Source of the DNA: Gemmatimonadota bacterium
GTDB taxonomy: Bacteria > Gemmatimonadota > Gemmatimonadetes > Longimicrobiales > Gaopeijiaceae
Length of the DNA stretch: 54,486 bases
NCBI GenBank assembly: GCA_036338615.1
Contig: JAYZBT010000079.1
Coordinates: 1-54,486, forward strand
Direction of reading: 5' to 3'
The notes beneath the pieces are model-generated. The model was not told where the DNA came from and searched no databases. It worked only from the letters and a program-made list of their open reading frames with translations. This document shows, piece by piece, positions 1 through 54,486 of this stretch (position 1 is the stretch's first letter; each line of letters starts with the position of its first letter). The position numbers and the translations under genes are program-made.

Positions 1-2
1 AC

Positions 3-635
3 TTCGACGATACCAGCGCGGCCGCCGCGCAGTTGGCCGGCGATCCAGAAATCTCCGTCGAAGCGTTTTTCTTCGTCTCGGAGCTGCCGGGGCTGGATAT
101 ACTGAAGCGGTACGATGTCGTGTTGCTCTACATTAACGGTATTTTCAACGAGTCGAGAGCGCTCGGCTCGGAGTTGGCTACCTTCGTCTCGCTCGGTGGT
201 AACGTGGTCTTCGGCTCGTTCTATTGGCAGGACCGACGCGACAGCCCCAAAGACTCAATCGGGTGGGGTGACCTCGAGAAAATCGATCCGTTCGCCTCGA
301 CCGGCGGAGCTGTCTACCGCGACGGGTCGCTCGGTTCGGTGACGCCGCACGACCTCACTCAGGGCCTACTCACGCTCAGCTCTAACGGATTCTGGGGAGG
401 TGTGATCGCAACCGGTGGGACGACCGTAGTCGCTTCGTGGTGGGACGGGACTCCGCTCGTGGGGTACAAGAAGCTCGCCGCTGGGCAACGCATGGTCGGT
501 GTCAGCCTGTTCCCGGCGCATTCCGCCGTGGGTGGCGTGAGCGGTGACACCGGGACCTTGTGGAAGAATGCGGTCCGTTGGGCCGGTGCCGCTGGCGGAC
601 CAGCCCGCGTGGGAGTGGTAGTCGGCGGGAGCTGA
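3..635 (+). CDS. hypothetical protein, 5' end outside window (possible class I glutamine-amidotransferase/ThuA-like fold, uncertain)
   Basis: The reading frame is open from the window edge (FDDTSAAAAQLAGDPE...) to the stop at 635. GC3 is high. No diagnostic motif was recognised. Confidence 0.5.
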   Translation, partial: FDDTSAAAAQLAGDPEISVEAFFFVSELPGLDILKRYDVVLLYINGIFNESRALGSELATFVSLGGNVVFGSFYWQDRRDSPKDSIGWGDLEKIDPFASTGGAVYRDGSLGSVTPHDLTQGLLTLSSNGFWGGVIATGGTTVVASWWDGTPLVGYKKLAAGQRMVGVSLFPAHSAVGGVSGDTGTLWKNAVRWAGAAGGPARVGVVVGGS

Positions 636-647
636 GACCCGGCTGCC

Positions 648-1922
648 TCAGCGCCTTTCCACCACCATCGCGAAGCCCATGCCGCCGGCAGCGCACACGG
701 TAATGAGCCCGAACTCGATGTCCCGTCGCGCCATCTCGTTGAGGACCGTAACCGTGATGCGGCCGCCGGTCGCACCGAACGGATGGCCGATCGAGAGCGA
801 GCCTCCCATGACGTTGATGACATCCACATCGGGATGTCCGACAGCCTCGCTTCGCCCGAGCTCATCCTGGGCGAACTGTCTTGAGGAGAGCGCCTGAAGA
901 TTGGAGAGCACCTGGGCCGCGAAAGCCTCGTGCATCTCCATGAGTCCGATGTCCGTCATGGTCAGCCCCGCCCGATCTAGCGCCAGCGGGGCGGCGTAGG
1001 CGGGTCCCTGCAGCAATTGGCCCGCGGGGTCCAACGCAGTCCATGCCCAGCTGCGTACGTAGCCCATCGGTTCGATGCCCTCGGCTCTTGCGCGCTCCCC
1101 GTTCATCAAGACGACAGCCGAAGCACCGTCGGTGAGCGGCGAGGAGTTGCCCGCTGTCACCGAGCCGTGCCGTCGGTCGAAGGCCGGGCGCAGCTTGGCG
1201 AGGAGGTCGAATGAGGTGTCGCTCCGGATGCCGTTGTCCCGGTCGATGATCTTTTCGTATTCGGGGGGCAGGTACACTGGAGTGATCTCGGCGGTGAGCC
1301 GCCCGTCTTGGGTGCCGGCTGCCGCGAGTTGATGCGATCGCAGCGCCCACCGGTCCTGATCCTCCCGCGAGATCCCGTTCTCCTTTGCCATCCGCTCCGC
1401 GGACTCCCCCATCGTTTCACCCGTGGTCGGCTCCGCGATCGCCGGCGTGACCGGGATCAGGTCCTTCGGGCGAACGGACGAAAAGGGCGAAAGTCGCTGT
1501 CCGAGAGTCTTCCCCTTGGCGGCGACCATGAACGTTTTCGACAGTTTGTCGCTCACCGTGATCGGGATGTGCGAGAGCGACTCCGATCCGCCCGCGATGA
1601 CCACGTCCGCCTGGCCGATTTCGATCAGCTGGGTGCCGTCGGTAATCGCCTGGTTGGCGGAACTGCAGGCCCTCGAGACCGTCACTGCGGGCACCGTTTT
1701 TGGAAGGACCGCCAAGCCGACCTCGCGTGCGATGTTCGGCGCCTGGGTATCGTGCACGACGGTTCCGTACACGAGTTGATCGATGCGCTCGCCCTTCAGG
1801 CCGCTGCGTCCCAGCGCGTCGCGCACGGCCACTTTTCCCAACTCGATCGCCGAGAGGTCGTTGAAGACGCCGCCAGAGCGAACGAACGGGGTGCGGCATC
1901 CTGCAATGATCGCGGTGTTCAT
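648..1922 (-). CDS. acetyl-CoA C-acyltransferase / thiolase
   Basis: 424 aa with an ATG start. Thiolase hallmarks are present: VSRACSSANQAI (active-site Cys), GGSLSIGHPFGATGGR and CAAGGMG near the C-terminus. Confidence 0.9.
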   Translation of the reverse strand: MNTAIIAGCRTPFVRSGGVFNDLSAIELGKVAVRDALGRSGLKGERIDQLVYGTVVHDTQAPNIAREVGLAVLPKTVPAVTVSRACSSANQAITDGTQLIEIGQADVVIAGGSESLSHIPITVSDKLSKTFMVAAKGKTLGQRLSPFSSVRPKDLIPVTPAIAEPTTGETMGESAERMAKENGISREDQDRWALRSHQLAAAGTQDGRLTAEITPVYLPPEYEKIIDRDNGIRSDTSFDLLAKLRPAFDRRHGSVTAGNSSPLTDGASAVVLMNGERARAEGIEPMGYVRSWAWTALDPAGQLLQGPAYAAPLALDRAGLTMTDIGLMEMHEAFAAQVLSNLQALSSRQFAQDELGRSEAVGHPDVDVINVMGGSLSIGHPFGATGGRITVTVLNEMARRDIEFGLITVCAAGGMGFAMVVERR

Positions 1923-2061
1923 TTAGTGGCTCCTGGGGCGGTAGAGCATCGCAAATGCTTGATCTTCGTGACGCAGGCGGCAACGATGGGGGGAGCTACA
2001 ATACCTAAACCTAGGAAAAGAGCTGTGAGGCGACCGTGATTGCGACCCTCCGGTACCCCTG

Positions 2062-2538
2062 ATGCGCCCCACGAAGGCTGCTGTGTACCTGGCCATTTGT
2101 GCCGTCGCGAGCGCTGGATGCGGTGCCCCGATGCCGGAGACCCTGGGCGCGCGAGACGGCGAGCTCTCTCCTTGCCCTTCCACCCCGAACTGCGTGCATA
2201 CGGGTCTGCGACATCCGGAGGGCACGCAACCGCTCTACCTGCATGTGGAGGGCGGAGGCAGCTTAGAACATGTTCGCGGCGTCGTGGAGGCAATGCCGCG
2301 CCTCACCATCGTCTCGGTGTCCGAGCGGTACATCCATGCGGTGGAACGTAGTCGACTGTTCCGCTTTATCGACGACCTGGAGCTGCTCCTGGCGGAGGAC
2401 CGTGAGCTCGTCGTCCGGTCGGCCTCGCGGCTGGGCAGTGGCGACCTGGGTGTCAATGCACGTCGTCTGGAGCGGTTACGCGCAGCACTCGGCGAAGCGG
2501 GCCTGCTGGCTCCCGCGGCGCCCCCCGGTAGTGAGTAG
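2062..2538 (+). CDS. DUF1499-family lipoprotein
   Basis: Signal peptide with lipobox (AVASAGC) and the CPSTPNCV motif typical of DUF1499. Divergent from the thiolase gene. Confidence 0.6.
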   Translation: MRPTKAAVYLAICAVASAGCGAPMPETLGARDGELSPCPSTPNCVHTGLRHPEGTQPLYLHVEGGGSLEHVRGVVEAMPRLTIVSVSERYIHAVERSRLFRFIDDLELLLAEDRELVVRSASRLGSGDLGVNARRLERLRAALGEAGLLAPAAPPGSE

Positions 2539-2556
2539 GTATCGCACACCTCAGAC

Positions 2557-3870
2557 CTACCTCAGCCCCTCCGTCACAGCGGCGACCACCGCGCGCTGGA
2601 GTGGGTCGATATCAGGGTACAATCCGTCCCGGTCGACTCCGCCGTGCTGTCGATTCGTGAGCAGCACGAGCGCGAGATCGTGCTCGGGCACCGCCAGCAC
2701 CAGGGTACCGGTGAAGCCGGTATGGCTGAACGTGGTCATGGGCACGTAGGCTCGAAGCTGCCATCCGAGCGCCTGCCCTTGGCCGGTCGGCATCAGGAAC
2801 GTGTCGATAAGATCCGCGCTCAAGTATCGTCGACCGCTGTATTCGCCGCGGTTGATCAGCATCTGTAACAGGACCCTCAGCTCTCGCGCGGTCGAGAAGA
2901 GCCCCGCGTGTCCCGCGATCCCCTCGAATGCGTGATGGGCGTTCCCGTCGTTGACCTCTCCGTACAGCGTGTACCGCCTCCAGCCGTCCCAGGCATCTGC
3001 GTCGCCGGCGATGCGATAACCGAACGTCGAGTCGTGCACCATGCGGTACTCGTAGGGGTTGCCGTGCGACGTGGAGGCGTAGGTGTCAGGCGCATCATCG
3101 AGCCCCGCGGCGTCGCGCGGGCGGAATCCAGTCTGCTCGAGCCCGAGCGGCGCGTATATGCGCTGCCTCAAGAAGTCGTGCAGGGACGTTCCGGCTACGC
3201 TCTCGACGGCTAGGCCCAGCAACATGAAGCCGAGGTCCGAGTAGTGACGTCCCGATCCCACCTCCCACGCCAAGGGACGGGCGCGAAGGTACTCATATGC
3301 CTGCTCACGGTTCGACGCGTGGTAGTACGTCGGAAGCCACTGTTGCAGCCCAGCCCGGTGGGTGAGCAGGTGTCGCAATGTGATGTTCGCTTTTCCGTTC
3401 CCTCGAAAATCGGGGAGATACCGTTGCAAGGGTGCATCTACCTCCATTTCCCCGCTCTCTACCAGCAGCATGACCGCCAGCGTAGTCGCCATCACCTTGG
3501 TGACCGAGGCGAGGTCGAAGACGGTGGACGCCGTCATGCGAACCGGGTCCGCCCGGCGACGTGCCCCGGTCTCATCGGCCGCCGCCGCCCTCCAAGCCGC
3601 GTACTGTCCGGTCTGGTACTCGTCGAGTCGGCTCCACCCGTAGGCGCGCTCGAGAACAACCGCGTCGTCCCTCGCGACCAACAGCACAGCACCCGGGATG
3701 CGCCCCGAGTCCACCCAGTCCGCGACCACAGAATCGGCGGTTTGTAGGCCCTGCTCGAGCTGAGAGGTCGCATGGAGGACACCCGCAGGGGGAAGCTGTC
3801 GCGGCTGCGGTGCCGCGAAGGGCGACACGGCGATGAGTCCGAGTACCGAGGCGAGAGGCAGTGGGCGCAT
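2557..3870 (-). CDS. serine hydrolase, beta-lactamase/transpeptidase-like family
   Basis: SxxK motif (ASVTK) and the downstream HYSDLG. The start was trimmed from the 541-aa ORF to the ATG at 3870 (MRPLPLASVLGLIAV signal peptide). The longer ORF would overlap the divergent gene at 4013. Confidence 0.8.
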   Translation of the reverse strand: MRPLPLASVLGLIAVSPFAAPQPRQLPPAGVLHATSQLEQGLQTADSVVADWVDSGRIPGAVLLVARDDAVVLERAYGWSRLDEYQTGQYAAWRAAAADETGARRRADPVRMTASTVFDLASVTKVMATTLAVMLLVESGEMEVDAPLQRYLPDFRGNGKANITLRHLLTHRAGLQQWLPTYYHASNREQAYEYLRARPLAWEVGSGRHYSDLGFMLLGLAVESVAGTSLHDFLRQRIYAPLGLEQTGFRPRDAAGLDDAPDTYASTSHGNPYEYRMVHDSTFGYRIAGDADAWDGWRRYTLYGEVNDGNAHHAFEGIAGHAGLFSTARELRVLLQMLINRGEYSGRRYLSADLIDTFLMPTGQGQALGWQLRAYVPMTTFSHTGFTGTLVLAVPEHDLALVLLTNRQHGGVDRDGLYPDIDPLQRAVVAAVTEGLR

Positions 3871-4012
3871 GGGGAAATGATATCGCAACGGTGGGCCAGA
3901 GGCACCGGGACCTATCGCGCCCCTGTTTCCGGGCCTAGCATGCCAGGGCGAGGCCGCCGTAGCGTCGCAGGGCGTACGGCGACCCAAAGGGAGACTCGAG
4001 AGGACACGGTGT

Positions 4013-4342
4013 ATGCAAACGAGGGACCGAGTGGACGGAGCAAGCCGCACGCGGCGTGGTGTGCGGCTCGTAGCCGCGATCGTGTTGGCCGTCACGGTTG
4101 CGTCGTGCGGCCTATTGGAGCCTGAAATCACAGGCACGGGCACGATCGTCTTCCTCGACATCGAGGGGGGATGTTGGGTCATCGATACGGTCGATGAACG
4201 CTATGCCCCCTTCAACCTACCGCTCAACAAGGAGGTCGATGGCCTCGAGGTGGACTTCGAAGGGACCCCCCGCCCAGACCTGACAGGGTTCTGTCCCGGC
4301 GTGATCATGGAGTTGACCTACATAGAAGAGGTCGACGCTTAG
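4013..4342 (+). CDS. small hypothetical lipoprotein
   Basis: 109 aa with a hydrophobic leader ending in a lipobox (TVASC) and good GC3. Its stop lies 4 nt upstream of the next gene. Confidence 0.45.
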   Translation: MQTRDRVDGASRTRRGVRLVAAIVLAVTVASCGLLEPEITGTGTIVFLDIEGGCWVIDTVDERYAPFNLPLNKEVDGLEVDFEGTPRPDLTGFCPGVIMELTYIEEVDA

Positions 4343-4346
4343 TCGG

Positions 4347-4949
4347 GTGATGCCGGGACCCGTCCCCATCGCGAGTTATCGCTATCGGCACGAAGCGGAA
4401 TTCTCCGCGGGCTTCCTGGCAGACGCCGGCATCCCATTCCGGCTCCAAGCCGACGACGCCGGGGGCATGGAGTCCTTCCTCACCAGCGCTCGGCAGATCT
4501 GTCTCTGGGTTCGTGCCGAGGACGTAGCAAGGGCGCTCGAGGTGCTCGACGTTCCATTGGACGGCAGCGCTTCGGACGTGGAAGACACGGGTGCCGATCT
4601 CGATCCTGAACTGCCCCTCGAGGACGAGGACGGAGCCTACCCGTCGGGTCTGTTCCTGCCCGAGGCCGGTGCGCTGGAGATGGGCCTGCCGGCCGACGAA
4701 GCTCGCCGCTTGCCGGAAAGGCCGGACACTTCGCGGACCACGCTGAGCGGGGAAGAGCGCGTAGTCGCGGGCGCGCTTGGCCTCGGTCTCCTAGTGCTCG
4801 GCCTGGGGATAACGCCACTGGTCCTGGCGGCCGGCCTTTCCGTCGCGAGCCTCGTCCTGAGCGGTGTCTTTGGTGTCGCTGCGTTCTTTGGACGCGCCGT
4901 CGGGCCGTTCCGGGTCGCGTTACGCGTCCTCTCCGGACACCTTCCTTGA
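4347..4949 (+). CDS. DUF2007-like (putative signal-transducing) domain protein with C-terminal membrane segments
   Basis: The N-terminus (ASYRYRHEAEFSAGFLADAGIPFRL...VRAEDVARALEVL) resembles DUF2007. An acidic linker follows, then two hydrophobic stretches (VVAGALGLGLLVLGLGITPLVLAAGLSVASLVLSGVFGVAAFF). Confidence 0.5.
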   Translation: MMPGPVPIASYRYRHEAEFSAGFLADAGIPFRLQADDAGGMESFLTSARQICLWVRAEDVARALEVLDVPLDGSASDVEDTGADLDPELPLEDEDGAYPSGLFLPEAGALEMGLPADEARRLPERPDTSRTTLSGEERVVAGALGLGLLVLGLGITPLVLAAGLSVASLVLSGVFGVAAFFGRAVGPFRVALRVLSGHLP

Positions 4950-5036
4950 CCGGAATGGAATAGCGGAGCCCCCGCGGGCGTACAGGAGATGCCGTTGCTG
5001 CCACCCCCACCACACCCAGAAGCGTCCGAGTAGCCG

Positions 5037-6293
5037 ATGCGCGCAGTCTCATTCAACGTCACCGTCCCGGGTTTTCTCATCGGGAAGGGCCTGGGTGGCT
5101 TTACCGAGTCAGCCATCTTCGGCGGCTTCAGCGGCCTCCGTTTCGGGGATGTCGCGGAGCCACCATTGCCTGCGGCGGACTGGGTGCGTCTGGAGATCTT
5201 GAAGGCCGGGATCTGCGGAACCGATATCGGCACGTTGACGTTCAAAGCCAGTCCCGCCATGGAGCCCTTCGGGTCCTTCCCTGCCGTGCTCGGCCACGAG
5301 ATCCTGGCTCGGGTGCTGGAGATCGGAAGCGACGTACACTCAGTCGAGCCCGGGCAGCGCGTCGCGGTGGACCCAATGATCTCGTGCACCATGCGGGGGT
5401 TTGCGGGCGATACGCAGTGTGGCTCTTGTTCGGCTGGGTTGCATTGCACGTGCGAACGAAGCGGCGAGGAGGGCGCTCTGAAGGTCGACGGCAGCCCGCT
5501 CGAGCGTGGCGCGACGATCGGATATCATGCGTCGCTGCCGGGCGGGTTGGCGGAACGCATGATTGCGCACGAGAGTCAGCTCTTCGCGCTGGACGACGCG
5601 ATGAAGGAGCGGACCGCTGCGCTCATCGAACCACTGGCGGTCGGCATGCATGCGGTGCTCGGCTCGCGGCCTTTCGGTGCGGGGCCGGTATTGGTGATCG
5701 GGAGCGGCCCAATCGCGCTCGGCACGATTTGGTCTTTGCGAGCCGCCGGCTACTCGGGGGAGCTGGTTGCCCAGATCAAGCGCGGCCACGAGGCAGAGAT
5801 TGCGCGGGGGTTGGGAGCGAGCGAGGTGGTGGTTCCGGGCGACGAGGCCCGCCAAGCGCTCGTGGATACGGGCGCTCAAGCGTACATCCCGATCGTCGGT
5901 GACGAGGTATACGCGGGCGGAGGGTTCCCGCTGATCTTCGATTGCGTCGGCAGTGGACAGACCGTCAAGCAGTGTCTTCGCTACGCGGCCCCCCGCGGTC
6001 GCGTGGTGATGCTGGGTTGCGCCGCCGAGATCTCCAAGCTGGATCTGACCTTTGTCTGGGCGCGGGAACTCGACGTGAAGGGGTACGTCGGCTATGGCAC
6101 AGAGGACTGGCGCGGCGAGCGCGTGCATACGTTCCAGGTCACGCACGACATGTTGTTGGAAACCGAGGCCCCAGTAGAACCGATCGTGACCCACGTATAC
6201 CCGCTCGATCAGTACCGAGATGCGCTTTCGACGGCCACGAATCGCCGGCGAACGGGTTCGATCAAGGTGCTGCTCGATCCCACGGTGGGGTGA
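5037..6293 (+). CDS. zinc-dependent alcohol dehydrogenase (MDR superfamily)
   Basis: GICGTD and GHE zinc-ligand motifs, a structural-zinc Cys cluster (CGSCSAGLHC) and a Rossmann VIGSGPIALG. Confidence 0.8.
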   Translation: MRAVSFNVTVPGFLIGKGLGGFTESAIFGGFSGLRFGDVAEPPLPAADWVRLEILKAGICGTDIGTLTFKASPAMEPFGSFPAVLGHEILARVLEIGSDVHSVEPGQRVAVDPMISCTMRGFAGDTQCGSCSAGLHCTCERSGEEGALKVDGSPLERGATIGYHASLPGGLAERMIAHESQLFALDDAMKERTAALIEPLAVGMHAVLGSRPFGAGPVLVIGSGPIALGTIWSLRAAGYSGELVAQIKRGHEAEIARGLGASEVVVPGDEARQALVDTGAQAYIPIVGDEVYAGGGFPLIFDCVGSGQTVKQCLRYAAPRGRVVMLGCAAEISKLDLTFVWARELDVKGYVGYGTEDWRGERVHTFQVTHDMLLETEAPVEPIVTHVYPLDQYRDALSTATNRRRTGSIKVLLDPTVG

Positions 6294-6315
6294 CGAAGGC
6301 CTTCCGGATGACCCA

Positions 6316-7569
6316 GTGACCCGCGGGCGCGTGGTCGTCGTGGGTGGAGGCGTGGTCGGCGTGAGCTGCGCGTACGCCCTGGCGCGCGAAGGTCTCGCCG
6401 TCGTTCTGCTCGAACGTGAGCACGTCGCCGCCGGCGCCTCCCACGGAAACGCCGGCACGGTATCGGCGGGCCACCCACCCCTGAACCGCCCGGGGCGGAT
6501 CACGCAGGCCATCACGCAGATGCTGGACGCGAAGAGCCCACTCTACTTGCCCCCTCGCTGGGATCCAGAGTTGTGGCGCTGGCTTCTCACCTTCGCGCGT
6601 CACTGTAGCGCCGCGCATGTGGAGAAGTGCATGCGGGTCATGGCGCCTCTGGGGCTAGACGCTCTGGCCAGCTTCGACCGACTCATCGAGGAGGAGAGTA
6701 TCGACTGCGGCTACCGTGCAGAGGGGTACTTCGAGGTCTGTACGACGGCCACGGGCGTGGCGAGGGCCCAGCACGAAGCGTCGATCATCGCAGGTGGCGG
6801 CTACCATCCGGAGGTCCTCGATGGGGACGAACTACGGAGAAGGGAGCCCGAATTCGGGCCTGGGGTCATCGGGGGCGTGCACTACCCGGAGGCGCGCACG
6901 CTCGACCCGTATCGGTTCGTAACCGAACTGGTCTCGAGAGCCCGGCATCGGGGCGTCGACGTTCGCGAGGGTGTGGCCGTGGGTGGCGTCTCGACTGCGG
7001 GCGGCCGCGTGACCGGGGTGCGCACAAACTCGGGTGAATTCGTCGAAGCGGACCACGTGGTGCTCGCTACCGGCCCGTTCAGTCTCGAGTTGTCACGCCG
7101 GATCGGCGTGTGGCTTCCTGTACAGCCGGGCAAAGGGTACCACAGGGACATTGTGGTGGCACCCGGTGGGGCCCCCCCGCTCCGCTCCGCGTGCGTACTA
7201 CATGAGAGCTCGGTGTTCTGTACGCCGATGGCGGGATTCGTGCGCTTTGCGGGCACCATGGAGTTCTCGGGGCTCAACGACGTAATGAGGCCGGCCCGCC
7301 TCCGGCAGCTCACCGAAGCCGCCCGTTCGTGCCTTCCGGGCCTCGGCGGCGAGGATCCGACATCCGAGTGGTGCGGGCTCCGTCCCATGTCCGCGGACGG
7401 GTTGCCGATCGTCGGACCGCTGGGTGGCGTCGACGGCGTCAGCATCGCCACGGGTCACGGGATGCTGGGGCTCACGCTCGGACCCGTCACCGGTGAGATC
7501 ATCGCCAAGCAGGTCGTAGGAGTGGGTGAGTCGAAGCACCGGCCGCTGGCTCCTGAGCGCTTCTCCTGA
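6316..7569 (+). CDS. FAD-dependent oxidoreductase (DAO / D-amino-acid dehydrogenase-like)
   Basis: N-terminal GxGxxG (VVVVGGGVVGVSCAYALAREG). The start was trimmed to the GTG at 6316, just after the ADH stop at 6293. Confidence 0.8.
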   Translation: MTRGRVVVVGGGVVGVSCAYALAREGLAVVLLEREHVAAGASHGNAGTVSAGHPPLNRPGRITQAITQMLDAKSPLYLPPRWDPELWRWLLTFARHCSAAHVEKCMRVMAPLGLDALASFDRLIEEESIDCGYRAEGYFEVCTTATGVARAQHEASIIAGGGYHPEVLDGDELRRREPEFGPGVIGGVHYPEARTLDPYRFVTELVSRARHRGVDVREGVAVGGVSTAGGRVTGVRTNSGEFVEADHVVLATGPFSLELSRRIGVWLPVQPGKGYHRDIVVAPGGAPPLRSACVLHESSVFCTPMAGFVRFAGTMEFSGLNDVMRPARLRQLTEAARSCLPGLGGEDPTSEWCGLRPMSADGLPIVGPLGGVDGVSIATGHGMLGLTLGPVTGEIIAKQVVGVGESKHRPLAPERFS

Positions 7570-7570
7570 G

Positions 7571-7945
7571 ATGGACGCTCTGCATCCCGAGGCTGAAGTT
7601 CACATCGACGGCGACTTGGTGAGGGCCCTGCTCCACGAGCAGCACCCGGACCTGGCGGGGGAGACACTGGCTCGCGTGGACGCTGGGTGGGACAACGTGA
7701 CGTATCGCGTCGGGGGCGAACTCGCGATTCGTATCCCTCGCAGGGAGACCGCGGTCGCCCTCCTGCTCAACGAGCAACGCTGGTTGCCCGTCTTGGGCCC
7801 GAGGCTCGGGATTGCGGTGCCGCTTCCCACGCGCAGCGGCGTGTCGTCCGGATCGTTCAAGTGGCCCTGGAGCATCGTGAAATGGGTCCCGGGCCAAACG
7901 GTTGAACGCCTAGCGGCGAATCGAGGGTCCGTCAGAAGCGCGTGA
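7571..7945 (+). pseudogene. truncated aminoglycoside/choline-kinase-type phosphotransferase (APH family), N-terminal third only
   Basis: GWDNVTYRVGGELAIRIPR...NEQRWLPVL...WPWSIVKWVPGQ matches the APH N-lobe. The ORF stops after about 125 aa, before the catalytic HxDxxxxN/DxD region. A convergent gene ends 12 nt later. Confidence 0.55.
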
Positions 7946-7957
7946 CTCCGGACAACC

Positions 7958-8614
7958 TCAGCGGATGTCGACCACCAGCCGTTGTGGAGACCTCATCTCG
8001 AGCACGCGCACATCACTGCCCTCAAGCAGGCCCGCGATCCACGTGATCACCTCGTCCGCTTCACAGACGATGCCCGCTTCGTGTAAACGGGCGAAGTCAT
8101 ACGTTTCGATCCCGATCGACATGGTGCGACGATTGCCGTCGACGATCCGGGCCGGCTTCATGCGGAGCACCAGGAACTGGTTTCCCCCGAGTTCGGGCGC
8201 GTGCTCCACATCGGCTTCGGCTCCGTCTTCGCTCTCGCTCGGCTCTCCACATACAACCGCTACTCCTGGTGGCACGACTCGGATCTCGTAGCCTGGGGCG
8301 GGTGCGTCCGAGCCGAACGCAAATGTCATTCGGTCGAAGCCCTCGTGGTCCGTAACCTCGACGCCCTCGATGATCGACCTGGGCGCGGCCGGACCGGGGC
8401 TGCGATTGATCGCGTTCCTCGTCCAAGGTAGCTCGACCGAAAGATTGGCCAGATCGAGATTCACCAGATCGGCTTCTACGAGCGGCACCCGTTCGAGCTG
8501 CTTGACCGTCGAATCTGGAGCCTCTTCGGCCTGGGCGGTGGACTCGGCCTGCTCACCGGCGCAAGCGGCGAGCGCGAGCGTCAGCACGAGCAGCGAGGTG
8601 TGCTTCTGGGTCAT
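7958..8614 (-). CDS. hypothetical lipoprotein (possible AMIN-like domain, uncertain)
   Basis: Lipoprotein signal (LLVLTLALAACAG). FDRMTFAFGSDAPAPGYEIRVV...GNQFLVLRM resembles AMIN-like lipoproteins. Confidence 0.6.
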   Translation of the reverse strand: MTQKHTSLLVLTLALAACAGEQAESTAQAEEAPDSTVKQLERVPLVEADLVNLDLANLSVELPWTRNAINRSPGPAAPRSIIEGVEVTDHEGFDRMTFAFGSDAPAPGYEIRVVPPGVAVVCGEPSESEDGAEADVEHAPELGGNQFLVLRMKPARIVDGNRRTMSIGIETYDFARLHEAGIVCEADEVITWIAGLLEGSDVRVLEMRSPQRLVVDIR

Positions 8615-8709
8615 GGAACTTCGGGGTAAATGGGCTACGAGGCCTCGATGGCGTGTGTCGTGTCCGGGCGCGTCCTACACTCGCGGCTATACGATGTTCG
8701 GTATCCGTT

Positions 8710-9324
8710 TCAGAGGTCCAGCGGGATGACCTCGGGGCGCACCTTGCTGTTCGGCTTGTCGCCGTCCACACCGATCCCCTCGAGCTTGAGCAGCGCGACC
8801 TTGGCCGGTAGCCCGCCCCCGAAGCCGGTGAGTCGTCCATCGGAAGCCACCACCCGGTGGCATGGCACGACGATCGGGATGGGGTTGGCGCCGACGGCCT
8901 GCCCGACCGCTCGGGCCATGTCGGGCTTGCCTACGTCTCGCGCGACCTGGCCGTAGGAGACTACCTGCCCGTATTTGGTGTCGAGCAACCTACGGTAGAC
9001 GTCGTGTTGGAAGCCGGTCGTCGCCGTGGAGAAGTCCAACTGAACGTCGAACGTGGTTCGTCGCTTGGCGAAGTAGGCCTCGAGCTGCTCCACGGCCTCG
9101 CCCAGATAATCCGGCCACTGCGCTAGAGGATCGGTGTGACGCTCGCGCGGTAAGGGTCCGAACTCGATGTGGCGGACCCCGGTCGGTGACACCCAAACGG
9201 TGATAGGACCCGCTCGTGTGTCGGGAAGATGAGCCGAGTGGATCTTGACCGGTGTCAGTGGGGCCCCTCTGACGAGTGCTTCTTGAGGGCCTCCTGCAGG
9301 GCGTCGAACCCGATCAGCGCACAC
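8710..9324 (-). CDS. ogt: methylated-DNA--protein-cysteine methyltransferase
   Basis: Active-site IPIVVPCHRVV followed by GGGLPAKVALLKLEG. The start is uncertain. The ATG at 9324 overlaps sufU by 70 nt, and an alternative GTG lies at 9192. Confidence 0.8.
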   Translation of the reverse strand: MCADRVRRPAGGPQEALVRGAPLTPVKIHSAHLPDTRAGPITVWVSPTGVRHIEFGPLPRERHTDPLAQWPDYLGEAVEQLEAYFAKRRTTFDVQLDFSTATTGFQHDVYRRLLDTKYGQVVSYGQVARDVGKPDMARAVGQAVGANPIPIVVPCHRVVASDGRLTGFGGGLPAKVALLKLEGIGVDGDKPNSKVRPEVIPLDL

Positions 9325-9707
9325 TTGATACGCACCGGAAACTTGCTCACCCCCTGTAGCGCTCGCAGGTCTCCGAGTGCCTTGTCCTTGGCCGCTTCCT
9401 CGTCCCCGTGCATGAGGGCGGTGAACCGCTCCGCCAGGGCGTCTGCGTCGCTCAGGGAGGCGCCTTGCAGCTTCTGGGTCATCATGCTGATCGCGGCTTG
9501 CGAGATTGAGCAGCCTTGCCCGACGAACTTCGCCTCGGCGATGTGATCGTCCTCGATGCGCAACTGGAGGTGGATCTCGTCTCCACAGACCGGGTTGGCC
9601 ATGCGGATCTCTACGCTCTTCTCTGCCATTTCCGCTTTGTTACGTGGGTTGCGGTAGTGTTCGAGAATTAACTGCTGGTAGAGCGAGTTGAGTTGTGGAG
9701 TTTCCAT
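9255..9707 (-). CDS. sufU: SufU / IscU-like Fe-S cluster assembly sulfur-transfer protein
   Basis: 150 aa. The conserved Cys contexts NPVCGDE, GQGCSIS and RIKCAL are present. It lies immediately downstream of sufS. Confidence 0.85.
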   Translation of the reverse strand: METPQLNSLYQQLILEHYRNPRNKAEMAEKSVEIRMANPVCGDEIHLQLRIEDDHIAEAKFVGQGCSISQAAISMMTQKLQGASLSDADALAERFTALMHGDEEAAKDKALGDLRALQGVSKFPVRIKCALIGFDALQEALKKHSSEGPH

Positions 9708-9792
9708 TGTTCGCTACGTCCGCTGATCGGATTACTAATGTACGCCTCCCCGCGCGACAGCGCTTGCCGCGGGGTCGGGGGCGGGATGGTCG

Positions 9793-11022
9793 TCAGCCGA
9801 AGATGCCGCGCACGGTCTCCAGGCCTTCGACCAGTCGATCCACGTCGTCCGTGGTGTTGTACAGGTAGAATGACGCTCGAGCCGTGGCTGCCACACCGAA
9901 GTGCTTCATCACGAGTTGCGCGCAGTGATGTCCGGCGCGAACCGCGATGCCCTCCGAGTCCAGGATCGTCGAGATGTCGTGAGGGTGCGCGTCGCCGAGG
10001 GTGAACGAGACGACCGCGGAGTGCTCGTCCACCGACTCTGGCCCGTAGATCCGAATGCCGGGGATGGAGCCGACCTGGTCCAGCGCGTACAGCAAGAGAT
10101 CCCGCTCATGTGCCGCGATCGCTTCCATGCCGACCTCAAGGAGGAAGTCAACGGCGGCCCCCATCCCGATTGCTCCGGCGATGTTCGGCGTGCCCGCCTC
10201 GAACTTGTGCGGCACCTTCGCCCATGTGCTCTCATCGCGGCCGACGAAGTGGATCATCTCGCCGCCGCCCTGATACGGGGACATGGCTTCGAGCAGGTCC
10301 TTTCGCGCCCACAGCGCACCGATTCCGGTAGGGCCGCACATCTTGTGACCGCTGAACGCGTAGCAGTCCACACCGAGATCCTGCACATCGACCTCGGTAT
10401 GCACCGCCCCCTGCGCGCCGTCGATCACGACCAGTGCTCCGACCTCATGCGCGGCGGATGCGATCTGCTTGATGGGATTCACCGTGCCCAGCGCGTTCGA
10501 GACGTGCCCCAGCGCGACGACCTTCGTGCGACCCGAGAGCAACGAACCGAGGTCGTCGAGAATGAGTCGACCCTGCTCGTCGATCTCGAGATACCGGATG
10601 TGGGCTCCCGTGCGACGAGTGAGCAACTGCCATGGAATGATGTTCGAGTGATGCTCCAGGGTGGAGATCAGGATCTCGTCGCCTTCACCGACGTTGTCCA
10701 ACCCCCAAGCCGTTGCGACGAGGTTGATCGCCTCGGTCGTGCCCCGAGTCCACACGAGCTCGTCGGCTTCCGGCGCGTTGATCCACGCAGCGACCTTCGC
10801 GCGGGCTTCCTCGAAGGCAATCGTCGCTCGCCGGGAGAGTTCGTGGATGCCGCGGTGTACGTTCGCGTTGTCGTGCTGGTAGTAGTGCTCGAGAGTGCTG
10901 AGCACCGCCCTGGGCTTCTGGGAGGTGGCCGCGCTGTCGAGGTATACCAGCGGCTGGCCGTTGACCGTCTGGCTCAGCGCGGGGAACTCCCGCCGGATCT
11001 TGGTCGGGTCGAGTGCCGTCAT
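9793..11022 (-). CDS. sufS: cysteine desulfurase, SufS type
   Basis: PLP-lysine context FSGHKMCGPTGIG and catalytic Cys context RAGHHCAQ. It sits within the suf operon. Confidence 0.9.
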   Translation of the reverse strand: MTALDPTKIRREFPALSQTVNGQPLVYLDSAATSQKPRAVLSTLEHYYQHDNANVHRGIHELSRRATIAFEEARAKVAAWINAPEADELVWTRGTTEAINLVATAWGLDNVGEGDEILISTLEHHSNIIPWQLLTRRTGAHIRYLEIDEQGRLILDDLGSLLSGRTKVVALGHVSNALGTVNPIKQIASAAHEVGALVVIDGAQGAVHTEVDVQDLGVDCYAFSGHKMCGPTGIGALWARKDLLEAMSPYQGGGEMIHFVGRDESTWAKVPHKFEAGTPNIAGAIGMGAAVDFLLEVGMEAIAAHERDLLLYALDQVGSIPGIRIYGPESVDEHSAVVSFTLGDAHPHDISTILDSEGIAVRAGHHCAQLVMKHFGVAATARASFYLYNTTDDVDRLVEGLETVRGIFG

Positions 11023-11074
11023 CGCTCGAGCCTCTGAGTCTCCGTGGCGTGCTTGGCGGTTGATCTGATGAGCC

Positions 11075-11386
11075 TCAGTTCACGTCGATGAAGATCTGGC
11101 CGTCCCGGACTTCCACCGGGAGCGCTTTCACGGGCCGAACGGCTGGTAGACACATGTTCTTGCCGGTCCTACAGTCGAAGCGGGCGCCATGATAAATGCA
11201 GAGGATCTCGTCCCCCTCCAGCTCCCCGTCAGAGAGTGGGAACTCCTCGTGGGAGCACTCGTCTTCCAGGGCGTAGATGGTGCCCTCGAAATTGGCCAGT
11301 ACGACCTGGGTGCCGGCGGCTGTGACGCCCTTGAGTTGCCCGACAGGGCACTCCGTTTCGGCCGCTACCCGGATCCAGTTGGCCAT
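11075..11386 (-). CDS. Rieske (2Fe-2S) domain ferredoxin
   Basis: 103 aa with CSH...CIYH (CxH / CxxH) Rieske ligands. Located between sufD and sufS. Confidence 0.8.
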   Translation of the reverse strand: MANWIRVAAETECPVGQLKGVTAAGTQVVLANFEGTIYALEDECSHEEFPLSDGELEGDEILCIYHGARFDCRTGKNMCLPAVRPVKALPVEVRDGQIFIDVN

Positions 11387-11396
11387 GGGCTGTACC

Positions 11397-12740
11397 TCAG
11401 CGGTGCAGAGCGAGTTTCTGTTCGATGACCCGTGTCACCTTACCCACCACGCCACCGAGCGGGAGTTTCGCCAGGACCTCTCCCAGGAAGCCGAGAACCA
11501 CGAGGCGCTCGGCCTCCACGAGACTCAAGCCGCGGCTCATGAGGTAGAACTTCGCCTCGGCATCGAGTTGGCCGACGGTGGCGCCGTGGGAGCACTTCAC
11601 GTCGTCTGCCTCGATCTCCAGGTTGGGAAGCGAGTCGGCACGTGAGTCCGGAGAGAGCAGCAGATTCCGATTCGTCTGGTACGCGTCGGTGCCCTGGGCA
11701 CCTGGCGACACACGGATGATTCCGCGGAAGGCCGCGCGGCTCGCGCCGTCGAGCGCGCCCTTGTAGAGCAAATCGCTGAACGTGTTCGGCGCGACGTGGT
11801 CTTGGCTGGTATTGAAGTCGAAGTGCTGGTCCTCGTCTCCGAAATAGAGACCCAACATGTCGGAATTCGCGCCAGGCCCCAGAAGGCGCGCATTCAGGTC
11901 GACCCGTGTCACCGACGCTCCCAGTGCGACGTTCAGCGTATCGAGCTTCGCGTCGCGCTCGGCGAGCGTGCGTTGCACCGACTGGTAGAATGCCCTGCGA
12001 CCGAGGCGCTGCACCGCCACGTATTGCACCCGTGCGCCGTTCCGTGCGATCAATTCGACCGCCGTCGACGTATAGGTCTGCGACTCGAAGTCGTCCGATA
12101 GGACTTCGTCCACATACGAGACCTGGCTCGCGGACTCGGCCACGATGAGTACGCGGCTGAAGTAGGCCGTGCCGGCCTCGCTCAGCCATCGGGTCACGCG
12201 CACGGGCTGTTCCAGGCGTACGCCCGGGGGCACGAGTAGGAAGATGCCGTCGTTCCAGAGTGCCGCGTTGAGCGCCGCGAACTTGCCCTCCTCGGCCGGA
12301 ACCGCTTCGGTGGCGAGGTGCTCCTGGACGAGCACTTCGTGGTTCGTGATCGCGTCGTGAAGCGACTCGAGGATCACGCCCTTGGCAGCCAGCCCTTCAT
12401 CGACGTCGGCGTGCACCACGTGACCGTCGATGATGACGATATGGCCCGACGCCTCGCGGTCTTCGTCCATGGCCGCTCGTAGCTGCGGAGGCCAGGTGGT
12501 CGGGTCGCTCGAGAGCGCCTCGGCATCGCTGAAACGAAGGGCGTCGAGGTCGAGTTTCTTCTTGAGGTTCGTATAGCGCCACTCTTCGAGCCGTGTCGTC
12601 GGCATCGGGGTGCGCTCGTACACCTCCCAGGCATGCTGCCGACGTTCACGAAGCCACCGGGGCTCGTTCGCGCCTACGCGCGCGACCGCCGCGGCGTCGA
12701 GCGCGGTCCGCGCACTCTCCGTCAGGGTATCGCTCGTCAT
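11397..12740 (-). CDS. sufD: Fe-S cluster assembly protein SufD
   Basis: 447 aa with the SufB/SufD beta-helix C-terminal region ([15 protein letters not shown]). A 4-nt overlap with the sufB stop indicates translational coupling. Confidence 0.85.
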
Positions 12741-14152
12741 CCCACCGAGCCTTCCATTTCCATTTCGATCAGCCTGTTGAGTTCCACTGCGTACTCGAGC
12801 GGTAGCTGCTTGGCGATCGGCTCGATGAAGCCGCGCACGATCATCGCCATCGCTTCCTCCGTGCTGATTCCGCGACTCTCCAGATAGAAGAGCTGCTCCT
12901 CACCGATTTTCGCGACCGAGGCCTCATGTCCGACGCTCGCGTCGTTCTCTTCGATCTCGATGTACGGATAGGTGTCGGTGCGAGAAGTGTCGTTGATGAG
13001 CAGCGCGTCGCACTCGACGTTCGAGCGGGCGTGGTGTGCGCCCTTGTGCACCTTGCACAAGCCGCGGTAGGTCGAGCGTCCGCGACCCTTCGAGATCGAC
13101 TTGGAGACGATCGAAGAAGTCGTATGCGGAGCTACGTGGACCACCTTGCCCCCGGTGTCCTGATGTTGGCCGTCGCCCGAGTAGGCGATCGACATGATCT
13201 CGCCGTGTGCGCCTTCGCCCACCAGATAGCAGGACGGGTATTTCATCGTGAGCTTCGAGCCCAGGTTCCCGTCGAGCCACTCCATGGTCGCGCCCTCGTG
13301 CACGATCGACCGTTGAGTGACGAGGTTGTACATGTTGTTCGACCAGTTCTGGATGGTCGTGTACCGGAACCGGGCGTTCTTTTTGACCACGATCTCGATG
13401 ACGCCCGAGTGGAACGACTCGGTCGTATACACCGGCGCGGTACATCCTTCGATGTAGTGTGCTTGCGCGCCTTCCTCGATGATGATGAGTGTGCGCTCGA
13501 ACTGCCCCATCCGCTCCTGGTTCACCCGAAAATACGCTTGCAGCGGGGTGTCGAGCGAGACGCCCTTCGGGATGTAGACGAACGAGCCGCCCGACCAGAC
13601 CGCCGCGTTCATCGCAGCGAACTTGTTGTCGTGCATCGGGATGATCGTGCCAAAGTGCTCGCGGAAGAGCTCGGGGTGGTTTTTCAGGCCGTCTTCGATC
13701 GAATCGAAGATGACGCCTTGAGCCGCCCACTCCTCGCGTAGCGAGTGGTATACCATCTCCGACTCGTACTGCGCGCCTACCCCGGCGAGGACCTTACGCT
13801 CGGCCTCGGGGATGCCGAGCTTCTCGAACGTCTCCTTGATCTCGTCGGGCACGTCGTCCCAGGAGCGCTCCATCTGGTCCTGAGGCCGCACGTAGAAGTA
13901 GATCTCGTCGAGCACCGCTTCGAGGCTGTCGAGGTCACCGCCCCACTTCGGCATCGGCTTCGAGTTGTAGACCTCGAGCGCCTTGAGTCGGTAGTCGAGC
14001 ATCCACTCCGGCTCTTCCTTGTGCGCCGAGATCTGTCGGACCACAGCCTCGCTCAGGCCCTTTTCAGCACGGAAGACCGGCTTGGTTTCCGTGACGAAGT
14101 CGTACTTGTACTCGTCGAGTCCGAGGTCTTGGATGGTCTCGTTTTGCGGCAT
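12737..14152 (-). CDS. sufB: Fe-S cluster assembly scaffold SufB
   Basis: 471 aa with highly characteristic SufB sequence throughout (YIEGCTAP..., [10 protein letters not shown]..., [16 protein letters not shown]). Confidence 0.95.
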
Positions 14153-14173
14153 GGAGGTCTCCTTTTGGTGTCT

Positions 14174-14959
14174 CTAGACGCCGTCTGCTACTGCGTCCGC
14201 TTCGCGCCAGTCCTTGTAGCCGTCCGCCTCGAGCGCGATCGCGACTTCTGGCCCACCCGAGCGGACGATGCGACCGTCGACCATGACGTGAACGCGATCC
14301 GGCTTGATGTAATCCAGCAGCCGCTGGTAGTGCGTGATGAGGACGATCGACATCTCGGGATCCTCCTCCGTCAACTTGTTCACCCCGTTCGCCACGACTT
14401 TGAGCGCGTCGATATCGAGACCCGAGTCGGTCTCGTCCATCACCGCGAGCTCCGGCTTGAGCATCGCCATCTGAAGGATTTCGTTTCGCTTCTTCTCGCC
14501 GCCACTGAAGCCGTCGTTTACGTGCCGCTCGGCGAAGGACACGTCCATCTCCAGCAACTCCATGCGCTCGGTCAGGATGTCGGAGAAGTCGAAAATGTCG
14601 AGTTCCTCCCCGTCTGCCAGGTGAGCCTGGACCGCGGTGCGCAGGAAGTTTGCGATCGAGACGCCGGGGATCTCGACCGGATATTGGAAGGCGAGGAAAA
14701 TCCCTGCCCGCGAGCGCTCGTCCGCTTCGAGCTCGAGCAAGTCGTTGCCCTGGAACACGACCGAGCCGGAAGTCACTTCGTAGCCGGGGTGACCGGCGAG
14801 CACTTTAGCCAGGGTGCTCTTGCCCGACCCGTTCGGACCCATGATCGCGTGGATCTCGCCCTTGGGGACCTCGAGGTCGACGCCGTTGAGGATCGGGAGA
14901 TCTTCATCGTCGACCTTGGCCTCGAGGCCCTCTATCTTCAGAATGGAAGCGTCGTTCAT
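14174..14959 (-). CDS. sufC: Fe-S cluster assembly ATPase SufC
   Basis: Walker [10 protein letters not shown], signature FSGGEKKR and Walker [13 protein letters not shown]. The start was trimmed to the ATG at 14959 ([10 protein letters not shown]...), giving the usual 261 aa. Confidence 0.9.
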
Positions 14960-15001
14960 TCGTTCCTCAGCCAAAGCGTGGAGCCCATTGGCCTGCTTAT
15001 C

Positions 15002-15014
15002 AAGAATGATTCTT
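15002..15014. promoter_or_regulatory. perfect 6-1-6 palindrome AAGAAT-G-ATTCTT upstream of sufC; candidate operator (Fur-box-like AT-rich core)
   Basis: It lies 43-55 nt upstream of the sufC ATG in an otherwise GC-rich region. The extended context is CTTATCAAGAATGATTCTTCG. A function is not demonstrated. Confidence 0.3.
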
Positions 15015-15058
15015 CGTTTCATGTCGAGAAAGCTAGACGGGGCAAATAGGGGGGTCAA

Positions 15059-15301
15059 GTGGGTGTAGACGGCGCCGATTCGCCTCGTCATACGGTTGAT
15101 TTCGGCGGTGCACAGGAGCTCGGGGACGGTGCCTGGTTGGTGCTCGGTGGCGGTGGCCTGAAGGGGCTCGCGCACGTCGGTGCGTGGCGAGCGCTAACAG
15201 AGGCTGGGGTGCACCCCGCTGGCATCGTCGGCACCAGCATGGGGGCATTGGTGGGGGCGCCGGCACCCAGCGGCATGACCTGGAAGGAGATGCGGGCAGT
15301 C
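15059..15301 (+). pseudogene. patatin-like phospholipase, N-terminal ~80 codons only
   Basis: Oxyanion GGGGLKG and nucleophile elbow GTSMG (GxSxG) are present. Family similarity ends near KEMRAV and the catalytic Asp region is absent. Confidence 0.55.
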
Positions 15302-15435
15302 TCTGGTTGCTCGGGCTTCTCGCAGCGGGCTCGGTCGGGACCGCGCTTGTCGCGACGCTCGCGCCCGCGATGCGCGCTGCGAACACAGACCCGCGGGATA
15401 CGGCTCCGACAGGAGTGAAGCCGGCTCCAGCGTAG
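15298..15435 (+). pseudogene. C-terminal remnant of an FtsX/MacB-type (ADOP-like) ABC permease
   Basis: SLWLLGLLAAGSVGTALVATLAPAMRAANTDPRDTAP matches the last TM helix and the P-A-x-R-A-x-x-x-D-P tail of FtsX-family permeases. It is in a different frame from the abutting patatin remnant. Confidence 0.4.
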
Positions 15436-15599
15436 GACCTGGGGCGAGGGTGGTGTAGAACACCCTCGCTCCGGTCCTCCCTGCCCTTGCCAGCGGCGGA
15501 GGTATCTGACCGTTTGTTGTGTCACGACGCGCGCGAAATCCGTCCCATTCCATGCGCGTATGTGAACCGCATCCAGACCTCCTCAAAAGTGCGCACTGC

Positions 15600-15971
15600 A
15601 TGAGACGCCGCCGTCTAGTCCCTGCCTTCTGTCTGGCGCTCGCATTCTCCGGATGCGCGGACGCGATTCCGGGCCCCGGAACGATGACTGTGACGCTCGA
15701 GGGTCCGTATGTGACCGAGGGCGCGGCGCTCATCTCGCTCTTCGGTGACGGCATCATGGGCGTGACCGAGATCAACGGTCGAGTGTTCGGAGAGCACGAC
15801 GCCGATTCGTTCATCGTGGTCATCGTGGCGGAGCCTTCCGCGAAGCTCACGTTCGGGCTCCAGGTGATCGATACGCTCGCCGCGTTCGAAGCCCATGTGC
15901 TTCAGGTGGCGGCTCCGCACGACGCGCTCCGCACGATTCTCGCGGACTACGAAGTGGACATCCGACGATGA
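15600..15971 (+). CDS. hypothetical lipoprotein, translationally coupled to the M6 protease
   Basis: Start trimmed to the ATG at 15600 (MRRRRLVPAFCLALAFSGC lipobox). ATGA overlap with the downstream gene. Confidence 0.55.
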   Translation: MRRRRLVPAFCLALAFSGCADAIPGPGTMTVTLEGPYVTEGAALISLFGDGIMGVTEINGRVFGEHDADSFIVVIVAEPSAKLTFGLQVIDTLAAFEAHVLQVAAPHDALRTILADYEVDIRR

Positions 15972-17623
15972 GGCGAGCGTGGAGTTGGCGACCTCTCGCC
16001 ATGGCCGGGATCGCGTTCGCGCTCGTTGGAGTCGCGCGCCAGTGGGGCGGTATTCGACTGGAAGCTCAGGACATCGAAGCCATCGCTGAACTGCGTGGCC
16101 TCGAGCTCCCGCAAGGCTACTACGATCGCGTCGCCCGGGATGCGAAAGCCTTTCAGCTGCCGAATGGCCTCTTCCGCGTAGACGGTCAGGGCCTGGTCGA
16201 GGCCGTGCGCCCCGTAAGTGGGACCCACCGCCTGCTGGTGCTACCCGCTCTGTTCTCCGACTCGGAAGAACCGCACATCACCCGCGAGATGATCCAGGCT
16301 TCTCTCTTCGATGGACCCGCGCCGTACGGGACCATTACCGAAGCATACTTGGAGATGTCGCGCGGCCAGTTGACCCTGATCGGTGAGGTGCTGCCGTGGG
16401 TGCGAACGTCGCGCCCCATGGCGGCGGTGGTGGGCACCGAGAACGGCCTCGGTGACGACGCCGATCTTGCGCCGTACTTCATCGAGGCGCTCGAACTCTC
16501 CGACGAGACAATCGACTTCGGCCTGTACGACAACGATGGCCCCGACAACGTACCCAACAGCGGCGATGACGACGGCTTCGTCGATGCGATGACGTTCGAG
16601 TTCCTCGAGATCGGCGGCTCGTGCGGCGGCCCGTCGATCTGGCCGCATCGGTACGGGATCTCGCCGAGCAACGGCGGGGAGCCCTTTACGTCCGACGATG
16701 CTCGGGCTGGTGGCGGCTTCGTAAGAGTCAACGCCTACATCGTTCAGGGAGCGACCGATTGCGAGGGCGAGGGGGTCCAGATCGCCAACACCATCTCCCA
16801 TGAGTACGGACACGTATTGGGGCTCCCGGATTTCTATCACCCCACAGCCAGCGGTGGAGCAGAAGGGCGGCGTTGGGTGCTCGGCTGCTGGGCCCTCATG
16901 GCCGCGGGCTCATGGGGATGCGGGCCGGTCGTGGAGGACCGGGTTCCGTACGGACCGTCGCACATGAGCCCCCGCAACAAGAACGTGCTGGGCTGGCTTG
17001 ATTTCACCGAGGTCGGCCTCGATCCGGTGAGTAATCAGGAGTACGTGCTGGATCCCGTGCAGACCTCGGGCGACGCTCTGCGCATTCACCTGGACTCCGA
17101 GGGTCGCGAGTACCTGTTGGTGGAGTATCGAGCTCAGGTCGGGTTCGACTCCAACATTCCGGCGGACGGGGTTCTCGTCTATCACCAGGACCTGGAAGCG
17201 GCGACCAGACCGAATCCCGCCAGCGGTCTTCCGTATTTCCTCGCCCTATTGGAGCAAGACGACAACGACGGCCTGATCAGAAACACCTTCGAGGGCGGCA
17301 ACCGGGGGGAGGCCGGCGACGCGTGGGGAGTCGGCGGTGTGGCAGACGAATTGAGCGGCGTCACCTCTCCGAGCACCCGACTCAACGACGGCAGCGTCAC
17401 TCCGGTGGCGCTGCATTCCATCGTCGTCGAGAACGGACAGGCGCGTATCACGCTGTCGACGCAGCTCGTGGTCGGGTATGAGCGAATCGTGCAGTTCTTT
17501 CTGGAGCCGAACTCCGCACCGCTGACCGCACTCGAACTCAGCTACGTGGATAGCGAGGGTAACCGAAACGGTCAGCTCGACGTGGGGGACCTACGCAGCT
17601 GGCTCCGGGAGCACGGGAACTAG
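15968..17623 (+). CDS. M6-family (immune inhibitor A-like) secreted zinc metalloprotease
   Basis: HEYGHVLGLPDFY (HExxH plus the downstream Asp region) and a signal-like N-terminus. The C-terminal DSEGNRNGQLDVGDLRSWL resembles a dockerin/EF-hand-type Ca-binding loop. Confidence 0.8.
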   Translation: MRRAWSWRPLAMAGIAFALVGVARQWGGIRLEAQDIEAIAELRGLELPQGYYDRVARDAKAFQLPNGLFRVDGQGLVEAVRPVSGTHRLLVLPALFSDSEEPHITREMIQASLFDGPAPYGTITEAYLEMSRGQLTLIGEVLPWVRTSRPMAAVVGTENGLGDDADLAPYFIEALELSDETIDFGLYDNDGPDNVPNSGDDDGFVDAMTFEFLEIGGSCGGPSIWPHRYGISPSNGGEPFTSDDARAGGGFVRVNAYIVQGATDCEGEGVQIANTISHEYGHVLGLPDFYHPTASGGAEGRRWVLGCWALMAAGSWGCGPVVEDRVPYGPSHMSPRNKNVLGWLDFTEVGLDPVSNQEYVLDPVQTSGDALRIHLDSEGREYLLVEYRAQVGFDSNIPADGVLVYHQDLEAATRPNPASGLPYFLALLEQDDNDGLIRNTFEGGNRGEAGDAWGVGGVADELSGVTSPSTRLNDGSVTPVALHSIVVENGQARITLSTQLVVGYERIVQFFLEPNSAPLTALELSYVDSEGNRNGQLDVGDLRSWLREHGN

Positions 17624-17707
17624 CTGGGCTGCCCGTGACGAGACGGATCGGCGTTTGAGCGACTGGCGAGCCCCGGGCCTCCATGCAACATTGGGGCTAC
17701 CGATGGT

Positions 17708-18460
17708 TTGCATGCCAAGGAGGCGATCGTGAGGCTCTCTCGTACGGATGTGCTCCCTTTGCTGGTCGTGATCGGCGGGGGAGCAGTAGCTGTGCTCGCT
17801 TCCAGCTCTCTCGTGCTTTCCAGCTCCGACCCTTCGACGGATCCGTTCGTCGAGGGGACCTTTTGGGGGCCGCTCTGGAGCGAAGCTTCCGTCGCGTCCT
17901 TCCATGCCATCGAGCATCTCGAAACCATTCAAGGCCAGCATCGAGACGTTCTAGGCCTTGTGCGTGCGCTGCCGATGGAGCGGGGAGGAGAGCGCACGCG
18001 AGCGATCGAGTCGATCCGGGCGCAGAAGGATCAGATGCACGACGCTGTTCAGCACCTCGAGCGTGACTTGCGCCGCGCGACGGGGGGCATGCCTGCTGCC
18101 GATCCCGAAGCGACCCTCGCCCTTCTGAATGCCGCGAACATGATCAGGGACTCGAAGCTCGAGGAGAAACTTCTCTACTCCCGCGGCACGGTCGAGCAGT
18201 GGGACCCGCAGTCCGCGTTGACCCTGGAACTGAACATCGAGGGCGATCTGCGCTCGATTCGAGGCCAGATCGAGACGCCTCCCCACATCTACGTCGACGG
18301 CGAGCCAATGCGGAGCGCGCCAGCGGACCTGAACACGAACGACGTGCGTAGTATCGAAGTCATCAAGGGAGAGGCAGCGATCACTCTGTACGGTGAGCAG
18401 GCTTCTGGTGGCGTGATTCTGATCACGCTCAAAGAGTCGGGCAGATCGACAGGGAACTAA
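17708..18460 (+). CDS. membrane-anchored protein with C-terminal TonB-dependent-receptor plug-like motif
   Basis: N-terminal TM segment (VLPLLVVIGGGAVAVLA) and a coiled middle region. The C-terminal IYVDGEPM...LNTNDVRSIEVIKGEAAITLYGEQASGGVILITLK closely resembles the TBDR plug signature. Confidence 0.55.
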   Translation: MHAKEAIVRLSRTDVLPLLVVIGGGAVAVLASSSLVLSSSDPSTDPFVEGTFWGPLWSEASVASFHAIEHLETIQGQHRDVLGLVRALPMERGGERTRAIESIRAQKDQMHDAVQHLERDLRRATGGMPAADPEATLALLNAANMIRDSKLEEKLLYSRGTVEQWDPQSALTLELNIEGDLRSIRGQIETPPHIYVDGEPMRSAPADLNTNDVRSIEVIKGEAAITLYGEQASGGVILITLKESGRSTGN

Positions 18461-18470
18461 GACAAATGAG

Positions 18471-18496
18471 CCCCGCCCAGCCATGGCTGGACGGGG
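18471..18496 (-). terminator. GC-rich hairpin in convergent intergenic region (likely terminator for the Spy-like gene, possibly bidirectional)
   Basis: CCCCG-C-CCAGCCATGGCTGG-A-CGGGG. On the minus strand it is followed by CTCATTTGTCTT. Confidence 0.4.
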
Positions 18497-18571
18497 ACTC
18501 GCACCGGGCCCACTGGTGAGGTGCGCGTGAGATTAGCGGGACCCGGTGTCTCCTGTGTCCGAAGGGCCGCT

Positions 18572-19144
18572 TCAGCCCCGGAATCTGCGGCGGTCGTTGC
18601 GAAGGCCGCTCCCGCCCTTCATTCGGCCACGGCTGTTTCGTAGGCCGCCTCGGCCCTGCATTCCTCCGCGGCGCATCTGCCCGCGCATTCCTTGGCCCCC
18701 TCGGCTGGAAGAGGCTCGGCCCTGCCGCCTGAGTTGGTTGAGCGACCCTCGCTGCTCTTCGTTCAGGATCGACTCGAGTGCCTCGCGTCGACGCTCACCC
18801 TGGCCTTTCGTTGCCTCTCGTCGAGCCTCCATGCCGGCCATCACCTCGCTGCGCTGAATGAGACCCGCGGCATAGCGCGACTGTAGCTCGGTGGTCTCCG
18901 CCGCCTCGGCGTTGCGCCGTTGCACGTTCTCGCGTCGGATTACGTCGAGCTGCTCGAATTGCTCATCCGTGAGTTCCAGGCGGTCGCGAAGGCTCATGAT
19001 GGTCTCGACACCGACCTGTTGCCCCTGCCGACCCTGCATTCCCCTCATCGAATCACCACCTCGGCCTCGCTGGGCCGATAGGTCCGCCGCCCCGGTCGCA
19101 AACACGGTTGCTAGGACCAAAACACCACCCGTCATCCTCATCAT
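18572..19144 (-). CDS. Spy/CpxP-family (LTXXQ motif) periplasmic protein with Arg/Gly-rich tail
   Basis: Signal peptide, LELTDEQFEQL and ILNEEQRGSL (LTXXQ-type) motifs, and an RGG/RGQ-rich C-terminus. AAGGAG lies 8 nt upstream of the ATG. Confidence 0.65.
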   Translation of the reverse strand: MMRMTGGVLVLATVFATGAADLSAQRGRGGDSMRGMQGRQGQQVGVETIMSLRDRLELTDEQFEQLDVIRRENVQRRNAEAAETTELQSRYAAGLIQRSEVMAGMEARREATKGQGERRREALESILNEEQRGSLNQLRRQGRASSSRGGQGMRGQMRRGGMQGRGGLRNSRGRMKGGSGLRNDRRRFRG

Positions 19145-19164
19145 TCTATGCTCCTTCTCTGCTC

Positions 19165-19183
19165 GCCCACTCTGGGAGTGGGC
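19165..19183 (-). other. 8-bp stem / 3-nt loop hairpin between the decarboxylase beta gene and the Spy-like gene
   Basis: GCCCACTC-TGG-GAGTGGGC is a perfect stem with no U-tract. It could be a terminator, attenuator or processing site. Confidence 0.25.
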
Positions 19184-19275
19184 GCTCTATGCGCCCCTCT
19201 GAATGGATAGAGGCAGCCGCGAAGGATTTCGTTAAGACGGCGCTATGTGGCCCCGGGGACAATACCGGGAATCGG

Positions 19276-19887
19276 CTAGGCGGGATTCGCGGCGAGGGCG
19301 TCTCGCAGTGTGCGCGACCACTCGGCGATCGACACGCGCAAGTAACGCGCGGCCTCTGATTCGCTGCGGCTGATCGGGCCCTCGGTACCCGGTTCGACCC
19401 GCACATGCACCAGAGTCGGGCCCGGAGCTTCAGGGGACCTCTCGAGAATGCCCGGCACCGCCTCGACGTACTCCCGGGCATCGTCGAAACGGAAGACGCG
19501 TGGGAAGCCCGCGGCCATGGCCATCGCCGCGTAGTCGATCGACCCCGAGGCGGCCACCGGCTGGTTGCCTGTGATCTCGTAAACCCCGTTGTCCACGACG
19601 ATCAACACGAAGTTCTCGGCGCGGGCGCCGACGGCCGTGGCCAGAGTCCCCAGGGCCATGAGCATGCTCCCGTCTCCGTTCAAGCAGACGACCGTACGGT
19701 CCGGGCGTGCCAACGCGATGCCGAGCGCCAGGTCCGCCGCGTGTCCCATCGCGCTGTCCGTGGAGGCGAAGTCGAGGTCGTGATCGGAGAGTCGACCCCA
19801 CGGCCGAGTGACGCTCATGGTCGTCACGACGACCTCGTTCGTGCGATGACGCGCGAGTGGCCCGAGCAATTGGGCGCGCGTCAACAC
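19276..19887 (-). CDS. TPP-dependent decarboxylase, beta subunit (sulfopyruvate/phosphonopyruvate decarboxylase ComE-like)
   Basis: 203 aa. TPP-binding motif CLNGDGSMLMALGTL...VVDNGVYEITGNQ. Size and order match split ComD/ComE enzymes. Confidence 0.75.
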   Translation of the reverse strand: MLTRAQLLGPLARHRTNEVVVTTMSVTRPWGRLSDHDLDFASTDSAMGHAADLALGIALARPDRTVVCLNGDGSMLMALGTLATAVGARAENFVLIVVDNGVYEITGNQPVAASGSIDYAAMAMAAGFPRVFRFDDAREYVEAVPGILERSPEAPGPTLVHVRVEPGTEGPISRSESEAARYLRVSIAEWSRTLRDALAANPA

Positions 19888-19903
19888 GGCGGGCCCCCGA
19901 ACA

Positions 19904-20443
19904 TCAGTCGAGCGCGCGCGCTACGATGACGGCGCTCGGCCGCTGGTGGGAACGAGCCGACTCGATGGTTCGCGCGAGTACCTCCGCCGGACTTTGCTCT
20001 CCCTCGCACCGCTCGAAGGGGATGCCCCAGGCGGCGAGCGTAGGTTCGGTCAGCAGCGCGGCGGAGTCTACGTCCGCTCGCGTCAGCAACTCACTGGTGC
20101 GCGGCTCGTCCGGCGTCACGCCGGCTCGGACCATCTTCCGGTAGCCGCGGCCGGTGACCAGAATCGGAATGGGCGCGGCCATGCGAACGGCTGTGCCGCG
20201 AAGGCTGTCGCCCGACTCGAGCAAGCCAGTGTTCTGGATCACCACGAGCGGTCTCGCGCCCCCGAGCCACAGTCCAGAGGCGATTGCGAAGGCCTCGCCC
20301 TCTCGAGTGACGGTGACGAGTCGCACTGACGGGTGTCGAGTGAGGGTGCGGAAGAGCGGCGCGGACGTCGAGTCGGGCAGTCCAACGACGTGCGTGATGT
20401 GGGCCGCGGCGAGTGTGCGCAGCGTCTCGTTCAGTCCACCCAA
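19904..20443 (-). CDS. TPP-dependent decarboxylase, alpha subunit (ComD-like, pyrimidine-binding domain)
   Basis: 179 aa. VVGLPDSTSAPLF and TREGEAFAIASG are typical of the TPP N-terminal (PYR) domain. TTG start overlaps the permease stop by 13 nt. Confidence 0.75.
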   Translation of the reverse strand: MGGLNETLRTLAAAHITHVVGLPDSTSAPLFRTLTRHPSVRLVTVTREGEAFAIASGLWLGGARPLVVIQNTGLLESGDSLRGTAVRMAAPIPILVTGRGYRKMVRAGVTPDEPRTSELLTRADVDSAALLTEPTLAAWGIPFERCEGEQSPAEVLARTIESARSHQRPSAVIVARALD

Positions 20444-21804
20444 GGCTGATCTGTCGATGCGCTTCCCGTGGAATCAGTCGTAGCAGAACCGGAAGTCTTG
20501 CGAGTCGTGATCCATCCCGCCAGCAGAATCACGGCAATCACCGCGCCGGCGCCGGCGGCTAGCCGCCACTGCGTCCAAATGATGATCCCAATGATCCCGA
20601 GGTACAGCGCGACCGTCACGGCCGGTAGGGCCGGGTGGCCCGGCATGGTGAAGGGTCTCGCGAGATCGGGCCGCGAGATGCGCAGCTTGAAGTACCCCAT
20701 GAGGACCATCGTATCCACGGTGATCGCGACGGTCATCATGAAGCGAACCAGAAGTTCGAAGGCCCCCGAGAGCGCCAGCAACCCGATCCACGCCGAGATG
20801 AGATAAAGTGCGTTCCTTGGCGTGCCCCGTTGGTCCACCTCGGAGAACGCCCTGGGTGCCAGACCGTGTTGCGACAGCCCGAAAGCCACCCTCGGGAGCC
20901 CTAGAAAGTTGACGTTCAGGCTGCTGATGAGAATGAGGAGACTCGCGACGACCACCAGCGTCCCCGCGGTATCGCCGAATACAGCCGCGATCGCGTCTTG
21001 CGCGACCAGTTCGGACCCGGCCATAGCCTCGGGCGTGAGCGCGGAGAGAAACGCCACGTTCAGCAACAAGTAGAGCACCATTACCGCGAGCGAGCCGCCG
21101 ACCAGGATCTTGGGTAGGGCGGTACCCGGGTCCTGGACCTCAGCGGCCATCTTCGCCGCGTCTTCCCATCCGTAGTACGCGAACGAGATGGACTGATACG
21201 CGAGCGCGAAGCCCAGCAGCCCGGCGGTCGGCCCCGACGCATCGGTGACCGCTGGTTGGAAGCCGATGAGGTCACCCGCCCAGAGGCCGGTGCACGCGAT
21301 CGCGATCACGATGAGGACCTTGATCGCGGTTGTGACGTTCTGAAATGTGGTGCTCGCCTCGAGCCCCCGGGTGTGCAGGAAGAAAAAGGCCACGCAGACG
21401 GCGAGCGCGAGAAGCCCGACGGAACCGCGGCCTCCCGTGAGGATCCGGATGTATTCTGCGATCGCGACCGCCTTTACCGCGCCCGAAAAACCCCTGCTCA
21501 CGAGTAGCTCGGACCACCCGGCCAGGAAGCCCATCGTGTCGCCCCAAGCGTGGCGCGCGTACACGTACTTGCCGCCGGCTTCGGGCAGCGCGGCGGCCAT
21601 TTCGGCGAGAACCAGAGTCGAGAGCGCCACGACGACGCCGCCGAAGAACCAGGCGCCAAGGATGAGCCAAGCGTTTCCGAGATGCCCGGCGATCAGGCCG
21701 GGCGTGCGCAGAATGCCGGCTCCGATCACGATGCCGACGGTGACGGCCATGCCGTCTCGCACTCGTAAGATCCGGCGCAGTTGGTAGCGTCCGGAGTCGG
21801 TCAT
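20431..21804 (-). CDS. APC-superfamily amino acid/organic ion permease
   Basis: 457 aa with about 12 hydrophobic segments and an APC-type N-terminal GIVIGAGILRTPG motif. Confidence 0.85.
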   Translation of the reverse strand: MTDSGRYQLRRILRVRDGMAVTVGIVIGAGILRTPGLIAGHLGNAWLILGAWFFGGVVVALSTLVLAEMAAALPEAGGKYVYARHAWGDTMGFLAGWSELLVSRGFSGAVKAVAIAEYIRILTGGRGSVGLLALAVCVAFFFLHTRGLEASTTFQNVTTAIKVLIVIAIACTGLWAGDLIGFQPAVTDASGPTAGLLGFALAYQSISFAYYGWEDAAKMAAEVQDPGTALPKILVGGSLAVMVLYLLLNVAFLSALTPEAMAGSELVAQDAIAAVFGDTAGTLVVVASLLILISSLNVNFLGLPRVAFGLSQHGLAPRAFSEVDQRGTPRNALYLISAWIGLLALSGAFELLVRFMMTVAITVDTMVLMGYFKLRISRPDLARPFTMPGHPALPAVTVALYLGIIGIIIWTQWRLAAGAGAVIAVILLAGWITTRKTSGSATTDSTGSASTDQPWVD

Positions 21805-21821
21805 CCGCGCTTCGTCATCAT

Positions 21822-22526
21822 TCAGCGCCCCTCGATCTTCACGCGAATTAGGCGATCCAGCTCGGGAAACTCCGCGTCCAGATACGCGTTTCCTTCGGTC
21901 ACGATTCGGCTTTGATCGCCTCGACGCACGCCGCCACCCGAGTCCTCGCCATAGCCCGAATAGATGGAGTCGACCACGCTCTCCATCCCCTCCACAACGC
22001 GAGCGAAGGGTGAGAAGCCCTGCCCATCGAGGCGCGAGTTGTCGACCATGCTGATGTAGACCTGCGTCGAGCGTGTCCCAGGCTCGGTGAACGCGAACGC
22101 CAACGTACCGCGCACGTTACTCGCCACTGCGGGGTCGTCCGCCATGCCGTGGTCGTACCATACAGCGTTTACTTCCGGGTCGCCGGAGACGCCCCATTGG
22201 GTGATGAAGCCGGGCACGGTCCTGTGGAAACGCACGTCGTCGTAGTATCCGTGACGGATCAGGTTGTAGAAGCGGTCGGCACCCAGCGGTGCCCACGCGC
22301 GTACGACCTCGAGCACAAACGTGCCGCGTGTGGTCTCGAGGTGGGCGCGGAACGTGTCGGGCGCGGGCTCGGACCAAGCGGGATGGCTGGTGTCGAGCAG
22401 GATCACTCGCGAGTCGAGCGCCGCGACCTGTTCCAGGGCCGCACGCTCGGAGGGCTCGCTCATGCAGGAGGAGGCCACCAGCGCGAGCAACACCGCCACG
22501 CCGAGATGTCGGTGCCTGTGCCTCAC
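21822..22526 (-). CDS. peptidylprolyl isomerase, cyclophilin type, lipoprotein
   Basis: Lipobox LVASSC and cyclophilin motifs FHRTVPGFITQWG and GTLAFA. 4-nt overlap with the lutC stop. Confidence 0.85.
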   Translation of the reverse strand: MRHRHRHLGVAVLLALVASSCMSEPSERAALEQVAALDSRVILLDTSHPAWSEPAPDTFRAHLETTRGTFVLEVVRAWAPLGADRFYNLIRHGYYDDVRFHRTVPGFITQWGVSGDPEVNAVWYDHGMADDPAVASNVRGTLAFAFTEPGTRSTQVYISMVDNSRLDGQGFSPFARVVEGMESVVDSIYSGYGEDSGGGVRRGDQSRIVTEGNAYLDAEFPELDRLIRVKIEGR

Positions 22527-23110
22527 TCGTCTCCTCCAATCAAAACCGCCACCAGTCGTCCCGGTCCGTGCACTCCCTTTACCAGGATCTGCCCGATATC
22601 CGCGGACTTCGACGGACCCGAGTGCAATCCAATGGCGGAGGGAAGGTCGTCGGCCATGTCCAGGAGCGCCTCTCGTAACGTCGCATAGACGTGCTCGACG
22701 CGAAGGAACACCACGTGTGTCGGCACCAATAGTTGGGCCCGACGTCCGTCTCGGGCGTCCATGATCAGCGAGCCGGTTTCGGCGACGGCGCCCCGCGCCA
22801 CGGACACTCCGAGCGGAGCGATGTCCGGCGATGCCGTTGGAATGGGAGGCCGAAGCGCCGCCGGCACCGACTCACCCACCGCGCTGCTGTCGAAGCCGCC
22901 GCAAAACGTCGCGAGCCAACTCGTCGCCGCGTCCAAGTTCGGCTGGTGTACGACCTCGCCTCCGGCGGCTTCGAGCAGGTGAACCAGCCCGTCCACGGGG
23001 CTGCGTGGGGTCCTGGGCCGCCATCCCTCGAACGCGCCCGGGTGCTCCACGGGGTCTCTTTCGCGCAGCGCTTCGCGCACCCTCCCGAGAATCCGCTCAC
23101 GGGCGGTCAC
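22523..23110 (-). CDS. lutC: lactate utilization protein C (LUD/DUF162 domain)
   Basis: 195 aa from the GTG at 23110 (GTGA overlap with the lutB stop). Typical LutC layout (RILGRVREAL..., ETGSLIM..., GPSKSADIGQILV). Confidence 0.75.
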   Translation of the reverse strand: MTARERILGRVREALRERDPVEHPGAFEGWRPRTPRSPVDGLVHLLEAAGGEVVHQPNLDAATSWLATFCGGFDSSAVGESVPAALRPPIPTASPDIAPLGVSVARGAVAETGSLIMDARDGRRAQLLVPTHVVFLRVEHVYATLREALLDMADDLPSAIGLHSGPSKSADIGQILVKGVHGPGRLVAVLIGGDE

Positions 23111-24501
23111 TCGATGCCCTCCTTCCACATTTGCAGGAAGCTCTTCGCGCTCGACTTGGGAGCCGATCGCTCCTGCATCCACCCGCCGAGCACGGGCAGC
23201 GCGCGACCCCCGAGTCCGAGCGGGACGTGTCGCAGAACCGCGCCAGCCGCGCTGAACAGCCCCGGCCGTTGGGCCATCTTCGTATACGCCTTGAGACCCA
23301 CGGTTTCGACCTTCGGCGTGAGGCCCTGCTCGACAGCCTTCTCCCTCCAGTGCACGAGTAGCTCGGGGATCGGGATGCGCACCGGGCAGACGTCGACGCA
23401 CGCGCCGCATAGGCTCGAGGCGTGGGGCAGCGGCAACGCTTCTTCCAGGCCGAGCATGCCCGGAGCGATGATCGCGCCGATGGGACCGGAATACGTCCAG
23501 CCGTATGGATGCCCGCCGGTCTGCCGGTAGACCGGACAGATGTTGAGACACGCCCCACAGCGCACACACCGGAGCGCCTCCCAGGCGGCCTCGTCGGCGA
23601 GCAGCCTGGTACGTCCGTTGTCCACCAGCACGACGTGCACCTCTTCCGGACCGTCGACCTCGTCACTCCGTCGTGGCCCTTGAATGAGCGAGACGAAGTT
23701 GCCGATCGGCTGACCCGTGGCGGCGCGCGAGGTGAGCTGCAGGAATGCGGACACGTCCTCGAGCCTGGGGACAAGCTTTTCGATGCCCACGAACGCCACA
23801 TGGACGCGCGGCAGCGAAGTCGAGAGACGGATATTCCCTTCGTTTTCGATGAGGGCGATCGTGCCGCTGTCCGCAGCCAGGAAGTTTCCCCCGGAGATCC
23901 CGAGGTCCGCGGCCAGGAATTCAGCGCGAAGCGCGTCCCGGGCTGCGGTGGCGAGTTCGTCGGGATCCGCGTCGAGAGGGGTGCCCAATCGTTCGTGGAA
24001 GAGCTTTCGGCAGTCGTCGACACTGCGGTGAATCGCCGGCCCGACGATGTGGCTCGGCGGCTCGTCCAGCAGCTGGATGATGTACTCGCCGAGGTCGGTC
24101 TCTCTCACGTGCACGCCCAGGCCTTCGAGGTGTCGGTTCACGCCCAACTCCTCACTCAACATGCTCTTGGCCTTTACGGCGCTCTCCACGCCGTGCTCGC
24201 GCACAATTTCGCCGAGTATGGTGAGTGCATCGTCCGCGCTTTCTGCCCAGTGAACGCGCGTTCCGTTCGACGTCAGCTGTCGCTCGGCCTGCTCCAGGTA
24301 TTGGTCCAGGTGCGTGAGCACGTGCGTCTTCACGTCCCGGGCCCAATCCCGCCACCGATCCGCGTCGATCTGTCCCCATGCGTGGACGCGGTGGGCGTCG
24401 AAGGTGCGCGTGGCCGCGGTTACCGAGTCACGCACTTCGGGTTTGTCGCGAATCGCCTTCGCGGACTCACGCCGATAGTTCGTGGGTCCCGAGAAACTCA
24501 T
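23107..24501 (-). CDS. lutB: lactate utilization protein B (4Fe-4S, LUD domain)
   Basis: 464 aa from the ATG at 24501 (ATGA overlap with the lutA stop). Two ferredoxin-type clusters are present: CVRCGACLNICPVY and CGACVDVCPVRI. Confidence 0.85.
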   Translation of the reverse strand: MSFSGPTNYRRESAKAIRDKPEVRDSVTAATRTFDAHRVHAWGQIDADRWRDWARDVKTHVLTHLDQYLEQAERQLTSNGTRVHWAESADDALTILGEIVREHGVESAVKAKSMLSEELGVNRHLEGLGVHVRETDLGEYIIQLLDEPPSHIVGPAIHRSVDDCRKLFHERLGTPLDADPDELATAARDALRAEFLAADLGISGGNFLAADSGTIALIENEGNIRLSTSLPRVHVAFVGIEKLVPRLEDVSAFLQLTSRAATGQPIGNFVSLIQGPRRSDEVDGPEEVHVVLVDNGRTRLLADEAAWEALRCVRCGACLNICPVYRQTGGHPYGWTYSGPIGAIIAPGMLGLEEALPLPHASSLCGACVDVCPVRIPIPELLVHWREKAVEQGLTPKVETVGLKAYTKMAQRPGLFSAAGAVLRHVPLGLGGRALPVLGGWMQERSAPKSSAKSFLQMWKEGIE

Positions 24502-25208
24502 TCTGCGACTCCCCGCCACAGCGCGCTTGCGAGGTGTACGAATGCCGTGCCTGTACCGCGCTTTTGCGCGCGTCCTGTGAGTTGCAGAAGGCAGCCCCCG
24601 TCTGCGGAGGTCACGAAATCGACGTCGGGGAGGGTATCGATCTTCCGGTCCGCCATGGCGGCGGACGCCTCCGGGAGCTTGGCGCTGAAGAGGCCGCCGA
24701 ACCCGCAGCACTCTTCGTCCGCCTCCCAAGGCACGACTTCGGCCCCGCAACCCGCCAGCAGCGCGACCGGTTCGTCCTTCACACCGAGCTCGCGTAGCGC
24801 GTGGCAACCATGGTGATACGCGACGCGGCGCCCCTGCAGGCCCGAGCCCAGCGAATCGACCTCCAGTACGGTACGTAGGAACTGAGATAGTTCGTACGTA
24901 CGCTCGACGAGCGATGCAACCCTGAGGTCGGACCCCACGAGTCCCGGATAGAAGCATCGCATCATGCCTGCACAGCTCCCGGAAGGAAGCACCACGTACT
25001 CGGCATCAGCGAAGACCTTCAGCGTGTGTTCGGCCATGCTCTGGGCTTCTTCCGGCTGGCCGGAGTTGTAAGCGGGCTGACCACAGCATGTTTGCCCCTC
25101 GGGCACTTCGACATCGATGCCGAGGTGGCGGAGGAGGCGCACCATATCCGCGCAGGCGTCCGCGTAGAATTGATTGCAAAGGCAGGTAGCGAAGACGGAG
25201 ACTCGCAC
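24498..25208 (-). CDS. lutA: lactate utilization protein A ((Fe-S)-binding CCG-domain oxidoreductase)
   Basis: 236 aa from the GTG at 25208 (VRVSVFATCL...). Two CCG motifs are present: QTCCGQPAYNSG and ECCGFGGLF. Confidence 0.85.
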   Translation of the reverse strand: MRVSVFATCLCNQFYADACADMVRLLRHLGIDVEVPEGQTCCGQPAYNSGQPEEAQSMAEHTLKVFADAEYVVLPSGSCAGMMRCFYPGLVGSDLRVASLVERTYELSQFLRTVLEVDSLGSGLQGRRVAYHHGCHALRELGVKDEPVALLAGCGAEVVPWEADEECCGFGGLFSAKLPEASAAMADRKIDTLPDVDFVTSADGGCLLQLTGRAQKRGTGTAFVHLASALWRGVAE

Positions 25209-26811
25209 TAGCGACCGGACTCTCGGGTCATCGACCTCAACACCTCGAAAACGGACTCGTGCTCTGTTGCCATGGCGAGCGCGAATCTCGGGTCGCCGCT
25301 CAGGTAGGCCGTCAGCCGAGGGTTGCGGTCGGGCTCGACGACGACCCACCGTGCGGCGAAGTGATCGCGAAGCGCTTCGTAGGTATCGGTCGAGAGGGCA
25401 CCCATGCACGAGAGGGCGTCGCACGTTCGTTCGACGTTGATGTCCGCTGACAAGTACAAATACTCCCAGTAGAACCTCGGCTCGTGCACGAACTGGAAGA
25501 TCGGGTCCATGCCACCGATGTAGAGATTTTTCCGGTTCTGTGCGAAGAGTGGCCCAAAGTTGTCCCAATGCGCGTGAAATGCCACCTCTCCGGGTTCGCT
25601 GTTGGCTTCGAGAAAGGCCGCTGGACCGGTCATGGTATCGGGGCGAAATGCGGCGCGGTCGACGTTGACGACGTGCCGGTATCCTCCCCACCCCGCTAGC
25701 ACCACGAACAAGAAAACGGCCAAGCGACGCACGCTACGTCTGTGGTACACGTAGACCACGTGTGTCCAGAAGAGCGGTAGCGCCAAGAATCCGAACGCGA
25801 CCCATTGCTCCATCGCTCCCCGTGCCGTGGCGAGCGTGAGCGCAAAGAAAGACAATGAGATCAGGATGGTCGTGAGCAGAAGCGTGCGCTCCTCCGCAGG
25901 CACGTCCAGAAGCTTCTTGCGGGCCAGATAGACGAGCGTAGCGACGCAGACCATCACCCACGCGGCGAGGAAGAGCCCCGACGTGGTCAGGAGTTCCCGC
26001 ATCGGAAGGGGGAACAGTTCGGCGGTGAAGAGTTGCGGCTGTCTGGTTGCCTTGAAGAAGACGAGGCGAATCAACTCGACGTTGGCGAGCAGCCCCGTCT
26101 CGATCGGGTGCGGGCGTAGTAGCCAGCCGGCGACCGTCCCGAGAAAAACCGCGGACACCGCTTGTCTTGGCGAAACGCTGGCTCGCGCCTCGGTCGCTCC
26201 GAAGAGGGATTCGCCGAGACGCACGAGCAGGTACGCGAGGACACTGGCCGGGCCCACCCAAAAAAGACTGAGGTGGGTCCACGTGATCAATGCGCTGACC
26301 ATGAACACGGCTCGCCAGCGGCCCCGGGCGAGGAGAGACAGGAGGACCAGACCCGCCGCCAGCGAAACCAGGTGCGGTCTCAGCATCAGGTGGCGAAAAA
26401 ACACATCAGGCACCGCGATCATGAAGACAACGGTCCACGCGGCGGCTCCGCCGACCTCGTGACGGCTCAGAATCCAGAAGAACGATGTCGCGAGCGCGAG
26501 CGTGAGTACCAGCGATGCGAGTCGGATTCCCCAGACGACGTCGCTGAACATCGTGAACGGCATCAACCCGACGTGGAATCCCCACCAAAGATCCGCGCCG
26601 CGGTCCGCGATGACGGACTTCGTCGCCCACGGAAGTGAGGTGTCGAACATCGATCCCTCAGCGTAGACGGAGGCATGCCCCAGGTGACGGAGGCATGCCC
26701 CAGGTGATAGAAACCCTCGAGGTCTGCGACCTTGGGAAAGAGCGTTATGTGGCCGAGCGCGACCACGAAGATCACAGCTCCAAGACCGAGTTTGTTCATG
26801 CCGCGGAACAT
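25208..26811 (-). pseudogene. large polytopic membrane protein (GT-C/ArnT-PMT-like glycosyltransferase fold suspected) disrupted by a 20-bp tandem duplication
   Basis: The N-terminal 46 codons (MFRGMNKLGLGAVIFVVALGHITLFPKVADLEGFYHLGHASV) are in one frame and the remaining ~480 codons (HLGHASVYAEGSMFDTSLPW...) in another. Removing one 20-bp copy gives 1584 nt, exactly 528 codons. Confidence 0.6.
26666..26707. repeat. perfect 20-bp tandem duplication GACGGAGGCATGCCCCAGGT x2 (+2 nt)
   Basis: Read directly: 26666-26685 equals 26686-26705, and the next two bases (GA) continue the repeat. Confidence 0.95.
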
Positions 26812-26888
26812 GCTTGCTCATGCGCCAAACGGGCAAGAAAGTCGGCGCGCAGCGGGAGGGCAGCTCGTCGGCGCCCCACTCGTGGGGG

Positions 26889-27082
26889 CTAGCCCTCCGC
26901 TCTACCGGGCTTGGGGAAGAACTGGTCGATCAGCAGGGGGTTGCCGTCTGGATCCGTGAACGCGATGTGCGCCGGGCCATTTCCGTCGGGCTCGGTGTCC
27001 GTCGTCAACTCGATGCCTGCGTCGAGGAGCCGGTGACCTCGAAGTCGAGCTTCTCGTAGAAGTCGATGGAGACGCCCTGGCG
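26889..27082 (-). pseudogene. degraded glyoxalase/VOC-family remnant (internally deleted and frameshifted)
   Basis: [16 protein letters not shown] (VOC N-terminal signature) lies directly after the desaturase stop. It then shifts frame to [36 protein letters not shown] (VOC C-terminal signature). About 65 of the expected ~120 aa remain. Confidence 0.35.
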
Positions 27083-28024
27083 CTATGCGGCCTTCTTCGC
27101 GGCCTCCCCCAGCCTCTTCAGGTCCTTGAAGCGGATCAATTCCTGATTCTCCTCGTCCCATAAGGAGAGGTTGATCAGCTTCAGCGTATCGCGAAGGCGC
27201 ACCTTGGTTACGACGTGGAACTCCTCGTTCTCGTCGTGTGCCTGCTGCAGCTTGTAGTTCGGAATCCGCGCACTCATGTGGTGCACGTGATGCACGCCGA
27301 TGTTCCCCGTGATCCACTGTAGAGGTGCGGGCAGCACGAGGTACGAGCTTCCGAGCAACGAAGCGTCGTAGTAGTCCCAGCCGTCATGCCAATGCCAATA
27401 AGTCTCCTCGAACTGGTGTTGCACGTAGAACATCCAGACGCCGAGCGTCGAGCCGATCAGCGTTACGGGGAGTTGCACCATCAAGAAAGGCCCGATCCCG
27501 ATGGTCAGCCACATCACGGCGACAATCCCCGCGATCGCCACGTTGGTCCACCAAACGCTGCGCCACGCCTGCTTCCATTCGCTGGGAGCGTCGGTGGGGA
27601 AGCGGTGCTTGACCAAGAACTGGTACGCCGGCCCCACTCCAAAGAGTACCAGGGGGTGCCGATAGACGCGGTACTGGAGGCGCTGCGACCTGGTCAGCTC
27701 GTAGTACTCGCGCACGGTGATCGTGTCGACGTCCCCGAAGCCCCGAAAGTCCAGATCACCCGAGTGAGCGTGATGGTACGCGTGCGTCTTTCGCCAGTAG
27801 TCGTAGGGCGTCAGCAGTAGTGTCCCGATCACACGTCCGACCCAATCCCGCGCGCGCCGGGACTTGAAGAAGTTTCCGTGTCCGCAGTCGTGCTGGATGA
27901 TGAAAAGGCGGATCAAGAACCCCGCGGTCGGGACCGCGAGCGCGAGCGTCAGCCAGTAGCTGTACTCGAGGCTGCGCAGCATCGAGTACCACAACACCGT
28001 GAAGGGGATCGCGGATGTGAGCAA
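27083..28024 (-). CDS. membrane fatty acid desaturase
   Basis: Three His boxes: HDCGH, HAYHHAH and HHVHH. The annotated TTG at 28024 is the first canonical start, but conserved-looking in-frame sequence continues upstream to 28174 (see findings). Confidence 0.85.
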
Positions 28025-28178
28025 CTGCGTTATGCTGCGCTTGGTGTCCGCGCCCCAATACGGCTTGAGGATGCGATTCCACCGGTCGATCTTCGCGCGA
28101 TCGGGCGCGGCGTGGTGCGACGCAGAGTCACGCTTCCTATTCGCGATCTTCAGGCGGTCACCTCTGCTTCTTGCTCAC

Positions 28179-30323
28179 TCATCGTCGTACGTCCCCGCCC
28201 GGTCGATATTTTCGAATGGTATTGCGCGCGATGTCCTCCTCGGTCCATGCAACGCTCTTCATTTCTCCTCGCGCGAACAAGGCCGCCTGGTCGTCGAAGT
28301 GAGGAGAGTCGTTGCGCGCGGTCTGGCCGTAGGCGAGCACCGTGTACGCGCGGGGGACCTCTCCGAACTCGACCAACAGCACCCAGGCATCCCCGCGATT
28401 CGCGAGGTACCGGCCGTCGGGGGCGCGTTCGTAAGAGAGAGCGCGGAAGCACCCCAGTGTCGGTTCACAGCCCGAAACCGGCTCGTCCACATCTCCGCGC
28501 ACCACCCGATGAACGTCGCCCCAACGGGCGTCTATAGAGATTCCGTCACGTTCCAGGGAGCCGACGGCTCGGCCCAATGCGCTCACGGCGTCAGCGTCAC
28601 TTCCCAGACCGAACGGAGTCGCTGACGGACGTGCCGGGTCCCATCCCTGGTCCCAAAGGGCCGTCGTGTCCTCGTTCGCAAAGTAGATCTCTGCCCAGCG
28701 CTTGAAGAGTACACCGCCGCGGCTCTCCGCATCCGCCGTACGGTCCCACGCGGCGAGGACGGCGAGTGCGCGCTCGAGCGCCGAGGGAGCGGCTTGCCGC
28801 CCCGCGGCCAGCAGATCGTCCATGACTCGCTCGGCCATGAGCATACGCGGAGAGTGCTTCTGCTCGATCACGTCCTCTAGGCTGAAGACGCGATCGTTGT
28901 GCACCAGGTCGAGCGAGAGTTGGCTGCGTAAGCGAAGCCGAGGTTCGGGAAGGTTGGCTGCGACCGTATCTCGGTCGAGAGGTACGTTCAGGTTGGTGAA
29001 GTCCGGAGTGTCATTCGCTTGCTGCACGTAGCCACCCGGGGGGTTGAGGTACAGCGGCAAGTCGGTCCAGGGCACGAGTTCCGACCAGATGTCCGCCGAC
29101 GAAGCGGCGAAGGCGGCGGAGTCGCCCGTGGTCGCGTGAGGCAGCAGCGGGAGGCGGGCGTTGTAGTAGTGGGCGATGTTCCCTCGAGCGTCCGCGTAGG
29201 TGAAGTTCGAGCTCGGATGCGCCCGCATGTGCATGACGTCCAGCCACTCATCGAGGCTCGTCGACATCATCATCATCAGGAACTGCTCCCCCCGCCGGAA
29301 TTCGCCGTCCCGAGGATCCTTGAGCAGGTAGATCCGTTCTGGCGTCCGATGGATGACGGGCCCGTACTCCGTCCACCAGGTCGACCGTGATTCGGCGGCG
29401 GAGCCGCCGCGCGCGGTGCTGTAGTCCACCGTGGTCGTGCGCTCCGTGAGAGCCAATGGCTCACCGTCCAAAATCGCGTGGTTCTCGAGGGTGGGGTGGG
29501 CAGCCAGCGCGTACACCTGGGAATACGTGGGATAGTTGTTGGTTGTCGCCCATCCCAGGTCGCGGTTGAATCCTCCGATGATGCCGAACGCGCCGCCGAT
29601 TCTGAAGTCGCCGTAGAACTCGAGCACGCCGGGCACGCGCACGTGCGCCTCGTAATAGGTGGATCCGAGCAAGCGGGTCAGGAGCGGCTCGTTTCGACCC
29701 CACGTGAGGTGCGGATTGCGGAGTAGGATCGCTTTGCCGGACGTGGTGCGCGTCCCGTCGAAGGCCCACGCGTTCGAGCCGTCGAGCGCGAAGGAAAGAT
29801 CCTCGTCCGGGTCCGGCTCCCGGGGAGCACCCCCCTCGCGCTGCAGCTCGCGCACGAATCGGGCGGCGTCCCCCCGACTCCACGTCTGCACATCGCGCGC
29901 ATGAGCGTCTACCCCGGTGAAGTTGGGCGTCATCCAGGACGGGAACTCGTCCGGATGGAGCCGGATGTAGTAATTGAGCCCTTGCGCGAAGCCCTCGTAC
30001 ACGTCCCTCGTGCGAACATCGAGGCGGTGAAAAGTCTCGACTGCCCGGGCGTGCAGGGCGCGCGCGACGAAGTCGGAATCGATCTCCGCGCGGCCCTCGT
30101 AGCGCGCTAGTGTGCCCCGGCTCTGAACCAGGCCCGTGGCGACCGACGCACCGAAGTCCTCCGACTGAACGTAGGCGAGCCCGAAGCCCATCGCCTCGAG
30201 GTCCTCCGCCATGATATGTGGCACGCCGTACTCAGTGCGCACGATCTCGACGCGGTCCGGCAGGGCGGCCCCCGAGTCGGCGGCCTGGAAGGCGAGCAGC
30301 GAGAGAAGGAGTGAGACGGACAT
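28179..30323 (-). CDS. penicillin acylase / acyl-homoserine-lactone acylase family (Ntn hydrolase)
   Basis: 714 aa with a signal peptide and the autoprocessing/nucleophile motif LDGSNAWAF. Confidence 0.85.
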   Translation of the reverse strand: MSVSLLLSLLAFQAADSGAALPDRVEIVRTEYGVPHIMAEDLEAMGFGLAYVQSEDFGASVATGLVQSRGTLARYEGRAEIDSDFVARALHARAVETFHRLDVRTRDVYEGFAQGLNYYIRLHPDEFPSWMTPNFTGVDAHARDVQTWSRGDAARFVRELQREGGAPREPDPDEDLSFALDGSNAWAFDGTRTTSGKAILLRNPHLTWGRNEPLLTRLLGSTYYEAHVRVPGVLEFYGDFRIGGAFGIIGGFNRDLGWATTNNYPTYSQVYALAAHPTLENHAILDGEPLALTERTTTVDYSTARGGSAAESRSTWWTEYGPVIHRTPERIYLLKDPRDGEFRRGEQFLMMMMSTSLDEWLDVMHMRAHPSSNFTYADARGNIAHYYNARLPLLPHATTGDSAAFAASSADIWSELVPWTDLPLYLNPPGGYVQQANDTPDFTNLNVPLDRDTVAANLPEPRLRLRSQLSLDLVHNDRVFSLEDVIEQKHSPRMLMAERVMDDLLAAGRQAAPSALERALAVLAAWDRTADAESRGGVLFKRWAEIYFANEDTTALWDQGWDPARPSATPFGLGSDADAVSALGRAVGSLERDGISIDARWGDVHRVVRGDVDEPVSGCEPTLGCFRALSYERAPDGRYLANRGDAWVLLVEFGEVPRAYTVLAYGQTARNDSPHFDDQAALFARGEMKSVAWTEEDIARNTIRKYRPGGDVRR

Positions 30324-30332
30324 CTGGGTTTT

Positions 30333-32861
30333 CTAGTTGCCCTCCAGGATGCTCGCGATTTCCGTCCGTGCATCGCGCAGATGGATCCGGGTGATGTCGT
30401 CGCCGGCGTTGCTCATGGCGTCCCCAACGGCTCCGTCCAGGTCCTCCAGAGTCGCCCGCATCACGGCGCGGATGTCCGAGGTCCAGGTCCCCGGCACGGG
30501 GTTGTTCGTCCGCGTCAGTTCTGCCGCCGTCGGGTTGAGCCGATTGTCGATCGCCTCCAGGAACGCACGCTGCACGTTCCGTCTGAACGAATTGATGCGC
30601 ACGGACCCTCCGTCCAACTCGGACCAGATGCCGTCCACGAGGTCGCCGGTCAGGTCCGCGATCGTATACTGGTCGCTCGCCCGAGTAGACATCGCCTCGA
30701 ATTCGATCAATCTCTCGAGCTTCGCACGACTCAGAAGGCTGTTCAAAACGCGATTTTGCTGTGTGCGAAAGCGGGCCACGACTCCGGTTGGCTCGATCCT
30801 ACGCAGAATTCCCTCGTCGAGGAACATCTCGGGCACGTGGAACGCCGTGTTGTTGAGGTACTCGACGGCCTCGCGTTGCCGCGCCTTCGCGACGGGCTCG
30901 AACCGGGGTCCGGTACCATACTTTTCCTGGCTCTGGGCACCCCCCACGATCGCGGTCACGTGGCCCATGTATCGACCCCACTGACTCACCGCCTGCCCGT
31001 AGAGCGTTTCCAGCTCCGCGTAGCTCTCGCCCGGCTTCTCGGCCACGCCCAACATCATGTCCATTACGCGGCCCAGGTTCATCATGCCGTACGTGGTGGA
31101 CTTCACGGCGTCCTCGTCTCCGACCGCCTCGGTCAAGGCCTCGGGGTCGGAGCCCGCGGCGTCCGAGGTTGTGAAGCGAAGCCATGGAAACTCGTCCTGC
31201 TGGCGCGCCCACGCGTCGAGCGTAGCGAGCTCGTCGTCCGCAGTCTTGGCACCCGGTATGGGCGCGTAGCCCCAACGCACCGCGAACCGGTCGTAGGGCC
31301 CCACCTTGGGGATGAGGTACTCGGGCGGGATGTTGTCCTCTGGCTGCGCGACGTAATTGAAGCGCGAGTAGTCCATGAGTGTCGCGACGTGGCTGCCCCC
31401 CATGCGTTCGAGGAACGAGCGGCTCCGCAGGGAATCCGCCGGGTACATGGCGGACGCTTTCATGTTGTGCGGAAAGCCGATGGAGTGGCCGATCTCGTGC
31501 GTTACCACGTACTCGACCAGCCGGCCCATCAAGGAGTCCGGTAGCGGCAGCGACTGTGCCCGCTCGTCCAGCGGACCGACCTGGATGAAGTACCAGTTCT
31601 TCTGCAGCTCCATGATGTTGTGGTACATGTTGACTTCACCCTTCAGGATCTGGCCTGAACGGGGGTCGACGATCTGTCCGCCGGTCGCGTTCGCGACCGT
31701 CGAGGGACGCCAGTAGATCGCCGAATTGCGCGCGTCGTAGAGCGAGAAGCTCGGGTCCTCCTCAGCGGTTGGAGCGACGCGACCGAAGATCGCGTTGCTG
31801 AAGCCTGCTTCCTCGAACACGGGTTGCCATGCCTCGACTCCGGATACGATCCACGGTTTCAGCCAGTCCGGTGTAGCGGAATCGATCCAGTAGGTGATCG
31901 GCTCTACTGGATCCGAGACCGCCGCGTCCTGGTTTTGCTTCTCGAGACGGAAGCGGTGGATGAAGCGCACTTGCTCGAGCCGGTTGTCCGGCCGCGTGAA
32001 GTCGTAGGAGCGGCTCGAGTTGAAGCCCACGCGGTCATCGTGCCAGCGCGGCATCATCGGATCATCGGGCAGTCGAGCCATGCTGAACAACTTCTTGACG
32101 GTCTGGGACCGGCTCGTGTTGCCGCGGCCGCCTCGGCCGCCCCCGGGAGGGCCGCCGCGACCTCCGGCCGCGCCGGCGCTGCCTGATCCGCTCTGCGTGA
32201 CCTGCACGTTCACCGCGTCCTCGAACGACCAGGAGTCCTCGACCCAACTGCGCCCCCGGTTCAACCCGGCGATGGGCGCGAACTCGGAGATGCTAGACAG
32301 AAAGAGATCGGAGACGTCGATGACCGAGGCGCTGTCCGCGCCGTAGGTCTCGACGTCGAATGTCGCCAGCACGGGGCCCTTTCGAAACCCGGCGATGGCG
32401 TCCCAAACGGCGGCGCTCTCGTCGGCGATGAGGTCGTATTCCTTCTGGCGTAGAATGACCCGATCAGCATCGCGCTCCCACTGCACGATCAGCCGGGGGC
32501 CGCCGCCGAAGAATGAACCCGGATTCTGCAGCGTCGACTCCATCGTACGCTGAATCAGCAGCATCTCCGTGCCGAGCTCCTCCGCGGGGATCTCGAAGAA
32601 GAGGTCGCCGTCCACTTCGTGCACGTCGAACATGCCGGGCTTCGTGATGGCGTCCTCGGTGATCACCTCCGAGTACTCCTTCATGCCGTTCGAATCGTCT
32701 TCGTCGTCGGATTCATCATCACCGCCGCCTCGACGACCGGCCCCGCCGCCGCGCTGCTGGGGAGCCAGTGTCGGTATCGGCGAAGCCGCTACCGGCTGTG
32801 GGCTGAAGAGCGAGGAGAGCGCCACGAGCGCGATCAGCAGAATGTAGGTCAGTCGCTTCAT
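30333..32861 (-). CDS. large secreted zinc-dependent metalloprotease (DUF5117/DUF4953-type architecture suspected)
   Basis: 842 aa with a signal peptide, Gly/Arg-rich low-complexity inserts and VVTHEIGHSIGFPHNM (HExxH). Confidence 0.8.
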   Translation of the reverse strand: MKRLTYILLIALVALSSLFSPQPVAASPIPTLAPQQRGGGAGRRGGGDDESDDEDDSNGMKEYSEVITEDAITKPGMFDVHEVDGDLFFEIPAEELGTEMLLIQRTMESTLQNPGSFFGGGPRLIVQWERDADRVILRQKEYDLIADESAAVWDAIAGFRKGPVLATFDVETYGADSASVIDVSDLFLSSISEFAPIAGLNRGRSWVEDSWSFEDAVNVQVTQSGSGSAGAAGGRGGPPGGGRGGRGNTSRSQTVKKLFSMARLPDDPMMPRWHDDRVGFNSSRSYDFTRPDNRLEQVRFIHRFRLEKQNQDAAVSDPVEPITYWIDSATPDWLKPWIVSGVEAWQPVFEEAGFSNAIFGRVAPTAEEDPSFSLYDARNSAIYWRPSTVANATGGQIVDPRSGQILKGEVNMYHNIMELQKNWYFIQVGPLDERAQSLPLPDSLMGRLVEYVVTHEIGHSIGFPHNMKASAMYPADSLRSRSFLERMGGSHVATLMDYSRFNYVAQPEDNIPPEYLIPKVGPYDRFAVRWGYAPIPGAKTADDELATLDAWARQQDEFPWLRFTTSDAAGSDPEALTEAVGDEDAVKSTTYGMMNLGRVMDMMLGVAEKPGESYAELETLYGQAVSQWGRYMGHVTAIVGGAQSQEKYGTGPRFEPVAKARQREAVEYLNNTAFHVPEMFLDEGILRRIEPTGVVARFRTQQNRVLNSLLSRAKLERLIEFEAMSTRASDQYTIADLTGDLVDGIWSELDGGSVRINSFRRNVQRAFLEAIDNRLNPTAAELTRTNNPVPGTWTSDIRAVMRATLEDLDGAVGDAMSNAGDDITRIHLRDARTEIASILEGN

Positions 32862-33025
32862 GCTATTCCTGTTTGGAAACGTCCATGGACGCGGGCCACT
32901 GGATTGACGGGCTAGGAGGGTAGACGGGCCTCAGGCGCCCGACAAGACGACAACCGCCCTCGGCTCCGTGCTGGTCGTCGGTGGGTTGCTCGCTCCCAAT
33001 CAGTTCAACCGGCCCATCGTAACCC

Positions 33026-34219
33026 TCATCCCACAGTGCCCGGAGGCGCGGCTGGCTGGACGACGGCGACCCTCCACTCGGTGTTGTCGTGCCACGCATC
33101 GATCATCGCGACGATCGCGAGTCGGCCGATGGCCTCGGCGTGGGATGCGTGGTTTCCCTTGAAGAGGTCCGGCAGGTCGGACGCACCTACCGGGGCCGGC
33201 GCGACGTACATCTGCCAGGCGCCCTGCTCCAGGTACGCTTGCATCATGACAGGCGTGGGCATGGAGTCGGGGATCAGCCAAGTGTGATCGGCGACGTTCG
33301 TCCAGGCCTCTCGCTGGGCGACCAGCTCCATTTCGTCGTAGTTGGTCTCCGCGTAGATGGTCAGGTATGTCGACGTGCCCAGGCCGCGAAGTGCCTCCAT
33401 GATGTCGGTCTGCGCGTCGAGCAACTCATCCCCAGTCTTGTCGGCCACCTCCCAGAGGCCGGGTCCGACACGTGCGCCCCCATGCACCGCGAGCACTGCT
33501 GAGAGTGCTTCCGCGGTGGTCGGGCTTCGGTATCGATGCCCGGGTGTCCGCAGCTCCGCGTTGTCCTCGCCCGGGTGGATGCCGCCGCCCGCAAAGATCC
33601 ATCGGTAGACCGCCGTATCGCTGCTCCCGCATTGCGGGCATGGGCGCATTGCACCGTCCCGGTAGGCGATGGGGACGCCACTCGCATTTGCGCGAGCCAT
33701 CAGGTCTCCGCGGGACTCCGCCGCGCCGAGTACCTGACCCGAGAGCAGAGTCGCGATCAGCCCCGCACCCTCGGCGAGTGTCGAGTCTGCGACGTGCGCG
33801 GGCACCAGGATGCGTGCGACCCACCACTCGATGTCATAGTCGGTGATCTCCCTGTGTCCGCATGCAAGGCATCGCCACCCCTCGACGGCCGGATCCAGGG
33901 GATGCACCCACGAGGCCTCGAAGCGCTCGTCGGTTCTTTCATAGGCGAGCTGATAGACGCGTTCTCCGAGGACCGCGAGCAGGCGGTTCGCCCACGGTAC
34001 CTGCATGCGTTCGAGCGCGTGCCCGTTCTCCGGGTCGAGAACGAGGTCGTTGAACGATCCGGAGCCACCGTAGGCGTCCAGGACGGTCGCATCGATGGAG
34101 CCGACTCGTGCCCCTTCCAGATGGCGGCGTGCCCACAGGAGCCACCGGCCCTCGCCGCTGTGTTCGAGTAGCCGAACCAGTCCGGCCAGGGCCAGTTCGG
34201 CGCGACGGTCCTCGGCCAT
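33026..34219 (-). CDS. hypothetical protein with split 4-Cys zinc-ribbon; N-terminal region resembles DUF6966-type domain (uncertain)
   Basis: 397 aa from the ATG at 34219 (ATGA overlap with the ankyrin gene stop). CLAC...65 aa...CPQC. The N-terminal AYGGSGSFNDLVLD motif is present. The longer 526-aa ORF is rejected as an overlap artefact. Confidence 0.6.
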   Translation of the reverse strand: MAEDRRAELALAGLVRLLEHSGEGRWLLWARRHLEGARVGSIDATVLDAYGGSGSFNDLVLDPENGHALERMQVPWANRLLAVLGERVYQLAYERTDERFEASWVHPLDPAVEGWRCLACGHREITDYDIEWWVARILVPAHVADSTLAEGAGLIATLLSGQVLGAAESRGDLMARANASGVPIAYRDGAMRPCPQCGSSDTAVYRWIFAGGGIHPGEDNAELRTPGHRYRSPTTAEALSAVLAVHGGARVGPGLWEVADKTGDELLDAQTDIMEALRGLGTSTYLTIYAETNYDEMELVAQREAWTNVADHTWLIPDSMPTPVMMQAYLEQGAWQMYVAPAPVGASDLPDLFKGNHASHAEAIGRLAIVAMIDAWHDNTEWRVAVVQPAAPPGTVG

Positions 34220-34746
34220 CAGCGAAGCAGCTCGACCAGGTCCTCGTGCCCGCCCGCGTCGGCCCAACCGGCCTTGTCGAGTTCCGCGCCCCGGTCGAGC
34301 AGGAACTGCGCAACCTCGATGTTCATCGCCAGGTGGAGTGGCGTCGCACCGTCCGGACCGGGTACGCTCACCCGCTCGGGTTTCGCGTCGAGCAGCTCCG
34401 TGAGCACGTCCATCCGGCCCAGCCCTCCCGCCGCATGAATGTCCAGGGTCGCCCCGCGGGCGATGAGATGGTCTGCCAGTTCGACGTCCACGGACCAGTC
34501 GGACTTGGCGTCGATGTCGGCGCCAACGTCGAGCAGGGCATCGATGACCGCTCGTGTCTCGGTCAGGGTGGAGAGCACGAGCGCCGTGGAGCCGAACGCG
34601 AACCAAGGTTTGTCGATCAGTTGCTCGAGTTCAGGATGCGCGTCGAACAGCCGTTGAATCTCATCCGCGTCCGCGGACTCGACGGCTCTCTTGAAGCTGG
34701 CGGCTCTCGGGTCGTTGTGGTTCATGTATTGTGTGACCGAACTCAC
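34219..34746 (-). CDS. ankyrin-repeat protein
   Basis: 175 aa. Repeats include GATPLHLAMNIEVAQFLLDRGAELD, GRMDVLTELL and AVIDALLDVGADIDA. Confidence 0.7.
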   Translation of the reverse strand: MSSVTQYMNHNDPRAASFKRAVESADADEIQRLFDAHPELEQLIDKPWFAFGSTALVLSTLTETRAVIDALLDVGADIDAKSDWSVDVELADHLIARGATLDIHAAGGLGRMDVLTELLDAKPERVSVPGPDGATPLHLAMNIEVAQFLLDRGAELDKAGWADAGGHEDLVELLR

Positions 34747-34899
34747 GGGTCAGTCGTTCCGGAAAGGTTGAGCCGATCCCAACATTGCGGCTCCAAGCCC
34801 AGGTCTTGCGCTGTTGGCCGTGCGATGTTTATGAGCATGCTGCCGCCGCGCGTGAAAGTCACGGGTCGAGCGCCCTGACATGGATTTCGTGGAGGAGCC

Positions 34900-35103
34900 G
34901 TGGGCCGAAAGATCGAGGTCGTACCATACGACCCGTCGTGGCCTACGGCGTTCGAGCTCGAGAGTGCGAGGGTCTCGTCCGTGTTCGAGTCTGTTCTCGA
35001 GTCCATCACCTGGGCGTTCAAGCAAGGCGCCCAACGATTCTTCGAAGCCTTGGGGTTCTCGGTGTTCAACGTCAGGATGTGGAAGCGGGGCATTTCGACC
35101 TAA
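34900..35103 (+). pseudogene. GrpB-family N-terminal fragment
   Basis: IEVVPYDPSWPTAFELES matches the GrpB N-terminus (compare IRLVPYDPDWPRQFDEER in the intact neighbour). Similarity is lost before the HxGST motif. Confidence 0.45.
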
Positions 35104-35148
35104 GACCAGTATCTGACGTCGCGGATCGGACTTTCGGATTGGGACGCG

Positions 35149-35679
35149 ATGACTGCTACCGAGCATGGAGGGTGCGTGGAACAGATCCGGCTGGTGCCCT
35201 ACGATCCCGACTGGCCGCGTCAGTTCGATGAAGAGCGAATCCTCCTGTCCCAGATCTTCGCCGATTCGACCGTCCGGATCGAGCACGTCGGGAGCACGTC
35301 CGTGCCGTGCCTGACGGCCAAGCCTGTGATCGACATCCTGGTGGGCGTATCCGACCTCCGCCTAGTTGAGAGTCGCGTCGCCTTGCTCCGGAGTAGCGGA
35401 TACCAATACGTGCCGGAGTATGAACAACAAAAGCCAGGACGGCGGTACTTTCGAAAGCCGCAGACCCGGCCGCGGACCCACCACCTGCATTGCGTAGTCC
35501 TAGGAAGCGAGGATTGGAGTCGCACGATCTTGTTTCGGGACCGGTTGCGGGACGAACCAGCCATCGCCGAGGCCTACTCGGACCTCAAGCGCAGGTTGGC
35601 CGACACCGTCTCCAAGAAGGGGTTCACCGAAGCCAAGACCCCGTTCATCGAAGCGGTACTCGGTCGAAGGCCCCCCTGA
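35149..35679 (+). CDS. GrpB-family (nucleotidyltransferase-fold) protein
   Basis: 176 aa. VPYDPDWP, IEHVGSTSVPCLTAKPVIDIL and HHLHCV are motifs typical of GrpB/DUF98. Confidence 0.8.
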   Translation: MTATEHGGCVEQIRLVPYDPDWPRQFDEERILLSQIFADSTVRIEHVGSTSVPCLTAKPVIDILVGVSDLRLVESRVALLRSSGYQYVPEYEQQKPGRRYFRKPQTRPRTHHLHCVVLGSEDWSRTILFRDRLRDEPAIAEAYSDLKRRLADTVSKKGFTEAKTPFIEAVLGRRPP

Positions 35680-35702
35680 CCAACGCGGCGGGTGTCAGCC
35701 AT

Positions 35703-37388
35703 TCACACGTCGATCGTAACGGCGCCCTCCGAGGCCGACCCCACGAGCCGCGCATACTTGGACAGCACGCCGTCCGGCAGCGGCTTGGTCGGTGCTTGCC
35801 ACTCCGAAATGCGACGCTCGATTTCGTCATTGCTCAGATCCAGGGAGACCGTGCCCTCGTCGAGGTCGAACGTGACCACATCGCCGTCGCGGACGGCGGC
35901 GATGGGGCCGCCTTCCACGGCCTCGGGCGAGACGTGGCCTGCCATGAGCCCGTGGGTGGCGCCTGAGAAGCGGCCGTCGGTCAGGAGGGCGACGCTGGAG
36001 CCTAGGCCCGCTCCCGCGAGCGCAGCCGTTACCGCCAACATCTCGCGCATGCCCGGTCCGCCCCGCGGACCCTCGCACCGGATGACGATCACGTCTCCTT
36101 CCTGGAAGACGCCGTCCTGAAACGCCTTGAACGTGTCTTCCTCGCTATCGAAGACTCGAGCCGGACCCTGGTGAAACACACGCTCGTGTCCGGCTACCTT
36201 CATGACGCAGCCGTCGGGGGCGAGGTTGCCGCGCAAGATGATCAGGCCGCCCCTGGGCTTCAGCGGGCTTTCGACTAGGCTCACTACCTCCTGGCCGGGC
36301 GCCTCGGGAGCCTCGGCGACCTCCTCGGCGAGCGTGCGGCCGGTTACCGTCGGGGCCTCGCCGTCGACGAAGCCGGCTTCGAGCAGCCGTCTCGCGACCA
36401 GGCCCACGCCGCCCGCGGCATGCAGGTCCGTCGCGGTGAAGCGACCCCATGGTTTCATGTCGGCCAGAATGGGCGTCCTGGCGCTGATGCGGTTGAAGTC
36501 GTCGAGCGAGAGTTCCACGCCGGCCTCGCGCGCGACCGCCAACAGGTGTAGCACCGCGTTGGTGGACCCGCCGGTCGCGACGACCAACGCCACCCCGTTC
36601 TCCAACGCCCTTCTCGTGAGGAACTCCCGAGCGGTGACCCCCCTCTTCACGAGATCGACCACCAGGCGGCCGCACTCACGGGCGACATCCATCTTGGCCG
36701 GGTCCGTCGCGGGGACCGACCCGCTGCCCATGGGTGAGATCCCCATCGCCTCGAAGACCGTGGCCATGGTATTCGCGGTGAACTGCCCCCCGCACGCACC
36801 CGCGCCGGGGCAGGCGGCCTTCTCGATCGCGAGCAGTTCGTCTTCGCTGATCCGTCCGGCCGCCGCCGAGCCGACCGCCTCGAAGACGTCCTGGATCGTT
36901 ACATCCTTCCCGTTGTGCACACCCGGTTGGATCGAACCTCCGTACAGCATGAGACTCGGCTGGTCCAAGCGCGCCAATGCCATGACCGTGCCCGGGATGG
37001 TCTTGTCGCACCCCGACAGCGCGACGACGCCATCGAAGAGGTAGCCGCGGCTCATGAGTTCGATCGAGTCGGCGATGACCTCACGGCTCACGAGAGAGGT
37101 CCGCATTCCCGAGGTTCCCATCGTGATCCCATCCGATACCGCGATCGTATTGAACTCGAGCGGCGTTCCGCCCGCTTCGAGGATGCCCTCGCGGACCGCG
37201 TCCCCGAGTCCCCTCAGATGCGTGTTGCAAGGGGTCGTGTCGGTCCAGGTGTTCGCGATCCCGATGAGGGGAAGCGCGAACGCATCGTCGTCGAGACCGA
37301 CCGCGCGCAGCATGGCGCGCGCGGGCGCTCGAGCCGGTCCTTCGAGCAGTTGCCGGCTTCTCAGCATGGGGAGCTTCCTGTCGACCAC
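35703..37388 (-). CDS. ilvD: dihydroxy-acid dehydratase
   Basis: 561 aa, characteristic throughout ([31 protein letters not shown]). GGAGAAACC precedes the GTG start. Confidence 0.95.
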
Positions 37389-37525
37389 GGTTTCTCCGGA
37401 GTGAAGATTGAAGCTGTCTCAGATGTCGTTCGATCTTAGCCTGCACTGGCCTTCAGGCGCGAGCATCGCGCCGCTACGGTCCCACAACCGGGCCACCAGG
37501 ACCAAATCGTCGCCCGCCAGCGCGA

Positions 37526-37885
37526 TTATCCGACGACCCTCTCTGTAATGATGATCATCTCGTCCAGCGACGCTCCTGGAGTGACCACCGGGTACACGTT
37601 CTCTTCGACTCGCACCTGTAGCCACAGCAGTATGGGACCGTCCGCGGAACCCGCCAGATCGAGCGCGCCGTCCAGCTGTTCGGCACGGTCGACCCGACAG
37701 GTCGGGATTCCGTACGCCTTGCCCAAGAGCATGAGGTCGGGTCCGGACAGTTGGACCGAGGAGTAACAGCGACCGTAGGAGCGCTCCTGCCACTGCCGCA
37801 CCATTCCGAGGTAGCCGTTGTCGATGACCGCGATGCGCAGCGGAAGCGATTCTCGTACCACGGTCGCGAGTTCCTGAAGGTTCAT
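37526..37885 (-). pseudogene. C-terminal ~119 codons of acetolactate synthase large subunit (ilvB/ilvI-type), N-terminal ~450 codons missing
   Basis: MNLQELATVVRESLPLRIAVIDNGYLGMVRQWQE...PDLMLLGKAYGIP...EENVYPVVTPGASLDEMI is the conserved TPP-domain tail of ALS. The in-frame sequence upstream of the Met is not ALS-like. Confidence 0.7.
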
Positions 37886-38207
37886 CTGGCAGGAAGAAAG
37901 GGAGCGACGAGTGCGCGAGGCGTCGCTCGTGTTGGAAGGCAAGAGTGTTTGCGTCGAACCACGCATCGAGATCCGTGCGCGGACCGGCTTCGGCCTGGCG
38001 GACCACTTCGCGGCCCCACTCCCGCAGCTCCGGAAGCGTGAGTTCGCATGGTTCGATCTCGTTTCCCGCATTCGTGACCAGACGGCCGCCCGCGAGCACC
38101 GTGGGCGCCACGTACTGGATCACCACAAAGGCCACGGCGATCAACGTGAATGTGACGAGGGTCAGCTTGATGCCTTCGCGCAAGAATGTGCGCGGGGTCT
38201 CCAACAC
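37884..38207 (-). pseudogene. orphan ~108-codon ORF segment (N-terminal TM anchor plus soluble stretch) running out of frame into the ALS remnant
   Basis: GTG start with TM helix LTLVTFTLIAVAFVVIQYV. GC3 is coding-like until about 37885. After that point the high-GC3 frame switches to the ALS frame. Confidence 0.3.
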
Positions 38208-38363
38208 GCTGGCGCCGACGCTGAGCCCAGCCGGGAAGCAGGCCTCTTTTCGTATTGGTGACGCGCGCCGCGCGCCGCCGGTTTAGTGGACCGGCGGCCG
38301 GACGGCTGGCGAGTCTTGGCGGGCAGATGCTCGGCCCTCTTCTCACGTACTATAGATTGTGAG

Positions 38364-39575
38364 ATGAGAGAGACGCATCTGCGAACGTGGGGCGGTCGCG
38401 CGCCCGCCACGGTGGCGCTGCTCGTCGCGCTCGCTTCGCCGGCGTGCGGTGGGAACGGGGCGACGGAAGTTCGCTCGCTCACGGTGTCCGTTGAGCCGAG
38501 TAATACGCTCATCGCCGGCGTTGGCGGAACGGTGGACTTCGGCGCGGTCGCGCGCGACGACAACGGGGCGCTGGTGTCTGGGGAGACGACTTGGCTGTCG
38601 TCCGATCTCTCGGTCGCCACGGTCAGCTCTACCGGCCTCGCGGTCGGTGTGGCGTCGGGGATCGCCACGATCACCGCGACCGTCGAGGGTGCAACTGGCA
38701 CGGCGCGACTCGAGGTCTACGTGCCAGACGCCGTGTCCGCATACGAGGTGGGCACGAGCTATTTGGGGCGCAACGGCTACGTGCAATACGTCCCGGGTGA
38801 TCTCCCGGTGGTCCTATCGGCGCCTCACGGCGGCGGATTCACGCCCAGCGAGATCCCGAACCGCACCTTCGGTGTGACCGGCACCGACCGCAACACCGCT
38901 GAGCTCATCCTCGCCGTTCGCGATGCCTTCCTGGAACAGACGGGGCGGAGCCCGCATGTGATCATCTCGCACTTGGCGCGCGTAAAGCTCGACCCAAACC
39001 GCGAGATCGTGGAGGCCGCCCAGGACGATCCCTTTGCAGAGCAGGCCTGGCACGAATTCCAGGACTGGATCAGCCTTGCGCGCGAGACGGTCCAGGAGGA
39101 CTTCGACCGTGGCATGTACTTCGACCTGCACGGGCACGGTCACGACATCGACCGCCTCGAGCTCGGGTATCTGCTCAGCCGTAGCGAACTCAACCAGGCG
39201 GACACTCCGCTCGACGCGCTGGCGGTGGTCGCTAGTACCAGCATTCGCGACCTGGGGCGGGATTCGCCGCTTCCGTTCTCGCAGCTGCTGCGTGGCCCCA
39301 CGTCACTGGGCGGTTATCTGCAGCTCGAAGGGGTGCGCTCGGTGCCGAGTCCGGGCGACTTGTCACCTGGCGACGACGACTACTTCTCGGGCGGATACAA
39401 CACCCGGCAGCACGGCTCGGTGTCGGACGGGGAGGTGGTGAGTGGGATCCAGATCGAGCATCACTTCTCTGGCCTGCGGGACACCGACGAGAATCGACGC
39501 ACCTATGCGGCACAACTCAGCCGGGCGATCAGGCTGTTCATGATCCAACACTACGGGTTCTTCGAGCCTTCCTAG
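38364..39575 (+). CDS. lipoprotein with Big_2 (bacterial Ig-like) domain fused to an N-formylglutamate amidohydrolase-like domain
   Basis: Start trimmed to the ATG at 38364 (lipobox LASPAC). Big_2 signature SSDLSVATVSSTGLAVGVASGIATITATVEG. FGase-like motifs VLSAPHGG, DRNT and DLHGHGH. Confidence 0.7.
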   Translation: MRETHLRTWGGRAPATVALLVALASPACGGNGATEVRSLTVSVEPSNTLIAGVGGTVDFGAVARDDNGALVSGETTWLSSDLSVATVSSTGLAVGVASGIATITATVEGATGTARLEVYVPDAVSAYEVGTSYLGRNGYVQYVPGDLPVVLSAPHGGGFTPSEIPNRTFGVTGTDRNTAELILAVRDAFLEQTGRSPHVIISHLARVKLDPNREIVEAAQDDPFAEQAWHEFQDWISLARETVQEDFDRGMYFDLHGHGHDIDRLELGYLLSRSELNQADTPLDALAVVASTSIRDLGRDSPLPFSQLLRGPTSLGGYLQLEGVRSVPSPGDLSPGDDDYFSGGYNTRQHGSVSDGEVVSGIQIEHHFSGLRDTDENRRTYAAQLSRAIRLFMIQHYGFFEPS

Positions 39576-39929
39576 AGGTTGCGGTGCCGGGCCCCTGAGG
39601 AGCGAAGTCGTCCTCCTTGACCCTCACGTAGCGTTAGGGTGTATCGTGGGAGGCGGGCGGACGCAGGCGGGCCGGCCGCATACTGGTGCCCCGAACCCCG
39701 CGGGTGATCCGGCGATGAAGGAGTCCCTCGACGCCTTCTACGACGGCGAGGGTGCCGAGAACGTGATGGCCGGCCCAGGGGATGGAGATGACCCCCGGGC
39801 TCTGGCAATACATGGCGGAAGCGCAAGCGGCGCTCGGGCGGAACTGAGGGCGCCCCCACCCGAAAAACGAGGGGTGGCGGACCCCCGGTCCACCACCCCC
39901 CCGGCAGGAGTAGAGCTCCTTACAGCCGC

Positions 39930-40739
39930 TCAGCCTCCTCGATTGCCTCCGCGACGCCTGAGCGGGAATCGGCCTTCCCGTGTCGTCAGGTCGATCTCCA
40001 TCTCTTCGCCGTTGACAACGATGTTGGCGGTCTCGTCGCCGTCGAACGTGATCGTGATCACCGCCGCGCGGGTCTCATCCCCGTTCGGACCGTTCACGAT
40101 CGTAGCGCTCATCGTGCGCGTGATCGTTCCGGAGATCGGATACCGTGTGTCGGATCCGGGTGCCGGCACGACGACATTGGTGTAGGTGAAGGAGCCGACC
40201 ATGTGCGAGCTACGGACGGAGCCGTCCTCCTCCACGGTGCGGCTCCGCGTAATGTCCTCTTCACCGGTTCCATTGCGCGTGCGGTGGGTCTCTTCACCCT
40301 CCAAGCCGGTGACCGTCATGTCGCGCAGGCGGTAGATGTTCGCGCTCCAGTTGTCGCGCCCGACATCGCCGCTGACCTCACTTTCGTAGTGGATGCTCGC
40401 GGTCGTTAGTTCGTCGTAGGCCTCCTGCTCGACGCCGTTCGCGTCGTAGAAGGTCTCTGAGTGGGTGCCCGAAAGCTCCTCCCCGATCCGGTGTCGGCCG
40501 CCTGGTAAGCCACGCCCTCCAGTACGGCCACGCGAGTGACCCGCCCGGAAGCCGAACGATTGGCCCCACGTGCCGACGTCCTCGAGTGCCGCGTCGGCCG
40601 CGACGATCGCCATATCGAGCACCAGGCCATCGTCGATCGCGTCGAGTCCGGTCGAGTCCCCGCAAGCAGTGGCCGTGAGGCCGGCGGCCATCGCCAGCGT
40701 CCCTCGCAGCCCAGTCCATCCCTTTCTCATGATCCGCAT
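39930..40739 (-). CDS. hypothetical lipoprotein
   Basis: Start trimmed to the ATG at 40739 (MRIMRKGWTGLRGTLAMAAGLTATAC). The rest is beta-rich and Thr/Gly-rich. Last gene of the envelope cluster. Confidence 0.55.
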   Translation of the reverse strand: MRIMRKGWTGLRGTLAMAAGLTATACGDSTGLDAIDDGLVLDMAIVAADAALEDVGTWGQSFGFRAGHSRGRTGGRGLPGGRHRIGEELSGTHSETFYDANGVEQEAYDELTTASIHYESEVSGDVGRDNWSANIYRLRDMTVTGLEGEETHRTRNGTGEEDITRSRTVEEDGSVRSSHMVGSFTYTNVVVPAPGSDTRYPISGTITRTMSATIVNGPNGDETRAAVITITFDGDETANIVVNGEEMEIDLTTREGRFPLRRRGGNRGG

Positions 40740-40842
40740 CCTCGTCCCGTTGGGGTCGCACCTCCCCATACACATCCTTGATGAGTCTGAGCATTGAGAC
40801 GTTAAAGGGCGCGGCAGGCACACACCAGGGGATCTCGGGCCC

Positions 40843-41664
40843 TTAGGAACCCGACGGCTTCGAGACGAACGGTGCGTGCTCGAACACGAGGTAGCTTCGT
40901 ACGGCAGCCATCTCACCCGCCCGCAGCGTGGTGATATTGCCACCCACATGCTGTACTCCGGGTCGGCTTGCCAGCCAGGGGTCGATGCCGCCGAGATCGC
41001 TCGGGGCATCGGCTTCGGTCTCCAGGTCGCCGAGTCGGTAGTGCATTGGAATCACGAGCGACGGCTGAACGGCCTCGAGAAGCGCCCGTGTGGATTCCTC
41101 GGACAGGATGTGGTACTCGCCGTCGGCCGGCATCATCAAAACATCGATGCGGCCGAGGCCCGCGACCATATCGGGCGTGAGCGGTCCGTTGTCTCCCAGA
41201 TGCGCGATGCGCAGGCCTGCAGCCTCGACGACCATGATCGTATTGAGCTGCCCGAATTCCATGCCGTAGGGGTCGGCGTGCTTCCCCTCCACGCCCGTAA
41301 CTCGGAAGCCACCGACCGTATAGGCGCCGGGCATATCGATGACCGTGACGTCCGGGCCCCACGGGAACGGCATCTCGCGGTACCGGCCCGCGTCGTGATC
41401 GTAGTGCGGGTGGGTGATCAGCACAGCGTCCGGCTCGATCCCCTCCGGCCAGTCGTAGCCCAGCCAGACGCGGCTAGCGTAGGGATCGATCAAGAGTTCT
41501 GTGCCATCTGACGCGCGCAGGAGAAACGAAGCGTGCGCGATGTATTCGATCTCGATGCCCGGAGTCGGGGTGACGACTTCCTCACTCGTCTCTCCGGTGC
41601 AACCTGCCAATACAACGAGAGCGAGGGCGCGAGAAAAGCCGCATGGCCGCATGCGCAGACTCAC
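40843..41664 (-). CDS. MBL-fold metallo-hydrolase, lipoprotein
   Basis: Lipobox LVVLAGC and the HxHxDH motif (THPHYDHD). Confidence 0.8.
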   Translation of the reverse strand: MSLRMRPCGFSRALALVVLAGCTGETSEEVVTPTPGIEIEYIAHASFLLRASDGTELLIDPYASRVWLGYDWPEGIEPDAVLITHPHYDHDAGRYREMPFPWGPDVTVIDMPGAYTVGGFRVTGVEGKHADPYGMEFGQLNTIMVVEAAGLRIAHLGDNGPLTPDMVAGLGRIDVLMMPADGEYHILSEESTRALLEAVQPSLVIPMHYRLGDLETEADAPSDLGGIDPWLASRPGVQHVGGNITTLRAGEMAAVRSYLVFEHAPFVSKPSGS

Positions 41665-41669
41665 TCCAA

Positions 41670-41948
41670 TCAGCCAGCCTGTTGGCTGACCGACCAGGTC
41701 AGCGAGCCGCTGCCACCGAAGTGTCGCCGCTCCTGGTTCTCGACGGACGGATCACGGTACCGGATCAGGCTCGCCAGGTGTTCGAGGCCGTCCATGCAGC
41801 CGCGCACGGCGACTACCGTGTCGGGGTCGTTGTTCAACAGGCGACGACTGCGCGTGCCAATGTTCAAGAAGAGACCCTCGGTGAAGTCCGGCAAAGGATC
41901 ATCCGGGCCTACCGCATTGAGAATGCCGAGTACTTCGTCGGTATCCAT
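41670..41948 (-). CDS. hypothetical protein (92 aa)
   Basis: Good GC3 and tight spacing (5 nt to the next gene). No motif recognised. Confidence 0.4.
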   Translation of the reverse strand: MDTDEVLGILNAVGPDDPLPDFTEGLFLNIGTRSRRLLNNDPDTVVAVRGCMDGLEHLASLIRYRDPSVENQERRHFGGSGSLTWSVSQQAG

Positions 41949-41966
41949 TTCTCGAGGTCCGCCCTG

Positions 41967-42212
41967 CTAGGCCCACACGGCGTGCTCGATCTCGTGAAGC
42001 GCGTCCCACGCGAGTTGACGACCGCGCGTCTGATGTCGTCGGCGCTCGAAGAACCACTCGACGACCGCGACCGTGATCACGATACAGACCAGCTCGGTTC
42101 CCAGGTTGCCCAGGACCGTCCTGGCGTTCGTATCTGCGCCCATGTAGGTCGATAAGCCGAGAATCCCGGCAGCGACAGAGAGGCTTGCCAGCGTGACGAG
42201 CCAATGGAGCAT
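41967..42212 (-). CDS. small membrane protein (81 aa, two hydrophobic segments)
   Basis: LVTLASLSVAAGILGL and LVCIVITVAVVEWFF. It begins 3 nt after the upstream gene's stop. Confidence 0.45.
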   Translation of the reverse strand: MLHWLVTLASLSVAAGILGLSTYMGADTNARTVLGNLGTELVCIVITVAVVEWFFERRRHQTRGRQLAWDALHEIEHAVWA

Positions 42213-42215
42213 CGA

Positions 42216-43226
42216 TTATCTTCGGGTGACGAATACGGGTTGAGTCCATGCGACGCGACCACCGGAGTCGGTCACTGTGGCTCGAATGTAACCCACGTCG
42301 CGGCCCCCGAGGTCGAATGTAGCGGGGTTCTCGTCGGTCTCTGCCAAGACCACCCCCGAGGCGCCAGAGAAGACTGTGCTGAAGCGGAAGTCCCCCGCTT
42401 CCGAGATGTCGATCGTGATGCGATCGCTTGTGACGACGATATCCGAGAGGCTGACGCCCGTGCTCGCGTAGAAGCGACCCGACTCCAGCGACGCCATCAG
42501 CTCCAGGGCATCGAGTGACGGGGAGTTCACGGAGACCCATCCGCGGCCTGGATTCACCCTATCGGGCGCGAACTCCCCCTGGAAGTGATGCGCGTCGTCG
42601 ACCGCGATTCCGTAAAGGACCTTCCCCTCCGTGAGCAGGATGTCCCAGATCTCCTCGAGTCCTGGGCTGCCTCCTCCTCCCTCGTTGTGCACCGTGGGGT
42701 GTCCGTTCCAGATCTCGAGCAGCTTGTCGTTTTCGATCTGTCTCAGTTCGTCGACCCCGAACGACCAGCGGAAGTTCGGGTGATTGATGTGGGGCACGCC
42801 CTCGACTTCACGGATCGCGTCCACGTTCGACTGGATGGTGGCGACGAGCGACTCTGCCTGCCGGGCCTCGATGAGCCCCGGGATGTTGAGGCCGTTCACA
42901 TGGATCGACGCGTCCTCGAAGCGGCTCGTGACCTCCTCTCCGGGGATTAGCAAGAACGTCGAATCCACCAGGTGGCCGAGCGCCTCCGGATCGGTAAACA
43001 CGTTGTGATCGGTGAGCACGAGAAAATCGTAGCCGTGGTCCTTGTACCACGTCGCCACGTACTCGGGCGACGAGTCCCCGTCGCTCTCCGTGGTGTGGGC
43101 GTGCGTATTGCCCTTGAACCAACGGTCACCGACGTCTTGTGGGACCTCGAATTCGAACACCGTCGCCTGTTCGCATGCGGTAGCGGCCAGCGACGCGATC
43201 GCGAGCATCAGCACGCCACGCTTCAT
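42216..43226 (-). CDS. PHP-domain / CehA-McbA-type metallohydrolase, lipoprotein
   Basis: Lipobox LAATAC and PHP motif GNTHAHTTESDGD...FLVLTDHN. 4-nt overlap with the M28 gene stop. Confidence 0.7.
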   Translation of the reverse strand: MKRGVLMLAIASLAATACEQATVFEFEVPQDVGDRWFKGNTHAHTTESDGDSSPEYVATWYKDHGYDFLVLTDHNVFTDPEALGHLVDSTFLLIPGEEVTSRFEDASIHVNGLNIPGLIEARQAESLVATIQSNVDAIREVEGVPHINHPNFRWSFGVDELRQIENDKLLEIWNGHPTVHNEGGGGSPGLEEIWDILLTEGKVLYGIAVDDAHHFQGEFAPDRVNPGRGWVSVNSPSLDALELMASLESGRFYASTGVSLSDIVVTSDRITIDISEAGDFRFSTVFSGASGVVLAETDENPATFDLGGRDVGYIRATVTDSGGRVAWTQPVFVTRR

Positions 43227-46033
43227 CGACCGCGACCTGCTTCGACCCGCGAGGCCGCCGCCGTGGTCGTGTCCACCGGCGTGGCCGCGGCACGCGCCCC
43301 GGTCATCGAGTCCGGCATCTGCTGCAGGTCGTACGGGGCTTCGCCGTCTCCCGCCAAGTCGAGCGTTGAAAAGCGCGTGAGCAGCATCGCGCGATCGCTC
43401 AGCCGGGTCACATCGGGGGCCAGCGTCGCGGGCCGCTCGAATGGGTCGGAATCGAGAAGCTCCCCGGGCCGGAGTGTGTGTTCGATGACATTCAGCTCGA
43501 GCGCCTCGCCTTCCGGCACATCGAGCTCCAGCAAAACGACCGGGTCGGGCTCACCCCAGTGGTCGGCCCAGAGAAGCGAGGCGGGCTCAGTCAGCGGTTT
43601 CCCGTTGATCGACCGTATTCGCGTCCCGGAGCCGTTGGCGTATTGGAAGCGAAGCATCTCGGCTCCGATCTCTGAACGGACGCTCATCAGAACCCGGCGC
43701 ACTCCTTCGATGCTCTCACCCGATTCGATGAAGATCTCGGGTCCGGGAACATCGACGACGTCGGCGGAGACGATGGGAACGTCACCGGCGCGATATCCGA
43801 ACTCGCCCAGGTCCCGCACGGCACCGAAGGGAGCCCCGGCGCCGGCGACAGCCCACTCGCGGGCGGCCATGTGAGCCGTGTCCGAGAGGGGCGCGGTGAC
43901 CCAAAGAGCCTCTCGAGCCTCGTGATCGAGCGCGTACACGAGGGTGGAGGGCAAGGGGCGCTCCGGAGTGGTCCTCGACATGAGCAGTCCGATTCCCAGC
44001 GCCGCACCACACAGTACCAGGCTGGTCAGCGGGGCCCACCACGCGTTGGGGTGTCTCATTCCGTCGATGGCGGGCAGGCACAGGTAGGCTGTGACCGCCG
44101 TCAGCACCGCCAACGCGGGGGCCATGCGAAACGACAGCGCGAGCCAGAGCAGCTCCGTGAGGGGCTCCAGGAATGCGAGCACTGCAAGCGCCGCCACAAC
44201 GGCCAACCCCCACCCGACCACGCCCGATGCGTTCCTACGCAGGACGCCCAGCAGAAGGATCACCGAGAGAGCGGCCGCGACCGGCCACTGGAAGTTCATG
44301 GCGGCGAGCGGCATTTCGTAGCTCAGCCATGCCGCTCCCGCCAGCGGAACGATGAGGGCCCCCAGCGCAAGCGAACTCAAATGCACGAATCTGCGAACGA
44401 CTCCGTGCAGTGATGTGACGATCGTGAGCACTGCGGCGGCGAGCGCGAGAAGGTACCAGCCCTCACTGTGATACGCCGAGCCGTACAGGCTGTCGAGTTC
44501 CGGATGGAAGCCCGGTAGCCATCCTACGAGCAGCATAGCTGCCCCATAGGAGAGGGCGGCGCCAGCGATGGAGACACCCGCACCGATCAGGATGCCGGTG
44601 AGTCCGCCTGTCACCGCCCGTGTCACGATCACGGCGAGGGCGAAAAGCGCGAGCAGGACCCCCGAGATGGGCAGAATCCACTTCTCGTCGTAGACGAAAA
44701 AGCCGAAGCCGGGCACGTGGAAGTAGGCGACATTGGGCGCGTCGACCTCGAGCAGGCTCTCGTTTCCGAGGTGCCGCAAGACGTTGAGCGCGTGCATGCC
44801 GTGGTGCTGAAGAGTCGACTCGGACAGGTTCTCGGGCGAGTCGTACGCCTGGTGATACACGTGCGCGTTGTCGATCGCGGCGAAGTTCAGCCCTTGGACG
44901 CCGGCCTCGCGGAACGGCGTGAAGTCGGTGTCGTTCGGCAGTCGCTTGTAGATCTCGTAGGACATCGAGTTGCCATACGCCGTCGGGTCGGACGCGGCCA
45001 GCGCGCGCACGATCCAGCCGTTTTCCTCACCTGTCTCGAACATGATGGACGGTCCGCCGCCGCCCCTCATCTCGATCGAGATCGCGAGCCGCACGTCCTC
45101 CATCCATGGGTGCCCGTCGACGAACGCCCGGGAGCCCAGCAGCCCGAGCTCTTCGGCGTCGGTGAAGAGCACGATGAGGTCGTTCTGAAGCGGTCCGCTC
45201 GCCTGGATCGCCCGTAGGGCCTCCAGGATGGTGACTACGCCCGCGCCGTCATCGGCGGCTCCGCGGGCGAGTTCACGACTGTCATAGTGTGCTGTGACGA
45301 GGACCGCGCCCGTCGACGATGTGCCTGCGAGCCTGGCCACCACGTTGCGAACCGTGGCCGACCGCGCGAAGGACGCGTTCTGGATCAGGCTCGGCGTGGT
45401 CTGAATCTCGGGTTCCAGGCCCAAGGCCGTCAGACGATCCACCAGATACTGGCGCACGCGAGCGTGCTCCGGCGAGCCGGTCGGGTGTGCTTCGCGCGCG
45501 ATTTCCACCAGGGTCACCATTGCCCGCGCCGACGAGAACTCGGCCTCGCCCGCGTTCGCGGGCACGGGTCGCGGCATCCCGGTACGACTGCTCGCGAACA
45601 CGCAGGCGGCGAACAGCAGGGCCGCCGTGGTGGGTCCCCGCCATTTGCTGCGCGGGCCATCATCAACCGGCGCAGCCGCGGGCCGTGCGGCGGCCTCTTT
45701 CGATTCGGCCGGCTCATCCTTCGAGGTCGGCTGCCCCTCTGAAGCCGCCGCCTTCGCCTTCTTTTTCGCTGCGGCAGCAGTGCGTTTTTCTGCCTTGGCT
45801 TTCGCTCGAGCCGCTTTCGCGGCCTCCTTCCCACCGCCGGCCGGCGCCCCAGAGGGGGTGGGCCGGGGGATGGTCACGGGAGCAGGTGGCTCTTCTCCGA
45901 ACAGGGCCGCCATCTCCTCTGCGCTCATCTCCGGACCGTCGCTGGACAGCTCGCCCTCGAGTTCCTTGAGGTCTTCCTCGGTGAGTCCCAATTCCTTGTC
46001 GGAAGGGAGATCGGGAAAATCGGAGGTGCTCAT
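43223..46033 (-). CDS. integral-membrane M28-family aminopeptidase-like protein with acidic plus Lys/Ala-rich N-terminal tail
   Basis: 936 aa. M28 metal-ligand contexts VTAHYDS, DDGAGVVTILEAL and FTDAEELGLLGS. About 9 hydrophobic segments follow the peptidase domain. An N-terminal cytoplasmic tail covers residues 1-134. Confidence 0.8.
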   Translation of the reverse strand: MSTSDFPDLPSDKELGLTEEDLKELEGELSSDGPEMSAEEMAALFGEEPPAPVTIPRPTPSGAPAGGGKEAAKAARAKAKAEKRTAAAAKKKAKAAASEGQPTSKDEPAESKEAAARPAAAPVDDGPRSKWRGPTTAALLFAACVFASSRTGMPRPVPANAGEAEFSSARAMVTLVEIAREAHPTGSPEHARVRQYLVDRLTALGLEPEIQTTPSLIQNASFARSATVRNVVARLAGTSSTGAVLVTAHYDSRELARGAADDGAGVVTILEALRAIQASGPLQNDLIVLFTDAEELGLLGSRAFVDGHPWMEDVRLAISIEMRGGGGPSIMFETGEENGWIVRALAASDPTAYGNSMSYEIYKRLPNDTDFTPFREAGVQGLNFAAIDNAHVYHQAYDSPENLSESTLQHHGMHALNVLRHLGNESLLEVDAPNVAYFHVPGFGFFVYDEKWILPISGVLLALFALAVIVTRAVTGGLTGILIGAGVSIAGAALSYGAAMLLVGWLPGFHPELDSLYGSAYHSEGWYLLALAAAVLTIVTSLHGVVRRFVHLSSLALGALIVPLAGAAWLSYEMPLAAMNFQWPVAAALSVILLLGVLRRNASGVVGWGLAVVAALAVLAFLEPLTELLWLALSFRMAPALAVLTAVTAYLCLPAIDGMRHPNAWWAPLTSLVLCGAALGIGLLMSRTTPERPLPSTLVYALDHEAREALWVTAPLSDTAHMAAREWAVAGAGAPFGAVRDLGEFGYRAGDVPIVSADVVDVPGPEIFIESGESIEGVRRVLMSVRSEIGAEMLRFQYANGSGTRIRSINGKPLTEPASLLWADHWGEPDPVVLLELDVPEGEALELNVIEHTLRPGELLDSDPFERPATLAPDVTRLSDRAMLLTRFSTLDLAGDGEAPYDLQQMPDSMTGARAAATPVDTTTAAASRVEAGRGR

Positions 46034-46038
46034 CTCCT

Positions 46039-48366
46039 TTATCTCGCCAAGACTCTCGCAACATCGTCGATCGCCGCGCGCACGACGGACGACGAGAGTC
46101 CGGATCCGTTCGAAAGAATGGAAAAAATCACTTCGGTGCCATCGTTCTGTACGAGATATCCAGAAAGAGAGTTCACGTTGGAGATCGTCCCTGTCTTAGC
46201 GAACACTCTCCCCTCGAGGTCCATGAGACGCCGTTCGAGCGTCGAGTTCTCCTCGCCGGGCCGTGCCAAGGCAGATCGAAATGCGGCCGCGTTCGCCCCG
46301 CCGCTCATGTACTGGAGAATGCGGACCAGCGCTCTGGGCGTAACCAGATTGTATGCGGACAGGCCCGACCCGTCCCTCGGTGCCACGTCGAGGCTGTCGA
46401 CCCCGACCTGCTCCGTGAGAAAGCCCAGAATCGCGTCGATACCCTCGGACCAACTACCCTGCTCCCCTCGTTCGGCTCCGAGTGTACGAATGAGTTGCTC
46501 GGTCATCCAATTCTGACTCGGTTTCAGAATTCCGGCGATCAGTTGTGAGAGCGGAGGTGACTCGAGCGTGAAGACGAGACCTGCGTTCGGGCATTCCCTC
46601 ACCGCACCCGAGACACACCCTCGACCGACTCGCACGCTGTCGACCCACACCACGCGTGCCCCGTGCTCGAGCGTGATGCCCGCGTCTGCGATCGCTCTCC
46701 CCAGCGCTGCCGTTGCTTGGCGAACCGGATCGCGAATCGCGAACGAAAGCGTATCCACTGTGCCGAACTCAGCGTTCCCCTCCAGAACGAGCCTCCGCGA
46801 TTCGGGCAGGTAGCTCGGACGCACGCGGGTCGAGCTGTCGGGTGGGGAGGTCCTGAGCCGCGAGGTCACGTAGTCGTCGCTGCCCGTCGGGGTCCACCGA
46901 ACCGAAGCTGGTGAGCCGACCGCGGCACCTGCGGCGACGATGAGCTGGATCTCACCTTCGTCGATCGCGAAGGCGCCACCCGTCGCTCCGTACCCGTACC
47001 GAAGATCCTCCACTTCCCAAGTCGGCCCTACCGTGGCGGAGTCCCATGCGGAAACATCGACGAAGACAGATCCTCCGACGGCCGTTAGCCCCCGTCCTCT
47101 CAGCGAGTCCGCGATTGCGGCGAGCGCGGCCTCTCCCGAGTCCCAGTATCGGTCCGAGAGAGTAGGGTCTCCCGAAGCGAGGACGACCAGGTCACCGTCG
47201 AGCAGTGATCCGAGGAGCGAGCCAGTGGCCCAAACCTCGGTCCGGTAGCGGTAGTCCGGACCGAGCAGCGTCAGCGCCGTGGCGGTGACCAGGATCTTCT
47301 GGTTGGAGGCCGGCACGAACTTCTGATGAGCGTTACGAGAATAGAGTGTGCGGCCTGTGTGGGCGTCGATCGCCAGAATGCCGAAGTGCACCTGATCGAC
47401 AGGCGACGCGCTCAGAACTTGCTCAATGGCCGCACGATCGGAGCCTCTTGAACCGGCACCTCCGACGGAGGCGCATCCGATCTGAACTGCGCCAGCGAGC
47501 AAGACCAAGAGACTCTTGAGCGCTCGCTTCTTCTTGGTCGTGTGCCCAACGCGGCTGAACAAGGCGGCGTGCACACACGTGAGTCCTCCGCGTTCAGCGA
47601 CCTCGCTCGCCGTGAGCCCAGTATTCTTCTTCATGGCGCGGGCGAGAGAACTCGCCGTCGAGTACCCGAGCAGGAAAGCTGTCTCCTCGACCGTACAGTG
47701 GTCCCGTCCAAGGTACTCCCCAGCCCGTAGGAGTCGTCCCCAAAGCTGAAGTGTCTTGGGAGCTGGAAGGCCGCTCCGGTGCAGTGCGGACACCAACCCT
47801 CGAGGCGTGCGGCCCATCGCGGCCGCGAACTGCTCGGCGGACGTCTCGGACGTAGCGTGCTCGACCGTCCACGAGACGGCCCGAGAGCCCAGTTCGCCAA
47901 AGCGTGCTTCCAGGGCTGTTGCCACCCGTTCTGCGGTATTCGCGGCCAACGCCCGGTCCACCAGGGCTCGAATGTCGGCTGCGCTGTGTTGGTCCGCGAG
48001 AAGGACGCCATCAACGCCGAGTTCGCCCAGGTCGTAGAACTCGAGTTCTCCCGTGATGTTCGCGTATGCGATAATCGCGAGTCGAGGATACTTCTTTCGA
48101 AGCGCCTCGACTTCAGAGTGTGCGTCGGCTCGGGTGGGGTGATCCGCGTCAACAACACATCCATCGATGGACTCCCTTGTCAGCGTCTCATCCAGAGCCC
48201 GCCACGAAGAGCGCACGATCAGGTCGTGGCTTCCCCCGAGGGCGGTGCTCATTCGCGCCGCTGCTCGAACATCTGTTTGGAGGACTGCTAGTGAGGCCAA
48301 GGGTCGTTCCTGCAAGGTCCCTAGGAGGGGCCTCGCGAAAGTGTCGGCCTCCGCGTGGATCAGCAA
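46039..48366 (-). CDS. fusion protein: receiver-like domain + AraC-type HTH + single TM segment + PBP4/DacB-type (peptidase S13) D-Ala-D-Ala carboxypeptidase domain
   Basis: One uninterrupted 775-codon ORF. The HTH is EETAFLLGYSTASSLARAMKKNTGLTASE. HTTKKKR is followed by LKSLLVLLAGAVQIGCASVGG. The PBP4 motifs are PASNQK (SxxK) and AKTGT (KTG). Confidence 0.7.
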   Translation of the reverse strand: MLIHAEADTFARPLLGTLQERPLASLAVLQTDVRAAARMSTALGGSHDLIVRSSWRALDETLTRESIDGCVVDADHPTRADAHSEVEALRKKYPRLAIIAYANITGELEFYDLGELGVDGVLLADQHSAADIRALVDRALAANTAERVATALEARFGELGSRAVSWTVEHATSETSAEQFAAAMGRTPRGLVSALHRSGLPAPKTLQLWGRLLRAGEYLGRDHCTVEETAFLLGYSTASSLARAMKKNTGLTASEVAERGGLTCVHAALFSRVGHTTKKKRALKSLLVLLAGAVQIGCASVGGAGSRGSDRAAIEQVLSASPVDQVHFGILAIDAHTGRTLYSRNAHQKFVPASNQKILVTATALTLLGPDYRYRTEVWATGSLLGSLLDGDLVVLASGDPTLSDRYWDSGEAALAAIADSLRGRGLTAVGGSVFVDVSAWDSATVGPTWEVEDLRYGYGATGGAFAIDEGEIQLIVAAGAAVGSPASVRWTPTGSDDYVTSRLRTSPPDSSTRVRPSYLPESRRLVLEGNAEFGTVDTLSFAIRDPVRQATAALGRAIADAGITLEHGARVVWVDSVRVGRGCVSGAVRECPNAGLVFTLESPPLSQLIAGILKPSQNWMTEQLIRTLGAERGEQGSWSEGIDAILGFLTEQVGVDSLDVAPRDGSGLSAYNLVTPRALVRILQYMSGGANAAAFRSALARPGEENSTLERRLMDLEGRVFAKTGTISNVNSLSGYLVQNDGTEVIFSILSNGSGLSSSVVRAAIDDVARVLAR

Positions 48367-48411
48367 CTTTTCCGGGTCCGAAGGCCGCCCGGCGTGGGTG
48401 CGACAGCTGGG

Positions 48412-48735
48412 CTAGCCGCCGTCCTCCACGGTCACGGCGGTCCCGTAGCAGAGCATCTCGGCCGCGCCGGCCATCACCATCGAGGTTTGGAAGCGGACGC
48501 AGATGACCGCGTCGGCTCCGAGCGCCTGGGCTTCTTCCACCATTCGGTCGAGGGCCTGCTCACGAGCTTCCGCGAGCATCTTCGTGTATTCGTGCACCTC
48601 GCCGCCGGCAATGTTTCGCAGCGCCGCCATGATGTCACGCCCAATGTGACGCGAGCGAATGGAACTGCCCCGGACCATGCCCAGCGGTTGCTTGATCCGC
48701 GCGCCGTGCAATTCAGGGGTAGTGACGATAATCAT
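48412..48735 (-). CDS. YbjQ-family (UPF0145) protein
   Basis: 107 aa with typical YbjQ sequence (IVTTPELHG..., GGEVHEYTKMLAEAREQALDRM..., GADAVICVRF). 4-nt overlap with the anti-sigma gene stop. Confidence 0.85.
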   Translation of the reverse strand: MIIVTTPELHGARIKQPLGMVRGSSIRSRHIGRDIMAALRNIAGGEVHEYTKMLAEAREQALDRMVEEAQALGADAVICVRFQTSMVMAGAAEMLCYGTAVTVEDGG

Positions 48736-49157
48736 CTGTGCACGTCCTTATAGGGGTCGGTGCCCCACTCGCGGTATCGATCCCAGATCACGGAAGCCAG
48801 AAGCGTGAGTATGCCGATCACGATCGCGCCCGTGGCGAGCTTCTCCCAGGGGTCCTCGGGCGATGTAGTGAAAACATACGCGCCGTAGCCGGTCCAAGCG
48901 ATGACCCCTACGATCATCAGGATCCAACCGATAGGTCTTGTCACCCTCGCGTTTACCTGGTCCCAGACGGACTTGTCATACGTACCGGGGTCGAAGCTCA
49001 GTCCTTGGAAGTCCGTCCTCATCGCGCGGAAAATCGCCAACTCGCGCTTGAGTTCGGTGGCACGCTCGAGCTCGGCGTCGAGGCGGGCGCGCTGCTCGGG
49101 CGGCATTTCGCCGTCCATGTAGCGCATCAGGTCTTCCTTGGAGACTGGTTCGGTCAT
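48732..49157 (-). CDS. putative anti-sigma factor (membrane protein, no zinc ligands)
   Basis: It lies directly downstream of the ECF sigma gene. The N-terminal LMRYMDGEMPPEQRARLDAEL matches the anti-sigma domain pattern but lacks HxxxCxxC. Two TM segments. Confidence 0.6.
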   Translation of the reverse strand: MTEPVSKEDLMRYMDGEMPPEQRARLDAELERATELKRELAIFRAMRTDFQGLSFDPGTYDKSVWDQVNARVTRPIGWILMIVGVIAWTGYGAYVFTTSPEDPWEKLATGAIVIGILTLLASVIWDRYREWGTDPYKDVHR

Positions 49158-49179
49158 GGTGGTTGCTATGGTGGTTGCT
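49156..49179. repeat. perfect 12-bp tandem duplication ATGGTGGTTGCT x2 in the sigma/anti-sigma spacer
   Basis: Read directly: 49156-49167 equals 49168-49179. It spans the anti-sigma start codon (49155-49157) and the sigma stop codon (49178-49180). Confidence 0.9.
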
Positions 49180-49744
49180 AGGGGTACTCGACGCCCTGAC
49201 TTACGAGCACTTGCTTGAGCGCGTGTCGCGCGTGATAGAGGCGGCTCGCCACGGTCCCTTCCGGAATTTCCAGGACCTCGGCGATCTCCGAATATCGGAA
49301 GCCTTCGAGCTCCTTGAGAACCAGGATCTCGCGGTGTTCGTCGCCGATCTTCTCGAGCCCCTTCCAGAGCGTCTCACGCGCCCTGCCGCGCTGATGGGCG
49401 CGCTCGGGACCCTTTTCGCTGCTCGCGGGACGAGCGTCGAGTCGCTCATCGAGCGTCTCTACCTTGAACCGCGCCTGCCGACTCCGAAGCATGTCTCTGC
49501 ACTGGTTCCTGAGTATCTGGAAGAACCACGGGCCGAACGGCCGTCGCAGGTCGAAGCGGTGCAGCGACCTGAACGTTTTCACGAACGCCTCCTGCAAGGC
49601 GTCCTGCGCGTCTTCCTTATTGCCCATCATCGCCACGGCGAGTCGCAGACCCGACGGCTCGTAGGCTCGGACGATGGGCTCGTAGAACCGAGCATCACCG
49701 GTTTTGACCTTGGATATCAGTTCGCGCTCCAGCTCAGGCTGCAA
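49178..49744 (-). CDS. ECF-type RNA polymerase sigma-70 family factor
   Basis: Region 2 (EDAQDALQEAFVKTFRSLHRFD) and region 4 (VLKELEGFRYSEIAEVLEIPEGTVASRLYHAR). The TTG at 49744 has AGGAG 6 nt upstream. The longest ORF extends to a GTG at 49795. Confidence 0.85.
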   Translation of the reverse strand: MQPELERELISKVKTGDARFYEPIVRAYEPSGLRLAVAMMGNKEDAQDALQEAFVKTFRSLHRFDLRRPFGPWFFQILRNQCRDMLRSRQARFKVETLDERLDARPASSEKGPERAHQRGRARETLWKGLEKIGDEHREILVLKELEGFRYSEIAEVLEIPEGTVASRLYHARHALKQVLVSQGVEYP

Positions 49745-49810
49745 AGTTGCTCCTCTCGTGACTGCTACTACGCAGGTCCCCTGGAACTTCTTCACTGCGA
49801 GCCTGGATGT

Positions 49811-51040
49811 CTATGAAACGAGCTCCGCCAACGCCGCGATCAGGGTCTCGAGCTCCTCGTCCGTATTGAAGTAGTGCGGGGAGATGCGCAGGCAACCGTC
49901 GACTCCCTTCTCGTCGTAGTCGATGATGGCGTCGGTACTCTCTTGGCCCGTCGTATTGACGCCGCGCGTGCGCAATTCACGAGCGAGGTCTGGCGCGTGC
50001 CATCCGTCGACCGAGGCGGTCACGGTGGCGCACAATACCGGCCCATGGTCGAGCAAGCGGACCCCGTCGACTCCGGCGAGCATGACACGGAGCCGATCGG
50101 CTAGACCCCATGAACGGTCGCGAATCGTGTCCAGGCCCAGGTCGGTGGCGTACCGAGCCGCTACTCCGGTCGCGCGCACCAGCCCCCAGAAGAACTCCCA
50201 CGTCTCGAACCGCTTGGCGTCCGGGGCGGGTTGGTAGAGGTCGGGAGCGACCCAATCCGCACCCCTCAGGTCCGGGAACAGCGGCTCCAGGCCCGCCTCC
50301 AGCGCCCGGTCGGAGACGTAGAGGAAGCCGGCTCCGCGAGGCCCGCGCAGGTACTTCCGCGCGGTAGCCGAGAAGAAGTCGCAGGCGATCGCCTGGACGT
50401 CCACCGGCATCTGTCCGACCGACTGGCACCCGTCCACGAGGTACAGTATGTCGCGAGCCCGGCACATTGCCCCGATGGCTTCGACATCTTGAACCAGGCC
50501 AGAGTTCGTCGGGATCTGAGTGACCGCGACGAGACGTGGACGACGACGGTGGATGAGTCCTTCGATCGCGCCCAGGTCGACCCCCCCCTCGGGCGCATCC
50601 GGCGCTCGCACCACTTCCACGCCGAAGCGTTGTGCCAGGGCCAGGTACTGGATTTGGTTGGAGACGTAGTCGTTTCGCGTGGTCAGGACCACGTCGCCCG
50701 GGGAGAACCGAACCGCGGACAGTGCCGAGACGAACGAAGCCGTTGCGTGTTCGCTGAAAGCGATGTTGGACGCAGCGGTGCCGAGCAGCTTCGCCACGTC
50801 CTCATAAGCGGTGGCGATTTCCGCGGAGGCTTCAGATTCTGCCTCGTAGCCGCCGATACTGGCTTCCAGGTCCAGGTGGGTCCTGATCGCGTCGAGGACC
50901 GGGCCGGGCATGAGCGATGCCCCAGCGCTGTTGAGGTGTACGCGGTGCGCGCACCCTGGCGTATCTGCTCTGAGTCCGGCGATATTCACGGTTCGCTCAA
51001 TGGTGGCATGTGGATGGGTACCACAGATTGACTGTATCAC
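49811..51040 (-). CDS. class V aminotransferase / cysteine-desulfurase-like PLP enzyme
   Basis: 409 aa with a class V fold pattern and PLP-lysine context SATARKYLRGPRG. The start may be internal. Confidence 0.8.
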   Translation of the reverse strand: MIQSICGTHPHATIERTVNIAGLRADTPGCAHRVHLNSAGASLMPGPVLDAIRTHLDLEASIGGYEAESEASAEIATAYEDVAKLLGTAASNIAFSEHATASFVSALSAVRFSPGDVVLTTRNDYVSNQIQYLALAQRFGVEVVRAPDAPEGGVDLGAIEGLIHRRRPRLVAVTQIPTNSGLVQDVEAIGAMCRARDILYLVDGCQSVGQMPVDVQAIACDFFSATARKYLRGPRGAGFLYVSDRALEAGLEPLFPDLRGADWVAPDLYQPAPDAKRFETWEFFWGLVRATGVAARYATDLGLDTIRDRSWGLADRLRVMLAGVDGVRLLDHGPVLCATVTASVDGWHAPDLARELRTRGVNTTGQESTDAIIDYDEKGVDGCLRISPHYFNTDEELETLIAALAELVS

Positions 51041-51155
51041 GCCCTACGCTCAAGGTCGCCACGTGAGCCGCTCTCCCGACGAGGGGGTGGCGCACAAGAA
51101 GTGCATCCTGGTCGTCGACGGTGCCTTGGGCGCGACTCTGTCCGCCCGGCCCTCA

Positions 51156-51419
51156 CTAGTAATCGTCGTAGACGGCGAGCCCGTGATCGAGGGCCCCGTT
51201 CTCGATCCCCGCCTCTACACCATCACCCCTGGACCCTGGGGCCCTGTCGAGACCGTGATGGTGCCGGTTCTTCCGCTCCTTCTCGATCGCATCGTACACG
51301 GGGCCAGCGTCGACGTGGTCCTTGGGGACGCCATGCGTTTTCGGCTCGATCGCACCCAACGCTCCGGCTTCAGTGACTTGCTGAGGGAGATTCCTGCGGA
51401 CTCGGACTTCGGTGTTCAC
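51156..51419 (-). CDS. hypothetical protein (87 aa)
   Basis: GTG start. GC3 is high by manual codon count, which favours this strand over the overlapping plus-strand ORF. No motif recognised. Confidence 0.4.
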   Translation of the reverse strand: MNTEVRVRRNLPQQVTEAGALGAIEPKTHGVPKDHVDAGPVYDAIEKERKNRHHHGLDRAPGSRGDGVEAGIENGALDHGLAVYDDY

Positions 51420-51491
51420 GCACGCGCTAAAGCGCTGCCGGGGCTCATCACCCAGTAGGTTTGCTCGGTCTCGAGGATGTTTGCAACAAAC

Positions 51492-51521
51492 GGCCCCGCC
51501 CGGATCAATCCGGGCGGGGCC
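51492..51521 (-). terminator. strong intrinsic-terminator-like hairpin downstream of the amidohydrolase gene
   Basis: Perfect 13-bp GC-rich stem GGCCCCGCCCGGA / TCCGGGCGGGGCC with loop TCAA. It starts 33 nt past the stop. On the minus strand it is followed by GTTTGTTG. Confidence 0.7.
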
Positions 51522-51553
51522 TGAATCGTTGGCGGGGCTCCGACTGCTGGCGG

Positions 51554-53191
51554 CTAGTTCCCGCCTTGGTCGCTGATGACGATGCCGCGCTCCTGCTTCT
51601 GCTGGCGCACCATCTCGCGCACGTCGGCGAGCAGTTCTTTCGCGTCGTAGACGATGCCGTCCTTGATGGTATAGGTAATGCCCCCCACGCGCTCGAGTTC
51701 GCCGGTTTCGTCATTGAGCATCGGGGCGCCCGTGCCATACAGCACTTTGAGGTTGGCGAGCGGATTGCGGTCGACCACGATCATGTCGGCCTTCATGCCT
51801 GCCTCGAGTACGCCGAACTGGAGGTCGTTCTCCATTCCCTTCGGCTTGTGGAGCTGTAACGCACCGTGGTACGTGGCGGCCCTGATCACCTCCAAGGAGC
51901 TGAAGCCTGCCTCGCGCAGCAACTCCAACTCACGGATGTAGTCGAAGCCGTACAGCTTGTATATGAAGCCCGAGTCCGATCCAGTCGTGACGATGCCGCC
52001 GGCGTTCTTGTAGTCGTTGAGGAACGCCATCCACTTGTCGTAGAACTTGCCCCAGTGGTATTCGTCCTCGGTGGTCCAGTAGTACCAGTACGACCCATGC
52101 GCCTGCCGGCTCGGCTGATAGAAGTCCCACTGGCTCGGCAGCGTGTACTCTTCATGCCATTCGGCCTCGCGGGCACGCATGACGTCGCGGCTGGCCTCGT
52201 AGATGGTCATTGTGGGATCCAGACCCAGATCGAGCTGCAGGAATTCCTCGATCACAGCGTTCCACTTATCGGACCCGCGCTCGGCGGACTGGTACCACAG
52301 CCGCCCGACCTGTCCGAAGCGATCCTGCTCGTTGTTGTAGTTGTAGTCGTGAGGGAAGTCCTGGATGGTCCGGCCGTCGAACAGCGCCTCGAAGAGCCCG
52401 TAGTAGTGGGTGATCATGTCGAGGCCGGAGCGTGCCGCGTCCATGGCGTCCATGCGCGACACCCCGGTCTGCGCCAAGTGGGCCACCGTACCGAGGCCGT
52501 GCTTGTGCGCCTCGTCGTTGAGCGCTTCCATGATGGCCGGCGGAAACGAGGTCAGTTTGAGACCGTCGATCTTCGCGCCATCCACTTCGACCGCCGCGGC
52601 CCAGCGAACCCAGTCGCGCGCCTTTTCCGGCGAATCGATGGGACCCTGGTCCCAGGCTTCGCCTGGGCGCGCGTACGTGAACATGCGAGGCGCGACGATT
52701 TCGTTCCGTTCGGAGAGCGCCTTCTGCTCCAGTGCCCACATCATGGATCCGTGGCCCACGCCGCGTGAGGTGGTGATGCCGTTGCCCATCCACAGCTTGT
52801 GCACGTACTCCGCTTGTGGGGCCTTTCCGGAGCCGCCCGTGTGCGCATGCATGTCGACGAGACCCGGTAGCACGTACATGCCCGTGAGGTCGATTTCACG
52901 GGTGTGGCCCTGTGGGCGACGGTTCTGGTTGATCGGTGCCATCGGGAACCCGACCGAGCGGATTTCTACGATGCGGTCGTTCTCGATGACGATGTCGACG
53001 GGCCCGCGAGGCGGCGCCCCGGCGCCGTCGATGTAGGTCGCGCCCCTGAGGATCAGCCGCTCGTGGGGGCCGTCACCCTCGTCTGCGCGCCTGGGACTGG
53101 TGTCCTCCATCTGGGCGGCGGCATGGCCGGCCATCACCAGGAGCGTCGCGATAGCGGACGCTAGACGCGGGAGCGTTTGGTGCCTCTTCAT
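51554..53191 (-). CDS. secreted amidohydrolase-family metallohydrolase
   Basis: Start trimmed to the ATG at 53191, preceded by GGAGGAAGGAAG. Signal peptide (LASAIATLLVMAGHAAA) and the HxH metal motif VDMHAHTGG. Confidence 0.8.
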   Translation of the reverse strand: MKRHQTLPRLASAIATLLVMAGHAAAQMEDTSPRRADEGDGPHERLILRGATYIDGAGAPPRGPVDIVIENDRIVEIRSVGFPMAPINQNRRPQGHTREIDLTGMYVLPGLVDMHAHTGGSGKAPQAEYVHKLWMGNGITTSRGVGHGSMMWALEQKALSERNEIVAPRMFTYARPGEAWDQGPIDSPEKARDWVRWAAAVEVDGAKIDGLKLTSFPPAIMEALNDEAHKHGLGTVAHLAQTGVSRMDAMDAARSGLDMITHYYGLFEALFDGRTIQDFPHDYNYNNEQDRFGQVGRLWYQSAERGSDKWNAVIEEFLQLDLGLDPTMTIYEASRDVMRAREAEWHEEYTLPSQWDFYQPSRQAHGSYWYYWTTEDEYHWGKFYDKWMAFLNDYKNAGGIVTTGSDSGFIYKLYGFDYIRELELLREAGFSSLEVIRAATYHGALQLHKPKGMENDLQFGVLEAGMKADMIVVDRNPLANLKVLYGTGAPMLNDETGELERVGGITYTIKDGIVYDAKELLADVREMVRQQKQERGIVISDQGGN

Positions 53192-53312
53192 ACTTCCTTC
53201 CTCCGACTCTTGATTCGCGGCACGCACTCTCTTGTGCGGGGCCGTAAGTATCGAGGTCGGACTCTGATCGCGCCACGGGAGGTCGGTTCCTGCGCGCCGC
53301 GCTAGACCCCAC

Positions 53313-54257
53313 TTAGTTGACCGACCGGATCTCTGCGAAGGTGTCTCTGAGCGCGGCCAGCACGAGTGGCCACGTGGATGTCGATGGCACGACCATCTCG
53401 AAGTGACCCGAGTCGGGCAGGTCGACGACCCGCACCTCCAAATCACCCACGGTGATCGCGCGGTTGTAATATGCGCGGCCCGGTGGTGCCCAGTCGCCAT
53501 CGAGCCCGCCGATGAGGAGCGTTTGAGGCACTCCGACGGGGGCCAGTTGCATCGGTGAGGCCGCCGCGTACCGGTCTGGGTGCTCCACCGGCGACCCGCC
53601 CATGAGACGTCCGACGACGTCGCCGCACGTTCCGCCCTCCTCGAGGCCCTCGAGGTCTGCGGCCGGTGCGAGTGCGAACACGGCTTGGAGCGGCAGGGGG
53701 TCGTGGGCGTACACCTCGCTGGCGGGGTCTACCTTGTCCCGCGCGGCCGCCCAAAGCGCCAAGGCGCCTCCCGCGGAGTGACCGGCCGCCACCACCCGAG
53801 ACAGGTCCAAAGCATGCGGGCCAGCGAGCTCCCTGAGATGGTCGAAGCCGCTCCCCACGTCGAGGTAGGTGGCGGGCCACCCGCCGCCTTCGTCTCCGAT
53901 TCTGCGGTACTCGATGCTCCAGACGGCAAAGCCGGCATCCGCGATCGCCTGCGCGGCTTGACCAGCGTAGGTGAGGTCGAACATCGAGAGCCAGCACCCA
54001 CCATGCACAAACGCAACCACCGGATGGGGCCCGTCACCGTCTGGGAGCCTGAGGTTGCCGAACTGGAGTGGATGACTCCCGTAGGCGATGCGGTGGTCGG
54101 GTTCCGGGGACTCGAACCGCAGTGCGTCGCCCGCGCCGATCAGCTCCTGCGCGCTGGCCGGCGAGGCGACTCCCGTGAGGCCGTTCGACACGGAGAGTGC
54201 GAAAGCGTATAAACTGCACTGCACCGCGAGTGATCGAAGGATCGCTCTTCCCCTCAT
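53313..54257 (-). CDS. alpha/beta hydrolase (esterase/lipase type), secreted
   Basis: Signal peptide. Oxyanion HGGCW, nucleophile elbow GHSAGG and a C-terminal DSGHF (His). Confidence 0.8.
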   Translation of the reverse strand: MRGRAILRSLAVQCSLYAFALSVSNGLTGVASPASAQELIGAGDALRFESPEPDHRIAYGSHPLQFGNLRLPDGDGPHPVVAFVHGGCWLSMFDLTYAGQAAQAIADAGFAVWSIEYRRIGDEGGGWPATYLDVGSGFDHLRELAGPHALDLSRVVAAGHSAGGALALWAAARDKVDPASEVYAHDPLPLQAVFALAPAADLEGLEEGGTCGDVVGRLMGGSPVEHPDRYAAASPMQLAPVGVPQTLLIGGLDGDWAPPGRAYYNRAITVGDLEVRVVDLPDSGHFEMVVPSTSTWPLVLAALRDTFAEIRSVN

Positions 54258-54341
54258 GTCGGTCGCTCCGGTTGTCTAAAGTGCGGATCCGCTCCTTAGA
54301 CAGGCGAATCCCTACCGGGCACCAATTGAGGCCGGTGCGAC

Positions 54342-54486
54342 TCAAAAGTCTACGCCGAGCGGAAGCGTCACGGTGAAGGACGCGCCGACGCCCAGCTGGC
54401 CCGAGGCGCCGATCGTGCCGCCGTGTAACTCGACGATCTTCTTCGTCGTGGACATGCCCAGGCCCGAGCCCAGGAAGTGGCTACGG
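54342..54486 (-). CDS. sensor histidine kinase, 3' end only (HATPase_c G2 box)
   Basis: Translation RSHFLGSGLGMSTTKKIVELHGGTIGASGQLGVGASFTVTLPLGVDF*. The gene continues beyond the window edge. Confidence 0.7.
   Translation of the reverse strand, partial: RSHFLGSGLGMSTTKKIVELHGGTIGASGQLGVGASFTVTLPLGVDF

Follow-up and report, generated by a model that had tools for sequence, protein, structure and literature searches.

The window, that is the whole stretch of 54,486 nucleotides of Gemmatimonadota DNA that was analysed, carries on its reverse strand an open reading frame (ORF) of 775 codons (46039..48366). According to the ORF listing of the window it opens with TTG and ends with a stop codon at 46041-46039, and its codons are uninterrupted, as an earlier note on this DNA had stated. 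The features of the locus are given below, with residues numbered along the 775-codon ORF.

49178-49795, reverse strand: ECF sigma factor, upstream (Pfam)
48732-49157, reverse strand: 141-aa membrane protein, anti-sigma-like, with a weak zf-HC2 match, upstream (Pfam)
48412-48735, reverse strand: YbjQ, upstream (Pfam)
48338..48366, reverse strand: conserved promoter-like element, TTGCTG (48366-48361), 17-nt spacer, CACTTT (48343-48338) (comparison of upstream regions)
46039..48300, reverse strand: most likely the real gene, starting at TTG 48300, for a 753-aa precursor with receiver-like domain, AraC HTH, internal lipoprotein signal peptide and PBP4
47998..48294, reverse strand: atypical (pseudo-)receiver domain, residues 25-123 (AF2 fold, Foldseek matches)
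47860..47982, reverse strand: long connecting helix from receiver-like domain to HTH, residues 129-169 (AF2 secondary structure, pLDDT >90)
47593..47838, reverse strand: AraC/XylS-type DNA-binding domain, residues 177-258 (Pfam HTH_18, AF2 helices)
47572..47589, reverse strand: possible secondary internal start, GGAGGA (47589-47584), 10 nt, GTG of V265 (47574-47572) (window sequence)
47473..47553, reverse strand: internal lipoprotein-type signal peptide, n-region R272-K284, h-region S285-G297, lipobox to C298
46045..47433, reverse strand: PBP4 / peptidase S13 DD-carboxypeptidase-endopeptidase domain, residues 312-774 (Pfam, TIGR00666, Foldseek)
47296..47307, reverse strand: SxxK, S354-N-Q-K357, at least 90% conserved, aligning to PASTQK of E. 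coli PBP4
46510..46518, reverse strand: SxN, S617-Q-N619, invariant in the family alignment, aligning to SDN of E. coli PBP4
46189..46197, reverse strand: KTG, K724-T-G726, invariant, aligning to KTG of E. coli PBP4
43223..46033, reverse strand: downstream operon partner, 936-aa membrane M28 peptidase (Pfam Peptidase_M28, 155.8 bits)

The true start is most likely TTG 48300. It was placed there because the N-termini of the family, which read M/L-A-x-L-A-I-L-Q-P-D, align to this TTG at codon 23 of the ORF; the 753 aa that result can be set beside the 750-757 aa of the full-length homologs. The promoter-like element coincides with about codons 1-12 of the 775-codon ORF. When upstream regions were compared, its motif, CTTGC[CT]G-~17 nt-CATCTTCGC, was found to recur 5' of the regulator or fusion start, and CATCTTC was present in 28/48 of these regions. 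The motif emerged only from this comparison, a simple sigma-70 scan of 45900-50000 having given no promoter, and a terminator scan of the same interval returned one terminator-like site, which is at chance level. No operator for the AraC domain was identified, the promoter-like motif being the only such element upstream of the gene.

In the AF2 model (DSSP; pLDDT 91), residues 25-123 adopt a (beta-alpha)5 CheY-like fold, which was matched by Foldseek to the receiver domains of MicA and ArcA (TM 0.85-0.87, rmsd 1.6-2.1). The acidic residue after beta1 (D32, kept in 87/88 homologs), the phospho-acceptor Asp at the end of beta3 (D73, 107/113) and the proline of the DxxxP loop (P77, 108/113) are retained. 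Since the canonical Thr/Ser at the end of beta4 is replaced by C/Y and the Lys after beta5 by A/S/G, and since Pfam Response_reg gave no match at E<=1 in the fusion protein, the domain was classed as an atypical or pseudo-receiver. The receiver that had been read from the sequence at about residues 1-140 is thus present as a fold at 25-123, but not as a typical Response_reg domain. No cognate histidine kinase was found among the conserved neighbours in the locus comparison.

The AraC-type HTH that had been proposed at about residues 175-262 was recovered by Pfam HTH_18 (PF12833), which matches residues 181-258 and spans 2-79 of the 80 profile positions, with a score of 35.8 bits that is marginal relative to the cutoff of 33.6. 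The AF2 helices of the domain are confident at 177-258, and the core residues W209-G-R-L, G234-Y and R243-A are invariant or at least 90% conserved. On profile and model together, the fusion carries an AraC/XylS-type double-HTH and is a putative DNA-binding regulator.

Beyond a Gly-rich tether (residues 299-311), the remainder of the protein is the full-length S13/PBP4 domain with SxxK (SNQK) and KTG that had been proposed, and SxN is present too. Peptidase_S13 (PF02113) matches residues 312-774 with 273.3 bits (cutoff 22.8) and TIGR00666 PBP4 scores 231.9 bits (cutoff 107.8). In the same way, the domain was related by phmmer to 2ex2, 1w5d and 1w79 with E about 1e-32 to 1e-36, and its three-domain PBP4 fold was aligned by Foldseek to R39, PBP4a and E. 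coli PBP4 (1w79, 1w5d, 2ex2; TM 0.82-0.88 over 460-486 columns). The fold and the three motifs are shared with the class C low-molecular-mass PBPs of the PBP4/DacB group (E. coli PBP4, B. subtilis PBP4a, Actinomadura R39), and with both intact the PBP4 half looks catalytic. Unlike these enzymes, the window protein has a lipoprotein-type and not a type I signal peptide, and in the fused clade a cytoplasmic regulator of ~275 residues precedes this signal peptide in the same polypeptide.

The one-ORF combination of PF12833 and PF02113 was observed in more than 100 full-length homologs, down to ~53% identity, drawn from NCBI, ENA, JGI and Logan assemblies. Moreover, both modules lie in one stop-free ORF in ~38 species-representative Gemmatimonadota genomes (47-80% identity). 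Because the same architecture is kept in all these homologs and genomes, the absence of a stop between the modules, already noticed in the window, is no indel artefact, and the regulator-PBP4 fusion is genuine and conserved. That two genes were merged in this window alone, by an indel from sequencing or assembly or by the loss of a stop codon, is practically inconceivable, being already refuted by in-frame fusions from so many independent sources, even though a few related loci from long-read assemblies (L046, L053, L072) are frameshifted at or near the junction. Homologs of 531-541 aa (P0011, P0039, P0043, P0107) were considered as standalone PBP4s and set aside; they begin inside the HTH and represent truncated start calls or deletion derivatives.

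The gene for the M28 peptidase starts 5 nt past the fusion stop and follows the fusion in 35/38 fused loci, where the two genes often overlap by 4 nt. The upstream sigma, anti-sigma-like and YbjQ genes (48412..49795) accompany 35/38 fused loci, 13-14/14 loci in which regulator and PBP4 are adjacent and unfused, and 16-20/32 loci with PBP4 only. Indeed, the comparison of related genomes that the earlier note had proposed as a check revealed that the fused architecture is widespread, but also that regulator and PBP4 exist as separate genes (e.g. in L050, L051, L078) and PBP4 alone at other orthologous loci. Because the same succession of genes, sigma / anti-sigma-like / YbjQ / (regulator) / PBP4 / M28, is kept in each of the three classes, these loci are orthologous. 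The linkage of regulator and PBP4 is older than their fusion. Since separate-gene and PBP4-alone loci exist, PBP4 does not depend on the regulator to act as an ordinary lipoprotein enzyme. In the NJ tree, PBP4-only lineages nest at ~13 places within the fused clade. A deletion scar is visible in L001, with a stop directly 5' of ...TVEETAFSLGYSTA, and HTH remnants are kept in L025, L037 and L079. The regulator part has thus been lost repeatedly in evolution while signal peptide and PBP4 were kept, from which it follows that the segment stayed a working signal peptide in the fused lineage.

By definition, the signal peptide of a lipoprotein stands at the N-terminus and is disposable. That of the fused genes occupies ORF residues 272-298, away from the N-terminal position that such a peptide has in lipoprotein precursors, and no precedent for a lipobox ~275 residues from the N-terminus was found in the literature. 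Its n-region contains KKKR..K, its h-region has 13 residues and its lipobox is Q-I-G-C298, with the Cys codon at 47475-47473. The Cys is invariant (112/112 family members) and position -1 is G/A/S in 111/112; across the 112 members, the uncharged run has a median of 13 residues and the n-region a net charge of +3. Only 33/112 conform to the strict [LVI][ASTVI][GAS]C pattern, and Q-I-G-C of the window is itself non-canonical at -3; Q at this position is also found in genuine N-terminal versions such as those of L054 and L047.

In the unfused orthologs, this segment comes after a start codon of their own, as MLRRRPSKWLGIALVSGGCASAG in L051, MRHSSGLLPALFVAATVLGAGCGG in L078 and MNLLKKKLPRASRSIAKWIIVVLLSGCATAG in L027, and their signal peptides measure 18-40 residues. 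Internal and N-terminal versions agree in hydrophobic run (13 vs 13) and charge (+4 vs +4), and the post-Cys motif CA[TS][LF]G is common to both. This comparison of sequences shows the linker to be homologous to a genuine lipoprotein signal peptide, apparently that of PBP4 itself, which is now internal to the ORF. With an invariant Cys, an h-region of ~13 residues and homology to the N-termini of unfused orthologs, what had been described as a single TM helix is better described as a lipoprotein-type signal peptide. The N-in/C-out topology proposed with it is consistent with the positive charge of the n-region and was retained. When the post-Cys residues A-S-V-G-G are counted with the hydrophobic run, the uncharged stretch totals ~21 residues, so that a marginal TM span would still fit the sequence taken by itself. 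In the full-length AF2 model, two confident modules are joined by a 35-residue segment with pLDDT <50, and a model of the N-terminus only shows one continuous helix through residues 262-297.

The gene is best explained by two once neighbouring genes having been joined into a conserved translational fusion, one for an orphan atypical receiver/AraC regulator and the downstream one for a PBP4 lipoprotein. A linker that is a lipobox signal peptide predicts lipidation followed by a cut by signal peptidase II, which would separate the two halves. It seems reasonably probable that the precursor is processed in this manner, into a PBP4 lipoprotein and a regulator with a signal-peptide tail. The precursor would be made from TTG 48300 and its internal signal peptide would engage Sec, with the regulator in the cytoplasm and PBP4 across the membrane. 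Lgt would then lipidate Cys298 and signal peptidase II (LspA) would cut at Gly297/Cys298. One product would be a normal mature lipoprotein DD-carboxy/endopeptidase, and the other a regulator of ~275 residues whose C-terminus consists of the n- and h-regions of the signal peptide. This tail may hold the regulator at the membrane, and the regulator could leave when the tail is cut by a signal-peptide-clearing protease (S2P/RseP-type or SppA) or when the short tail slips out. Because both are made as one precursor, each regulator molecule would be coupled one-to-one to the export and maturation of a PBP4. We infer the lipidation and the cleavage in the fused context; the action of Lgt and LspA on a precursor with a lipobox ~275 residues in is assumed, and any subsequent freeing of the regulator, like the genes that it would target, probably the locus itself, is speculative.

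Several elements of this scheme have counterparts in known systems. In RsiV and RsiP, the cut at site 1 is made by signal peptidases, and lipoprotein signal peptides are processed first by type II signal peptidase and next by RseP/Eep (PMC10202637); E. coli RseP clears signal peptides from the membrane (PMC8144685). Like RsiV and RsiP, the fusion would be a type II (N-in) membrane protein with a cytoplasmic domain that controls transcription, in which a first cut by signal peptidase at the outer face would prepare the membrane-bound remainder for an S2P (PMC10202637), RasP being the S2P that follows signal peptidase at site 1 in the case of RsiV/RsiP. It differs from them in that the peptidase would be of type II (LspA) and not type I and would act once the precursor is lipidated, that the cytoplasmic part is a DNA-binding regulator and not an anti-sigma factor, that the outer part is an enzyme and not a ligand receptor, and that the predicted cleavage is probably constitutive and not ligand-gated. 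In parallel, the enterococcal pheromones offer the case of a lipoprotein signal peptide with a second function after type II signal peptidase and then the S2P Eep/RseP (PMC10202637); whereas they are secreted peptides of 7-8 residues, the signal peptide considered here would carry a whole folded cytoplasmic transcription factor.

A tentative extension, which we regard as rather doubtful, is that lipoprotein maturation is itself the signalling event, with a whole transcription factor built as a cytoplasmic extension ahead of the signal peptide, LspA at site 1, a signal-peptide-clearing intramembrane protease at site 2 and one regulator freed per PBP4 exported and lipidated. If true, regulator release would be a direct read-out of envelope and lipoprotein biogenesis flux, feeding back on the sigma/anti-sigma-like/YbjQ/PBP4/M28 locus. 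The fusion could also be selectively neutral and without regulatory logic, and it would then show neatly why joining genes across a cleavable signal peptide is tolerated and reversible. A phylum-level clade keeps a folded regulator of ~275 residues ahead of a lipoprotein signal peptide. If processed as predicted, Sec, Lgt and LspA would accept deeply internal lipoboxes, and a transcription factor would join the short list of things released via signal-peptidase-dependent proteolysis. Fused, adjacent and PBP4-only loci form a natural series and offer ready-made experimental controls.

In a different and unlikely reading, PBP4 is mainly translated alone, from GTG 47574 in the window or from the Met of a 'GGM' motif in many homologs, as an ordinary lipoprotein precursor, and the read-through fusion is a minor or neutral by-product of the loss of the regulator stop codon. 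The earlier statement that no start codon is placed for a separate PBP4 was inaccurate, for the GTG of V265, 10 nt after GGAGGA in the window, would yield a signal peptide of 33 residues, and those of unfused orthologs range in length as given above. A Met at -36/-37 from the Cys ('GGM') occurs in 17/29 fused loci, GGA at G260 is mildly enriched (10/27 fused loci vs a background of 20%), and the regulator part is decayed or deleted in some lineages (L036, L016, L001). However, no start is conserved: the codon of V265 is GTG in 14/27 fused loci (background 46%) and one that cannot serve as a start in 12/27, 12/29 lack 'GGM', and at least 4/29 have neither Met nor GTG. GGA usage is similar in unfused (class B) regulators, and regulator residues are strongly conserved within the fused clade. 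A conserved internal Shine-Dalgarno sequence with GTG at G260-V265 was rejected because the enrichment is mild and non-universal, and the conserved M245 was rejected as a fusion-specific internal start, since it has no upstream Shine-Dalgarno sequence and the same RAMK is present in unfused L051. Since without a stop codon each regulator-translating ribosome makes the full fusion, the fate of the regulator is tied to the signal peptide, and internal initiation would supplement the translational fusion with processing rather than replace it.

It is quite improbable that the protein remains whole, as a bitopic one-component sensor of the ToxR/CadC kind with a permanent anchor, in which the periplasmic PBP4 senses muropeptides, beta-lactams or the state of the wall and signals to the AraC domain. 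This was essentially what the earlier note had put forward, and the single conserved ORF, the N-in/C-out topology, the ~21 uncharged residues obtained with the post-Cys positions and the continuous helix 262-297 of the N-terminus-only model are in keeping with it. The acylatable Ser is retained as well. The BlaR1 sensor domain also retains such a Ser. On the contrary, an invariant lipobox Cys, a small residue at -1 and an h-region of 13 residues would have no role in a plain anchor, and the segment is homologous to, and statistically the same as, the N-terminal signal peptides of orthologs, which function with regulator and enzyme as separate proteins or with no regulator at all. The enzyme keeps its catalytic motifs and three domains with no degeneration of the sensor type, the junction has a pLDDT <50 in the full-length model, and no protease or other transducing domain was found by Pfam. 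A stable membrane-tethered sensor with PBP4 as its ligand-binding domain is thus not what the locus points to, nor does anything point to beta-lactam or muropeptide sensing, Pfam having detected no protease domain of the BlaR1 type.

With ToxR, CadC and TcpP the fusion shares a DNA-binding domain in the cytoplasm at the N-terminus, a single hydrophobic segment and a C-terminal domain in the periplasm; in those regulators the DNA-binding domain is a winged helix, the TM anchor is permanent and the sensor is non-enzymatic, whereas the fusion has an AraC-type domain, a lipobox signal peptide and a complete enzyme. With BlaR1 and MecR1 it has in common a penicillin-binding-fold domain outside the membrane that is linked to gene regulation. 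BlaR1, however, combines four TM helices, a cytoplasmic zinc protease that acts on a separate repressor and a class D beta-lactamase-like sensor, none of which is present in the fusion; with one hydrophobic segment and no protease-domain match, it falls outside the BlaR1/MecR1 type.

The lack of a known precedent for the fusion, which the earlier note had suspected, agrees with our search, in which no published description of it was found in the searchable literature. Public databases name the fused proteins only as DD-carboxypeptidases, and surveys that go by annotation therefore miss the regulator half. Standalone receiver-like/AraC regulators of ~255-285 aa share the module, with 25-45% identity over residues 24-270; they are soluble and end shortly past the HTH, without hydrophobic tail or fused enzyme. 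Their genes often adjoin Aminotran_5 and Peptidase_S13 genes, and one of them was named 'AraC-like DNA-binding protein' by JGI.

The ORF of 775 codons described in the earlier note was confirmed, with a TTG start, and HMM searches placed both the AraC HTH and the Peptidase_S13 domain where they had been expected (residues ~180-260 and ~310-770, respectively). Residues are numbered along this ORF, the probable protein number being the ORF number minus 22.

Features of the fusion gene and its surroundings
46039..48366, (-): fusion ORF, 775 codons from TTG
Residues 181-258: HTH_18 (Pfam), 35.8 bits, cutoff 33.6
Residues 312-774: Peptidase_S13 (Pfam), 273 bits, cutoff 22.8
Residues 337-754: TIGR00666 PBP4 (NCBIfam), 232 bits, cutoff 107.8
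S354-N-Q-K357: SxxK, by alignment to E. coli PBP4 (2ex2)
S617-Q-N619: SxN, by the same alignment
K724-T-G726: KTG, by the same alignment
TTGCTG 48366-48361, 17 nt, CACTTT 48343-48338, (-): promoter-like element, the window's copy of a shared upstream motif
48412-49795, (-): conserved trio of ECF sigma factor, 141-aa membrane protein (anti-sigma-like, weak zf-HC2 match) and YbjQ-family protein
43223-46033, (-): M28 peptidase, 936 aa, starting 5 nt past the fusion stop (4-nt overlap in relatives)

The receiver-like character of the N-terminus, first read from the sequence, is borne out by structure prediction. AF2 models residues 1-300 at pLDDT 91: residues 25-123 form a (beta-alpha)5 fold, and a helix of 40 residues lies between it and the AraC helices (177-258). 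Foldseek matched the N-terminal domain to response-regulator receiver domains (MicA and ArcA, TM 0.85-0.87). D32, D73 and the DxxxP loop are kept; since the domain lacks the conserved receiver Thr/Ser and Lys and Pfam Response_reg gave no match in the ORF, it is an atypical or pseudo-receiver. In the same way, Foldseek with the full-length model retrieved R39 DD-peptidase, B. subtilis PBP4a and E. coli PBP4 at TM 0.82-0.88. The SxxK (SNQK) and KTG motifs recognized earlier are accompanied by SxN, and each is invariant or at least 90% conserved in alignments of the fusion family.

The two modules had been thought to be joined by a single TM helix. A hydrophobic segment is indeed present, but it is built like a lipoprotein signal peptide and not like a 20-residue anchor, as indicated by 112 full-length homologs anchored on the residue aligned to the lipobox cysteine C298.

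Composition of the hydrophobic segment in 112 homologs
+1: Cys, invariant (112/112)
-1: G/A/S (111/112)
-2: mostly S/A/T
-3: mostly L/A/Q/T
+2: Ala (108/112)
Uncharged run ahead of Cys: median 13 residues, 12-13 in 85/112
Net charge over the preceding 12 residues: median +3

The decisive evidence for reading the segment as a signal peptide comes from orthologous loci, in which stop-to-stop ORFs were classified with domain HMMs as fused (class A), adjacent but separate (class B) or PBP4 alone (class C). All three classes keep the order ECF sigma, 141-aa anti-sigma-like protein, YbjQ, regulator where present, PBP4 and M28 peptidase, the first three genes forming a trio immediately ahead of PBP4 whether it is fused, unfused or alone, which makes the PBP4 genes orthologs. 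A true class B locus has a stop at the end of the regulator and a separate start codon for PBP4, after which comes the homologous segment, as in locus L051 (MLRRRPSKWLGIALVSGGCASAG) and in L078 from a complete chromosome (MRHSSGLLPALFVAATVLGAGCGG); in L050 regulator and PBP4 are in one frame, with a stop between them. Class C genes, up to 72% identical to the window's PBP4 part, likewise have their own start codon and then the homologous segment (for instance L027, MNLLKKKLPRASRSIAKWIIVVLLSGCATAG). Internal and N-terminal segments agree in h-run (13 versus 13) and charge (+4 versus +4), and they have the same lipobox and the same post-Cys CA[TS][LF]G motif. Residues 274-308 (n-region, h-region, lipobox and Gly tether) score below pLDDT 50 in full-length AF2 modelling and lie between two confident modules. 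Altogether, the segment is a conserved lipoprotein signal peptide that looks functional.

The most likely mechanism, which we favor with some confidence, is that the precursor would insert N-in/C-out through this internal signal peptide, be lipidated by Lgt on Cys298 and then be cut by LspA ahead of Cys298, yielding an ordinary PBP4 lipoprotein and a regulator whose C-terminus is the signal peptide's n- and h-region. We infer that processing takes place in the fused context; fused and unfused precursors differ only in how long their cytoplasmic extension is. Release of the regulator by an S2P/RseP-type or SppA-type protease could plausibly follow, its later fate being speculative. In E. coli, signal peptides are removed by RseP (PMC8144685). 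Signal peptidases make the site 1 cut in RsiV and RsiP, and lipoprotein signal peptides are processed by type II signal peptidase and then by Eep/RseP (PMC10202637).

The fusion might also be neutral and tolerated since the signal peptide gets cleaved, although regulator residues are strongly conserved within the fused clade. It is rather unlikely that PBP4 is instead translated from a start inside the ORF. The window does contain GGAGGA (47589-47584) followed after 10 nt by GTG at V265 (47574), contrary to the earlier statement that no start codon was available for a separate PBP4. Among fused loci, the V265 position is GTG in 14/27 (background 46%) and the G260 position is GGA in 10/27 (background 20%), a 'GGM' Met occurs in 17/29, and at least 4/29 have neither start. 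Nevertheless, there is no stop codon and every regulator molecule would still be born fused, so that internal initiation would supplement the favored mechanism without replacing it. The ToxR/BlaR1-like sensor staying intact, as proposed in the earlier note, is improbable, as it leaves unexplained the invariant lipobox with its short h-region, the unfused and PBP4-only orthologs and the intact enzyme.

Finally, an assembly error merging two separate genes is refuted, with hardly any probability left to it, by the recurrence of the same pair in one ORF in more than 100 homologs and ~38 species-representative loci. A search of 5.8 billion proteins gave 278 matches, more than 100 of them full-length (725-800 aa) with PF12833 and PF02113, at identities down to ~53%, from NCBI, ENA, JGI and Logan assemblies and, where named, from Gemmatimonadota, Longimicrobiales or Gemmatimonadales. 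A scan of species-representative genomes yielded 80 loci, practically all of them from Gemmatimonadota, and both modules lie within one stop-free ORF in ~38/80. In the related loci L046, L053 and L072 a frameshift, either at the junction or within PBP4, puts regulator and PBP4 out of frame with each other; the end of the regulator and the beginning of PBP4 still look like those of the fused type, and these breaks are probably assembly indel errors and not real gene splits. L046 and L053 are both of the MFD05684 MAG series.

In a rough NJ tree of the PBP4 domain, without bootstrap, classes C and B are basal to one large, mostly fused clade, in which PBP4-only lineages are nested at ~13 places. 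One locus, L001 (GCA_029245345.1, Longimicrobiales; 4800-5120), carries a deletion scar with a stop directly ahead of ...TVEETAFSLGYSTA: the deletion has taken out three genes (sigma, anti-sigma-like, ybjQ) together with ~220 residues from the start of the regulator, leaving an HTH remnant, signal peptide and PBP4 directly after an Aminotran_5 gene. In L025, L037 and L079 the query match still begins inside the HTH, L036 (5998-7935) has kept the receiver-like part and lost the HTH, and L016 (5914-8052) has lost ~70 residues between receiver and HTH through an internal deletion. Throughout, signal peptide and PBP4 form a self-sufficient unit. The homolog P0070 is a fused variant without signal peptide, whose PBP4, provided that the sequence is right, would not leave the cytoplasm.

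By itself, the N-terminal module makes up a widespread family of soluble proteins (255-285 aa), of which a search retrieved 968 representatives at E<=1e-3; two of them that were located in genomes adjoin Aminotran_5 and a Peptidase_S13 gene. The regulator-PBP4 partnership is therefore older than the fusion. At L085 (151-4920), P0192, a distant regulator of the standalone receiver-like/AraC kind, adjoins an Aminotran_5 gene and lies ~2 kb from a 639-aa Peptidase_S13 protein with LysM repeats; the regulator-PBP4-aminotransferase association therefore reaches beyond the fused clade.

Public sources name the fused proteins DD-carboxypeptidases. As the earlier note had supposed, the searched literature holds no description of an AraC-PBP4 architecture, nor of a transcription factor placed ahead of an internal lipobox. 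The parts are known (PBP4, AraC regulator, lipoprotein signal peptide and possibly signal-peptidase/S2P proteolysis), and their combination is new to that literature.

The fusion protein most likely has 753 aa, because codon 23 of the ORF (TTG 48300) is where family N-termini (M/L-A-x-L-A-I-L-Q-P-D-A-R) align and the promoter-like element (48338-48366) covers the first 'codons' of the ORF; the public 737-aa gene call from M39 (P0001) is probably too short. Common to the upstream regions of fused genes is a motif, CTTGC[CT]G, ~17 nt, CATCTTCGC, which sits between ybjQ and the regulator or fusion gene in most fused loci (upstream regions L002-L059) and is missing where the regulator directly abuts ybjQ (L050, L063-L066, L069, L070, L077). 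It may be a housekeeping promoter consensus of the phylum or a locus-specific element.

The M28 protein lies downstream in 35/38 fused loci. Besides the peptidase domain it has a Lys/Ala/Glu-rich N-terminus and a long, apparently multi-spanning C-terminal half. Beyond it, two ORFs, 42216-43226 (-) of 336 aa and 41899-42540 (-) of 213 aa, have no Pfam match, and in several related loci the 336-aa ORF again follows M28.
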